Shown: positions 1 to 61,443 of the stretch, piece after piece
Position numbering within the stretch: position 1 is the stretch's first letter
Layout of the letters: each line of letters begins with the position of its first letter
IMG/VR virus record: IMGVR_UViG_3300036901_000131
DNA: 61,443 nt
Source of the DNA: a virus
Direction: 5' to 3' (one strand)
Notes under the pieces: generated by a model
What the model saw: the letters and a program-made list of their open reading frames with translations, nothing else
What the model was told of the DNA's origin: nothing
Database searches by the model: none
Position numbers and translations under genes: made by a program

Positions 1-7196: not shown

Positions 7197-10079
7197 TTAT
7201 GCGTTTGCTTCGAATGTTAAAAATCCCAACCAGTTCAACTGAACGTCTTCACCCGTGACGGTGACTTGCAATTGGTTGGAGACGATTGTCAGGGTTGGTA
7301 CTGACCAGTCAGCAGCACCTCCGGTGCTGTTTTCAAGTGTGTATACAGGTGATGTTCCAATGAAGGAGTAATCTCCTGCATTATTACAGATGACGAATGA
7401 TGGTGCAAGGACAAACGTCGCCGCGTTGGTGGCATCATTGTTTATGATGATGGTTGGATCGTAACCAATGACCGATCCGGTGATTCTGGCGAGACTAAAA
7501 GCTATCAACGCCGGTAGATTGTTCGCTCCTGGAGTGTCCGAGTCCGTGGTGAGAACGACCGGAGAGACCGCATCAACACCACCAGAAAAATCGTATCCCG
7601 TAGTGCCTTGAGAACCATTGCTCATGATCGTGGAAGGACCACCGCCATTATAGCCGGTCGTGAAACCATCAGGCATGGCATTTGTGATGTCCTGCATGGT
7701 TGTCGTGACGTTACCATCGGAATCTGTCGCCAGATTGATGGTGAGATCAGGGGTTGAGAAGACGATTGAAAGGCTCTGGTTGTCGATACCAGAGGTGTCA
7801 TTGATGACGAGTACATAGCTGTTTTCGGCATTGCCCGCTGACGGTGCGGTGACGTAATAACTCCAAGGGTTGCCGGTATCACTGGTCCAATTGACCACGG
7901 CATTCGTTCCAGGGATGGTGATGCCAGAGACTTTTTGTTCATGCTTGGTTGGCGTATTGTCACAGAGATAGGACGTGGGAACGCCACGAACAACGAAATC
8001 ACCCGAACAGAAATCTCGCCCACCTCGGCCAAGAACCACAGAATTGTCATAATAGACACTAGCGTCATCGCCAATGGCGACGGCACCAGCGATGCCACTG
8101 CTGATACTACCCATGATCGCGACGTTGTTTGAACCAATCGCCTGATTACCATAGCCGATGACAATGCTTCCGAGTGCGGCATTGTTATAGGCACCAATGG
8201 CTATGCCTGAGGTGTAGCTTCTCGCATCATATCCAACCACGATACCGTAGCTTTGGGCTACGTAAGAACTCCCGCCAATTACCACCGAGCCAACTAATCC
8301 TACGCCCTTCGCTTTGCCTCCGATTGCCACCGCGCCATAGCCTTCAGAATAAGCTTTATAGCCAACGGCGATACCGCCGCTATGATCTGAAGCGGTTGCC
8401 GCTTTAAATCCGAGCGCGACCGCGTAGTTCCCCCCACAGCCAGTATAGGCACCGATGGCCACCGAACCCAGACCTGAAACGGTAGCTTGTTTGCCTATGG
8501 AGATCGCGTAGGGAGCATTGTTCGCAACTTCAAAACCAAGCGCGATGCCATATGGTTCTGAAACTGTACTGGAAGCACCAATCAAGATACCAAAAACCGC
8601 AGGACTTTCGATTTCTGAGGACAGACCGCCGATCAGGATACCGTTTGTGGCCGCATTGATGGCCGGGGTGCTCGCGAGGGTGATCGCGTTGTCTGCGGTA
8701 GAGCCTCCATAACCAATCGCGATTGCATAATTCGCTACTGCATAACTTGACTTTATGGCAAGTGAAGTATTTCCCAAGGCGACTGTGTAGCTAGATTCTC
8801 CGAAAGGGCCGCCGATTGCTATCGAGCCATTTTCCGCCTTGGCCTGACTGCCGATGGCGATTGACCAATCATCAAAAGTTTTGGCTTTGTAGCCGATGGC
8901 AATGTTAATAGAACCAACCGCGTATGACTGAGCACCGATGGCGATGTTGTAAGCAGATGCTATCGTCACATGAGAACCGATGGCGATGGAGTTTTGTCCA
9001 TAAGCTTCGACGGAATAGCCAATCGCAACAGAATAGGAGGAGTTGATTCTGTTCGACATGCCAATGGAGATTGAATGGCCGGTACCACTTTCCAGATCAG
9101 TATTACTACCGATGACCACTGATCTTTCTCCCATCGATGACGTGTAGCCGCCTATCGTGATGGCAAAATCCGCACCTGGCTGGGCGAGTATTCCAATGGC
9201 TATCGCGTTATTCGCGGAAGCATAGGATTCGCCACCAATGGCGATGCCGTAGTAATTGGTGGCATTTGCATGATCCCCAATGGCGATGGTAGAAAAGCCA
9301 GAAGAACTGGATGAGTACCCGATGGCGATCGTATTATTGTTGGTGGAATGCGCCTGTGACCCAATCCCTATCGCCTGGGGGCCGTAGGCATGAGCCTGTC
9401 GTCCAATCGCGATGGAGTTAACATAAGTTGCTCTTGAAGAATATCCTATAGATACATCGTAAGTACCAGTGGTCGTGGCATGAACACCGATGGAGATTGT
9501 GTTCTGATTACCGGCGTAGGCTTCGGCCCCGATGGCTATGGAATAATTATCAGCCACATAGGAACTCTCTCCGATGGCGATCCCGCTACTACCAGTGTTT
9601 TTAGCTGAAAGACCGATAGCAATGGACTTTTGATTGAGCGCGTAAGCCTGCGTTCCGAGCGCGACTGCATTATCCGCGTACGCATGAGTATGACGCCCTA
9701 TCGCGATGGACGCATTATAGGATGCTTTTGAAAAATATCCTATTGCCATGTCGTAAGTACCAACAGTCGTGGCATGCACGCCAATGGCTATGGTATTGTC
9801 ATAAGCGGCGTACGTTTCGGCACCAATCGCGATGCCGAAAAAATCTCTGGCATCCGCGCTCTTGCCAATGGCGATGCCACCATAATTCCCGGCTGATGCA
9901 CCTTCACCAATGCCGAAATTACCCAGTTCACTGTATCCGGTTGGCGATCCAATGTAGGTTGAAATCGCGCTGATAGTCGTTTTCGCGTTGCTGCCGCTCT
10001 GCACGACACCGAGGATTTCCGTTCCGGTCAGTGTGTCGGCGACGGGTAGCGCGGAGGTTGTTGAATTCGATCCACTCAT
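7197..10079 (-). CDS. tail fiber protein with YadA-head/Hep_Hag-like 14-residue repeats
   Basis: 960 aa. The central region is dozens of ~14-residue repeats (…NSIAIGxxAxAxGxx… with IAIG/VAIG/VALG every 14 residues), as in trimeric-autotransporter head and phage fiber beta-roll repeats. The N-terminal approximately 45 aa (ATLTGTEILGVVQ…TTISAISTY) and the C-terminal domain are shared with the adjacent 767-aa paralog. Confidence 0.7.
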   Translation of the reverse strand: MSGSNSTTSALPVADTLTGTEILGVVQSGSNAKTTISAISTYIGSPTGYSELGNFGIGEGASAGNYGGIAIGKSADARDFFGIAIGAETYAAYDNTIAIGVHATTVGTYDMAIGYFSKASYNASIAIGRHTHAYADNAVALGTQAYALNQKSIAIGLSAKNTGSSGIAIGESSYVADNYSIAIGAEAYAGNQNTISIGVHATTTGTYDVSIGYSSRATYVNSIAIGRQAHAYGPQAIGIGSQAHSTNNNTIAIGYSSSSSGFSTIAIGDHANATNYYGIAIGGESYASANNAIAIGILAQPGADFAITIGGYTSSMGERSVVIGSNTDLESGTGHSISIGMSNRINSSYSVAIGYSVEAYGQNSIAIGSHVTIASAYNIAIGAQSYAVGSINIAIGYKAKTFDDWSIAIGSQAKAENGSIAIGGPFGESSYTVALGNTSLAIKSSYAVANYAIAIGYGGSTADNAITLASTPAINAATNGILIGGLSSEIESPAVFGILIGASSTVSEPYGIALGFEVANNAPYAISIGKQATVSGLGSVAIGAYTGCGGNYAVALGFKAATASDHSGGIAVGYKAYSEGYGAVAIGGKAKGVGLVGSVVIGGSSYVAQSYGIVVGYDARSYTSGIAIGAYNNAALGSIVIGYGNQAIGSNNVAIMGSISSGIAGAVAIGDDASVYYDNSVVLGRGGRDFCSGDFVVRGVPTSYLCDNTPTKHEQKVSGITIPGTNAVVNWTSDTGNPWSYYVTAPSAGNAENSYVLVINDTSGIDNQSLSIVFSTPDLTINLATDSDGNVTTTMQDITNAMPDGFTTGYNGGGPSTIMSNGSQGTTGYDFSGGVDAVSPVVLTTDSDTPGANNLPALIAFSLARITGSVIGYDPTIIINNDATNAATFVLAPSFVICNNAGDYSFIGTSPVYTLENSTGGAADWSVPTLTIVSNQLQVTVTGEDVQLNWLGFLTFEANA

Positions 10080-10090
10080 TTAAATATTCC

Positions 10091-12394
10091 TTACTGATTG
10101 GATTCGAGTTTGAGAAAAGCCATCCAACCGATGCTGCCAACTCCTTGATCCTGAACGGTGATCGTGAGCACAGCATCGGCACCAGAACCAACCACGGTCA
10201 GGGCCGGAACCGTCCAATCGACTGCGCCGTCCGTATTGTTCTGTAATGTGAACGTTGGCGTTCCAATGAACTGATAGGTGCCACTACCATCCTTGTAACA
10301 AAGCACCGGAGCGAGGGAGAAGCTGGCCGCGTCAGCGGAGCCTTCCCAGAGAGCGGCTTCATAAGCGATCACGGTTCCGTACAAATTCGCCATCGTGTAA
10401 TAAGTCATGGCTGGTGTGTTGGTGGTCGTCGGACTGTTGCCGTCGACTGTCAAAACGACTGGTCCCGATGTGGTATCAACACCGCCGCTCAGATTGGTCG
10501 TGCTGATCCCGGCAGAAAATGACTGCGTGCCGTCCGTGAAAGTCATCGACATTGGTGCTAAGCTAAAACCATAATCACTTATTGGAAGAGCCGATACGTT
10601 TCCTTCGCTATCGGTAGGGAGATAGATTATTACGGAATCATAACCAGCATCGACAAAAGCCTCTTGATTCGCTGCTGGGCTTGGATCGATGACCGTGAAT
10701 GTCAGGGAGTTTCCCGCACTTCCGGGAGTATTGGCGGTCATGGTCACGCTTGAATCACCCACGGTGAAACTAAAACTGGCGGCGGTTTCCACCGATGTCT
10801 TACCGGCCAGTTTTATCCAGGTCTCGTTGGGTTTGAACGTACCGTTGTAAGTATTTGGATAGCCTGCAATAACGAAACTTCCCATGGTTCGGTCGATGCC
10901 ATGACCAATCACGACGGAATGCGGATAATGGCTGCTCGCGCCGTAACCAATCGCGATGGCATTTTCCGCTGTAGCCATAGCACCAAAACCAATTGCGATG
11001 GCATAAGTTTCCGTCGCTTGAGTAAAAGCACCAAGCGCGGTGGCATAATTCCCGTATCCGTGAGCACTAACACCAAGCGCGACGGCACCCTGCTCCATCG
11101 CTTTGGCATCGTAACCGAGCGCGGTGGCAGCAGTCACAAACGCGACGGTGTGATAACCAAGGGCGACTGTCTTTTCGCCATGGGCATAACTATTGTCACC
11201 AATCGCGATGCCATACAGCGCTGATTTGACTGAGACGTAAGCACCAATCCCTATGGCACAAATTGAGCCAGCGATGTAAACACTACTGCCGATGGCGATT
11301 GAAGTATTGGAGTCCGCATCCACTCTGGCGACATTACCAATGGCGATTGCGTTAACATTACCAAATGAATTTGCGAGGTTTCCAATCGCAACTGAGCCAC
11401 CATGAGCGTAGGCTTGATACCCTATGGCCAGTGCGTAGGTTCCCTTGGCGACCGCCTTGAAGCCCATGGCGATGGATTTCAAGCCATAAGATTCTGAATC
11501 TGCACCAAGCGCGATGCCATACAACGCGGCATCAGCGGCATAAGCGAAGCCACCGATGGTGATCGAATATGTTCCTTTCGCGACGGTGCCGTAGCCAAGC
11601 GACGCGACTCCGCCAGCAGTAATGGCCGCGCCACCACCCACCGCCGTCGCTTTGTCACCTGAGTTGACGCAGTAAGGACCTATCGCGATGGTGTAATCTG
11701 AAGTCGCGGTCGCGTGATAACCAACGGCGAGCGCTGACGTTCCATTCGCGGTACTCTTCTCGCCGACAGTGACCGTGTGATTACCAATGGCGTAGGCTTT
11801 GTAACCAATCGCGACCATCGAGCTACCCGATACGCCAAACGCCTGATGCCCGATTATCACGCTGTAGCTGCCGTAGGATTCCGCATGGGCTCCAATGGCT
11901 ATCGAGTATCCTGTTTCTCCTCTGCATTGCGCGGCTGCGCCGATAGCGATGCCAAAGGGATTGGCCTGCGAATTATAACCCATGGCGATGGCTGCCGGTC
12001 CAAAAGCACCGGCAACTACCCCGATGCTGATCCCATGAGCGTCTGCAACATATGCATGATAACCGAGCGCGATTGTGTAACCAGTACCGGCAATCGCGTT
12101 ATAACCTAGCGCGGTCGCGTTACTGCCTTGGGCGGCGGCATTCCGGCCAACAGCCACTCCATTGGATGCGACTGATGTGCTTTCCCAACCTATCGCGACC
12201 TGACCGACATCCGACCCATTGACAGCGGCGTCTTCGCCGAACACCACGTTCTCGCCATTCAACGCTGCAACGGCGTAGGTCGAGATAGCGGTCAAGGTGG
12301 TTTGCACATCTCCCGCATCCTGAACAACGCCGATGATCTCGGCTCCAGTCAGGGTTGCGGCATCCGGAAATTGCGTGGTTTTTAAATTAGCCAT
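10091..12394 (-). CDS. tail fiber protein paralog (Hep_Hag-like repeats)
   Basis: 767 aa. N-terminus MANLKTTQFPDAATLTGAEIIGVVQ…TLTAISTY and C-terminus (…DWTVPALTVV…LTITVQDQG…FLKLESNQ) are homologous to the 7197..10079 product. Central repeats follow the pattern AIGxxAxAxG. Confidence 0.7.
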   Translation of the reverse strand: MANLKTTQFPDAATLTGAEIIGVVQDAGDVQTTLTAISTYAVAALNGENVVFGEDAAVNGSDVGQVAIGWESTSVASNGVAVGRNAAAQGSNATALGYNAIAGTGYTIALGYHAYVADAHGISIGVVAGAFGPAAIAMGYNSQANPFGIAIGAAAQCRGETGYSIAIGAHAESYGSYSVIIGHQAFGVSGSSMVAIGYKAYAIGNHTVTVGEKSTANGTSALAVGYHATATSDYTIAIGPYCVNSGDKATAVGGGAAITAGGVASLGYGTVAKGTYSITIGGFAYAADAALYGIALGADSESYGLKSIAMGFKAVAKGTYALAIGYQAYAHGGSVAIGNLANSFGNVNAIAIGNVARVDADSNTSIAIGSSVYIAGSICAIGIGAYVSVKSALYGIAIGDNSYAHGEKTVALGYHTVAFVTAATALGYDAKAMEQGAVALGVSAHGYGNYATALGAFTQATETYAIAIGFGAMATAENAIAIGYGASSHYPHSVVIGHGIDRTMGSFVIAGYPNTYNGTFKPNETWIKLAGKTSVETAASFSFTVGDSSVTMTANTPGSAGNSLTFTVIDPSPAANQEAFVDAGYDSVIIYLPTDSEGNVSALPISDYGFSLAPMSMTFTDGTQSFSAGISTTNLSGGVDTTSGPVVLTVDGNSPTTTNTPAMTYYTMANLYGTVIAYEAALWEGSADAASFSLAPVLCYKDGSGTYQFIGTPTFTLQNNTDGAVDWTVPALTVVGSGADAVLTITVQDQGVGSIGWMAFLKLESNQ

Positions 12395-12974
12395 CTGCTG
12401 CTTCGCCTTCTAGTTCAAAATATCCGCCTTCCTCAAGCAACCAGAAGCCTTCATTTTCGAGCAGAAGATATGGTCCAGCTTGTTCCAGCAGCCAGTTGTC
12501 ACCCGTTTCAAGCAGCCATGCGCTGCCATCCTCCAATAGTCTGTCGTAGGAGGTAGCGATCAAAGTCGCATCGGCGGAATCACTCGCCGACGCCGTTTCC
12601 ACGAAGTCGGTCAAAACCGGAGTGATGACACTGACGATGGTCGTTGTTGGCTCCGCTGTGTGCCACTGATAATTGTTGCCTTGCACGGTCGAACACCGAT
12701 AGGCCGTGATCCGAGCAACATTCTCCGGTTCGCCATCCACAAGTTGCATCAAGAGAGTACAGGTGCCGAACGGCATGTTGTTTCGGTTGCTCACGTCGGC
12801 GCTGGTTTGAGCCAAAGAGGCTTCGACGTGTGGGCCTTCGCCCGTGGTCACCCAGAAGCGACCCACGCCGACCTGTTTGATGAGGTAGCCAACAGCCGTC
12901 GTACCCGATTCATCTATCGCGAAGAGAATGGGTAGTCCGGACGGCCCAAAATATTTGACGGGTAGTGATTTCAT
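12387..12974 (-). CDS. tail-associated protein with C-terminal WLLE tandem repeats
   Basis: 195 aa, overlapping the start of fiber gene 2. C-terminus has four or five about 10-residue repeats (GSAWLLETGDNWLLEQAGPYLLLENEGFWLLEEGGYFELEG). Confidence 0.4.
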   Translation of the reverse strand: MKSLPVKYFGPSGLPILFAIDESGTTAVGYLIKQVGVGRFWVTTGEGPHVEASLAQTSADVSNRNNMPFGTCTLLMQLVDGEPENVARITAYRCSTVQGNNYQWHTAEPTTTIVSVITPVLTDFVETASASDSADATLIATSYDRLLEDGSAWLLETGDNWLLEQAGPYLLLENEGFWLLEEGGYFELEGEAADG

Positions 12975-13009
12975 AACAGTATCTCATATTTAGGAGATAC
13001 CGTTATTAC

Positions 13010-14206
13010 TCAGTCGTCGGATGGTGTTCCGTAATAGTAGTCATTCCAGAACAAGCCACCAACGAAGTCCCGGACATGGTCGATCCTGGTCTGCGTCGCA
13101 ATGTTGTTGGCCAGACACTGCCGGATCACGGTCACCGGGTCCTGACCATCCCAGATTTTGAACGCCATGCCGCGCTCAAACTTCGGCAGGGATAAGACAA
13201 CCTCAACGGCGAATCGTTTCTTGTCACCGCACTCCTTCGCGCGAGCGACGAACACCGTCAGCATTGCCGCCTTGATCCTGATGCGTCTCTCGAACTCATT
13301 GCTGAAGTCGTCGATGGCCCGCTTGTCCTTGTCATCCATGAACTGCTTCACGTCATCAACCGTCTCATGCAGCACCAGAGCCCAGACATTCTTTTCCAGG
13401 TTCAAGGTATCCTTGGTGCCATGGATGCGGCAGTACAGGAGGGCCTTCGCCTTCACCATATGACCACTGTCGAAGCGCACGACATAGCCTTCGGCGTCCT
13501 CTAGTAATGAGGTCTCGGTTAGGAATCGCTGAATATCCTCGGCTGAGCCGTCCATCGCTCTGACGACAGGAATATGGAAGCGCGCGGCGATCTCGACCAT
13601 CGCGGGATACAGGTGATACTGACCAGAAACGTTGTGCCGGATGCCGGTCAGAGTTAGCTCGTCCTCGGGATAATCCAGCACGATGCGTTGCTTACGAGAT
13701 GTCCACTCGAAGATGGCCGTGAGACCTTCCTCGCGCATCGCCTCACAGAACGGCGCGTAGGCGTCGCCCACGGCGTCGCTGATCGGCTTGGCTACGTCGG
13801 TGGCTCCCATCTTGGTATGCCACTGCCAAGCGCCCTGACGCTTGAACGCGGTGATCATACTTCCATCCCTCTTCTCAAGGACGCGGTGCGGCATTGACCA
13901 GTCAATGATGCCCATCTGGGTCTCTGGTAACTGATTTACATTGAAGAACTTCGCATAAGGTTTTGCCACGACATCCCCTGTGCTGATGTCGAATTTGATG
14001 CCACGGCAATCGCGGCGAAGTACCGCCAGACGATGCGGCAGACCGGCCAACAACATTGGATCGGGAAAGGTCGTGGGACAGGTGAACATGTAGTTGATCA
14101 CCAGGTAGCCATTGACTTCATCACGCTTGATGATGAACTCTTCGCTACCTTCAATGGCCGGGAGATAATCCTGAATGTTGGATGCTGCTTGAAAACGATA
14201 CTTCAT
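13010..14206 (-). CDS. rnlA: RNA ligase 1 (T4 RnlA-like)
   Basis: Aligns by eye to T4 Rnl1 at DCRGIKFDISTG/ECRGIMFEMDG, PYAKFFNVNQ/PMEKFFNLNE and the nucleotidyltransferase motif I lysine (EKRDGSM/TKEDGSL). Length 398 aa against 374. Confidence 0.8.
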   Translation of the reverse strand: MKYRFQAASNIQDYLPAIEGSEEFIIKRDEVNGYLVINYMFTCPTTFPDPMLLAGLPHRLAVLRRDCRGIKFDISTGDVVAKPYAKFFNVNQLPETQMGIIDWSMPHRVLEKRDGSMITAFKRQGAWQWHTKMGATDVAKPISDAVGDAYAPFCEAMREEGLTAIFEWTSRKQRIVLDYPEDELTLTGIRHNVSGQYHLYPAMVEIAARFHIPVVRAMDGSAEDIQRFLTETSLLEDAEGYVVRFDSGHMVKAKALLYCRIHGTKDTLNLEKNVWALVLHETVDDVKQFMDDKDKRAIDDFSNEFERRIRIKAAMLTVFVARAKECGDKKRFAVEVVLSLPKFERGMAFKIWDGQDPVTVIRQCLANNIATQTRIDHVRDFVGGLFWNDYYYGTPSDD

Positions 14207-14235
14207 AATTACGCGAGTGTATCATAAATAATCCC

Positions 14236-14409
14236 ATGAGAACATACATCAATCTAGTCGAGCACGATTCGGCACTCAACCGCATCTGGCAAAACGCGAG
14301 AACGTTACAAAGTGAGATCAAATATCTCAATGTCAGTCAGGATGTGAAGTCCAAACTGTTGCTCTCGATGCAACGGGTCACCGACTACCTGGACGCGCTT
14401 CACACCTAA
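14236..14409 (+). CDS. hypothetical small protein (57 aa)
   Basis: ATG to TAA on the plus strand between two minus-strand genes. Helical-looking sequence MRTYINLVEHDSALNRIWQNARTLQSEIKYLNVSQDVKSKLLLSMQRVTDYLDALHT. Not in the ORF track (below 60 aa). Confidence 0.25.
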   Translation: MRTYINLVEHDSALNRIWQNARTLQSEIKYLNVSQDVKSKLLLSMQRVTDYLDALHT

Positions 14410-14457
14410 TCGTCATCCAACAACGATCCATATGTTGTCTCCAATAGCTTTTGGGCT

Positions 14458-14826
14458 TCACTTTTGGGAAGAGCGGCTTTGCTCGGCCCAGTATTTCGCT
14501 GCGGCCTCTGTGTTATCTCCGAACAAAATGTCATTGACCGTCACGCGTGTGAGAATTCGTTGGAAAATATCCCGTAACACTTTTTGACTCTCGGTCGGTG
14601 GCGGCGGCGGATTACGCAAGGTGATGACATTCTCGGTGCCCTCCATCACCACATATTTCTCAGCGAACTCGGCTTCCGTCATCGCGTAAGGAAACCCGCG
14701 CGTGGCATAGATCATGTATGTGGTCTCACAGGCATCGCACGTCACACGCACGAACTTTCCATAGCAACCTTCGGGAACTTCCCACATATGCAACTTACCG
14801 CAGTTCACGCAATCACCGGTTATCAT
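14458..14826 (-). CDS. Cys-rich zinc-finger-like protein
   Basis: 122 aa with CVNCGK…CYGKFVRVTCDAC (CxxC…CxxC). The antisense plus-strand ORFs are rejected. Confidence 0.4.
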   Translation of the reverse strand: MITGDCVNCGKLHMWEVPEGCYGKFVRVTCDACETTYMIYATRGFPYAMTEAEFAEKYVVMEGTENVITLRNPPPPPTESQKVLRDIFQRILTRVTVNDILFGDNTEAAAKYWAEQSRSSQK

Positions 14827-14828
14827 CT

Positions 14829-15188
14829 TCAGAACCTTTCAGCGTTCCTGAACGCTTCTGTCTTACCATCAGCCAGCACGAATGTCACACTGTCATAATC
14901 GTACTCGAACGCGAGATTGACCTCGCGCGTGTTGTTCTTGATGTAGCGCACCCAGATCGACCACTTGCCCTGAATGTTGTTGAACAACCATCGGTTCAGC
15001 AGACTGACAGGATGCGGAATCTCGGTGACGATGAACCGATGTCGGCTCCAGTCGAGCGGGATGATACCGCGATGCCATCGATCAGCGAGATCATCCGGAT
15101 CGAACTCAAGTCCGGTGAAACAGACCTTGGAGGGAATCAATTGCTGATCACAAAAACAGTCTTCATGTTTGGTTTTGGCCCGAACCAA
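14829..15188 (-). CDS. hypothetical protein
   Basis: 119-aa ORF co-directional with the operon. The overlapping plus-strand 189-aa ORF has antisense-like composition. Confidence 0.35.
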   Translation of the reverse strand: MVRAKTKHEDCFCDQQLIPSKVCFTGLEFDPDDLADRWHRGIIPLDWSRHRFIVTEIPHPVSLLNRWLFNNIQGKWSIWVRYIKNNTREVNLAFEYDYDSVTFVLADGKTEAFRNAERF

Positions 15189-15225
15189 GCGTCATCAACT
15201 AATATGCTTTTGCATTCGGCGACCG

Positions 15226-15474
15226 TCATCCGGCGCAACTTTCCAGGGAGTTCATCCGAGCGTCGAGACGATTTTCGACATCGGTGATGTCCTGTTGCAG
15301 GCGATTTTCAAGGTCGTTGATGTCCTGCTGGAGGAGGGATATCTCTTCTTGAAGGCCGGAAACATCCAATTCGAGGTCGCCAATCTTCTCTTGTTGGCGT
15401 GCGTTTTCTTCTTGCAGTTCCTCGAAGTTGTAATTCAGGAATGCAAAATCTTCGATGGTGTCAATTCTATTCAT
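15226..15474 (-). CDS. coiled-coil protein
   Basis: Start trimmed to the internal ATG at 15474 (MNRIDTIEDF…), which lies 2 nt downstream of the VWA-protein stop codon (15467..15469). Heptad-like repeats DINDLENRLQQDITDVENRLD. Confidence 0.35.
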   Translation of the reverse strand: MNRIDTIEDFAFLNYNFEELQEENARQQEKIGDLELDVSGLQEEISLLQQDINDLENRLQQDITDVENRLDARMNSLESCAG

Positions 15475-16711
15475 GAAAAATTTCCTTTGGTTCGTAGTAG
15501 CAAACTTGGCCGTATGATGGCTTGGCACGCGGATTCGAGTGAATGATGAACAGAGTATCACAAAAATCCTCGTCACCCCAATCATCATCGACATAGCCAT
15601 CGGTGAAAATCAGCAATCTGTGCGGCTCGATCTCATGTTCCTTCATGTACTCCCAGCAGCAGGAGGGCACCGTGCCGCCACCGCCACGGAAGGGATAGTC
15701 GTAGATTTCATCCGCGTTATCCGGTGTGAAGGTCATGACATTGTAGACCTCGGTGTCAAAGGTTCCGATGATCAGTTCAAAATCCGCGAACGTGCTGATG
15801 ATGCCAGCGCACTCGGAGAGGAAATCGGTGACCATCTCCTTCGTGGTTGACGCGGAACCATCTAGGAACGCCGCCGCCTTCACTTTCTCCTGGACATCCG
15901 AACCCGGCAGGATGAAACCAGTGGACCAGAACCGGCGTGACAATCGCATGTAAGTGTAGTCATATTTGATCGCTGAGCGCAGTACATTATCCAGCATCTT
16001 CCGCCAATCGATCTTGTGTTCCAGCAGTTTATTGAGCATCCGTAGAATGCCAGCCGGTATTTTGCCGGGATCGACATTGGGTTGTTGCGCCGCCTGAATG
16101 AGCGTGGTGCGAATGTTGTTCCGGATATCCTCCATTTCTTCCGAGGTGAGGACCGGTGGACCATCGCCTTTCTGACCATCGCTGTGCTTGAGGTCTTTCT
16201 GTCCATCTCCACCGCCGTTGCCATCAAGATGCATGTCGAGTGGCATCTGAATCTTGACCTGTTTCCTTTCCAGCAGGGCGTAGAGTTCCTCGGCGCTGAA
16301 ATCATCGGTATAATCCGGATCGAACAATACTCGGACTATCGGTGGCTTGTTTTTGATCTCGCGACCGATCATCTGACCCTGACTGTCCTTGGTGGTCAGT
16401 AAGGTGTAATTCACAAGGTAGTCGATGGCCATCCCCCAAATATCTGGATTTCTGTTGCCGCATCTGAACATGTGGTTAAAAACGCAATGAAGAACTTCAT
16501 GAGCGGTCAACCAGATCAACTCTTCGCGATCCAGTTGCTTGACGAAGTCCCGATTGTAGTAGAAGAACCGGCCATCAGTGGCCGCCGTCAGACACCAGGT
16601 GACTTCCTTCAGTTCGAGATGCAGGATGATGGGGCCGAAGATCGGCCATTCCAACAGCAATCTGACACGGGCTTTTTGGAGTTCAATGAGAACCGGATCG
16701 GTGTTCCTCAA
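15467..16711 (-). CDS. VWA-domain protein with N-terminal HExxH metallopeptidase-like domain (DUF2201/CoxE-like, CobT-like partner of the AAA+ ATPase)
   Basis: WLTAHEVLHCVFNH (HExxH) lies in the N-terminal DUF2201_N-like region with a C-terminal VWA-like region. Start overlaps the MoxR gene stop (ATGA). Confidence 0.65.
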   Translation of the reverse strand: MRNTDPVLIELQKARVRLLLEWPIFGPIILHLELKEVTWCLTAATDGRFFYYNRDFVKQLDREELIWLTAHEVLHCVFNHMFRCGNRNPDIWGMAIDYLVNYTLLTTKDSQGQMIGREIKNKPPIVRVLFDPDYTDDFSAEELYALLERKQVKIQMPLDMHLDGNGGGDGQKDLKHSDGQKGDGPPVLTSEEMEDIRNNIRTTLIQAAQQPNVDPGKIPAGILRMLNKLLEHKIDWRKMLDNVLRSAIKYDYTYMRLSRRFWSTGFILPGSDVQEKVKAAAFLDGSASTTKEMVTDFLSECAGIISTFADFELIIGTFDTEVYNVMTFTPDNADEIYDYPFRGGGGTVPSCCWEYMKEHEIEPHRLLIFTDGYVDDDWGDEDFCDTLFIIHSNPRAKPSYGQVCYYEPKEIFHE

Positions 16712-18072
16712 ATGATCATATCCTTGTACTCTTTGGCGAATTTCTTGAATTCTTCCATGTTCTTCTGATCGAATCGCAACTCATAAATCTTCATGGCCAT
16801 TTTGTGAAACATGATCATGACTTCGGGGGTGAAGTTGCGCAGCGCATACCCGATGGCCCGATCAGCCCGATCAGCCCACTTCTTGCGTTCCGGACTGGAA
16901 TCTATCCGCAGTCTGTCGCCGCGATATTTCTTGTCTACGACATCGGATTCCTTCTTCAGTTCGTATCCCATTTGCACGCATGTCGAATAGGCGATCTGGG
17001 TGCGAAACTTGTTATCCTTGGGATTGAAGGCGGTCACGCTGCCATCGAAAATTCTCTGGACATTCGGCATGTCTTCCATGAATTCACGATGCTGTAGAAA
17101 GGCCGTGCCACCGACATTACCGATGGCTCCGCACACTTCTGGTTTGATGACGTGGGGTGGGCCTGGTTTGCTGACGATCCGGGAGACGAATTCCCATGTG
17201 CGTGGGCTGCGGAAGCTGTTTTCCGGATGGTTGGCAAAATCCTCATCGAACAAATGCGATGTCCATTTCGCGAGATAACCGACCACATCCGAGTGCATGC
17301 CGTTGAGCACCGCCCATTTCTGCCAGTCCTCGTGATTGACCTCCATCTCGATGTGATCGAAGCGATTGGCGACTGGTTTGAGCAGTTTGTAGGTGAGACC
17401 TTTATCACCATCGCGGTTGCCCATGGCGAGGATCATCACGCCATCCGGCACGACGTAATCACCAATGCGTCGATCCAGCACCAATTGGTAGGCAGCCGCC
17501 ATGACGTTGGGTGGGGCCGAGTTGAATTCTTCGAGGCCGAGGATGGCTTCGGATTTTCCGGTGATGGTCCAGAGCACCTTGCCGGAGGTCAGGCGATCAT
17601 CCGCGTCCGTGACGATGACAACGAAATGGTTGGGTTTCTTTTCGATGAGGCGAGCATTCTTGCCAGCCTCGACGGCCTTGACCCTGATATCGGGATTCGT
17701 GCAATATGGTATGCTATTGTTGCCGATGGGATTGTAGAATTTGACAATCTCCGTCTCATGGACATCGACGATCTCGACGAGGTCAAGATCACGTGGGAAA
17801 ACCAATGGTGGGGTCCAGATCAGTCCGCGCATGCCGCCAATGGTTTCCACGAACGGCACGCCACGGATGTCCTCGGGCGCGACCGAGGTCAGACGAAAAT
17901 CGATGAAGGCGATGTCAAGCTCGTCGGCGACCTGGCGGGCGACCGCTGACTTGGAGATGCCTGGCGCACCATGGACATAGAGGGAAATCCCGGTCCCTCG
18001 CATGTGCTTGATGATGTCGGAGACGTATGACGGACGTACTTTATTGAGGGCTAAATCTAAATCTGTTGGCAT
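16708..18072 (-). CDS. MoxR/CobS-like AAA+ ATPase
   Basis: Walker A motif LYVHGAPGISKSAVARQVA. AAA_5/MoxR-like architecture of 454 aa. Paired with the VWA protein. Confidence 0.75.
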   Translation of the reverse strand: MPTDLDLALNKVRPSYVSDIIKHMRGTGISLYVHGAPGISKSAVARQVADELDIAFIDFRLTSVAPEDIRGVPFVETIGGMRGLIWTPPLVFPRDLDLVEIVDVHETEIVKFYNPIGNNSIPYCTNPDIRVKAVEAGKNARLIEKKPNHFVVIVTDADDRLTSGKVLWTITGKSEAILGLEEFNSAPPNVMAAAYQLVLDRRIGDYVVPDGVMILAMGNRDGDKGLTYKLLKPVANRFDHIEMEVNHEDWQKWAVLNGMHSDVVGYLAKWTSHLFDEDFANHPENSFRSPRTWEFVSRIVSKPGPPHVIKPEVCGAIGNVGGTAFLQHREFMEDMPNVQRIFDGSVTAFNPKDNKFRTQIAYSTCVQMGYELKKESDVVDKKYRGDRLRIDSSPERKKWADRADRAIGYALRNFTPEVMIMFHKMAMKIYELRFDQKNMEEFKKFAKEYKDMII

Positions 18073-18127
18073 TCCTCAATTTAAGCCGTTGACCGTGTCC
18101 TGGTCAATCATTGTTTGATGATAACGA

Positions 18128-18487
18128 CTAATCAATTTTCATGAGTAGTGAGAGACGGCCCTCGACCAGTTTGAGTTTGATGCCAATCCAGTGATCGTAG
18201 ACGACTATCTCGTCCTTGCCACAATAGTACGGCATCTTGGCGTGCTGATCGAGATAGATCATGTGCGCTGGCTTGAATTGTTCATCATCCGGGACCTTGA
18301 TCTCGTAGCCTCGGAAGTGTTTCCGCATGATCTGAATACCGAGGATCGTCAGCCGAAGTCCCTTACCGGCGCGATAATTGAAGAACATCTGGCGCAGAAT
18401 CTGTTCATCGGTCAATGGCAGGAGAAATTCTTCGATGGCCGTTTTTCGGATGTGTGAAACGATGGCCAGATGGATTTTATTCTCCAT
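18128..18487 (-). CDS. hypothetical protein
   Basis: 119-aa ORF, co-directional. Confidence 0.4.
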   Translation of the reverse strand: MENKIHLAIVSHIRKTAIEEFLLPLTDEQILRQMFFNYRAGKGLRLTILGIQIMRKHFRGYEIKVPDDEQFKPAHMIYLDQHAKMPYYCGKDEIVVYDHWIGIKLKLVEGRLSLLMKID

Positions 18488-18770
18488 CTTCCTCGATGAC
18501 GGTTCCTGCGATCAGCATGTGCACCGCGAATTTATCAGTCTTGAATATTACATTCAACTTATTTTTCAAGTTGTGCGCGTGGCCAGCATTGGGGAAACTC
18601 GACTTCTTGTACTTGGCACCGAGATCGATGATCGTATGCAGTGACCTCAGATTGATCGGTTGATCGTCATAAAACACCGCGTAGATGGCGTCCGCGAGCA
18701 GAACCTGCTCCGCCTTATAGGTCTTCGGATCAGTGAACGACAAAAGGATTTTTGGTTTTGGACGTGACAT
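18477..18770 (-). CDS. hypothetical protein
   Basis: 97-aa ORF overlapping the downstream gene by 11 nt. Confidence 0.4.
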   Translation of the reverse strand: MSRPKPKILLSFTDPKTYKAEQVLLADAIYAVFYDDQPINLRSLHTIIDLGAKYKKSSFPNAGHAHNLKNKLNVIFKTDKFAVHMLIAGTVIEEDGE

Positions 18771-18841
18771 CTGAAATCCCCGAATAGAAAGTCGGGGGTT
18801 TAAAAGTCCCGTCTCCGTCTTTATTTATCTGCGCAGTTATT

Positions 18842-19162
18842 TTAGATCGACTCTGGACTGACCAATAAGGGATATTCGTGCTGTCTGGCCAACGCATTCG
18901 TCATGTCGGCCTTATGACTGGCAACCTCGAAGGTATAACTGCCGACCCTGGCCTTACCCTCCCGATGAATCTTCAACATCGTGACAGTCGCGTCATCCAG
19001 TGACAGATTGAAAATACTGATCAAAACTTGGACGACGAACTGCATAGCTGTGAAGTCGTCGTTAAGAATGATGACGCAGTACATCGGTGGTCGCTTGTGT
19101 TTTGGTTTGGTGAGCGTCCTGCCGTCTTCGTTTATATCACCGAAATATTCATGGATTGTCAT
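18842..19162 (-). CDS. clpS: ATP-dependent Clp protease adaptor ClpS
   Basis: KPPMYCVIILNDDFTAMQFVVQVLISIFNL…LKIHREGKARVGSYTFEVAS aligns with E. coli ClpS ([28 protein letters not shown]…[20 protein letters not shown]). Confidence 0.8.
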   Translation of the reverse strand: MTIHEYFGDINEDGRTLTKPKHKRPPMYCVIILNDDFTAMQFVVQVLISIFNLSLDDATVTMLKIHREGKARVGSYTFEVASHKADMTNALARQHEYPLLVSPESI

Positions 19163-19584
19163 TGTGGTTTCCTAATCGTATCTGATTTATCCAGGTAGTC
19201 GAACCAAAAGTCTTTGCCGTTGTCGCTTGGTATCAACCTGTAATAGATGTCATGATCGTATTCGGCGTCCGTGCTGGATGTGCCACCGCCCCCCGCAACG
19301 GAGTCGTTCGTATTGCCGCCATTGGTGTCGTTGGTATCATCTGGACCAAAGCCTTTGATGCTGGCCGCGCACATCCTGATCAACCCGTTGGTGTCCAGTG
19401 TGGTGACCGTATCCTCGTCGATTTCCACCCTGTTGGGTGCCCAATCGTCATTATTTCCCCATTGCCAGTCCGATTTCAACAAATCTTTGATGAATGTCAT
19501 GACCTTTGGTGCGTTGCACGGCATGGGTTGAGCATGCGCGGTCGTGATGAACAAGGAAAGCAGAACTCCGCCGAGGATTTTCAT
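19159..19584 (-). CDS. secreted hypothetical protein (signal peptide)
   Basis: MKILGGVLLSLFITTAHAQP leader. Start overlaps the clpS stop. Confidence 0.45.
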   Translation of the reverse strand: MKILGGVLLSLFITTAHAQPMPCNAPKVMTFIKDLLKSDWQWGNNDDWAPNRVEIDEDTVTTLDTNGLIRMCAASIKGFGPDDTNDTNGGNTNDSVAGGGGTSSTDAEYDHDIYYRLIPSDNGKDFWFDYLDKSDTIRKPQ

Positions 19585-19629
19585 GATTGACTTCCAAAAT
19601 CCGAAAGTACCTTTCCCGTCAGTGAAAAA

Positions 19630-20058
19630 TCAAGCTGAAATTTGGATTTCCTTCGCTTTCTGGATGTCTGGAATCTGTCGGATCAGGTCAATTTCCAATA
19701 GTCCGTGTTCCAATTTGGCGGATTCGACGATCACGTGTTCGCCGATCATGAATTCGCGAGAAAAATCCCGATACGCTATGCCTCGATAGAGAATCACATG
19801 TTCGGGTTCGACGAGGCCATCAATCGCTATTTGCGAGGGCGTTTCCTTGCTGCCACGAATGGTCAGAAGTTCGCCTTGCAGGATGATGCTGAGATCAGTT
19901 CGGGTGAATCCGGCCACCGCCAGGGTCAGGCGGTATTTATCCTTGCCGATATGCGTGATGTTGTGCGGCGGGAATTTGTTCGCCGCGTTGCGTTCGAAAA
20001 ATCGTGGGTCGAGGCCAACACTATGTTTTAACACAGTGTCCATGGCGTTAGCGTTCAT
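19630..20058 (-). CDS. ibpA: small heat-shock protein, Hsp20/alpha-crystallin family (IbpA-like)
   Basis: YRLTLAVAGFTRTDLSIILQGELLTIRG…LYRGIAYRDFSREF…LEHGLLEIDLIRQIP aligns with E. coli IbpA ([28 protein letters not shown]…LYQGIAERNFERKF…LVNGLLYIDLERVIP). Start set at MNANAM (20058), preceded by AGGAGGTG. The ORF track extends to 20103. Confidence 0.8.
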   Translation of the reverse strand: MNANAMDTVLKHSVGLDPRFFERNAANKFPPHNITHIGKDKYRLTLAVAGFTRTDLSIILQGELLTIRGSKETPSQIAIDGLVEPEHVILYRGIAYRDFSREFMIGEHVIVESAKLEHGLLEIDLIRQIPDIQKAKEIQISA

Positions 20059-20205
20059 TGTATCACCTCCTAAAAGCGAAGTTTCGGCCCTGCGTTCAGG
20101 CACCGAACGAATATTTATTCAAAATACATAGTTCGCTGTGCTTGCGACCAGACGCGATCCGTCGTATGATGAGACTTCGTTGCTCGAACTATAAGGGATA
20201 TCCTC

Positions 20206-20817
20206 ATGCCGTTGGACGTAGCAGGCTTCCCGATTCAGGTGTCATCGCTGACTGATGTTCTGAAGTCGCTTGGCATCGCGCCCATACCGCGCGAAGTTCT
20301 CGCCCGACACAAGAAATCGGAAATCAAGAAACACCCCGCGCACTGGGCCGCGCCGATCCTTCACCTCTATCGTGACTCGGTCGCTTACATAGGCACGGCT
20401 TTCGTGTGCAGCATCGTCGCGGCCATCGTGGTCTTCACCTATGACCTGGTGACCTGGCATCTACTGCTGGGAACCATCCTGGGGCCGATTCTGATGTTCG
20501 TCTTGCCGATACTCATGTTGTTCGGCATGGTCGTACTCGATGGCATACGGATAAGTGTCAAGGATAAAGCCGAATGGGTCGAGAGCAAGGCCATCCTGCG
20601 TGGCACGGACAACATTCCGTGTGAGATCGCGAACCTCGGCAAGGCCATTCTCAAGGAGCAGCCCACCGCCGCCTTCGTCAAAGGCACGCTGGTGCAGAAC
20701 AATGTCACCCTCGATCCCTATCTGATCGTCAAGGATGGCGCTGATGAAGCGGTTCTGGGCATCTGGGATGACAACGGCATCCTGCTGATCGCCGCTCGAC
20801 CCGCTCACTTTCGATAA
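20206..20817 (+). CDS. membrane protein (2-3 TM helices), hypothetical
   Basis: 203 aa with hydrophobic segments (AYIGTAFVCSIVAAIVVF, LLLGTILGPILMFVLPILMLFGMVVL). Confidence 0.45.
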   Translation: MPLDVAGFPIQVSSLTDVLKSLGIAPIPREVLARHKKSEIKKHPAHWAAPILHLYRDSVAYIGTAFVCSIVAAIVVFTYDLVTWHLLLGTILGPILMFVLPILMLFGMVVLDGIRISVKDKAEWVESKAILRGTDNIPCEIANLGKAILKEQPTAAFVKGTLVQNNVTLDPYLIVKDGADEAVLGIWDDNGILLIAARPAHFR

Positions 20818-20855
20818 TCCAGTGAAAACAGGGGCATTTTTTGCCCCTGTTTTTG

Positions 20856-21437
20856 TCAGGCTTTGGCGGCTTTCATCAGATCAGCTTTGGAGATCATCGG
20901 CGCGAGGATGATCGTCATGTCGGCGTCGCCGTCAGACAACGATCTGTCGATCTTGTGATCGCCAATCGCGTGCAGGAACCGTTCGACGATTTGTCTGCCC
21001 CAGTCCCGGTGGGTGCGTTCCCGGCCTCGGAATCTCACCACCACTTTCACCTTGTCACCTTCGTCGAGGAAGCCTCTGGCGCGTTTCACCTTGATCATCA
21101 TGTCATTGTCGTTGGTGACAGGGCGCAGTTGAATTTCCTTGGTATCCACCATCATCTCGCGTTGACGTTTGGCCAATTCCTTTTCGGTTTTTTTCTTCTC
21201 GAAGCGGAATCGATCCGCGTCCAGCACCCGACAGATCGGCGGATCGGAGTCAGTCGCCCCAGGAGCCACCACGACAAGGTCAAGACCTTGGTTGCGGGCC
21301 TTTGAGAGCGCATCATGAAATGAGAAAATACCAAGTTGCCGGTCACCGTCGAGGAGACGTACCGTGCGAGCACGAATGTGCTCATTAATGACGAAATCAG
21401 TAGCCAAGTGTAAACCACATGTGTTGAAAAAATCCAA
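20856..21437 (-). CDS. infC: translation initiation factor IF-3
   Basis: INEHIRARTVRLLDGDRQLGIFSFHDA…PPICRVLD…TKEIQLRPVTNDNDMMIKVKRARGFLDEGDKVKVVVRFRGRE…MTIILAP aligns along its full length with E. coli IF-3 (INGEIRAQEVRLTG…PPVCRIMD…[20 protein letters not shown]…ITLRFRGRE…MIMVLAP). Confidence 0.85.
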   Translation of the reverse strand: MDFFNTCGLHLATDFVINEHIRARTVRLLDGDRQLGIFSFHDALSKARNQGLDLVVVAPGATDSDPPICRVLDADRFRFEKKKTEKELAKRQREMMVDTKEIQLRPVTNDNDMMIKVKRARGFLDEGDKVKVVVRFRGRERTHRDWGRQIVERFLHAIGDHKIDRSLSDGDADMTIILAPMISKADLMKAAKA

Positions 21438-21595
21438 TGAGAATGAAATTATTTATATACCATACATAACAATTGCATGTCTAAGGCTAATTTTTCTGAC
21501 AGTTGACATCCGGTCGGCCATCGGTAATCATGGCAGCGCTCTTTGAACCGTGCATCGCCTCTCCTGTCGTCCGCCCTACCGGGCGGATTCGGCTG

Positions 21596-22221
21596 TCCTC
21601 GGATGGCTTCAAAAAACGCGGGTAAGACGCGAGTATACGCACGGCCAAATGGTCACGAAAAATGTAACATGGCGCTGAACATCTCGGTTATCCTGAGGTT
21701 TGGATGGCCACGAAAATATCAGTATAAAAGCCATGTCTCGGCTATCCTCTGGATGGCCACGAAAACTAGCGCGGCACTAGGTTGCTTTTCCCTTGGTTAT
21801 CGCGAGATGGCCACGCAAAAACTTATGACTTCATACACGGCTTGATGGCCACGAAAATGAAAGGAATGCTTTGGATGATTTGGCTATCCTAGTCGGATGG
21901 CTATGAAAACGAATGGTCGAACACTGCGGGTCTCATTTTGGCCACGGAAAATAGTAGGCCGCAGCCTGGCTGTGAGGCGACTGTCCGGTTATCCTGACTT
22001 TTGGATGGCCACGAAAACAGCGTGATTTCACCGTTGCCGACTGGGCCGAGGTCTACGAAAACACCTTTGGACCGTGGGCGAGTCGGCTATCCCGTTTTGG
22101 GATGGCCACGAAAATACCAAGACACATCCCACATGTGTTTGAAGGCTATCATTCCATGATGGCCACGAAAATTATCCTGCTTCCGAGGCATACCAGAATC
22201 GGCCATCATTTTGGCTATCAG
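21596..22221. repeat. array of at least 10 degenerate direct repeats: GGYTATCC-N3-8-GGATGGCC-ACGAAAAY units separated by unique 22-33 bp spacers
   Basis: Core GGATGGCCACGAAAAY or close variants start near 21647, 21702, 21751, 21804, 21843, 21895, 21939, 22002, 22049, 22100 and 22158 (about 40-63 bp apart). Most copies carry an upstream GGYTATCC forming an 8-bp imperfect inverted repeat with GGATGGCC, whose only non-Watson-Crick positions are T.G on the plus strand. All copies share one orientation and lie between two minus-strand genes. Confidence 0.6.
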
Positions 22222-23099
22222 ACGAAGAAATCGTTGTCCACGAACATGCCGCAGGATGCCTTTACGGAAAAACCAACGCGAGGCACGATCTTGCTCCTGA
22301 CGGAGAGGCGCTCCTTGATGATCGCCAGATTTTTCTGGATCACCGGCTCCGGACTTTCGCGACTTTTCTCATTGGGCGGATTGTAGCGCACGAGGTTCAC
22401 CCGCACGTTCAGACCATACTGTTCCACCGCGTCACAGATCGCCTGCACATCGGCCTCCCGGTCATTCTCGCCGTCGATGAACGCCCAGTGCAGCACGATC
22501 TCCCGCTTCTGGGATTTCTGCCACTCGGACAACAGATCGAGGCCGTGGCCGACCGGCAGAGCCCTCGGCAGCCAGCGTTTGCGGAATTTCTCGTTCATGC
22601 TGTAGATGGAATAATAGAACTCGACCGGAGAGCCGCCGAACGCCTGTACCAGGGTGTAGCGGAAGTCCTGTGGCATGATGGTCGAGATGTTGAATTTGGC
22701 GCGTAGCCCCCTCTGGCGGGCCATGCAGGACAGACAGCCGATGATCTCCTGATTGTCCTCCAGCAGATGCGGGTTCGACAGCGCCTCGCCACGTGACATC
22801 CAGTTGACGTGCACTGAATCAGCATGGCCCTGATCATCCGCGACGGCGTCATAATAGGTCAGTACCTGCAAGGCTTGTTCGAGATACAAATCCATGTCAA
22901 CCGGCTCGAACGAAGTCTGCCCGGTGGCGGTGAGATGACACATGCGACAGGCATGCTTGCAGCCGGTGTGTGATGACAGGTAGACGATGAAGTAATCGTC
23001 CGTGCGTCGAACATAGCGGGTTTCGATGTAGCCTTCCTTCATCTGGCGGATGAAATTGACCGATCTGTCCTCATCGGACTTGAGAATGTTCCATTTCAT
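22218..23099 (-). CDS. radical SAM enzyme, RlmN/Cfr-like (short form)
   Basis: GCKHACRMCHL is the CxxxCxxC radical-SAM cluster motif. The C-terminal VNLVRYNPPNE…GFSVKASCGMFV resembles RlmN/Cfr (NLIPFNP…AACGQL, with the conserved C-terminal Cys). At 293 aa it lacks the RlmN N-terminal domain. Confidence 0.55.
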   Translation of the reverse strand: MKWNILKSDEDRSVNFIRQMKEGYIETRYVRRTDDYFIVYLSSHTGCKHACRMCHLTATGQTSFEPVDMDLYLEQALQVLTYYDAVADDQGHADSVHVNWMSRGEALSNPHLLEDNQEIIGCLSCMARQRGLRAKFNISTIMPQDFRYTLVQAFGGSPVEFYYSIYSMNEKFRKRWLPRALPVGHGLDLLSEWQKSQKREIVLHWAFIDGENDREADVQAICDAVEQYGLNVRVNLVRYNPPNEKSRESPEPVIQKNLAIIKERLSVRSKIVPRVGFSVKASCGMFVDNDFFV

Positions 23100-23623
23100 G
23101 AATAATCAAACTCAAACAATTCGTTCATCTTCCTCAAATCGTCGACGTGACAGCAAAAACGATCCCCAAATCGGAAGTTGCGTTTTGGCAACTCAATGAG
23201 ATCGTCATGCACGTACCAGCCGACAAGATCGAAGGCGGTTTCTATCGAGCCGCGCACGACCACGTAGATGTTGGCCCAGCGTTGCGGCTCATGCGGATTG
23301 ACGATCAGGTTGCCGGTCAGACGAGGGCCTGCGCCATCCATGCCAAGATGGATGACTTCCACGGTCATGCCGTGGAAGGTGAAATCCGATCCACCGTCAC
23401 CATGCGTGTCATAAATCTCTGAGTTGAACTTCTGTTGGAACGCGTCCGCCGCGAATTTTTCCGCCTCGTATGCCTGCCGGTCGGTCTGCGCGCTGGTCCG
23501 GCTGCCGTCCTTGCGAATGTCGGAAATGCCAGCGTCTCTTTTAGCGTGATACCGTTCACTCCCGTCCGTCATAGGAATTTTCCCTGACATGCATGTCACG
23601 AATAGTATTACGCAAACCAGCAC
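23096..23623 (-). CDS. hypothetical protein (start uncertain, possibly an internal ATG)
   Basis: 175-aa ORF. The N-terminal hydrophobic stretch may be spurious. Overlaps the downstream gene by 4 nt. Confidence 0.35.
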   Translation of the reverse strand: MLVCVILFVTCMSGKIPMTDGSERYHAKRDAGISDIRKDGSRTSAQTDRQAYEAEKFAADAFQQKFNSEIYDTHGDGGSDFTFHGMTVEVIHLGMDGAGPRLTGNLIVNPHEPQRWANIYVVVRGSIETAFDLVGWYVHDDLIELPKRNFRFGDRFCCHVDDLRKMNELFEFDYS

Positions 23624-23738
23624 GTTGTTGTTTCATGAACCTATAAAGCAACAAGCCTACCTGAGTGCGGCATGAATCATCATCTGCCAAACCTTCTCGC
23701 AGCACATCGGCGATGAGTTCTATCTCCATGTCGGTCAT
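23556..23738 (-). CDS. hypothetical small protein
   Basis: 60-aa ORF, coupled (4-nt overlaps) with its neighbours. Confidence 0.3.
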   Translation of the reverse strand: MTDMEIELIADVLREGLADDDSCRTQVGLLLYRFMKQQRAGLRNTIRDMHVRENSYDGRE

Positions 23739-23992
23739 GTCATCTCCACCAGACCGGCGAGCGAAAATTCGGTCAGGTCCATGTGAATGGCCAGTACCTT
23801 GATGCGCTGAATGGTCTCTTTCGGTACTGGTTTCCCACTCAGGATATCGGCCAGGGTCTCCAACGCGATCTCAAACTCCCGATGATCACACCAGTAATCG
23901 ACTTCCGCCTTTTCCTCGACGGATAAGTCACAACTTGTCATCAACGCCTCGAATATCCGCTCTGTCTCGGACCATGTAAAATCATCAGTCAT
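23735..23992 (-). CDS. hypothetical acidic protein
   Basis: 85-aa ORF. Confidence 0.35.
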   Translation of the reverse strand: MTDDFTWSETERIFEALMTSCDLSVEEKAEVDYWCDHREFEIALETLADILSGKPVPKETIQRIKVLAIHMDLTEFSLAGLVEMT

Positions 23993-24003
23993 GTAATACT
24001 ATC

Positions 24004-25242
24004 CTACGAAGTTGCCGCAATCGCCTTATATACGACATCGGGTTCCGTGCCGTCAACAATCGTGGCTTTCCGTACGATGATTTCAGAGATGCCCTTCGCT
24101 TTCATGTCAGGCAGATCGAATTGTGTCCGCAACAGTCTGGATTCGAGGACACTGCGCAGGGCGCGTCCATTGGTCTTGCGCGTGCGTGCCAGCCTGGCGA
24201 CCGCCTGCAAGGCATCGGCATCGAATGTCAGGTCAATCCCGTCCAATGCGAACATCTTTGAATATTGCTTGATCAGGGCGTTTTTTGGCTCGGTGAGAAT
24301 GCGCACCAGTTGATCCTCATCGAGTTCGTCCAGCATGGTGATCACCGGCACGCGTCCGATCAATTCCGGGATCAAACCAAATTTGATCAGATGTTCCGGC
24401 TCCACGCGACGGAACGAATCCTTGGATTGTATTTTTTGTTTGTCGACCTTCGCACCATAGCCGATGCTGGTCTCTTCCTGTTCGAGGATTTTATCCAGGC
24501 CGACGAAGGCTCCGCCCAGGATGAACAGGATGTTGTGGGTGTTGACCTTCACGAGGTCAGCGTTCGGGCCGCGCCGGTTGCCCGATGCCACCATGGTCTC
24601 GGTACCTTCCAGGAGCTTCAGGAGAGCCTGTTGGACACCTTCGCCGGTCACATCCTTGTTGGATGATCCGGTGACCTCGCGGCTGCGCTTCTTGTCGATC
24701 TCGTCGAGGAAGATGATGCCTCGCTCGGCTTTCTTCACGTCGTTGTCAGCGGCCTGAAGCAGGCGTGAGATGATGCTCTCGACATCATCACCAACGTATC
24801 CGGCCTCGGTCAACGAGGTGGTATCGACGATGGTGAGTGGAACATCCAACATGCGGGCGATGGATTTCGCCAGCAGGGTCTTACCAACCCCGGTCTGGCC
24901 GATCATCAGAATGTTTGATTTGTCGATCTCGATGCCGTCGATGACGGGATTTTCGAGTCTCTTGTAGTGGTTGTAGACGGCGACGGAGAGGACTTCCTTG
25001 GTATGGTTCTGACCGATCACATACTGGTCGAGATAGTCCTTGATCTCTCTGGGGTAAGGTGTGGTCGACTTGGTTTTGGTCAGAATGACTTTGTCTTTTT
25101 CATAACTGTTGAGAACTTCTGTGCATTTCCCAACACATTCATCACAGATGAATCCAGTTTCTCCCTGAATTAATCGCTTAACTTTCTGGGAAGATTTTGA
25201 ACAAAATGAACACTTAAGCAGCTTTTGAGAATTAGCCATCAT
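24004..25242 (-). CDS. clpX: ATP-dependent Clp protease ATP-binding subunit ClpX
   Basis: N-terminal zinc-binding domain (LLKCSFCSKSSQKVKRLIQGETGFICDECVGKC versus E. coli [33 protein letters not shown]). Walker A motif GQTGVGKTLLAKSIARML. Start moved to MMANSQ (25242), preceded by GGAAGG. The track's 25302 start adds 20 unlikely residues. Confidence 0.85.
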   Translation of the reverse strand: MMANSQKLLKCSFCSKSSQKVKRLIQGETGFICDECVGKCTEVLNSYEKDKVILTKTKSTTPYPREIKDYLDQYVIGQNHTKEVLSVAVYNHYKRLENPVIDGIEIDKSNILMIGQTGVGKTLLAKSIARMLDVPLTIVDTTSLTEAGYVGDDVESIISRLLQAADNDVKKAERGIIFLDEIDKKRSREVTGSSNKDVTGEGVQQALLKLLEGTETMVASGNRRGPNADLVKVNTHNILFILGGAFVGLDKILEQEETSIGYGAKVDKQKIQSKDSFRRVEPEHLIKFGLIPELIGRVPVITMLDELDEDQLVRILTEPKNALIKQYSKMFALDGIDLTFDADALQAVARLARTRKTNGRALRSVLESRLLRTQFDLPDMKAKGISEIIVRKATIVDGTEPDVVYKAIAATS

Positions 25243-25298
25243 GAAAAAAAGCCTTCCACAGGACCTTATATTTATGTGCGAAACGAAAAGTTCAAATA

Positions 25299-34595: not shown

Positions 34596-35573
34596 ATGGC
34601 GACCGAACCGGCGATCAAGTCCGAGATCGAGAAGAAGGTCAGAATTTTTTATGGCCGTAATCTCTATCAAATGCTGGATAAAAGGGCAAGCAGCGCGAAT
34701 GCGTTTCAGCTAATCGGCTTGTCCTGTCTGCGTGATCTCGAAATCAATCGCAATGTCATTCTGACGGGTGATGAGGCAGAGGGTATCCATCAGATGCGAA
34801 TCGCGGTGCGTCGGTTACGCACCTCGATGTCCATTTTCAAGGACATTCTGGAACCGGACCCACAGACCAAGGTGGTGAAAACGCAACTGAAATGGCTGAT
34901 TTCACAATTGGCTCCCGCCCGCGACATCCATGTGTTCCAGACCGAGAGCGTTGAACCCATCGCGCAAGAGCAAAAAGATGAATTCGCGGAGTTACAGCGC
35001 ACTCTCGCGGATCGCAAGGACAAAGCTTTCGCGCAGGCGCGCAAGGCGATCCTGTCCAATGAATATCATACCGATATATCGGTGATGGCCTCATGGCTCG
35101 TGAGCGGTGGATGGCTGAAGGAATTAGATGAGACTCAGGCCAAACGACTGGCCGAACCGGTGCGAGATTTCGCGCAGATGATTTTGACGAGGCGAACCAG
35201 AAAAGTCATCAGCCAGTCCAAGCATCTCGACGAGCTTGATGCCACGCATCGCCATGCGCTTCGGATCATGATCAAGAAGCTGCGCTATTCCGTGGAGTTT
35301 TTTGGTGGCGTCTTTCCGAGAAAAACTTTCGCGAAGCGACAGAAGGCACTGAAGGCGCTCACGCGCTTGCAGAATTCGTTGGGTAAGCTCAATGACATCG
35401 CCGTGGACAAGGCTGAAGGTGTTCTGCAACTGCCCAAGAGCGGTGATTTCGAGACCGGCTACGCTGCTGGCCTCGTGGCTGGTCGTAAACAAACCGAGGT
35501 GAAGCCATTGCTGGCGGGGGCAATGAAGGCCGCTGCTGATCTGCGAAAGCATCGTAAGGGCGTCTCCGCCTGA
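34596..35573 (+). CDS. CHAD domain-containing protein
   Basis: GIHQMRIAVRRLRTSMSIF and HRHALRIMIKKLRYSVEFF match the CHAD conserved-histidine helical motifs (H-x-x-R-hy-x-x-R-R-x-R). Start set at MATEP (34596), preceded by GGGGGAG. Confidence 0.55.
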   Translation: MATEPAIKSEIEKKVRIFYGRNLYQMLDKRASSANAFQLIGLSCLRDLEINRNVILTGDEAEGIHQMRIAVRRLRTSMSIFKDILEPDPQTKVVKTQLKWLISQLAPARDIHVFQTESVEPIAQEQKDEFAELQRTLADRKDKAFAQARKAILSNEYHTDISVMASWLVSGGWLKELDETQAKRLAEPVRDFAQMILTRRTRKVISQSKHLDELDATHRHALRIMIKKLRYSVEFFGGVFPRKTFAKRQKALKALTRLQNSLGKLNDIAVDKAEGVLQLPKSGDFETGYAAGLVAGRKQTEVKPLLAGAMKAAADLRKHRKGVSA

Positions 35574-35608
35574 AATACGACTGCGCCCCTGCGGAGTTTC
35601 GACGGGTC

Positions 35609-35749
35609 GTGCAGGTCGTGTTTGGCTATGGTCGTGCGGTGACAGCGGAAGAAATCGCCTGTGTCTCCGAGGTCGATACGGCCACGGTGTGCCGCATCCT
35701 GGTCCGACTTGAGGAACGCGGGCTGATCCGCAAAAAGGAGAAAACATGA
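35609..35749 (+). CDS. possible small winged-helix DNA-binding protein (GTG start)
   Basis: …AVTAEEIACVSEVDTATVCRILVRLEERGLIRKKEKT resembles the recognition helix/wing of MarR/TrmB-type wHTH proteins. No in-frame ATG. The stop overlaps the ATG of a 32-aa hydrophobic peptide (35746..35844, MIYYIIIVPFAGMVFGLGIVIYDGIDRVLHEL). Confidence 0.2.
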   Translation: MQVVFGYGRAVTAEEIACVSEVDTATVCRILVRLEERGLIRKKEKT

Positions 35750-35852
35750 TCTACTACATCATCATCGTCCCATTCGCTGGCATGGTGTTTGGCCTTGGCA
35801 TCGTCATTTATGACGGCATCGACAGGGTACTTCACGAGCTATAAATAGTGCC

Positions 35853-36101
35853 ATGAAGACAATTCGCCAATTGATCACCTTGCTCGAACAGCCATCAATT
35901 CAAGCAAATCCACGGAAAACACGCATGCCGTCCGCTGAATTCGCCCAACTGGCGGTTCAACGGCTTGGCTCGGCGAAAGCCTCTTACATGAGTTTTCCGG
36001 AAATATTTGCATTCGCCGAGTCACAAGGTGTGCAAATCCCTGTCGCTTTGAGAGTCGATCCAAATTACAAAGTAGATTCGGATCACTGGAAGCTCGTTTA
36101 A
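35853..36101 (+). CDS. hypothetical protein
   Basis: 82-aa ORF. Confidence 0.35.
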   Translation: MKTIRQLITLLEQPSIQANPRKTRMPSAEFAQLAVQRLGSAKASYMSFPEIFAFAESQGVQIPVALRVDPNYKVDSDHWKLV

Positions 36102-36421
36102 GCGATGGTCGTCCACCAGATACCATTGCTCGAATCGTTCTGAACCCGAACGTTCACCTCTCCTTTGTACATGGATCGCGTCAGGGTCTTCATGCGCGAC
36201 ATCAGTTCGGCGTTTTGCTCGGCGGTGATCTTGGTGGTCTCCTCCAGCGGCGTGCCAAAATCAACTGTCACCACCGCCGTTGAATGACTTGAACCATTCA
36301 CGTGCAGATGTGGGGTAAAAACCAGGCCGAGAGTGAGCAGCCAGTCGCGAAAATCGTCCGGCTCCACGGTCTTCTTGCTGGACTTCTTGATGGCTTTGGC
36401 TTTAACGGAAACTTCGGTCAT
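36098..36421 (-). CDS. hypothetical protein
   Basis: 107-aa ORF convergent with the previous gene. Confidence 0.35.
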   Translation of the reverse strand: MTEVSVKAKAIKKSSKKTVEPDDFRDWLLTLGLVFTPHLHVNGSSHSTAVVTVDFGTPLEETTKITAEQNAELMSRMKTLTRSMYKGEVNVRVQNDSSNGIWWTTIA

Positions 36422-36486
36422 TGGGCACCTGAAATACTGTGATTGGAATAACGTTTTGATAGCAGAAGAGATGAGCGAGGTTCAAG

Positions 36487-36807
36487 TCATTTCAACAATT
36501 CGGCCAGCCACTCAAACCAGATTTTGTTATCAACCCAGACCGTGGTCAGACCATTGGTGAGGGTCGTGATGATTCGTTCTTCGCCATCCTTGTCATAAAT
36601 CGTCCACTCCCAGTAAATCGCATGGCCTATTTCATGGAGAAACGTGTTGGCGATCTGGCGGTCATCCTGGCTGGTGCAGATGCATATTTCCCCTTTGTTC
36701 TTGTCGCAGATACCGGCGTTCCCAGCATCTTCCATCTGTTTCGCCGTCCATTCCTCGACATTATAGATTCGGTATCCTATCTTGATGGTGTTCGACGGTA
36801 GCTTCAT
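36487..36807 (-). CDS. small putative zinc metallopeptidase (HExxH)
   Basis: FLHEIGHAIYWEW contains an HEIGH zinc-binding motif in a 106-aa protein. Confidence 0.4.
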   Translation of the reverse strand: MKLPSNTIKIGYRIYNVEEWTAKQMEDAGNAGICDKNKGEICICTSQDDRQIANTFLHEIGHAIYWEWTIYDKDGEERIITTLTNGLTTVWVDNKIWFEWLAELLK

Positions 36808-36908
36808 GATGGTAATATAAGCTAATCATAGCCAGAGCGAAACAAATTTCACGCTTGTGATGATGCTGATGTTCAGTTATGCTTATCCTTCATCAAGGGA
36901 ACTAAAAT

Positions 36909-37124
36909 ATGGTAGTCGGCGACCGAGTCGAAATTGTTAAAATACCAGACCATTTGCCGCTTGATGAAGTTCAGGAACTTGAACTTTGTATTGGACGTGT
37001 GTTTCCAATCAAGGAGATCGATGAATGGGGACTGGTGACGTTGGAAATCGGCGAGGTCACCGGCCAGCAAGCGCATCAGTCGGTCATTTCCATCAAACCA
37101 GAATTTCTCGAACCCGTGGTATGA
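36909..37124 (+). CDS. hypothetical protein
   Basis: 71-aa ORF directly upstream of, and coupled to, the Smr gene. Confidence 0.35.
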   Translation: MVVGDRVEIVKIPDHLPLDEVQELELCIGRVFPIKEIDEWGLVTLEIGEVTGQQAHQSVISIKPEFLEPVV

Positions 37125-37125
37125 C

Positions 37126-37476
37126 GTGCGCGACGCTGACAAAGCCGTCTGGGAGAAATACGTCGAAGACGTGACCCCTCTCGGACAAATCCCTCCATCA
37201 ACATCAGAAGTGGCGGTGGAGCGGGTCATTCTCAGCCGCAGGCTTGATCTGCATGGGCTTTCAGTGGCGGAGGCGCATACCGCCACCATGAACTTCATAG
37301 AAGCCGCCACAGATCGTTCGGTGACCGTGGTGACCGGGCTTAGCGGAGCCATCCGCCAGGAATTCCCATGCTGGTTCGAACGCATGCCGCATCTTAGGAT
37401 CGAGGAACGGAATGGCGGTGGCGCATTCGCGGTTCATTTCCGACGCAAGCGGAAACGTGATGTCGGAAAAAAGTGA
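37126..37476 (+). CDS. Smr domain-containing protein
   Basis: LDLHGLSVAEAHTATMNFIEAATDRSVTVVTGLSG matches the Smr pattern (LDLHG.….A….L…..….….VITGKG). Confidence 0.55.
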   Translation: MRDADKAVWEKYVEDVTPLGQIPPSTSEVAVERVILSRRLDLHGLSVAEAHTATMNFIEAATDRSVTVVTGLSGAIRQEFPCWFERMPHLRIEERNGGGAFAVHFRRKRKRDVGKK

Positions 37477-37645
37477 ACTGTCGCCCATCAAGTGGGTTTG
37501 CGTGTATTGCCGAGGTAAGCAAGAGACACCCGACTTCGCGCCCTTTGAAGGCGAAACCAAAGCGTATAGAACCATCATCACGGAGGCGGCGCGCAACGGG
37601 CAAATCGCCTGCTATGCCTGCCTGCACAAACTGATGGGACGCTGA
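37460..37645 (+). CDS. zinc-ribbon small protein
   Basis: CVYCRGKQ…CYACLHKL has two CxxC pairs. Start trimmed to the internal ATG. Confidence 0.3.
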   Translation: MSEKSELSPIKWVCVYCRGKQETPDFAPFEGETKAYRTIITEAARNGQIACYACLHKLMGR

Positions 37646-37647
37646 AC

Positions 37648-37860
37648 ATGTCAGGCTCGCGAGAATGCACCGAACGCTTTCCAGATGCCCACCGCCAGCT
37701 TTTGGTGGTGCTGGTCACCCAGGCTTGGGTGCGTATCCAGGATGATCCGAAGATGCGCGACGCGCGAAAGGAGTTGTTGGACATCCGGCGACGCTTGGAG
37801 GGCACGGATACCCGCGTGATTGTGGAACGCGCCTATCCCTCAGGCGTCATCGACGACTAA
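37648..37860 (+). CDS. hypothetical small protein
   Basis: 70-aa ORF. Confidence 0.3.
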   Translation: MSGSRECTERFPDAHRQLLVVLVTQAWVRIQDDPKMRDARKELLDIRRRLEGTDTRVIVERAYPSGVIDD

Positions 37861-37929
37861 ACATTACGTTTTCGAGATAATAACTTGAATTAAACGAGGT
37901 CGGTCTGCCATACTACTTGGGAAAGTAGC

Positions 37930-38442
37930 ATGGAAATGACTGAACTGATTAAGTTACCCAAAGTTTTTTGCGATAACGATGGTGTTTTGGCCGACTTCGA
38001 TAGACATGTTCTTGAGTTATTCGGCACCCCTCCGAGCGGCATCCCCGACGATGAGATGTGGGACCTGATCCTCGCGACACCGGATTTCTGGCCGACCATC
38101 CCGCTCAAGTATGGCGCGCATGACCTGTGGGCGATGCTCGCGCCGTATAAGCGAGCGTTCCTCACCGGTTGCCCAAAGGGTCACTATGAGGTCGCCGCCG
38201 CGCACAAGGTGGTATGGTTGAAGAAGCACTTCGGTGATGATGTCGAGGTGATCACCTGTTTGTCACGCAATAAGCCTTTGCACATGGAATCCCCTGGCGA
38301 CATCTTGATTGATGACATGTCCGGCAATATGAGACGTTGGCGCAAGGCGGGCGGCATCGGCATTCACTACAGAACCGTCGAGCAGGCGATGACCGATTTC
38401 AAGAGCGTGATGGAGTCACTCAATGAGCCAAATGCCGTTTGA
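37930..38442 (+). CDS. 5'(3')-deoxyribonucleotidase (NT5C-like, HAD superfamily)
   Basis: The N-terminal VFCDNDGVLADFDRH carries the HAD motif I D-x-D-G-V-L-A-D-F typical of NT5C-family deoxyribonucleotidases common in T4-like phages. Confidence 0.6.
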   Translation: MEMTELIKLPKVFCDNDGVLADFDRHVLELFGTPPSGIPDDEMWDLILATPDFWPTIPLKYGAHDLWAMLAPYKRAFLTGCPKGHYEVAAAHKVVWLKKHFGDDVEVITCLSRNKPLHMESPGDILIDDMSGNMRRWRKAGGIGIHYRTVEQAMTDFKSVMESLNEPNAV

Positions 38443-38662
38443 TGTGGGTGATCAGGTCACTCCGTTACAGTTCTTGCTTGATAAAAACCTGTTCGCGAAT
38501 GGAATATTGGAATTTGGACATGTTTACACGGTTCTGACCGCCAATGCCGTCGCGTTCACGATTGACGGGTTGGGTATGGAAGTCGACTGGACGAACAGCG
38601 AGAAATTCTGGCGACTTATCGCGAGGAAATCAACGACATTTTCGCTTGGCGAGATAGCATGA
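38423..38662 (+). CDS. hypothetical small protein
   Basis: 79-aa ORF overlapping the NT5C gene end. Confidence 0.3.
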   Translation: MSQMPFDVGDQVTPLQFLLDKNLFANGILEFGHVYTVLTANAVAFTIDGLGMEVDWTNSEKFWRLIARKSTTFSLGEIA

Positions 38663-38668
38663 GATGTC

Positions 38669-39154
38669 ATGGCAGAATTCGGTAACAAGGTTTACATCAA
38701 GCGGACGCTTGAAAAATTACGGAACCTGAACAAAAACGAGTACATCACCGAGCGTGATTACCGCGAGATCGATGGCATGATCGCGCTGTCGGTGTTTTCT
38801 CGTCCGGCATCGGACTCAAGTTTCGTTTCGTCCTTCGAGGAAGAAACCCAGTTCCCCTACGCGCTGATCATGAAATACAAGCGCACGTTTTCTGGGCATC
38901 AGGATGTGATCGAATTTCCCGAACCTTCCGGTACTGGTTTCATCATCATGAATGAAGCCAAGGTGCCGCGTTTCACCACCAGGCTGGATGATGGTCTGAT
39001 GCTGCTGTTGGACGCGGACTGGACTATAAGCAATACCGGCCTGGCCAAATGCGAGCGTGAAAATCTCAAGTTTCGCGAGAAGCTACGAACCCCCGCGCTC
39101 AGCGTGTGCGGGATCGGCTTGCAGTTACACCTGTCGCGGGCTTCCGGCTCCTAG
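38669..39154 (+). CDS. hypothetical protein
   Basis: 161-aa ORF. Confidence 0.4.
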   Translation: MAEFGNKVYIKRTLEKLRNLNKNEYITERDYREIDGMIALSVFSRPASDSSFVSSFEEETQFPYALIMKYKRTFSGHQDVIEFPEPSGTGFIIMNEAKVPRFTTRLDDGLMLLLDADWTISNTGLAKCERENLKFREKLRTPALSVCGIGLQLHLSRASGS

Positions 39155-39530
39155 GATCATCATTGAGCGGATTGGGTCCTCTCCAGGTTGGCTTGGAGGT
39201 GTCTCTGGTACTAAGAAAATACAGACCGATGGCGACGGCGACCACGGTCTTTACCTTATCAGGATTGATGATGGTGTGATCTGGTTTGTCCACTTTTGTC
39301 CCGAGATAGGGCGGGAACGTGGCGGACGCCAGCACATGTTCGAGGCCACACATCTTGCGTCCGGCGTGGGTCGCGACCCGAAGCAATCCTGGCTTACCGG
39401 GCCAGCGAAAATACCGAGCTTCTGAATGCCTCGACACAGCGACCAATTCAAACCCAGCCGCCTTCAGCATGTCGGAGGCTTCCTCGCACACCGCGAGAGT
39501 CGGAACCACCCGCTTGTTGGTTTTGGCCAT
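39099..39530 (-). CDS. hypothetical protein
   Basis: 143-aa ORF overlapping the 3' end of the previous plus-strand ORF, so one of the two ends is uncertain. Confidence 0.3.
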   Translation of the reverse strand: MAKTNKRVVPTLAVCEEASDMLKAAGFELVAVSRHSEARYFRWPGKPGLLRVATHAGRKMCGLEHVLASATFPPYLGTKVDKPDHTIINPDKVKTVVAVAIGLYFLSTRDTSKPTWRGPNPLNDDPRSRKPATGVTASRSRTR

Positions 39531-39539
39531 ATCAGCCCT

Positions 39540-39797
39540 TTAGCAATCCTGTTCATCGAGCAGGGCCTCACCGGCATCGGTGAGCATCAGGGAAGCGAAT
39601 GAGCTTCTCTCACCGTTCCGCGTGTTGTCAACTCCCGCGATGATGATCAAACCTGCGGCCTCCGCCTTGGCGATCTCTGTGTCGGAAATGCCTTGCTTGG
39701 TGACTTCGCCTCGGCTGAGCATCTGGTGTGAAACGTCACCGAGAAGGCGTAAAAGAGGAAGTGTATCAATATTATCCATGATCTGAAGGTAATCCAA
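39540..39797 (-). CDS. hypothetical protein
   Basis: 85-aa ORF. Confidence 0.35.
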   Translation of the reverse strand: MDYLQIMDNIDTLPLLRLLGDVSHQMLSRGEVTKQGISDTEIAKAEAAGLIIIAGVDNTRNGERSSFASLMLTDAGEALLDEQDC

Positions 39798-39913
39798 CCC
39801 ATGAAAAATGTCAAGGTCGAAACGGGGTCAAAATATCCTGACTAAATAAACTCCATACAGGCGGTAGTCCTCGCAAGTCGGCGAGGCGGAAAGACCTGTA
39901 TGGAGAATTAAAA

Positions 39914-40837
39914 ATGAACAATAAGAACATCGAGCTTTTGGTGTTGATCAAAGGCCGTCCCATCACTCAGTATCATCATCAGGGCAATGTCTTCATCGAA
40001 GGCAGGGCGGGCAGTGAATACGAGATCGAACTGCGCAACCATACCGCCGGACGAGTGGAAGTCGTCCTGTCGGTCGATGGTCTCTCGGTCATCGACGGCA
40101 AATTCGCTGGCCCACAAAGCAGTGGTTATCTGCTGAACGCGCACGGTAACATTCGGGTGCCTGGTTGGATTCTGAACAATCAGAGCGTCGCCAAATTCGC
40201 CTTCGCGGACAAGGAACAAAGCTATTCCACGCAGATGAGTGAAGGCGAGGCGCACAACAATGGTGTCATCGGCATCATGGCGTTCGGTGAGAAACCTCGC
40301 TACGTGTCGTATCCTCAGTTTCATTACATAGCGCCGTATCAACCGATCTATCAGAACAGTCAGGTGAAGACGGTCTATGACAGCGTGAATTGCGGCACAT
40401 CGGCCATCAATTCGTCATCTTTCACGAATTCATCCCAGGCTTTTGGCGGCGCGATGCCCGTCAATTCGTTACCGTTCATTGGCGCGAGCCTCAATAGTGT
40501 CAGTGCGTCCGCGTCGTCCGGTGAAATCCATCAGAGACGAGTACCAAACCGACACCGGATCGATGAGAGCGCGAGAGAAGAAAAAACCTCTGGCGGCATC
40601 ATTGAACAATCACTCGGCACGGCGTTCGGAGAAGCGACCAATTTCGCCACCACGAAAGTGTCCTTCGAGCGCGCCGAGATGATCTCCATGATGGTGGTCT
40701 ATTATGACGAGGCACGCGGCCTGAGAGCCCGTGGCATCGAGATCACGAAGCAATCCCGTAAGAGGCATCAGAAAGTGCCGAAAGCCTTCCCAGCCCTTCA
40801 GGAGGGCTGCCAGCCGCCACACGGCTGGAAGGGCTGA
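39914..40837 (+). CDS. hypothetical protein
   Basis: 307-aa ORF with GGAG upstream. The N-terminal half looks beta-rich. Confidence 0.45.
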   Translation: MNNKNIELLVLIKGRPITQYHHQGNVFIEGRAGSEYEIELRNHTAGRVEVVLSVDGLSVIDGKFAGPQSSGYLLNAHGNIRVPGWILNNQSVAKFAFADKEQSYSTQMSEGEAHNNGVIGIMAFGEKPRYVSYPQFHYIAPYQPIYQNSQVKTVYDSVNCGTSAINSSSFTNSSQAFGGAMPVNSLPFIGASLNSVSASASSGEIHQRRVPNRHRIDESAREEKTSGGIIEQSLGTAFGEATNFATTKVSFERAEMISMMVVYYDEARGLRARGIEITKQSRKRHQKVPKAFPALQEGCQPPHGWKG

Positions 40838-41566
40838 TTACTGGGTGATCTCGCCAAAGAAAGCGAGCTTGTTACTCTTGGAACGCCACAGCATCGCCGA
40901 ACGTCCGCCGTACAATTTACCCTCCTCGTCGCTCGCGCGGGTGCTCGTGGTCTTCGTCCCGGTGGGTTCGATGAGGTCTTCCATCTTACGGCGGAATTTC
41001 GCCTGATCGACCTCATGTCCCATCAGCGATTCATAGACTTTTTGCAGGCTGGTGATGGCGAATTCCCGAGGCATGAGAAACAACGGCAGGGTTGAGTAGT
41101 GGGCTTTGTCGCGAATACGCTTGACCGCGTAATAGATGATTTTCTTGTGATCGAAAGCCAGTTTCTGTGGCAAATTATCGACCGGGAAAAAATCAGCCTG
41201 ATTGTCCGGAGTCTTGATCATGGCGATGTACGCCAGTGACGCCGACCAACCACGCGGATCACGCTTCCTGCCACTGAACATGGCGAGTTGCTCAAGATGC
41301 GAAACTCTCATCTTGAATTTCGTCAGCATCGCGCGTTTGGCGGCGGCGTGGGTATCATTATCGTCATCAGTGTGAATGACCGTGCCAACGAGACCACGAA
41401 CCCCCTCATAAGGTTCACGATCACGCACCGGTAGCAAGACATGCAGACGCGCCGGTTCTCCTTCGACATCGGCGATCAGGGCGAACAAGACCACGTCAAC
41501 AGTCATGAGTGGCCGCTCGAATTCGTACTCATATGTGGTGGCCACTGCTTCCGGCGATCTGGACAC
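40838..41566 (-). CDS. Nudix-fold protein, NrtR-like (Nudix plus C-terminal winged helix)
   Basis: N-terminal PLMTVDVVLFAL…LHVLLPVRDREPYEG…LVGTVI resembles Nudix beta-strands. The C-terminal LPLFLMPREFAITSLQKVYESLMG resembles the NrtR wHTH region. Confidence 0.45.
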   Translation of the reverse strand: MSRSPEAVATTYEYEFERPLMTVDVVLFALIADVEGEPARLHVLLPVRDREPYEGVRGLVGTVIHTDDDNDTHAAAKRAMLTKFKMRVSHLEQLAMFSGRKRDPRGWSASLAYIAMIKTPDNQADFFPVDNLPQKLAFDHKKIIYYAVKRIRDKAHYSTLPLFLMPREFAITSLQKVYESLMGHEVDQAKFRRKMEDLIEPTGTKTTSTRASDEEGKLYGGRSAMLWRSKSNKLAFFGEITQ

Positions 41567-41729
41567 GAAACTCTCCTAAGGTCTGATCGAACTATATAGC
41601 ATAGATTTCGCCCCCGTCAACCCTATTTTCAAAATTGAAAGAATCATTGTTGACTTCGGCCCTCTCGTACCCTTATTTTAAAAATGAAAATAGGGTTTGG
41701 TGGTCAGTCACCTTCCCGAGGAGACGGCG

Positions 41730-42767
41730 ATGACAGACGTAAGTACCTTATCTGGTGAGCAAATTCTCGCCATCCCGGCGTTCGAGCCGGAGCGATTGTT
41801 CGCCACGCCGGACCTGATGCCAGCCAGATACAAGGAACTTGCTCGACGGTGGCATCCTGATCTCCCAAGAGGAAACGAAGAAGTATTCAAGCATATCTCC
41901 ATCCTGCATGACCAGGCGAAGCATCTCATAGATACCGACAATTGGCAGATACCAGGCGAATTCTCATTCGTTACTGATGATGGCAAACGCTACACATTGA
42001 AATACTTCAAAATGTTCGAATTCGAGCTAGGTAAAGCCTATCTCAGCGAGACCCGCGTGACCTACGTGATTCGTAACGAATTCGCCGATCTGGTCGAGAA
42101 CGCGAAAAGAACGATCAGTGGATTGGAGTTTCCCGACAAAGAAACCGAAGATGTGATGCGGCGCTATTTGCCGGTCATCAAGGAAATGTTCAAGACGAAC
42201 GACAGTATCATCCTGATGATCGAGAAGCCAGCCGATCTCATACGCATGCGTGATCTCCTCGATCATCAGGGCGGTCAGATCGATCCGAAACACGTGGCCT
42301 GGATGGTGAGCCGGATGCTCAATCACGCCAGCTATCTTGAGGTGACGAAGTTATCTCATAACGATTTTTCGTTGGATACGCTGTTCGTATGCCCAGAGCA
42401 TCACACGATCTGCGTCCTCGGCGGATGGTGGTACGCGACGAAGATTGGCGAGAAACTGTCAGCGATGCCGCAGCGAACCATCAACAACGCGCCGAGTGAC
42501 GTGATCCATAGCAAAGAAGCGTCCGTGAGCATCGACGCGGAGTTAGTAAGACTAACCGGACGGGAATTGTTGGGCAATGCCAACGGCATTCATCTGACGA
42601 CCGGAACGATACCAGCGCCAATGGTCAACTGGCTGCGGCTCGCGAGCCGAGGCAGCCCGGTGAAAGACTACAGAGAATGGCGTGAGAAAACCCTGATGGA
42701 TAGTTTTGGACCGCGCAAGTTCATCAAGATGAACGTTGCAACTCCGCAAGTATATCCACCACTGTAA
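41730..42767 (+). CDS. J-domain protein fused to a protein-kinase-like (probably atypical or pseudo-kinase) domain
   Basis: N-terminus YKELARRWHPDLPRGNEEVFKHISILHDQ contains the HPD J-domain signature. The C-terminal MLNHASYLEVTKLSHNDFSLDTLFVCPEHHTICVLGGWWYA resembles kinase subdomains VIb-VII (…HRDLKxxNIL…DFG…) with non-canonical residues. Start set at MTDV (41730) with GAGGAG upstream. Confidence 0.55.
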   Translation: MTDVSTLSGEQILAIPAFEPERLFATPDLMPARYKELARRWHPDLPRGNEEVFKHISILHDQAKHLIDTDNWQIPGEFSFVTDDGKRYTLKYFKMFEFELGKAYLSETRVTYVIRNEFADLVENAKRTISGLEFPDKETEDVMRRYLPVIKEMFKTNDSIILMIEKPADLIRMRDLLDHQGGQIDPKHVAWMVSRMLNHASYLEVTKLSHNDFSLDTLFVCPEHHTICVLGGWWYATKIGEKLSAMPQRTINNAPSDVIHSKEASVSIDAELVRLTGRELLGNANGIHLTTGTIPAPMVNWLRLASRGSPVKDYREWREKTLMDSFGPRKFIKMNVATPQVYPPL

Positions 42768-42836
42768 CCAACACTTTTCCGTCAGGTTCGTCGCTCCTGC
42801 GGGAAAGTTTTAATCAGCGACGTTAGGAGAAATAAC

Positions 42837-43760
42837 ATGGGTGGCGCATCATTCGATCCCGGTCACTGGGCCTCATACTCAAAGGCGAAAGTAGCCGGGA
42901 AACCAACCGCAGCGGTATTCACGTCGCGTGGACTCAAGGAGAGTCTTGATCCGAAAAAGATGAAGAACATGCTTCGCGAATCCTGCGATGATGATGTCTG
43001 TCCGGAATCGATGCCAATCATCATCGGTCTGGATGAAACCGGCTCGATGGGCATGATACCGGATTACATGATCCGTACCGGATTTCCAAAATTGTTCGAG
43101 GAAATCTACGCCCGCAAGCCGATCAAACATCCGCACATCATGTTCATGGGCATCGGTGACGCGGAAGTCGATCAGGTTCCGGTACAGGTCAGTCAGTTCG
43201 AATCCGGCATGCGATTGGCGGATCAGTTGATCGACATGTATCTCGAAGGAAACGGCGGCGGCAACAATCACGAGGGCTACACGATGCCCTGGTATGTCGC
43301 GTCGATGCACACGAAGATCGATTGTTTCGATAAGCGTGGCAAGAAAGGCTACCTGATCACGGTCGGTGACGAGGAACCCAATCCGATCCTGTACCGCAAG
43401 GATATCCTGCGGTCGCTTGGCGTCGCTCCGGAAACTGATCTGACAGCGAAACAGCTTCTCGATATGGCGAGCAAGATGTATCACGTGTTTCATGTCATCG
43501 TCGAACAAGGTAGTTATGCTCATTCGCATCCGGCACAGGTGAAAAAGGCGTGGACCGAATTGCTTGGTGAGCGGGTGCTTCCCTTGTCGGATTACACCAA
43601 TCTGAGCGAGGTGATCGTATCCGCGATACAACGAAACGAAGGAGCTTCGTACGACGCCGTGGTGAAAAGCTGGACCGGTGCCACGTCACTGGTCGTCGCG
43701 AGAGCGATTGGCAGCATGATCACGACGCCAACCGGTAACGGTGGAGTTGTTCGCTTCTGA
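42837..43760 (+). CDS. VWA-like domain protein
   Basis: PIIIGLDETGSMG resembles the MIDAS motif (D-x-S/T-x-S) at the start of a Rossmann-like beta-alpha pattern. The antisense 250-aa ORF is rejected. Confidence 0.5.
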   Translation: MGGASFDPGHWASYSKAKVAGKPTAAVFTSRGLKESLDPKKMKNMLRESCDDDVCPESMPIIIGLDETGSMGMIPDYMIRTGFPKLFEEIYARKPIKHPHIMFMGIGDAEVDQVPVQVSQFESGMRLADQLIDMYLEGNGGGNNHEGYTMPWYVASMHTKIDCFDKRGKKGYLITVGDEEPNPILYRKDILRSLGVAPETDLTAKQLLDMASKMYHVFHVIVEQGSYAHSHPAQVKKAWTELLGERVLPLSDYTNLSEVIVSAIQRNEGASYDAVVKSWTGATSLVVARAIGSMITTPTGNGGVVRF

Positions 43761-43774
43761 GATTGTGATAGCAT

Positions 43775-44422
43775 GTGTGCCCGACTCTTAAAAACGTCGG
43801 ACACACATGTTGGAGAACTTTCGTGAAAGCTAAAGCGTTCGTTGGTCAGGTAGTTCAGGTGGAACCGCATCCCAGCATTGAAAATCTCGATGTCGTTTCC
43901 ATGACCGGTGTGAAGATTTTCGGTATCCCCTGGATACCGCGCAATATCGCCAACCGTGAACCGCCCGACCCGGAAGGTGATGGCTCAACCGAGCCTCGCT
44001 ATGAGGTGGGTGATTACGCGGTCATGCTGACCGAGAACATGATCCTGCCGGACTGGCTGTTGAAGCATCTCGACATGTGGGATCACGAGAAAAACAAGGG
44101 CACGTGTGGCGGCAGCAAAGGCAATCGGCTGCGAACCAGAAAGATTCCCAACAATGAAACCGGCATCGTGTCCGACGTGGCGCTGCTGCCGGTCTATTGG
44201 ACGCGAAAAACCGATGAGATGCACAATGGCAGAGTCACGCAACAGGGGCTCTTGCATTTCGCCACCGCCATCGAACCCGATTCGACGGATTTGTTGATAT
44301 CAGCGATCACAGTGTCGAAAGTGATCAACCCCGATGATGGCTCTGACGATGGTGACATCACGCCAGTCGGTTTCGATGTCGCGTCTAACATTGGGATCGA
44401 GGAAATCTACGTACCGCAGTGA
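43775..44422 (+). CDS. hypothetical protein (start uncertain)
   Basis: 215-aa ORF. A possible later start is at MTGVKIF. Confidence 0.35.
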   Translation: MCPTLKNVGHTCWRTFVKAKAFVGQVVQVEPHPSIENLDVVSMTGVKIFGIPWIPRNIANREPPDPEGDGSTEPRYEVGDYAVMLTENMILPDWLLKHLDMWDHEKNKGTCGGSKGNRLRTRKIPNNETGIVSDVALLPVYWTRKTDEMHNGRVTQQGLLHFATAIEPDSTDLLISAITVSKVINPDDGSDDGDITPVGFDVASNIGIEEIYVPQ

Positions 44423-44820
44423 ATTTGGGGAGTTAGACCTCCCCTTTTCAGCTTTTTCCAGTCCAGTTCCCACATTACGATGAGGTGATAGCCTAGCGAT
44501 CTACATGAACAACGGCTGCCTCAGACAGAAATTGCAGGGTCGTTTTTCTACTGTGGTTATTGGCGGTCATAGCTCCGCACCGCTTACACCCTTTGCCCTT
44601 AAGATGTGATCTTGGCTGCTGAGGTATGACGCCGTGAATTGGGCATCCAACATAGATTATTTCCTGTGACCCTCTGTACACTGACATGCTATAGTCATAT
44701 CTAGTTCCATGCACAATCATGGCCGACTCTATGAATTTCTGTGTCGTTAATTTTAAGCCCATTGACTTTCTCACATACTGTGAAAGTATACACGAGATGA
44801 AAGGCGGAGTGGAGGACATT

Positions 44821-45984
44821 ATGCGTGCAGTTGCTGTCATCGGAGCCAACTTTGGTGATGAGGGGAAAGGTCTAATTACCGATTATCTCTCTACACCAAC
44901 AAGTATGGTTGTAAGGTCGAGCGGCGGTAGTAATGCAGGACATACAGTCGTCAGGGATGGCAAGCGGCATATCTTTCGTCATGTCGGCAGCGGCGCGCTG
45001 AAAGGAGCCGCTACCTTCCTGTCGGAATATTTCATCAACAACCCGATCCTGTATTTCAAGGAGCTTGAAATTCTCAAAGGGATCGGTGTCGAACCGCTGG
45101 TGTTCGCCGATCCTGGTGGTATGGTGACGACACCATGGGACATGATGATCAACACTATCCTGGAGGAAAGTCGCGGCGGACATCGACACGGCAGTTGTGG
45201 CGTTGGCATCAATGAAACGATGAAACGAAACACGGGCTTTCATCCGTTTCGGGTCATCCATCTGTTCGACGCGAGGAACATTTGCCGATACATCATGAGC
45301 GATTATGTTCCGAATCGCCTGCGGGAGCTTGAGCTTGAGCCGTCGCCGGTCTGGCGGGAACGACTGACCTCACATCACATTCTCGACGCATTCGTTGAGG
45401 AGTGTGAACAATACCTCAAATCGATTCACATCACATCGCTCAAACAGGCCATCGTCATGAACGGCTCCGACGACATCGTGTTCGAGGGGGCGCAGGGATT
45501 GTTGCTGGATCAGGACCACTATTGGTTCCCCCACGTCACGCATTCCAAGACCGGATTGCATAACGTGTTGGAGATCGCGAAGCAGAATGACGGAATCGGC
45601 GAGATCGCCGTGGTATATGTCTCGCGCGCTTATGCCACGCGACATGGAGCCGGTCCCTTTCCGAGGGAACATTTGTCCTTGTCATATGAGGATGAGACCA
45701 ACGTGCCCAACCGTTGGCAGGGTTCGCTTCGTTTCGGTCATCTCGACCTGAGTTTGCTGGCGCAATCCATTCGCCATGATCTTTGGGCATTCCAAGGAAA
45801 ACCGATACTGGCGATGACCTGTCTCGATCAGGTGGCCGATCCAGTCGAATTCTGGCAGGACGGCATGCTGCAAAGCGAACCCAGAGTCGTCATGGTACGA
45901 CGCGCCTGCGCGTCAATCGAGGCGAAGCAATCACTGATCAGTTTCGGCCCATCGGCCAAGGATGTAATTCCCTTCAAATATTGA
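44821..45984 (+). CDS. purA: adenylosuccinate synthetase homolog (PurA family; candidate PurZ-like)
   Basis: AVIGANFGDEGKGLITDYL and VVRSSGGSNAGHTVV align with E. coli PurA GTQWGDEGKGKIVDLL and VVRYQGGHNAGHTLV, with His replaced by Ser. GSCGVGINETMKR matches the IGTTGRGIGPAYEDK region. Start set at MRAV (44821), preceded by GGAGTGGAGGA. Confidence 0.8.
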   Translation: MRAVAVIGANFGDEGKGLITDYLSTPTSMVVRSSGGSNAGHTVVRDGKRHIFRHVGSGALKGAATFLSEYFINNPILYFKELEILKGIGVEPLVFADPGGMVTTPWDMMINTILEESRGGHRHGSCGVGINETMKRNTGFHPFRVIHLFDARNICRYIMSDYVPNRLRELELEPSPVWRERLTSHHILDAFVEECEQYLKSIHITSLKQAIVMNGSDDIVFEGAQGLLLDQDHYWFPHVTHSKTGLHNVLEIAKQNDGIGEIAVVYVSRAYATRHGAGPFPREHLSLSYEDETNVPNRWQGSLRFGHLDLSLLAQSIRHDLWAFQGKPILAMTCLDQVADPVEFWQDGMLQSEPRVVMVRRACASIEAKQSLISFGPSAKDVIPFKY

Positions 45985-46143
45985 TTCAGTGGGTTCTCGC
46001 CGGTTTACCTGAGAATACTTCTGCGAACGGGCGACGTGCGCCACCCGTATTGCGGGCAAAAATCCCGGCGATTTTCTTGACAGATTCAGATTCCGTGTTA
46101 TGACTCCCAGTGTCAAACATTTTTTTGGGAGTTTCAACACGAT

Positions 46144-47919
46144 ATGGCGAGAACACAGACACGAAGGAAGGCGGCTGCGAAGAAGTCAGCGCGGCGCAAG
46201 ACGCCCGTGAAGGCGGCAGTGAAGCGCAAGGCTGCCGTGAAGGTCGCCGCGAAGAAAGCCGCTCCGGCACGCAAAACCGCTCCAGCCCGTAAGAGCGCGC
46301 CGCCGAAAGTCGCGCGAAAGGCCGCGCCGAAGGCTGCTCGCGCTCCGCGCGTTGTCGCCGCTGACGGTCAGGTGGTCAAACCGGCCAAATCGCCAAGCAA
46401 ACGAGCCCTGGACGCGCAATTGCAGGAACGTCGCCTGTCCCTGGCCGCGCAGTTGCATGACAAGGAGCCCGAACGCGATACCTCCATGATCATCGTCGAT
46501 TATCATCAGCTTCGCACGGAAGCGATTCGCGCCATGGGCGGCGATATCGAGTCGGCGGACGCGAGCGATCTGGTTGAGGTCGAGGGCGTGATGGTCGTGC
46601 GCGGTTCGTTCGCCACCGAGGCCAAAGGTCAGGCCGTGGTCAAGAAAATCCGGGAGCAGAAGAAGGGCGCGGGTACCGTTTTCAACGTGCATCCGCTGGA
46701 TTTTCACATCCTGACCGGCGACCAGCGCATCAATACCCGCGATTTCTCGACACCGGCCATGATCAAGCGGGTCGCTGAACTGACCTATGACATCGCGGCC
46801 AACGGTGTCCAGTTGGAGCTTAAGGCGTTCCAGCGCAACGATCTGCTGTATGGCATGAGCGGCGAAACGCGTTGGCGTGCCACGGCTCATGCGCATGTTC
46901 TCAAATCGCGTGGCCTCGTGGAAGACGCGCCGCCCAGCATTCCGGTCATCCTGATCGCGAAGGGCAAGGACGATGCGTTCATCCAGTTGGATGTGATCAA
47001 ACAGAACATGGTCTTCCCGCAGCCGCCGCTGGAAATCGCCGAGGGCATCGCCAAGTCATTCCATCTCGGCAACACGGTGGAAAAAATCGCGACATACATG
47101 AACGAGACCAAAGCCTGGGTTGAAGGCCGAATCGCGATCATGGGGATGCCCGCCCGCGTCAAGAACATGATTCGGGAAGGCGAAGTTACCATCCCGTTCG
47201 CGTGGCGCGTCTGGGAAGAGGAGAAGCAGGACCCCGATCAAACGGTCGCGACTCTTGAATTCGCTGTCCGCACGGCGAAAGCCCAGGGTTCGACACGCGC
47301 CATGCCTCGGCATCTGCCGCCGAAGGCCGACGCGCCTCGCAAAACGACCGCGAGAGCGCCAGCGCCAGCCGAGGCCACGAACGACACGAGCACCACGACG
47401 GATGAAGTGGCGGCTTTTGGCACGGCCTTGCGGGAGGGCATGGAGACCGGCGCGGCCTCGGCTGTCGGGGTCGACACGGTGACCGACCCCGGTGCGAGCA
47501 CGGTCACCGTCGATGCTTCGGCGATGGAAAAACTGGCGGCACGGCTTCAGGAAGTCGAAGCCGAACTGGACCTGTTCAAACAACAGGACGCGAAGAAGGA
47601 TGCCATCATCGCGGAGAAGGATGCCAAAATCGCGGCGGTGACCAAGGAACGCGATCAAGCCAACAAGCGGGCCGATGAATCAAAAGCCAAAGAGCAAGAA
47701 GCCACAGCCAGGGCCGACAAATCCGATGCAGCACAAGCCAGGTTGACGAAGCACTTCGATAATATCGCCGGGGTGCTGGCCAATTGCCCGCTCAAGAACC
47801 CGGAAGATGGCACGGTTGGAATGTTCCCCTCGCTTGAGAATTTCATCAATCCGGTTGCATCAACCTTGGGCATCGATGTTCCGGAGTGGGCGAAGCCGGA
47901 GGAAGAAGAGGCGGCGTAA
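46144..47919 (+). CDS. histone H1-like/AlgP-like basic N-terminal DNA-binding protein with C-terminal coiled coil
   Basis: First about 75 residues are K/A/R/P repeats (RRKAAAKKSARRKTPVKAAVKRKAAVKVAAKKAAPARKTAPARKSAPPKVARKAAPKAARAPR). C-terminal heptad-rich EAELDLFKQQDAKKDAIIAEKDAKIAAVTKERDQANKRADESKAKE. Antisense ORFs in this GC-rich gene are rejected. Confidence 0.5.
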   Translation: MARTQTRRKAAAKKSARRKTPVKAAVKRKAAVKVAAKKAAPARKTAPARKSAPPKVARKAAPKAARAPRVVAADGQVVKPAKSPSKRALDAQLQERRLSLAAQLHDKEPERDTSMIIVDYHQLRTEAIRAMGGDIESADASDLVEVEGVMVVRGSFATEAKGQAVVKKIREQKKGAGTVFNVHPLDFHILTGDQRINTRDFSTPAMIKRVAELTYDIAANGVQLELKAFQRNDLLYGMSGETRWRATAHAHVLKSRGLVEDAPPSIPVILIAKGKDDAFIQLDVIKQNMVFPQPPLEIAEGIAKSFHLGNTVEKIATYMNETKAWVEGRIAIMGMPARVKNMIREGEVTIPFAWRVWEEEKQDPDQTVATLEFAVRTAKAQGSTRAMPRHLPPKADAPRKTTARAPAPAEATNDTSTTTDEVAAFGTALREGMETGAASAVGVDTVTDPGASTVTVDASAMEKLAARLQEVEAELDLFKQQDAKKDAIIAEKDAKIAAVTKERDQANKRADESKAKEQEATARADKSDAAQARLTKHFDNIAGVLANCPLKNPEDGTVGMFPSLENFINPVASTLGIDVPEWAKPEEEEAA

Positions 47920-47972
47920 TCACACACGAACCATCGAAGCCCTCGGGATCGCTCCCGAGGGCTTTCTTTTTG

Positions 47973-48500
47973 TCAAGCTCTCCAGAATTCGACGATCCGA
48001 TCCCACCAATCCTTGGGCGCACCCTCGGCGATGGCGATCAAGCCTCCCCGCTTACGAACCTCAGGATTCCAGATGCCGAGGCAGGCTGTATTGGGCCACC
48101 GGGATTGATCTCCGGCGACGCTGTTATAATCAACATCGAGCACCGGGTCCCTGTCGAAATATTGCAGGGAAAATTTGGCTCCCGGAACCGCGCGTTGAAC
48201 CTGGAGCGCCAACCTAACCAGTGGCGTCGGAGCGGGACTCGCATCAACGGCGTGCCTAGCCGTCGAGCCCCAATTGGACAGGAATTTCGCCAATGATGTG
48301 CCTCTGACATGATAAGCCCGTTTCCATTTAAACTGATCGAGAGGCCGACCATTGGCGTTCTCAGCGATCCACGCGAGCCGATATTTCTCCTTGTAATCGT
48401 CCACGACTGATCGCGGAATCGGGGTGATGCCCATTCTCGTCAGAGGATCGACAATCGGTACGGTATCAAAACTCTCTATGACGTTGGTATCGCGCGGCAT
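47973..48500 (-). CDS. paralog family protein (member 1 of 3)
   Basis: Shares DPLTRMGITPIP, F-x-L-x-YF-x-RDPVL-x-V-x-Y and CLGIWD with 49774..50274 and 50285..50815. Start set at the ATG aligned with the paralogs. Confidence 0.45.
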   Translation of the reverse strand: MPRDTNVIESFDTVPIVDPLTRMGITPIPRSVVDDYKEKYRLAWIAENANGRPLDQFKWKRAYHVRGTSLAKFLSNWGSTARHAVDASPAPTPLVRLALQVQRAVPGAKFSLQYFDRDPVLDVDYNSVAGDQSRWPNTACLGIWNPEVRKRGGLIAIAEGAPKDWWDRIVEFWRA

Positions 48501-48904
48501 GGCCGAGAACTCCATGATTCGTTGAGACAATCGAAGCATATGAGATTTCGGGCGGGACGGCAATCCTCACTTGACGCTCCATGGGGAATATTCCGATGAT
48601 GCCTAAGGAAAAGGAGCCATCCGCATGTTAGACGCCATCTCCAAACCCTCGCTGGTCGAAATAATTCAATGGGGCGGCATTCTCGCTGCCTAGCGACAAG
48701 AAATGAACAAAGCCATGCTGTCGCGCATCCGCCGCTCGACCTCGTAAATGTCCTGCGCCCCGCGCAAGAATTCCTCCTGCGGGCAGTATGGCTTCCACTG
48801 ATAATGACGAATGATGATGGTCGATTGATGACGCGGAAATAGGTGATTTAAGATACGAATGATCATGCACACTATTTAACATTTACTTCGCACTCGCAAC
48901 AATC

Positions 48905-49153
48905 CTAATCGTCCGGCCATTTTATTATGTCGATGACCTTGAGAAGTTCCTCAAAGGTTTCCCGTGCGATGGCGAGACCATGCTTTTTCTTGATTTCGTA
49001 CGCTAGGCGCAACAACATGAGGGTATAGGTTCGCGCTTCCTCGTCGATCCCGGCGAGACCCATTTGAATGACAGCATTCGTGGCATCCCAGAGCAACTTA
49101 TCACTCTCGGTCATCGGGAGCGGAACAGTCGTCACGATCTCTTCATCAGCCAT
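48905..49153 (-). CDS. hypothetical acidic protein
   Basis: 82-aa ORF. Confidence 0.35.
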   Translation of the reverse strand: MADEEIVTTVPLPMTESDKLLWDATNAVIQMGLAGIDEEARTYTLMLLRLAYEIKKKHGLAIARETFEELLKVIDIIKWPDD

Positions 49154-49162
49154 GTCGTAACC

Positions 49163-49570
49163 CTATCGGTTCTGATTTTTGCCCTGGCCATGTTGACGAA
49201 CGGCGATCATCTGCCGGTGCCTGTGACCTTCTGATTTGCCGCGAACATGCTCACGTGTAGCGAGGACTTTCTTCAAGGCCCACCATTCGATGTCTTCCAG
49301 AGGATCGCTGCCGTCATCGGAACAATACAAGCGATGCTCGTCGAATTTTGTCAGCAATTCCCTGGTGGAGAGCTTCTGAAGCCTCGCTTCCATGGCGTTC
49401 TGTTGATGACCACGCGAACGCGCCCTGCGACGCTCCACACGGCGTTGCATGATGTCATAGACCGTCAGCATGTCGGCATCAGGCGGGATGCCCTGCATGA
49501 TGATGCGCTCCCGCCGTTGGGCCTTTAGATTGGTTCGCTCAAGGTGCGGCGGCGGCATGTCAGGGACCAC
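49163..49570 (-). CDS. hypothetical basic protein
   Basis: 135-aa ORF containing RRERIIMQ…RRRARSRGHQQ. Confidence 0.35.
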   Translation of the reverse strand: MVPDMPPPHLERTNLKAQRRERIIMQGIPPDADMLTVYDIMQRRVERRRARSRGHQQNAMEARLQKLSTRELLTKFDEHRLYCSDDGSDPLEDIEWWALKKVLATREHVRGKSEGHRHRQMIAVRQHGQGKNQNR

Positions 49571-49733
49571 GGAACATCAGCCACCATATTAGCACGAGGC
49601 TGCCAACCGTCAAAACCGTCCCCACGATGTAATATGGAATGGGCGATGATGCCCAGATCGCCGCGTACAGCAGAAAACAGATGCCGCAGCCCAGGATCAT
49701 TCCAAGGAGCAAGGCTCCGAACGGATTGAACAT
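49560..49733 (-). CDS. small membrane protein (57 aa)
   Basis: MFNPFGALLLGMILGCGICFLLYAAIWASSPIPYYIVGTVLTVGSLVLIWWLMFRGP has two TM helices. Overlaps the next gene start by 11 nt. Confidence 0.3.
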   Translation of the reverse strand: MFNPFGALLLGMILGCGICFLLYAAIWASSPIPYYIVGTVLTVGSLVLIWWLMFRGP

Positions 49734-49773
49734 GGGGAATGGTCCATCTCACCGGAGATGGACCATCCTCTTA

Positions 49774-50274
49774 TCAGGCGGCGATGGCGAGGATCACACC
49801 CTGATCCCATATCGCCAGACAGTCCCTGTGCTTTCGCCCGTCCAATGAATAGACGACGTACAGCACGGGGTCCTTCTCGAAATAATCCAACTCGAAGGTG
49901 GTCTCGATCCTGCCTTTCACCAGTTCTTCCTGAACCCGTTCTGCCAGGTCAATGATGTCACCTGGCGTTTCGACACGATCCATGTGGTTCCCGAGCCCGT
50001 CGATTGGGAATTGTAACCATTGCCGGAGCGTGAGTCCCACGATCATGGGTAGCCCCATCTGAATGATGAGGTCACTGGTGATGTTACCTTCCGCATCGTA
50101 ATAGATGGTCATCCATCCGATTGAGTTGCGGTTTACAACGCTCACGTATTGATAGTGAATGGAAAACCATTCCTCATAGTCGGCCTTGTGCTTCGTTACG
50201 ACATCTTCGGGAATCGGCGTGATGCCCATTTTTGTCAGAGGATCAAGAATTTTTCCTGCTGCGTCGAGTGGCAT
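49774..50274 (-). CDS. paralog family protein (member 2 of 3)
   Basis: MPLDAAGKILDPLTKMGITPIPEDVV…FELDYFEKDPVLYVVY…CLAIWD. Start trimmed to the ATG aligned with the paralogs. Confidence 0.45.
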   Translation of the reverse strand: MPLDAAGKILDPLTKMGITPIPEDVVTKHKADYEEWFSIHYQYVSVVNRNSIGWMTIYYDAEGNITSDLIIQMGLPMIVGLTLRQWLQFPIDGLGNHMDRVETPGDIIDLAERVQEELVKGRIETTFELDYFEKDPVLYVVYSLDGRKHRDCLAIWDQGVILAIAA

Positions 50275-50284
50275 GGGAACCTCC

Positions 50285-50815
50285 TCAATGGTCGGCGATG
50301 GCGACAGTCTTGCCGGTGTCGAATCCTCCGCTACCAGGCACCTTGTCCCAAATCCCCAGACAGGCTTTGCGCTTTCCCCCGTCGAATGGATATACGGCAT
50401 ACAACACGGGGTCTCTTTCGAAATAATCCAACTGGAAGGTGGTATCGGGGATTTCGCGATGAACCCGTTCCGCCAGTTCAACGATTTCCGAGGGAGCGCC
50501 GGAATGATCATCGGTGTTGCCCAATCCGTAGATTGGCTTAGCTAACCAAGTTTTGAGCGTTTCATGGCGTTCGTATCCATGATAACCTGTTGGACACAAA
50601 TCACTGGTTATCACCCGATCCGAGGCATACCAATAGATCGTCGCCCATCTGAACATACGGGACAAACCACGACGGCTTGGGTTCGCGCAGAAAAAGGCTT
50701 CTGTATACTCGGCCTTGTGTCGAGCGACGACATCTTCGGGAATCGGCGTGATGCCCAATTTCACCAGAGGATCGAGAACTACTGAACTTTCGCGGCCTGC
50801 TGCGTCGAGTGGCAT
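50285..50815 (-). CDS. paralog family protein (member 3 of 3)
   Basis: MPLDAAGRESSVVLDPLVKLGITPIPEDVV…FQLDYFERDPVLYAVY…CLGIWD. GGAG upstream of the trimmed start. Confidence 0.45.
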   Translation of the reverse strand: MPLDAAGRESSVVLDPLVKLGITPIPEDVVARHKAEYTEAFFCANPSRRGLSRMFRWATIYWYASDRVITSDLCPTGYHGYERHETLKTWLAKPIYGLGNTDDHSGAPSEIVELAERVHREIPDTTFQLDYFERDPVLYAVYPFDGGKRKACLGIWDKVPGSGGFDTGKTVAIADH

Positions 50816-51468
50816 GGCGGAGACTCCCTGTTTTTTCCTAACGTTGATGACGGAGTCGCTTATAGCCGAGTGGAAGGAGGGAGGCAACTCATGAAAGTCG
50901 GTATCAAGCTCGACTCGGAGCACACTGAGGAAAGGCTAATTCCACCAAAACAGTGCTGATTATCTCCACTTGATCGGATCGATTCATCACAGGGATACAT
51001 GCAGGGCAATGTTCAATTCGTCTCGTGCGCGATCAATTGGGCGAAAAACGATTCCTCAAATGAAAGTGCTTTGGAGCTAATTCGGTTGGTCAAAGAGCAC
51101 GCCTGAAACGAGTTGGGAGAGAGCTTTTGGCCCTCTCCCTTCTGTTTCAAGGCTTACGGCTCACGCCGCCTCTTAAAGCCCATCCTTTCAGATTCTGCTC
51201 AGCCGCTCACGCAGCGAGAGCAAATTCCTGGGGAAGAATGTCATTATCGTTGACATCTCAGGTTTTGGACTGATCTTGGGTCGTACCTTACCCCGTGGCC
51301 ACATATCGTCCTTACTACCGAAATCGATCCTAATTTCACCCCCATAGGTCTCCAAGGGTGGAGATGCGGAGGAATGGTGGAGGTGCGGACTTGTTGCAGG
51401 TCCGGTCTTTCAGTCTATGCCACTCAGCATCTACCACGATAGTCCTGCGGTTTCCCGCCTGACAACTT

Positions 51469-51669
51469 CTATTTAGTCGATCCCCCCCGAGGACGCAAGC
51501 GAAATCCGTATTTCGTCCAGAGTTTCTCCGGTCGCGGCATCGTGCGCAATCTGCACCAGGCGGCGCTGATGGCGTTCCGATACTCGGTGTCGGTCGCGTA
51601 GTGATCGCGCGTTATCCGATCAAAACGAATCTCATTCAACATCTTGTGATAGTCAGAATAAACGCTCAT
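51469..51669 (-). CDS. hypothetical small protein
   Basis: 66-aa ORF at the edge of a long non-coding region. Confidence 0.25.
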   Translation of the reverse strand: MSVYSDYHKMLNEIRFDRITRDHYATDTEYRNAISAAWCRLRTMPRPEKLWTKYGFRLRPRGGSTK

Positions 51670-51720
51670 GCAGCCATTCCCGAAAGAACGGAGCCAGTCA
51701 CTTTGACTGGCCCCTCATTC

Positions 51721-52131
51721 TCACCATCCTATGTTGACCGTGGTCGCATTACAAACATCGACCGGACCACCACCGTTGATTTTGTGTGGTTTGCCATCCG
51801 CCGTCCGCACCTCGATGTACTTCGTGCAGCCGGACCAACCGGTCGGGAACCTGATGATGGTCGTTCCACCCGATGGGATCATGCCGCCGCCTGGAATGGG
51901 CATCCAGTCGGTTCCCCACATCATCGAGTTCGCTGTCTGGATGCCAGTGACAGGGGCTGGTGAGTTGTTCTTGAAACAAAGCAACGGCAGGCCACGCAAC
52001 GCCGCGCAATTGACCATTTGCGTGGGCGATTGCGCCTTGGCCGGAAGCGATAGAAGAAGCAAGCCACTTAACAGAACTATTACATATTTCACGACGTTCT
52101 TCCTGATGATGATGCGTTGCCTTAAGCGCAC
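51721..52131 (-). CDS. secreted hypothetical protein (signal peptide)
   Basis: VKYVIVLLSGLLLLSLPAKAQSP leader followed by a Gly/Pro-rich mature region. Overlapping ORFs in other frames are rejected. Confidence 0.4.
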   Translation of the reverse strand: MRLRQRIIIRKNVVKYVIVLLSGLLLLSLPAKAQSPTQMVNCAALRGLPLLCFKNNSPAPVTGIQTANSMMWGTDWMPIPGGGMIPSGGTTIIRFPTGWSGCTKYIEVRTADGKPHKINGGGPVDVCNATTVNIGW

Positions 52132-52259
52132 CCTAAATTAAGGGCAATCGGAAATTCCACCATCGAACTAAAAACTTTGAACAGAACTTCATGTTGACAG
52201 AAAACACTTACAATCCTCATGCGATTGGGCTACAAGTAAGAACTTTCTTGGAGAATGAT

Positions 52260-52715
52260 ATGACGACATTGGATAGAATCAGAGCCGACCGAGACATCGC
52301 GAGAAAGGCTCATGACCCGGTGATCAGCAACATACTGGGCATCGTGATCTCGGACTGTGAAAACAAGGCGCATGGATCGCCGGGTAAGGGTTCGCATGAA
52401 CTGACGGAAGCCGACATCCTCGGTGTGGTTCAGGGCTGGGCGAAGAAAACAAGCGAGACGATGGCTCTGATCAAGGACCGTCCGGAACGGGTTGGTGAAT
52501 ACGTCAAGATGGGAACCGAGGCGGCGGTGCTGGCGGCGTATCTTCCCACCGAGAGGTTGTCGGCGGAGAGATTGCGAGAAATCGCCACTGAACAGAAAGG
52601 TCTCGACATAGGAAAGATCATGCAATACTTGAAGACCGAATATCCTGGTCAATATGACGCGAGAGAAGCCTCCGTCATCATCAAGGATGTACTTGTCGAG
52701 ACATCCAAGGAATAG
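52260..52715 (+). CDS. GatB/YqeY domain protein
   Basis: LREIATEQKGLDIGKIMQYLKTEYPGQYDAREASVIIKDVL resembles the YqeY C-terminus (…[32 protein letters not shown]). Start set at MTTLDRIR. Confidence 0.55.
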   Translation: MTTLDRIRADRDIARKAHDPVISNILGIVISDCENKAHGSPGKGSHELTEADILGVVQGWAKKTSETMALIKDRPERVGEYVKMGTEAAVLAAYLPTERLSAERLREIATEQKGLDIGKIMQYLKTEYPGQYDAREASVIIKDVLVETSKE

Positions 52716-52875
52716 AACACGCGGAGGCGGAGGACTGATCCCCATCGGTCAGTCCTTCGTCTATACTAATAACATCAGCAAATTTAGTTCATGTTTGACA
52801 AACGATGAAATACCCTTAGTGTAGTCTGATTGTTGTTCAAATGGAGTGCACGAAGTGGCCGAAATCGATTCCCTC

Positions 52876-53307
52876 ATGACCCATGTCGCGAAAATCGTGA
52901 CGGCGTATGCCTCGAACCATCAAGTTGACGATCTTTCAGCCGTGGTCAAGAGCGTTAACGCGACGATGCGAAGTTTGAACGGCGGCGCGTCGAACGGGAG
53001 TAGCGAACCGGTGGCTCCGGCCAGACAACCACTTCAACCAGCCGTGCCACCACATAAATCCGTGTTCTCGGATTACATCGTCTGTCTGGAAGACGGCGAA
53101 AAACTGAAAATGCTAAAACGGCATCTCAGGACTTCTCATGGTATGACACCGGAGCAGTATCGTCAGAAGTGGAATTTGCCAGGCCACTATCCGATGGTGT
53201 GCCCGAATTACGCCGCGCAGCGAAGCGACCTCGCCAAAGAGCTTGGGCTCGGAACCATTGACAAGACCCCAAAGACGGTCGCCAGACGGGCGCGGAAGGC
53301 GGCTTAA
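52876..53307 (+). CDS. MucR/Ros family transcriptional regulator
   Basis: SDYIVCLEDGEKLKMLKRHLRTSHGMTPEQYRQKWNLPGHYPMVCPNYAAQRSDLAKELGLG closely matches the Ros/MucR core (IVCLECGKKFKTLKRHL…HGLTPEEYREKWGLP.DYPMVAPNYS..RS.LAK.LGLG). The second zinc-ligand Cys is Asp here. Confidence 0.7.
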   Translation: MTHVAKIVTAYASNHQVDDLSAVVKSVNATMRSLNGGASNGSSEPVAPARQPLQPAVPPHKSVFSDYIVCLEDGEKLKMLKRHLRTSHGMTPEQYRQKWNLPGHYPMVCPNYAAQRSDLAKELGLGTIDKTPKTVARRARKAA

Positions 53308-53308
53308 C

Positions 53309-53545
53309 ATGCCTACAAACTTCGCGGATATGCTCGATCAGGCGCGCGAAGCCTTGGAAAGGCAAATTGATGCAGAACCAGGGCACCCGCGTTATCAGGC
53401 CGAATGTGAGGTCACCCTCGACGATGACAGCCGGATCATCGTCACGTTGGATGTGAAGTTTCTGCCAAAGCCAACGGCTGTCGAGGGAGGATCAGTGGAA
53501 GGGGCGCGACCTGTCTGGTGCATTGAGCCGGAGGCTGATTCGTGA
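53309..53545 (+). CDS. hypothetical small protein
   Basis: 78 aa from the ATG 2 nt after the MucR stop codon (TAA at 53305..53307). Confidence 0.3.
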   Translation: MPTNFADMLDQAREALERQIDAEPGHPRYQAECEVTLDDDSRIIVTLDVKFLPKPTAVEGGSVEGARPVWCIEPEADS

Positions 53546-53602
53546 TCGTATCCTGCATGCGAATGCGCCGATGGCGAGGCGTTGTAGGGGAAATGGAACG
53601 GG

Positions 53603-54073
53603 TCATAATCTTACATAGGGACGGGGAATGGCACCTGGACTGATGTTATAGTCCCATATGTTGATTGTGCCGTCGTGTATCTCTCTGTGGCAATTGCTAC
53701 AGATCAGCACACATTTGTTCAACTCCTTGATCGCTTTTTCCTGCGTGAGGAGACCTTTTCTCGTTAAGGAGAATTCCTTTTCGCCAGGGATCAGATGGTG
53801 GAAGTCCAATGCAGCCAAAGATCGTTGATAGGAACAAACTTGACAACATCCGCCTTTGTAATCCACACACCATTGCTTGAAAGCTTTTCGTCGATATTGT
53901 TGCAGTTCATGCTTACAGGACTTGCAAATCTTGTCAAAGTAATCAACTTGGGCTGAATTGGATGATGGCTTTTTGGAAGCTTTGAAGAATTCTGAGATGG
54001 ATTTTTCGACAGAACATTCACGACACATAATTTTCGTTGAAATCATGCATCTATTTATCTTTTCGATTCGCAA
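53603..54073 (-). CDS. HNH homing-endonuclease-like protein
   Basis: CQVCSY…LDFHHLIPGEKEF…CVLICSNCHREIH carries the HNH motif with flanking Cys pairs. It lies immediately downstream of two tRNA genes on the same strand. Confidence 0.65.
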   Translation of the reverse strand: MRIEKINRCMISTKIMCRECSVEKSISEFFKASKKPSSNSAQVDYFDKICKSCKHELQQYRRKAFKQWCVDYKGGCCQVCSYQRSLAALDFHHLIPGEKEFSLTRKGLLTQEKAIKELNKCVLICSNCHREIHDGTINIWDYNISPGAIPRPYVRL

Positions 54074-54084
54074 TGCGAATCGAA

Positions 54085-54156
54085 AGCTGGCGGATGGATT
54101 CGAACCCTCGACACTCTCGTAGGCACCGAGAAACTCTACCTCTGAGTTACACCAGC
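54085..54156 (-). tRNA. tRNA, anticodon GCC (Gly) by hand folding; atypical
   Basis: Minus-strand read GCTGGTG-TA-ACTC-AGAGGTA-GAGT-T-TCTCG-GTGCCTA-CGAGA-GTGTC-GAGGG-TTCGAAT-CCATC-CGCCAGC. The 7-bp acceptor has one G.U. D and anticodon stems pair, with U33 and anticodon GCC. The T-stem has one mismatch and position 37 is U. No CCA is encoded. Confidence 0.45.
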
Positions 54157-54164
54157 AGAGGTAA

Positions 54165-54239
54165 TGGAGCGGATAGACGGAAATCGAACCGTCGTCCTCA
54201 GCTTGGAAGGCTGTGGCTCTACCATTGAGCTATATCCGC
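54165..54239 (-). tRNA. tRNA-Gly (anticodon UCC), CCA encoded
   Basis: Minus-strand read GCGGATA-TA-GCTC-AATGGTA-GAGC-C-ACAGC-CTTCCAA-GCTGA-GGAC-GACGG-TTCGATTT-CCGTC-TATCCGC-T-CCA. Perfect acceptor and D stems. The anticodon loop CUUCCAA and adjoining sequence closely resemble E. coli tRNA-Gly(UCC) (CAGCCTTCCAAGCTGA, GGTTCGATT). The T-loop is 8 nt as folded. Confidence 0.55.
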
Positions 54240-54292
54240 GTTGGCCCTATTTAGCATTACTCTCTCAGGAATGCAAGAGCATAAATATTGGC

Positions 54293-54673
54293 ATGTTCCG
54301 ATTAGACGAGATGATGGACCTGATTTCCACGCCGGTCGTGGTGAGGAATGATTTTGGCTTCAAGTTCAATATTTTAGACGCTTTCGCCAACCTGCGCGGA
54401 CTGCCTGTGGTGTTCGATGTCCGGTCGCGACCGGATTACCGCGTATACAGTGAGACGATCTGTGGCTTCGTCCATGAGATCACCACGATGAACGAGCATG
54501 TGTTCGTCAATTGGTACGTCTCTGATGATCCACTTGGCCGGGTCATCGCCGATGTCCTGCTGAAAATCACCCCAACCATGCCGCCGAGCATGACACCGAT
54601 CAGTCAATACCTGCTGGACTTCGTCAACTTTCAGATTCACATGCGAAATATCATCGGGTTCCGGCTGTCATGA
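54293..54673 (+). CDS. hypothetical protein
   Basis: Trimmed to the first ATG downstream of the tRNAs, giving 126 aa. Confidence 0.35.
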   Translation: MFRLDEMMDLISTPVVVRNDFGFKFNILDAFANLRGLPVVFDVRSRPDYRVYSETICGFVHEITTMNEHVFVNWYVSDDPLGRVIADVLLKITPTMPPSMTPISQYLLDFVNFQIHMRNIIGFRLS

Positions 54674-54795
54674 GGTTATCTGACCGCGCTGCATGTGCTG
54701 TTGGGTCATCTTGCGCGCGTGGCGCTGTGCCTTGCGCTTGGCTTTTTTATCGGCCTGCCGCTTAAGCAGCCATTCCGTCATCGTCACCGGTTTTT

Positions 54796-55074
54796 TCATG
54801 TCTTATCCTCAACGATCTTAGGGGCGTTCTTGAGCATGGCCCGGTACCGTATCTTGGTTTTCTCTCGGTTCACGGTCAGTTTCGATCCGGCAATATCCAA
54901 CCATCCGATCTTGGTGGTGAGCAACGCGTGCTCCACCATGTCATCGGTCGGTTCAGCGGGAACGATTTTGTAGCCTGAACTTTCTATCTCCGAGAGGAAA
55001 AAATCCAGCATCGTTTCAACCGTGAGGAAACTTCTCTGATTCGCTTTTTTCTTGATATTTTCATACAGTGCCAT
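54796..55074 (-). CDS. hypothetical protein
   Basis: 92-aa K/E-rich ORF. The overlapping plus-strand ORF 54695..54973 is rejected on composition. Confidence 0.3.
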   Translation of the reverse strand: MALYENIKKKANQRSFLTVETMLDFFLSEIESSGYKIVPAEPTDDMVEHALLTTKIGWLDIAGSKLTVNREKTKIRYRAMLKNAPKIVEDKT

Positions 55075-55288
55075 GATTTTCTCCGAAGGTGATGAGAGCG
55101 AACCTCATCTCGGGTACGTGCAACCCGATCCATTTGCGCCCTTATAGCAATTTCGTGGCACGAACTGCTGGGCCAAACGCTTAGGAACCCTCACATTACA
55201 GATCGACACATCGAGAGTCAATCGTTGACGCATCGGTGGCGTGGTAAAAAAATCCTGACGGACGCATCCGTCAGGATTTACAGAGGTC

Positions 55289-56071
55289 TTAGTAAACCGC
55301 CACGAATGCGGAACCATCACTGGTCACTGATTTTGTCCAGTTATAGACATTCCCCTCGGCGGTCGTGATGCGATTGGAATAGATGTGCGAGATGTATTCG
55401 GTTGGTCCGTTGACGCCAATCGAAGTCGCTGCCGTCGTGATGCCTGAGCCAGCCGTGTCAACGGTGACGGTTGAAACCGCGCCACTGGATACCGTCGCGA
55501 CATGCGCGGCGGGCTGTGTGGTCCCTACAACGCCATTGAAGATCAGGGTATCGCCATAAGGAGCACTGCCACCGGGAGCCGCGCCGCCGACATAGCCGGT
55601 TCCACTGGAGCCGGTGATCGTTCCCACCTTATATTTGAGATTGAAGGTCGCGCCTGATCCCGATTGCTGCGTGCCACCAGTGACCGCACCGGTTTGCGCG
55701 ACCGGGTTGGACAACAGGGCGGTGACAGAACCAATCGCCGAAATGCTGAACGTGGTGACCGCCCCACCGGTCACGGTGAGCACCGTGAGGGTCGCGCTGC
55801 CACTGCTAGCGAGGGTGATGATGTTGTTGGCGACATAGTTGGTGCCACCACTGTTCGCGAGCGTCGCTGAATCGACACCATAATGAACGGTGAACGAAGC
55901 GCCACTGGCGACCTTGTTGAGCGGGTAGGCGTAGATCGTGCAATAGGTTGGATTTGATGAAAGCGCCGAAGCAATCGCCACGGTTGGAGCCAACATCACG
56001 GTCGCGGTATGAGTGCCATCGGTGACGTTGAATTTCTGCGGGTTGAGTTGCTTGAGAATATATCCGTTCAC
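55289..56071 (-). CDS. Ser/Thr/Gly-rich probable virion surface or fibrous protein
   Basis: 260 aa with a low-complexity G/S/T/A/V composition of beta-rich type (…TGGAVTTFSISAIGSVTALLSNPVAQTGAVTGGTQQSGSGATF…). GC-rich antisense ORFs are rejected. Confidence 0.4.
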   Translation of the reverse strand: MNGYILKQLNPQKFNVTDGTHTATVMLAPTVAIASALSSNPTYCTIYAYPLNKVASGASFTVHYGVDSATLANSGGTNYVANNIITLASSGSATLTVLTVTGGAVTTFSISAIGSVTALLSNPVAQTGAVTGGTQQSGSGATFNLKYKVGTITGSSGTGYVGGAAPGGSAPYGDTLIFNGVVGTTQPAAHVATVSSGAVSTVTVDTAGSGITTAATSIGVNGPTEYISHIYSNRITTAEGNVYNWTKSVTSDGSAFVAVY

Positions 56072-56246
56072 GACACTGCTGCCGTTGTAGAAACTAACTT
56101 CGATTCCAGTTGGACCAAAGTTATGAGCATTGATCCAGAGATTTCTTATATTTATCGGAGCCGCGTTTTTTGCGTGCCATTACGACTTGACGTGATGGCT
56201 TCATCGGATAAACTGCCGTCAAGGAGATCACGAAGATGCCCGTGAC

Positions 56247-56966
56247 ATGATCAGCGTAAGCTACACTTCGGCGCAGCGAGCCAACGGACGCGTCTACCTC
56301 AAGGCCATGATCCCCAAGGCGCGGCAGTGGATCGCCGAAGCAAAGAATGCGGAAGTCAAGGCGATCTCAGCCATCGCCAAATCAGCGGCTCAGCACGTCA
56401 CGGAGGAGAAACTCGATTCCTTCATCATCTATCAGACTGCCACCGGATGGCATGCCGATGTTCTGCTCAAGAAAATGCCGCCTGGCGTCCCAACGATCTG
56501 CGGTTCTCAGTCAATGTCGCCATCTCGAACGAAAGAGGAGGCGGAGCAGAACGGTCTGATGATGCTCGCGGGTATGCTCATGCTCGCTGATGAGAACAAA
56601 ACCAAGAAAGGCGGCAAACTCAGACCACCCGTCTTCAATCTTTATGATAGAGCGATCAATTTGGTGCCTGAATTTTTCACCGATCTTCAGTCCATGCTGC
56701 CCGAAGGTGTTCCGCTTCGATTGATCGGATTCCTCAATCACGAGGAGGCCATTCAGAGAATAGAAGCGGCATTGGATCAATTTCTTCCACAATTACGCGA
56801 GACGAATGGAAAAAAACTGGACCTCAGATTGAAGCGACTGCCTCGGAACGAACTCATCATGCTGATGAGCACGCTGCACCGGGCGGCGATGACCGGAGTC
56901 CCGGAATATCCGGCGAGAACGGCAACAACCGCCACGTATCACACGGAACACACCACCAGACAGTAG
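56247..56966 (+). CDS. hypothetical protein
   Basis: 239-aa ORF with natural composition. Overlapping alternative-frame ORFs are rejected. Confidence 0.4.
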   Translation: MISVSYTSAQRANGRVYLKAMIPKARQWIAEAKNAEVKAISAIAKSAAQHVTEEKLDSFIIYQTATGWHADVLLKKMPPGVPTICGSQSMSPSRTKEEAEQNGLMMLAGMLMLADENKTKKGGKLRPPVFNLYDRAINLVPEFFTDLQSMLPEGVPLRLIGFLNHEEAIQRIEAALDQFLPQLRETNGKKLDLRLKRLPRNELIMLMSTLHRAAMTGVPEYPARTATTATYHTEHTTRQ

Positions 56967-57094
56967 TGTGGTAATTTTACAACGATGATTTTTTTGACCC
57001 TTTGCCCTTGATTTCCTATTGCGTCACCCCAGCAAAAATGCTTTTTGCGCCCTCCCGCACAACATCTCTCGGAAAGGAGAATCGGAGGTGCAAA

Positions 57095-57307
57095 ATGGTC
57101 AGCTTGTTTCATGTTTTTCAGGTCGCGACCGATTACGGTTACGCGGCTTTCATCGAGTTCTTCGTCGACATGGGCGACCAGGCGGTCACGCACGTGATCG
57201 CGGTCATCGTGTTCAAGGCGGGCGCGATTCATGTTGGCTGGAAGGTCTTCAAGCACGTCCGTCGCAAGAAGGTCGGGTCGAAGATCGTCGACCCGAGTGT
57301 CGAATGA
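57095..57307 (+). CDS. small hydrophobic protein
   Basis: 70 aa from the ATG preceded by GGAGAATCGGAGG. MVSLFHVFQVATDYGYAAFIEFFVDMGDQAVTHVIAVIVF. Confidence 0.3.
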   Translation: MVSLFHVFQVATDYGYAAFIEFFVDMGDQAVTHVIAVIVFKAGAIHVGWKVFKHVRRKKVGSKIVDPSVE

Positions 57308-57483
57308 GCTAATTCATCCTCTTTGCTAAACTCAAGATTTTTTCTTGAGTTTGGCCAAGAGGATGAGCCTCTTTCCGCATGGGTCATCGAGTCAGTCACT
57401 ACCTGCGATGATAGGCTGGACGGTGATTCCGAGGATGGGAGCGCCCCATGTTTTCGCAGGCTTGCGAGGCGCTCCCGTTCGAC

Positions 57484-58299
57484 TCAATCATTCGTCAGGC
57501 CATGCTTCCGCAATTCATTGGAAGTCATCTGATGTTTGGTCACGTAGTACCAATCATCCGAATAAACATTGGTGCGAAGAACCGCGTCCATCCGCTGCTC
57601 CGGAACGATCTTGCGTTTGGTCTCACCATCCACGATGAAGGCGACGATGCGTGCCGGGGGAACCTGTGCGTAAGTCACCATGTACCAGATGCCGCCAAGC
57701 AGCAGAGCATCGGTGTCATCATCCAACGGTTTGATCGTCATGTGATTGGTTCTGGGATCACGCCATGGCGAGGTCGCCGGACGAAGAATGCCGTCCTCGC
57801 CTTTCACGTAGTGATAGCCACGGTGCCAAGTGTAAATGGTTTTGTCTTTGTAGCCGTAGAGGCTGTGACGATCCTCGACAGAGGAGCGAATGATGCCATC
57901 CCGAGGATCGACATACAGACCCTTGGAACGGATGCTGCCATAGCGAGAGGTGCCATGGCAAAATACTTCATCACCAACCATGTAGGTGTTGATTTCGATC
58001 TCGTCACGGGCGTGCCCGAGCAGATGCTGATCCATCAGGTTGCCGTTCGGAACCGTCTGGCAAATCTCCGACCACACTTCGTCATACGGCCTGCCAACAC
58101 AACTCCACATATAGCGGATCAGCGGCGTGATGTGGTCTGTGAAATCTTTCGTATAGTCCTGATAGGGACGGCGCATGCCCTGAAAATAGGGCAAATCTTC
58201 CAAATCGCCACGATTTTCCTTTTGACGGACATCGTGGTAGCCATCGGCACTGTGAGTGCGAGGACTCTCACAAAGTACCTTCTTCATATCTGATCTCAT
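57484..58299 (-). CDS. hypothetical protein
   Basis: 271 aa with natural, aromatic- and charged-residue-rich composition. The fully overlapping plus-strand 281-aa ORF has antisense-like Ile/Val/Arg bias and is rejected. Confidence 0.45.
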   Translation of the reverse strand: MRSDMKKVLCESPRTHSADGYHDVRQKENRGDLEDLPYFQGMRRPYQDYTKDFTDHITPLIRYMWSCVGRPYDEVWSEICQTVPNGNLMDQHLLGHARDEIEINTYMVGDEVFCHGTSRYGSIRSKGLYVDPRDGIIRSSVEDRHSLYGYKDKTIYTWHRGYHYVKGEDGILRPATSPWRDPRTNHMTIKPLDDDTDALLLGGIWYMVTYAQVPPARIVAFIVDGETKRKIVPEQRMDAVLRTNVYSDDWYYVTKHQMTSNELRKHGLTND

Positions 58300-58421
58300 G
58301 AAATGCTCTCCTGAGCTTACGGGTTCACTTGATCATGATGAGTCTCCTGTGGTTAGATTAAGCTACTGACGCTATATATCGCGACGGTGATTGTCAAGCT
58401 TGGTTTTGGCTAAATATCTGC

Positions 58422-59198
58422 ATGTTCAGAACTCTCATCACCTTGCTCGAAGACTCCGACTCGCATACGCCCGTGTGGCATGGCGCGTCCAAGGAGGACG
58501 CCAAGGTCATTCTTCATCATCCCACCCTGTCGGACGGAGAGTTCGGCTACGGCTTCTACACCGTTCCATCACCAGCCCTAGCGGAGGATGAGGATGAGGA
58601 ACGGGTCATTCTGGAATACCGGGTGAAGGAGAACATCCGCATCCTCGATCTCGATGATAACGCCGATCTCCACCTCTGGATGCGTTACCATCATCATCTG
58701 CACAATCCCCATCTCTGGAAACTGCTGTATGAGGTCGGGATCGATGGCGTGATGAACGATTCTAGCATGTGTTTCTACAATCTCGACGCCCTGCAATTCG
58801 AACGAGTGTACTCCGGGGTGATCGAAGACCCGCTGGAGGAAACCGACACGAAACTGCTGGATGAGGTCGCGCTGGGCGGGCTCGCGAGATGCACCGCCGT
58901 GACGATCAACGCCTTGCTGGCGGACTTCCATCTGCGCCCGATCATCCTGCGCGATGTGCCGGTCGATAATCCTGGCGTGCTGCGCGTGCTGACCATGAAG
59001 GGTCTGTCCTACAAACCATTCCCGTTTGACGCGGGCAGGACGGTGCAGCAATTCGTCGGCGTGCATAAGATGTACGACTGGTATCTGTTGACACCAGGCC
59101 ATGCCATGGCCTTGATCCGAGGCGAGTTGTTCGACGCCGAGAACAAGGGACCGGACGGCAGGAAGCTCCAGGCCGTGTTTCAGATCAGCAGGAGATAA
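58422..59198 (+). CDS. hypothetical protein
   Basis: 258-aa ORF. The antisense 174-aa ORF is rejected. Confidence 0.4.
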   Translation: MFRTLITLLEDSDSHTPVWHGASKEDAKVILHHPTLSDGEFGYGFYTVPSPALAEDEDEERVILEYRVKENIRILDLDDNADLHLWMRYHHHLHNPHLWKLLYEVGIDGVMNDSSMCFYNLDALQFERVYSGVIEDPLEETDTKLLDEVALGGLARCTAVTINALLADFHLRPIILRDVPVDNPGVLRVLTMKGLSYKPFPFDAGRTVQQFVGVHKMYDWYLLTPGHAMALIRGELFDAENKGPDGRKLQAVFQISRR

Positions 59199-59200
59199 TC

Positions 59201-59569
59201 ATGCTCATGAGGGAAATCCTGGAAAGCTCGGACTGGGGTCGCCCGCCCGATGACAATGAACGACAAACCATTGTCAACAATACCGAGGATGAATATCGGT
59301 TGCCAAACCTCGCTTCAATTCTTCCTGAGGATTACTGGCATCCGGTCGTGAAAGTCCTGCTTAAAAATGGCGATCCGAACGTCACTATCTATCGCGGCGT
59401 TCCTGATGGCGTGTCCGAAATACGACCGGGAGACTGGGTCGCTTTGTCACGTTCCTACGCAGCGCAGCATAATGGGGGCAATGTCATCTCAAAACGTGTA
59501 CCGGTAGCGGATGTCGCCTGGGCGGGCACGGACATCAACGAATACTACTATGTTCCCATTCGTCAGTGA
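59201..59569 (+). CDS. hypothetical protein
   Basis: 122-aa ORF tightly following the previous gene. Confidence 0.4.
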   Translation: MLMREILESSDWGRPPDDNERQTIVNNTEDEYRLPNLASILPEDYWHPVVKVLLKNGDPNVTIYRGVPDGVSEIRPGDWVALSRSYAAQHNGGNVISKRVPVADVAWAGTDINEYYYVPIRQ

Positions 59570-59793
59570 CGTGCTTCCCATATATCAAGCGCGATGACTG
59601 AGCATATCAGATCGGCGCAGATCAACGTTCCTGGCGTGAACCAACGAAGTTTCTCTCGATCTGATGGATGTTTATTGCAATAATCGCAATAATACGCGTT
59701 TCGATTTGGGAACCGTTCGGCGATCTGACCACATTGTGGTGGCGCTACGAGCAAACGAGGCTCCCACGTTTCATGATGAGAGCCTCGCGTTGA

Positions 59794-60492
59794 TCAGGCG
59801 ATGGCGGTCGTTCTGCGATACGTCACCGTGGCGCGCATGGTCAGCTTGACGGCGTTGCCGAGCGTCTCCTCGCCAGATGGACCGGATGGGCCGGAGGCAC
59901 CCGCGAGGAAGCCAGAGCCGTAGGATTGCGCCATGGCCGTCTTGGAAGACAGTGTCCGCGTGTTTGAATAGTCATTGGTCACCGGCTGGAAGGTCACCGT
60001 ACCAACACGATAATTCGACGCCATCACCTTATTGATGACATGAAGTTCAGTATTGGATTTTTTCAGCAGATCGACACGCAGCGCGCTTTCATTCTCCTCG
60101 ATCATGCTCATGGGTGGGGTCGTGTCGGCGCTGATGTCGGTGATGCTCAGACCCTCCGTGGATACGGCACGGGTCCGCTTGTCGAGGCCGTAATTCTCCT
60201 TCTCGGAGACGCGCGCCGACGCCTGAAGGTCGATTTGCTCCATGCCGGACGAAGTGGTGCTTCTCGCGATATTCGAAAAACTCCATGTCGCGTCAGGAAT
60301 GAACTTCTTCATCATCTCTCGGATGCGCTCTTGCAGCTTCGGTTCGGTCATGTCCGACGTGACCATGCCGGAGATGGAGGCGACCATTTTCACGGTGTTG
60401 TTGACGATAGTACGTTCTGATAGCAATACGAACGTGATGTCATCCTGAACTGTATCTTTAGGCATCAAAATTTTCCTGTGGTTGAACGGCAA
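59794..60492 (-). CDS. hypothetical protein
   Basis: 232-aa ORF. No motif recognised. Confidence 0.4.
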   Translation of the reverse strand: MPFNHRKILMPKDTVQDDITFVLLSERTIVNNTVKMVASISGMVTSDMTEPKLQERIREMMKKFIPDATWSFSNIARSTTSSGMEQIDLQASARVSEKENYGLDKRTRAVSTEGLSITDISADTTPPMSMIEENESALRVDLLKKSNTELHVINKVMASNYRVGTVTFQPVTNDYSNTRTLSSKTAMAQSYGSGFLAGASGPSGPSGEETLGNAVKLTMRATVTYRRTTAIA

Positions 60493-60569
60493 ATCATAAC
60501 AGCATCTGCACTCAAATGGGAGTCATTTTTTCATAATTCCTGAGATATCAGAGTTCGTTTCTTCGAACT

Positions 60570-61443
60570 TCAAACATTCATCTGTAGGGGCGTGACACGT
60601 TCCATGATCATCTTGTTTCTGACGTGCGCCCAGGCATATGAGCAGAAGTTGATTTTCTCCATCAGGGCATTGAGCACACTGGGATCGCCGAGGAGTTGGT
60701 CGAATTTGGTCGGATTGGTTTGCCAACGACCGACGATGGTCGTCCAGTTGAACACGTTGATGAAATTGTTCAGTTCCACGAGTTGATCGCAATGGCTGGC
60801 ACTCGTTGCCGCCTTGATCTGTCCGCCGAGCCCGGTGTTCTCCAATGAGGGATGCACGATGTAAGTGTGAAGTGTCTGGTCAACGTAATAAATTCCGCGC
60901 TCAAGCAGCGCCATCATCGGCAGGATCATGTCTTGCTGTTCACAACCCACCAAGGGGCCGTGTTTTTGGTAGAGATCACGCGCCCACGCCGATGAACCCG
61001 CCGAACCGACCTGATGCCGGATCATTTCGACTGGTGTCAACCAGCGAGACGCTCGATTCGGAAACTCAGTGTAGAATGGAGTGCTTTCCATTTCATCCAT
61101 GTAGCACACGCCAGTGTTCACGTAGGATGGGTCGAATTCCTCGAACGCGCGAACCGTATGCAACGCGCGATCCGGATGATTGAGATCATCGGCGCTGCAT
61201 GAGATGACGATGTCACCCTCGATCTGGGTATCAATGTAGTTCAGGTGCCGGTTCAATCCGGCCATGCCTTTGTAGGAGGTGTCCGCGCATGACAAAATGC
61301 GTACTTTGTTCGGGCCATCATATTCGTCGGCGAGTCTCTTGATGATGTCGAGAGACCCATCCGTGGATTCCTGATCACTGATCACGATCTCCATGGGGAA
61401 ATACGATTGGTCGAGGATCGAGCGCACGGTTTTCTCCACGTGC
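60570..61443 (-). CDS. family-2 glycosyltransferase (N-terminus beyond window end)
   Basis: VEKTVRSILDQSYFPMEIVISDQESTDGS is the GT-A/GT2 N-terminal signature (…S.L.Q.….E.I.VDDGSTD). The ORF runs off the right edge. Confidence 0.65.
   Translation of the reverse strand, partial: HVEKTVRSILDQSYFPMEIVISDQESTDGSLDIIKRLADEYDGPNKVRILSCADTSYKGMAGLNRHLNYIDTQIEGDIVISCSADDLNHPDRALHTVRAFEEFDPSYVNTGVCYMDEMESTPFYTEFPNRASRWLTPVEMIRHQVGSAGSSAWARDLYQKHGPLVGCEQQDMILPMMALLERGIYYVDQTLHTYIVHPSLENTGLGGQIKAATSASHCDQLVELNNFINVFNWTTIVGRWQTNPTKFDQLLGDPSVLNALMEKINFCSYAWAHVRNKMIMERVTPLQMNV

What the first reader, a model, noticed from the sequence alone, without database searches (positions are those of the whole stretch)
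46144..47919. Histone H1/AlgP-like basic-repeat protein with long coiled-coil tail
About 75 residues of (K/R)(A/P)A(A/V)K-type repeats are followed by a globular middle and a C-terminal heptad-rich region. This may be a phage-encoded nucleoid-associated or DNA-compaction protein. It could relate to genome packaging, host nucleoid remodelling or shielding DNA, and is interesting next to a possibly modified genome (PurA/PurZ gene 160 bp upstream).
Basis: seen in the sequence. Interest (0 to 1): 0.5.

Follow-up and report, generated by a model that had tools for sequence, protein, structure and literature searches.

The report
Orphan phage ParB with polybasic tail
The gene encodes a phage version of the bacterial DNA-clamping protein ParB, with no ParA partner found, that carries a long positively charged, histone-tail-like N-terminus; it is an unusual variant of a well-known protein family, and its role in infection is unknown.

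Summary
The ORF (46144-47919, +, 591 aa) is real, and so is the basic tail. Residues 1-88 are 85% K/R/A/P/V with net charge about +29. The tail is translated: homologs from other contigs keep the M-A-R/K start, a homologous RBS and a basic tail.

It is a full ParB/KorB/Noc-type core, a ParB/Srx nucleotide-binding domain with GETRWRA box II followed by an HTH. This is shown by profile hits to solved ParBs, a confident AlphaFold model (core pLDDT above 95), and Foldseek matches to KorB, Noc and Spo0J at probability 1.00.

The "coiled-coil tail" is an insertion found only in this protein. About 6 heptads are followed by a charged helix, inside a disordered linker that leads to a small conserved C-terminal domain.

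No ParA gene and no ParA-binding motif were found, and no parS array. The gene has its own conserved sigma70-type promoter and a strong terminator.

The window comes from a relative of jumbo Rhizobiales phages (Phosso, Atu_ph07). The subfamily is known only from metagenomes.

The neighbouring PurA-like gene keeps Asp13, so it lacks the PurZ signature and gives no evidence for a Z-genome.

Best reading: an orphan ParB-type, probably CTP-gated, DNA clamp whose polybasic tail adds non-specific DNA binding. It is a new variant of a known kind, of moderate interest.

The parts
46059..46075 (+). Inverted repeat AAAATC-N5-GATTTT directly upstream of the -35 box; candidate operator (speculative)
   Evidence: 3 matches with at most 1 mismatch in the window against 0.2 expected, but only this copy is perfect. 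L001 and L002 carry a different inverted repeat (GAATTC-N3-GAATTC) at the homologous position, once per locus.
46077..46104 (+). Sigma70-type promoter: TTGACA, 16-nt spacer ending in TGT, TATGAC
   Evidence: Conserved in position and form (TTGACA-N16-TAnnAn, with TGn in three of the four) in the window, L001, L002 and L005 despite about 43% mean column identity in the intergenic alignment. The pattern is enriched in the window (5 against 0.77 expected). The tool's stricter consensus scan did not call it.
46127..46131 (+). Shine-Dalgarno GGGAG, 12 nt before the ATG
   Evidence: the block GGAGTTTCAAC is shared with L001, where it lies 7 nt before the ATG.
46144..46407 (+). aa 1-88: polybasic K/R/A/P/V-rich tail with no predicted secondary structure (H1/AlgP-like in composition only)
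   Evidence: composition, +24 per 60 aa; no secondary structure; block-mean pLDDT 48-67 over aa 1-80; basic tails in 17 of 118 relatives, concentrated in the nearest 25; this one is the longest.
46408..46476 (+). aa 89-111: helix (aa 86-106), conserved among the closest homologs, linking tail and core
46477..46677 (+). aa 112-178: family-specific N-terminal subdomain (motif D-x-S-x-[VI]-I-x-D-x-x-x-L-R; beta-hairpin insertion aa 133-155 only in the five closest members)
   Evidence: pLDDT above 93.
46678..47007 (+). aa 179-288: ParB/Srx-type nucleotide-binding domain. Box I N197-T-R199-D-F201; box II G240-E-T-R243-W-R-A246; box III position Q287-N288
   Evidence: alignment to M. xanthus ParB: GERRWRA against GETRWRA; Foldseek; R199, G240 and R243 invariant in 118/118; N288 115/118; N197 116/118.
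47008..47328 (+). aa 289-395: ParB-type HTH DNA-binding domain, ending in the conserved [VA]-M-P-[KR]-H motif (aa 386-390)
   Evidence: HTH_ParB, weak; 107/118 relatives hit HTH_ParB; KorB and Noc DNA-binding domains, TM 0.6-0.7; H390 invariant in the 23-member alignment and conserved in 69/118.
47329..47514 (+). aa 396-457: T/A/P/G-rich linker with no predicted secondary structure
   Evidence: block-mean pLDDT 42-58 over aa 401-460; the linker varies in length across the family.
47515..47781 (+). aa 458-546: one long helix. aa 458 to about 499 heptad coiled coil; aa 500-533 charged helical spacer; aa 534-546 conserved family helix. aa ~456-533 is an insertion found only in this protein
   Evidence: insertion absent from 22 relatives; 21-nt duplication; heptad analysis; identical in an independent JGI fragment.
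47782..47919 (+). aa 547-591 plus stop: small conserved C-terminal domain ((E/D)DG-beta hairpin and a helix) and an acidic tail ending ...PEWAKPEEEEAA
   Evidence: block-mean pLDDT 84-88 over aa 541-580, falling at the end; terminal AA in 20/118 relatives, 11 of the nearest 25.
47936..47973 (+). Intrinsic terminator: 13-bp stem (8 GC pairs), 4-nt loop, T-run; lies between convergent genes

Best explanation
The gene encodes an orphan member of the ParB/KorB/Noc superfamily, made by a relative of the jumbo Rhizobiales phages.

Shown: it has the full ParB architecture. That is a ParB/Srx nucleotide-binding domain with the pocket-defining residues of boxes I and II, a ParB-type HTH, a flexible linker and a small C-terminal domain. 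It also has an 88-residue polybasic N-terminal tail with no predicted structure, and a coiled-coil/charged-helix insertion found only in this protein. No ParA gene and no ParA-binding peptide were found. The gene is a single transcription unit with a conserved host-type promoter and its own terminator.

Inferred mechanism: like ParB, Noc, KorB and VirB, the protein dimerises through its C-terminal part. In this particular protein the coiled coil would reinforce and lengthen that dimer. It recognises a specific site on phage DNA through the HTH, binds a nucleoside triphosphate (most likely CTP), closes its N-terminal gate around the DNA and slides away from the loading site. The polybasic tail lies outside the clamp and adds sequence-independent DNA affinity. 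Loaded clamps could therefore hold on longer and bridge or compact neighbouring DNA.

Inferred role: this would build a nucleoprotein complex on the phage genome early in infection, for genome organisation or long-range transcription control, and not for ParA-driven partition.

Because the box III glutamate is replaced by Gln (Q287), nucleotide hydrolysis may be slow and the clamp long-lived. This last point is speculative.
For: Homology:
- PHROG 1033 'ParB-like partition protein', E = 5e-10.
- The core profile hits solved M. xanthus ParB, Caulobacter ParB, KorB, Spo0J and Noc, with GERRWRA aligned to GETRWRA.
- An exhaustive HMMER search gives 2134 relatives. Of the 118 aligned, 111 hit TIGR00180 parB_part, 107 HTH_ParB and 51 ParB_N.

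Structure:
- AF2 model with mean pLDDT 82.5 and core above 95.
- Foldseek to KorB 8qa9 (E = 3e-8, TM 0.66 on the target), Noc, Spo0J and ParB-CDP structures, all at probability 1.00.
- Many orphan phage ParB/Spo0J-HTH proteins in BFVD.

Pocket residues: R199, G240 and R243 are invariant in 118/118; N288 in 115/118.

Orphan status:
- No deviant Walker A (KGGxGK[ST]) in any frame of the 61 kb.
- No [LIF]G[KR]G[LIF] motif in this protein or in any of the 118 relatives.

Tail:
- Composition and charge; no predicted structure.
- Conserved as a clade feature with variable length and sequence, as expected for a charge-driven module.

Expression: promoter conserved across four loci; terminator.

Phage context: topoisomerase II nearest to Phosso (469 kb) and Atu_ph07 (490 kb); tail-fibre and T4 gp15-like genes beside distant family members.

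Precedent: CTP-gated clamps outside partition, and widespread orphan ParBs on mobile elements (10.1101/2023.06.01.543266 and 10.1101/2025.10.10.680097).
Against: - No nucleotide binding, DNA binding or dimerisation was measured or can be measured here.
- Box II has Thr in place of the first Arg of GERR. This is typical of the branch: position 242 is C/T/S in 93/118.
- Box III lacks the Glu. The ParB fold can bind ATP or GTP instead of CTP (10.1101/2025.10.10.680097).
- No recurring parS-like palindrome was found in the 61 kb or near the gene in related loci. The promoter-proximal inverted repeats are single-copy and differ between loci.
- The C-terminal domain has no detectable homology to the ParB dimerisation domain.
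- Only about 61 kb of a genome that may exceed 400 kb was seen, so a ParA or a parS array could lie elsewhere.
- The window protein itself falls below Pfam and NCBIfam thresholds. Membership rests on profile, transitive and structural evidence.
Confidence: 0.6

Rival explanations
1. KorB/VirB-like transcription regulator. The clamp loads at an operator, for example the inverted repeat next to its own -35 box, and slides. It either represses phage promoters at a distance or counteracts silencing of phage DNA by host MucR, the H-NS-like silencer of alphaproteobacteria, perhaps together with the phage-encoded MucR homolog nearby.
For: The best structural match is KorB. A Burkholderia phage relative is annotated as a transcriptional regulator. 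An inverted repeat abuts the -35 box at the homologous position in the window, L001 and L002. A Ros/MucR gene lies 0.5-5 kb downstream of the ParB-like gene in the window, L002, L005, L008/L009 and L011, and this link persists after PurA adjacency is lost. VirB is a ParB-type CTP clamp that counteracts H-NS (10.1101/2023.06.01.543266). MucR is a DNA-bridging xenogeneic silencer (PMC9410896, PMC10746212).
Against: The inverted repeats differ in sequence between loci and are single-copy and unproven. The MucR linkage may be plain synteny among related phages. No KorA-like partner was identified. This reading overlaps the best explanation, since it shares the same molecular mechanism and differs only in the biological output.
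Confidence: 0.2
2. Genuine partition or tethering protein for a plasmid-like carrier state (pseudolysogeny) of the jumbo phage. Either a ParA is encoded outside the window, or no ParA is used and the HTH/clamp holds phage DNA while the polybasic tail sticks to the host nucleoid, so the genome is inherited by 'hitch-hiking'.
For: The full ParB architecture including the HTH is present. 111/118 relatives match the partition-protein model TIGR00180. Only a fraction of the genome is visible. A non-specific DNA-binding tail is what a tether would need.
Against: There is no ParA in 61 kb. No ParA-binding motif occurs in any family member. There is no parS cluster. The neighbours are early and DNA-metabolism genes of a T4-like lytic programme. 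None of the related loci shows an adjacent ParA. The nearest cultured relatives, Phosso and Atu_ph07, lack a BLAST-detectable homolog.
Confidence: 0.1
3. Accessory factor for a DNA or nucleotide-modification pathway, in the way the ParB-like partners of phage thymidine dioxygenases or DpdB/DndB work, coupled functionally to the adjacent PurA-like enzyme.
For: PurA-like followed by ParB-like is conserved in the window, L001, L002, L003 and L005, down to about 31% identity. ParB-like proteins can activate phage DNA-modifying enzymes (10.1101/2025.08.14.668559).
Against: Those accessory ParBs lack the DNA-binding domain, whereas this one has a full HTH. The PurA-like enzyme keeps Asp13 and lacks the PurZ signature. 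It acts on nucleotides, not on DNA. The adjacency is lost in L008 and L011. RHph_TM30 and Va1 have the PurA-like gene without a ParB beside it. The two genes are separate transcription units here, since the ParB-like gene has its own promoter. No modification-enzyme family was found in the scanned neighbours.
Confidence: 0.05
4. Simple histone-like or nucleoid-associated compaction protein, or a packaged DNA-binding protein. Function would reside in the basic tail, and the ParB core would be a degenerate scaffold.
For: Extreme basic composition. Analogy with AlgP, HupB/HupS tails and the lysine repeats of actinobacterial TopA (PMC9239181, PMC7398561).
Against: The ParB core is the most strongly conserved part, with invariant pocket residues across 118 relatives, so it is not degenerate. 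The tail is the variable, clade-restricted part (17/118). There is no homology to H1, AlgP or HU. The gene sits among early and DNA-metabolism genes, not among structural genes.
Confidence: 0.05

Closest known systems
KorB of IncP plasmid RK2 (PDB 8qa8, 8qa9, 1r71)
   Same: Best structural match over the ParB/Srx domain plus HTH (Foldseek E = 3e-8, TM 0.66 on the target; profile hit). KorB is a CTP-dependent DNA-sliding clamp that works as a long-range transcription repressor (the function is from my own knowledge of the KorB literature; the PDB entry titles call it a transcriptional repressor).
   Different: Sequence identity is only about 16-17%. KorB has an IncC (ParA) partner and a KorA partner; no partner was found here. 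KorB has no polybasic H1-like tail and no coiled-coil insertion. The C-terminal domains show no detectable similarity.
Chromosomal ParB/Spo0J and Noc (PDB 7bnk/7bnr, 6sdk, 6t1f, 1vz0, 7nfu, 7ol9)
   Same: Same two-domain core. Box II GERRxRA corresponds to GETRWRA. The box I Arg and the box III Asn are conserved. Noc is a precedent for an orphan ParB whose extra N-terminal element (a membrane-binding helix) gives the clamp a second binding activity (10.1101/2023.06.01.543266, and own knowledge).
   Different: There is no ParA-binding peptide and no adjacent parA. Box II lacks the first Arg, and the box III Glu is Gln. There are an additional N-terminal subdomain (aa 112-178), an 88-residue polybasic tail, a long linker with a helical insertion, and a C-terminal domain with no recognisable family.
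Orphan ParB-like proteins of phages (PHROG 1033; e.g. Burkholderia phages AH2 and BcepNazgul, Agrobacterium phage Milano, Klebsiella siphoviruses, Vibrio phage VpV262)
   Same: ParB N-domain plus HTH encoded without a listed ParA partner in phage genomes. These are the sequence relatives through which the family connects to ParB. Their functions are untested.
   Different: They are mostly 250-390 aa without a long basic tail. tblastn of this protein's core finds none of them in 50,697 phage records. The tailed subfamily is known only from metagenomic contigs.
VirB of Shigella flexneri
   Same: A ParB-type CTP-dependent clamp that is not used for partition. It loads at a specific site and spreads to counteract an H-NS-type silencer (10.1101/2023.06.01.543266). 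The parallel is a phage encoding both this ParB-like protein and a MucR-family gene nearby.
   Different: VirB did not appear among the sequence or structure matches here. The anti-silencing role is only an analogy.
Histone H1-like bacterial tails: AlgP, HupB/HupS C-termini, actinobacterial TopA lysine repeats
   Same: Lys/Ala/Pro-rich basic low-complexity sequence that adds non-specific polyanion (DNA or polyP) binding or processivity to a protein (PMC9239181, PMC7398561, PMC11229371).
   Different: The resemblance is in composition only. There is no homology and no regular tandem repeat. Here the tail is N-terminal and fused to a ParB core, and the literature search found no precedent for that combination.

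Membership tests
ParB/KorB/Noc superfamily (ParB-CTPase fold + HTH) | ParB/Srx N-terminal nucleotide-binding fold | tested here: met
   AF2 core pLDDT above 95. Foldseek probability 1.00 to KorB, Noc, Spo0J and ParB-CDP/CTPgS structures. 51/118 relatives hit Pfam ParB_N.
ParB/KorB/Noc superfamily (ParB-CTPase fold + HTH) | Box II phosphate-binding motif GERRxRA (G and the second R essential) | tested here: met
   G240-E-T-R243-W-R-A246 aligns to GERRWRA of M. xanthus ParB. G240 and R243 are invariant in 118/118. The first Arg is Thr, as in most of this branch.
ParB/KorB/Noc superfamily (ParB-CTPase fold + HTH) | Box I motif ([QN]-x-R) | tested here: met
   N197-T-R199-D-F201; N in 116/118 and R in 118/118.
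ParB/KorB/Noc superfamily (ParB-CTPase fold + HTH) | Box III ENLQR (the Glu is implicated in CTP hydrolysis) | tested here: inconclusive
   N288 is conserved (115/118) but the preceding residue is Q287, not Glu. That column is S/R/D/G/N across the branch. The consequence for hydrolysis cannot be judged from sequence.
ParB/KorB/Noc superfamily (ParB-CTPase fold + HTH) | Central ParB-type helix-turn-helix DNA-binding domain | tested here: met
   Pfam HTH_ParB at aa 295-353, E = 0.013, below the cut-off. 107/118 relatives hit it. Structural matches to the KorB and Noc DNA-binding domains, TM 0.6-0.7.
ParB/KorB/Noc superfamily (ParB-CTPase fold + HTH) | C-terminal dimerisation domain | tested here: inconclusive
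   A small conserved C-terminal domain is predicted (aa 547-590; block-mean pLDDT 84-88 over aa 541-580, falling at the end). It matches no Pfam family or structure. No multimer prediction was available.
ParB/KorB/Noc superfamily (ParB-CTPase fold + HTH) | CTP binding and CTP/DNA-dependent clamp closure | not testable with these tools
   Needs biochemistry. The fold can also bind ATP or GTP (10.1101/2025.10.10.680097).
Canonical ParABS partition system | Adjacent or co-encoded ParA (deviant Walker A ATPase) | tested here: not met
   No KGGxGK[ST] motif in six frames of the 61-kb window. No ParA-like gene appears beside homologs in L001, L002, L003, L005, L008 or L011. The rest of the genome was not seen.
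Canonical ParABS partition system | N-terminal ParA-binding peptide [LIF]G[KR]G[LIF] | tested here: not met
   Absent from this protein and from the first 120 residues of all 118 relatives. The motif definition is from 10.1101/2025.10.10.680097.
Canonical ParABS partition system | Cluster of palindromic parS sites near the gene | tested here: inconclusive
   No recurring palindrome lies near the gene. One 16-18-bp palindrome occurs twice elsewhere. The single inverted repeat at the promoter is unproven. Only 61 kb were searched.
Histone H1 / AlgP-type proteins | Linker-histone globular domain, or membership of the AlgP family | tested here: not met
   No Pfam or NCBIfam hit of that kind.
Histone H1 / AlgP-type proteins | Long regular tandem array of KPAA/AKKA-type repeats | tested here: not met
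   TRF finds only 12-nt periods with 2.2-2.8 copies at 72-80% matches.
Histone H1 / AlgP-type proteins | Lys/Ala/Pro-rich, strongly basic, disordered composition | tested here: met
   85% K/R/A/P/V; 30 K+R against 1 D+E in 88 residues; no predicted secondary structure, block-mean pLDDT 48-67 over aa 1-80.
Phage 5mYOX-associated ParB regulators | ParB nucleotide-binding and C-terminal domains without the DNA-binding domain, encoded next to a 5-methylpyrimidine dioxygenase | tested here: not met
   This protein has a full HTH domain. The neighbours scanned show no dioxygenase family. The definition is from 10.1101/2025.08.14.668559.
   The window enzyme reads GANFGDEGKG. L001, L002, L003 and L005 also keep the Asp. 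The criterion is from PMC12884076 and PMC8515928.

The most novel reading that the evidence does not exclude
A ParA-independent genome tether or anti-silencer built from a ParB clamp. The HTH and nucleotide-gated clamp would hold the jumbo-phage genome while the 88-residue histone-tail-like N-terminus binds other DNA non-specifically. One version: phage DNA is bridged or compacted, or tethered to the host nucleoid, functionally like the chromosome-tethering proteins of eukaryotic episomal viruses. Another version: sliding clamps with polycationic tails displace the MucR silencer from phage DNA. A conserved terminal '...AA' could then limit the protein's lifetime through ClpXP-type proteolysis. 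Either version would be a new functional class of CTP-switch proteins in lytic jumbo phages.
Probability: 0.12. Interest if true: 0.75.

Novelty: new variant of a known kind. Interest (0 to 1): 0.4.

Why it matters
ParB-type CTP switches have only recently been recognised as a general class of DNA-sliding clamps, and the few orphan members studied (Noc, KorB, VirB) each do something different. Orphan ParBs are common in phages, but none has a tested function in a lytic infection. This subfamily adds a clear, testable feature: a long polycationic tail on the outside of the clamp. It is conserved as a feature, with variable length and sequence, in a clade of uncultivated large phages of probable alphaproteobacterial hosts. 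In this protein a lineage-specific coiled-coil spacer is added as well. If the tail gives the clamp DNA-bridging or tethering activity, that would show how a site-specific loader can be turned into a genome-wide organiser or anti-silencer. It would also give a handle on how jumbo phages without a known nucleus-like compartment organise very large replicating genomes. For annotation, the analysis corrects two likely mislabels: 'histone-like protein' for this gene and 'PurZ' for its neighbour.

Tried and rejected
1. megablast and tblastn of the region, the whole protein and the core against 50,697 phage records: no match. Plasmids gave only marginal ParB hits.
2. Word-indexed searches of 5.8 billion clusters found only 2-3 relatives each. 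The low-complexity tail and the divergence limit that method. The exhaustive HMMER search was what opened up the family.
3. The search for related loci failed with the 16-member profile because no stretch was conserved enough. With the 3-member profile it found nothing in IMG/VR.
4. The first structure prediction, with 3 sequences, was poor (pLDDT 51). It was replaced by the 118-sequence model.
5. The palindrome GACGCGCCTGCGCGTC (45899) as a parS candidate: rejected, it does not recur.
6. The palindrome AGCGTTCC[T/G]GAACGCT: only two copies, absent from related loci. Kept only as an aside.
7. The generic sigma70 scan did not call the promoter. Conservation across loci did.
8. The PADLOC hit to DruC (E = 0.001, aa 459-541) was rejected as a coiled-coil artefact.
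9. A Z-genome link was rejected on the Asp13 criterion.
10. A 5mYOX-type modification accessory was rejected because the HTH is present and no dioxygenase neighbour was found.
11. A literature search for Atu_ph07 plus ParB found nothing.
Full report
**1. The observation**

- Tail composition: residues 1-88 contain 18 K, 12 R, 27 A, 9 P, 9 V, one D and no E. That is 85% K/R/A/P/V, with KAAAK, KAAVK and KAAPK motifs.
- Charge: the best 60-residue window has net charge +24. This is the highest of any open frame of at least 100 codons in the 61-kb window. The other high scorers are Arg-rich frames that look spurious, several of them overlapping identified genes in another frame.
- Repeat structure: at DNA level the periodicity is weak, with 12-nt units, 2.2-2.8 copies and 72-80% matches. 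This is low-complexity composition and not an AlgP-like tandem array.
- Local base composition: GC rises to 0.60 with a strong A-over-T skew. This fits the GCN and AAG codon usage of such a protein.

**2. Is the tail translated?**

- The close homologs P0001, P0002, P0004 and P0005 come from other assemblies and are 42-44% identical over the full-length alignment (about 48-52% over the aligned core). The two closest start M-A-R/K, and all four carry a basic tail of different length. All indels are in frame.
- They share the motif RV[VI][AV]ADG[QR] inside the tail region and a helix just after it.
- The RBS block GGAGTTTCAAC precedes the ATG in both the window and L001.
- The next in-frame ATG is M115. 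Starting there would remove the helix at aa 86-106 and the motif D-x-S-x-[VI]-I-x-D-x-x-x-L-R.
- The identical 591-aa product is called on an independent Logan contig. A JGI fragment matches aa 284-591 at 100% identity.

**3. What the middle is**

The "globular middle" is a ParB.

- Sequence evidence: PHROGs gives "ParB-like partition protein" (phrog_1033, E = 5e-10), and Pfam gives a sub-threshold HTH_ParB hit. A profile of the core hits solved M. xanthus ParB (E = 6.5e-5), Caulobacter ParB, KorB, T. thermophilus Spo0J and Noc. In that alignment GERRWRA lines up with GETRWRA at aa 240-246.
- Family size: an exhaustive HMMER search of 1.84 billion representatives finds 2134 relatives at E <= 1e-3. 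Of the 118 I aligned, 111 hit TIGR00180 (ParB/RepB/Spo0J), 100 hit the Noc model, 107 hit HTH_ParB and 51 hit ParB_N.
- Structure: with that alignment AlphaFold gives mean pLDDT 82.5, and above 95 for aa 112-395. Foldseek matches KorB (8qa9, E = 3e-8, TM 0.66 on the target), Noc, Spo0J and the ParB-CDP/CTPgS structures at probability 1.00.
- Pocket residues: R199 (box I), G240 and R243 (box II) are invariant in 118/118. N288 (box III) is found in 115/118 and N197 in 116/118.
- Deviations from chromosomal ParB: Thr replaces the first Arg of GERR, which is typical of this branch. Gln287 replaces the Glu of ENLQR.

**4. Full anatomy**

| Residues | Feature |
|---|---|
| 1-88 | Polybasic tail with no predicted secondary structure |
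| 86-106 | Helix |
| 112-178 | Family-specific N-terminal subdomain; its beta-hairpin insertion (aa 133-155) occurs only in the five closest members |
| 179-288 | ParB/Srx nucleotide-binding domain |
| 289-395 | HTH domain, ending in a conserved [VA]-M-P-[KR]-H motif |
| 396-457 | T/A/P-rich linker with no predicted secondary structure |
| 458-546 | One long predicted helix |
| 547-591 | Small conserved C-terminal domain and acidic tail ending ...EEEEAA |

The long helix is not a family trait. Residues ~456-533 are an insertion absent from all 22 relatives in alignment A3. Only aa 458 to about 499 keep a heptad register (a/d occupancy 0.62-0.75). Residues 500-533 contain no strong hydrophobic residue and are more than half charged, so they read as a helical spacer. 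A 21-nt duplication shows how part of it arose.

**5. Context**

- Element type: the window encodes T4-type topoisomerase II subunits, an RNA ligase, AAA ATPases and an HNH endonuclease. Its topoisomerase large subunit is closest to Sinorhizobium phage Phosso (469 kb, 52%) and Agrobacterium phage Atu_ph07 (490 kb, 48%). The window therefore comes from a relative of the jumbo Rhizobiales phages.
- Distribution: no deposited phage has a BLAST-detectable homolog of this ParB core. The tailed subfamily is known only from metagenomic contigs. Long basic tails occur in 17 of 118 relatives, concentrated among the nearest 25, and this protein has the longest.
- Synteny with PurA: the block [~350 aa][~307 aa, phrog_2971][PurA-like][ParB-like] is conserved in L001, L002, L003 and L005. 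It is lost in L008 and L011.
- Synteny with MucR: a Ros/MucR-family gene is the more persistent neighbour. It lies 0.5-5 kb downstream in the window (52846-53307, E = 1.5e-43) and in L002, L005, L008/L009 and L011.
- No ParA: there is no ParA-type deviant Walker A anywhere in the window. No ParA-binding motif occurs in this protein or in any of the 118 relatives.
- No parS array: no recurrent parS-like palindrome was found.

**6. Expression signals**

- Promoter: the upstream intergenic regions of the window, L001, L002 and L005 share a TTGACA, a 16-nt spacer and TAnnAn, with a TGn before the -10 in three of the four. This holds although the rest of the spacer regions have diverged. The window copy is at 46077-46104. 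I infer a real promoter read by host RNA polymerase, and so probably early expression.
- Candidate operator: directly upstream of the -35 the window has AAAATC-N5-GATTTT (46059-46075). L001 and L002 have GAATTC-N3-GAATTC at the homologous place, once per locus. This may be an operator but is unproven.
- Terminator: a 13-bp-stem intrinsic terminator follows the stop codon (47936-47965).
- The gene is therefore its own transcription unit, separate from the PurA-like gene.

**7. The "modified genome" idea**

Phage PurZ enzymes have Ser in place of the catalytic Asp13 of PurA in 100% of sequences (PMC12884076, PMC8515928). The window enzyme reads GANFGDEGKG, and the syntenic homologs also keep the Asp. 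It carries the PurA-type catalytic residue and lacks the PurZ signature, so it gives no evidence for 2-aminoadenine DNA.

The ParB-like partners of phage thymidine dioxygenases lack the DNA-binding domain (10.1101/2025.08.14.668559). This protein has that domain.

**8. Mechanism**

Shown:
- ParB fold, pocket residues and HTH.
- A tail and a linker with no predicted structure.
- A coiled-coil insertion found only in this protein.
- No ParA gene or ParA-binding motif found.
- Its own promoter and terminator.

Inferred, from how ParB, Noc, KorB and VirB work (10.1101/2023.06.01.543266 and 10.1101/2025.10.10.680097):
- The protein forms a dimer held by the C-terminal part.
- It loads at a specific site through the HTH.
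- It binds a nucleoside triphosphate, probably CTP, closes its N-gate around DNA and slides.
- The polybasic tail projects from the outside of the N-gate. It should add sequence-independent DNA affinity, giving a longer residence time and bridging or compaction in trans.
- The Gln at the box III Glu position may slow hydrolysis. This is speculative.

The biological output remains open. It could be genome organisation, KorB/VirB-like transcription control (possibly against MucR silencing; PMC9410896, PMC10746212), or ParA-independent tethering.

**9. Verdict**

It misses the defining ParB core. It treats an insertion found only in this protein as a general feature. It links the gene to a Z-genome that the evidence does not support.
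- This is a new variant (a polybasic-tailed, metagenome-only subfamily) of a known kind (orphan phage ParB-like proteins).
- Interest is moderate. Orphan ParBs are an active and largely uncharacterised area, and the tail is a clean experimental handle. Nothing here contradicts current understanding.

Noticed in passing
window 44719-45984 (probable real start near 44824): The PurA-like gene upstream keeps the catalytic Asp13 (GANFGDEGKG), as do its syntenic homologs in L001, L002, L003 and L005 and those of Rhizobium phage RHph_TM30 and Vibrio phage Va1. It therefore lacks the PurZ signature, although PHROG and RefSeq label such genes '2-aminooxy adenylosuccinate synthetase'.
   Followed up: yes
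window 52846-53307 (+); also L002 14691-15233, L005 16362-16727, L008 13971-14369, L011 3631-4257: A phage-encoded Ros/MucR-family protein (Pfam E = 1.5e-43), a homolog of the H-NS-like xenogeneic silencer of alphaproteobacteria. It lies 0.5-5 kb downstream of the ParB-like gene in five loci, and the link persists where PurA adjacency is lost. It points to an alphaproteobacterial host and possibly to a functional link with the ParB-like protein.
   Followed up: partly
window 47973-48563 (-), 49774-50511 (-), 50285-50923 (-); L001 7300-7800, 8709-9278, 9283-9870; L002 10699-11283: Three paralogous genes (30-50% identity, shared DP[LV][TV]K[ML]GITPIP and DYF[ED][KR]DPVL motifs) sit convergent to or downstream of the ParB-like gene. 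The same family is present in three copies in L001 and at least one in L002. There is no credible Pfam hit and no PHROG or PADLOC hit. The listed ORFs 49774-50511 and 50285-50923 overlap, so their real starts are probably internal.
   Followed up: partly
window 47914-47919 (last two codons) and the C-termini of relatives in alignment A5: The protein ends ...EEEEAA. A terminal 'AA' is found in 20 of 118 relatives and in 11 of the nearest 25, although their C-terminal tails are otherwise unalignable. This may be a ClpXP-type C-terminal degron, as in the ssrA tag or Caulobacter CtrA (own knowledge, not tested).
   Followed up: partly
window 27259-27276 and 14841-14856: An 18-bp perfect palindrome AAGCGTTCCGGAACGCTT lies in the intergenic region next to the 921-aa gene. 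A near-identical 16-bp copy, AGCGTTCCTGAACGCT, lies inside ORF 14718-15287. That is two copies against 0.4 expected; 7 of 100 shuffles reach two. The motif is absent from related loci. Its function is unknown.
   Followed up: partly
window 3755-3793: A second promoter-like site, TTGACAGAATTCAAATCCGTGTTAACC, has a spacer nearly identical to that of the ParB-like promoter (46077-46103). Its -35 box is embedded in the palindrome TGTCAAGcgaaCTTGACA. This suggests a shared class of phage early promoters, possibly co-regulated.
   Followed up: no
window 41697-42767 and 42837-43760 (+): A conserved gene pair (about 350 aa with no family hit, and 307 aa in phrog_2971 of unknown function) precedes the PurA-like gene in the window, L001, L002, L003 and L005. 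A gene of about 300 aa also precedes PurA in Rhizobium phage RHph_TM30 and Vibrio phage Va1. This hints at a functional module with the PurA-like enzyme.
   Followed up: no
window 52191-52715 (+): A YqeY-like gene (GatB/YqeY domain; Pfam E = 1.9e-10; PHROG 'tRNA amidotransferase') lies next to the MucR gene. YqeY genes also lie near the ParB-like gene in L004 and L008.
   Followed up: no
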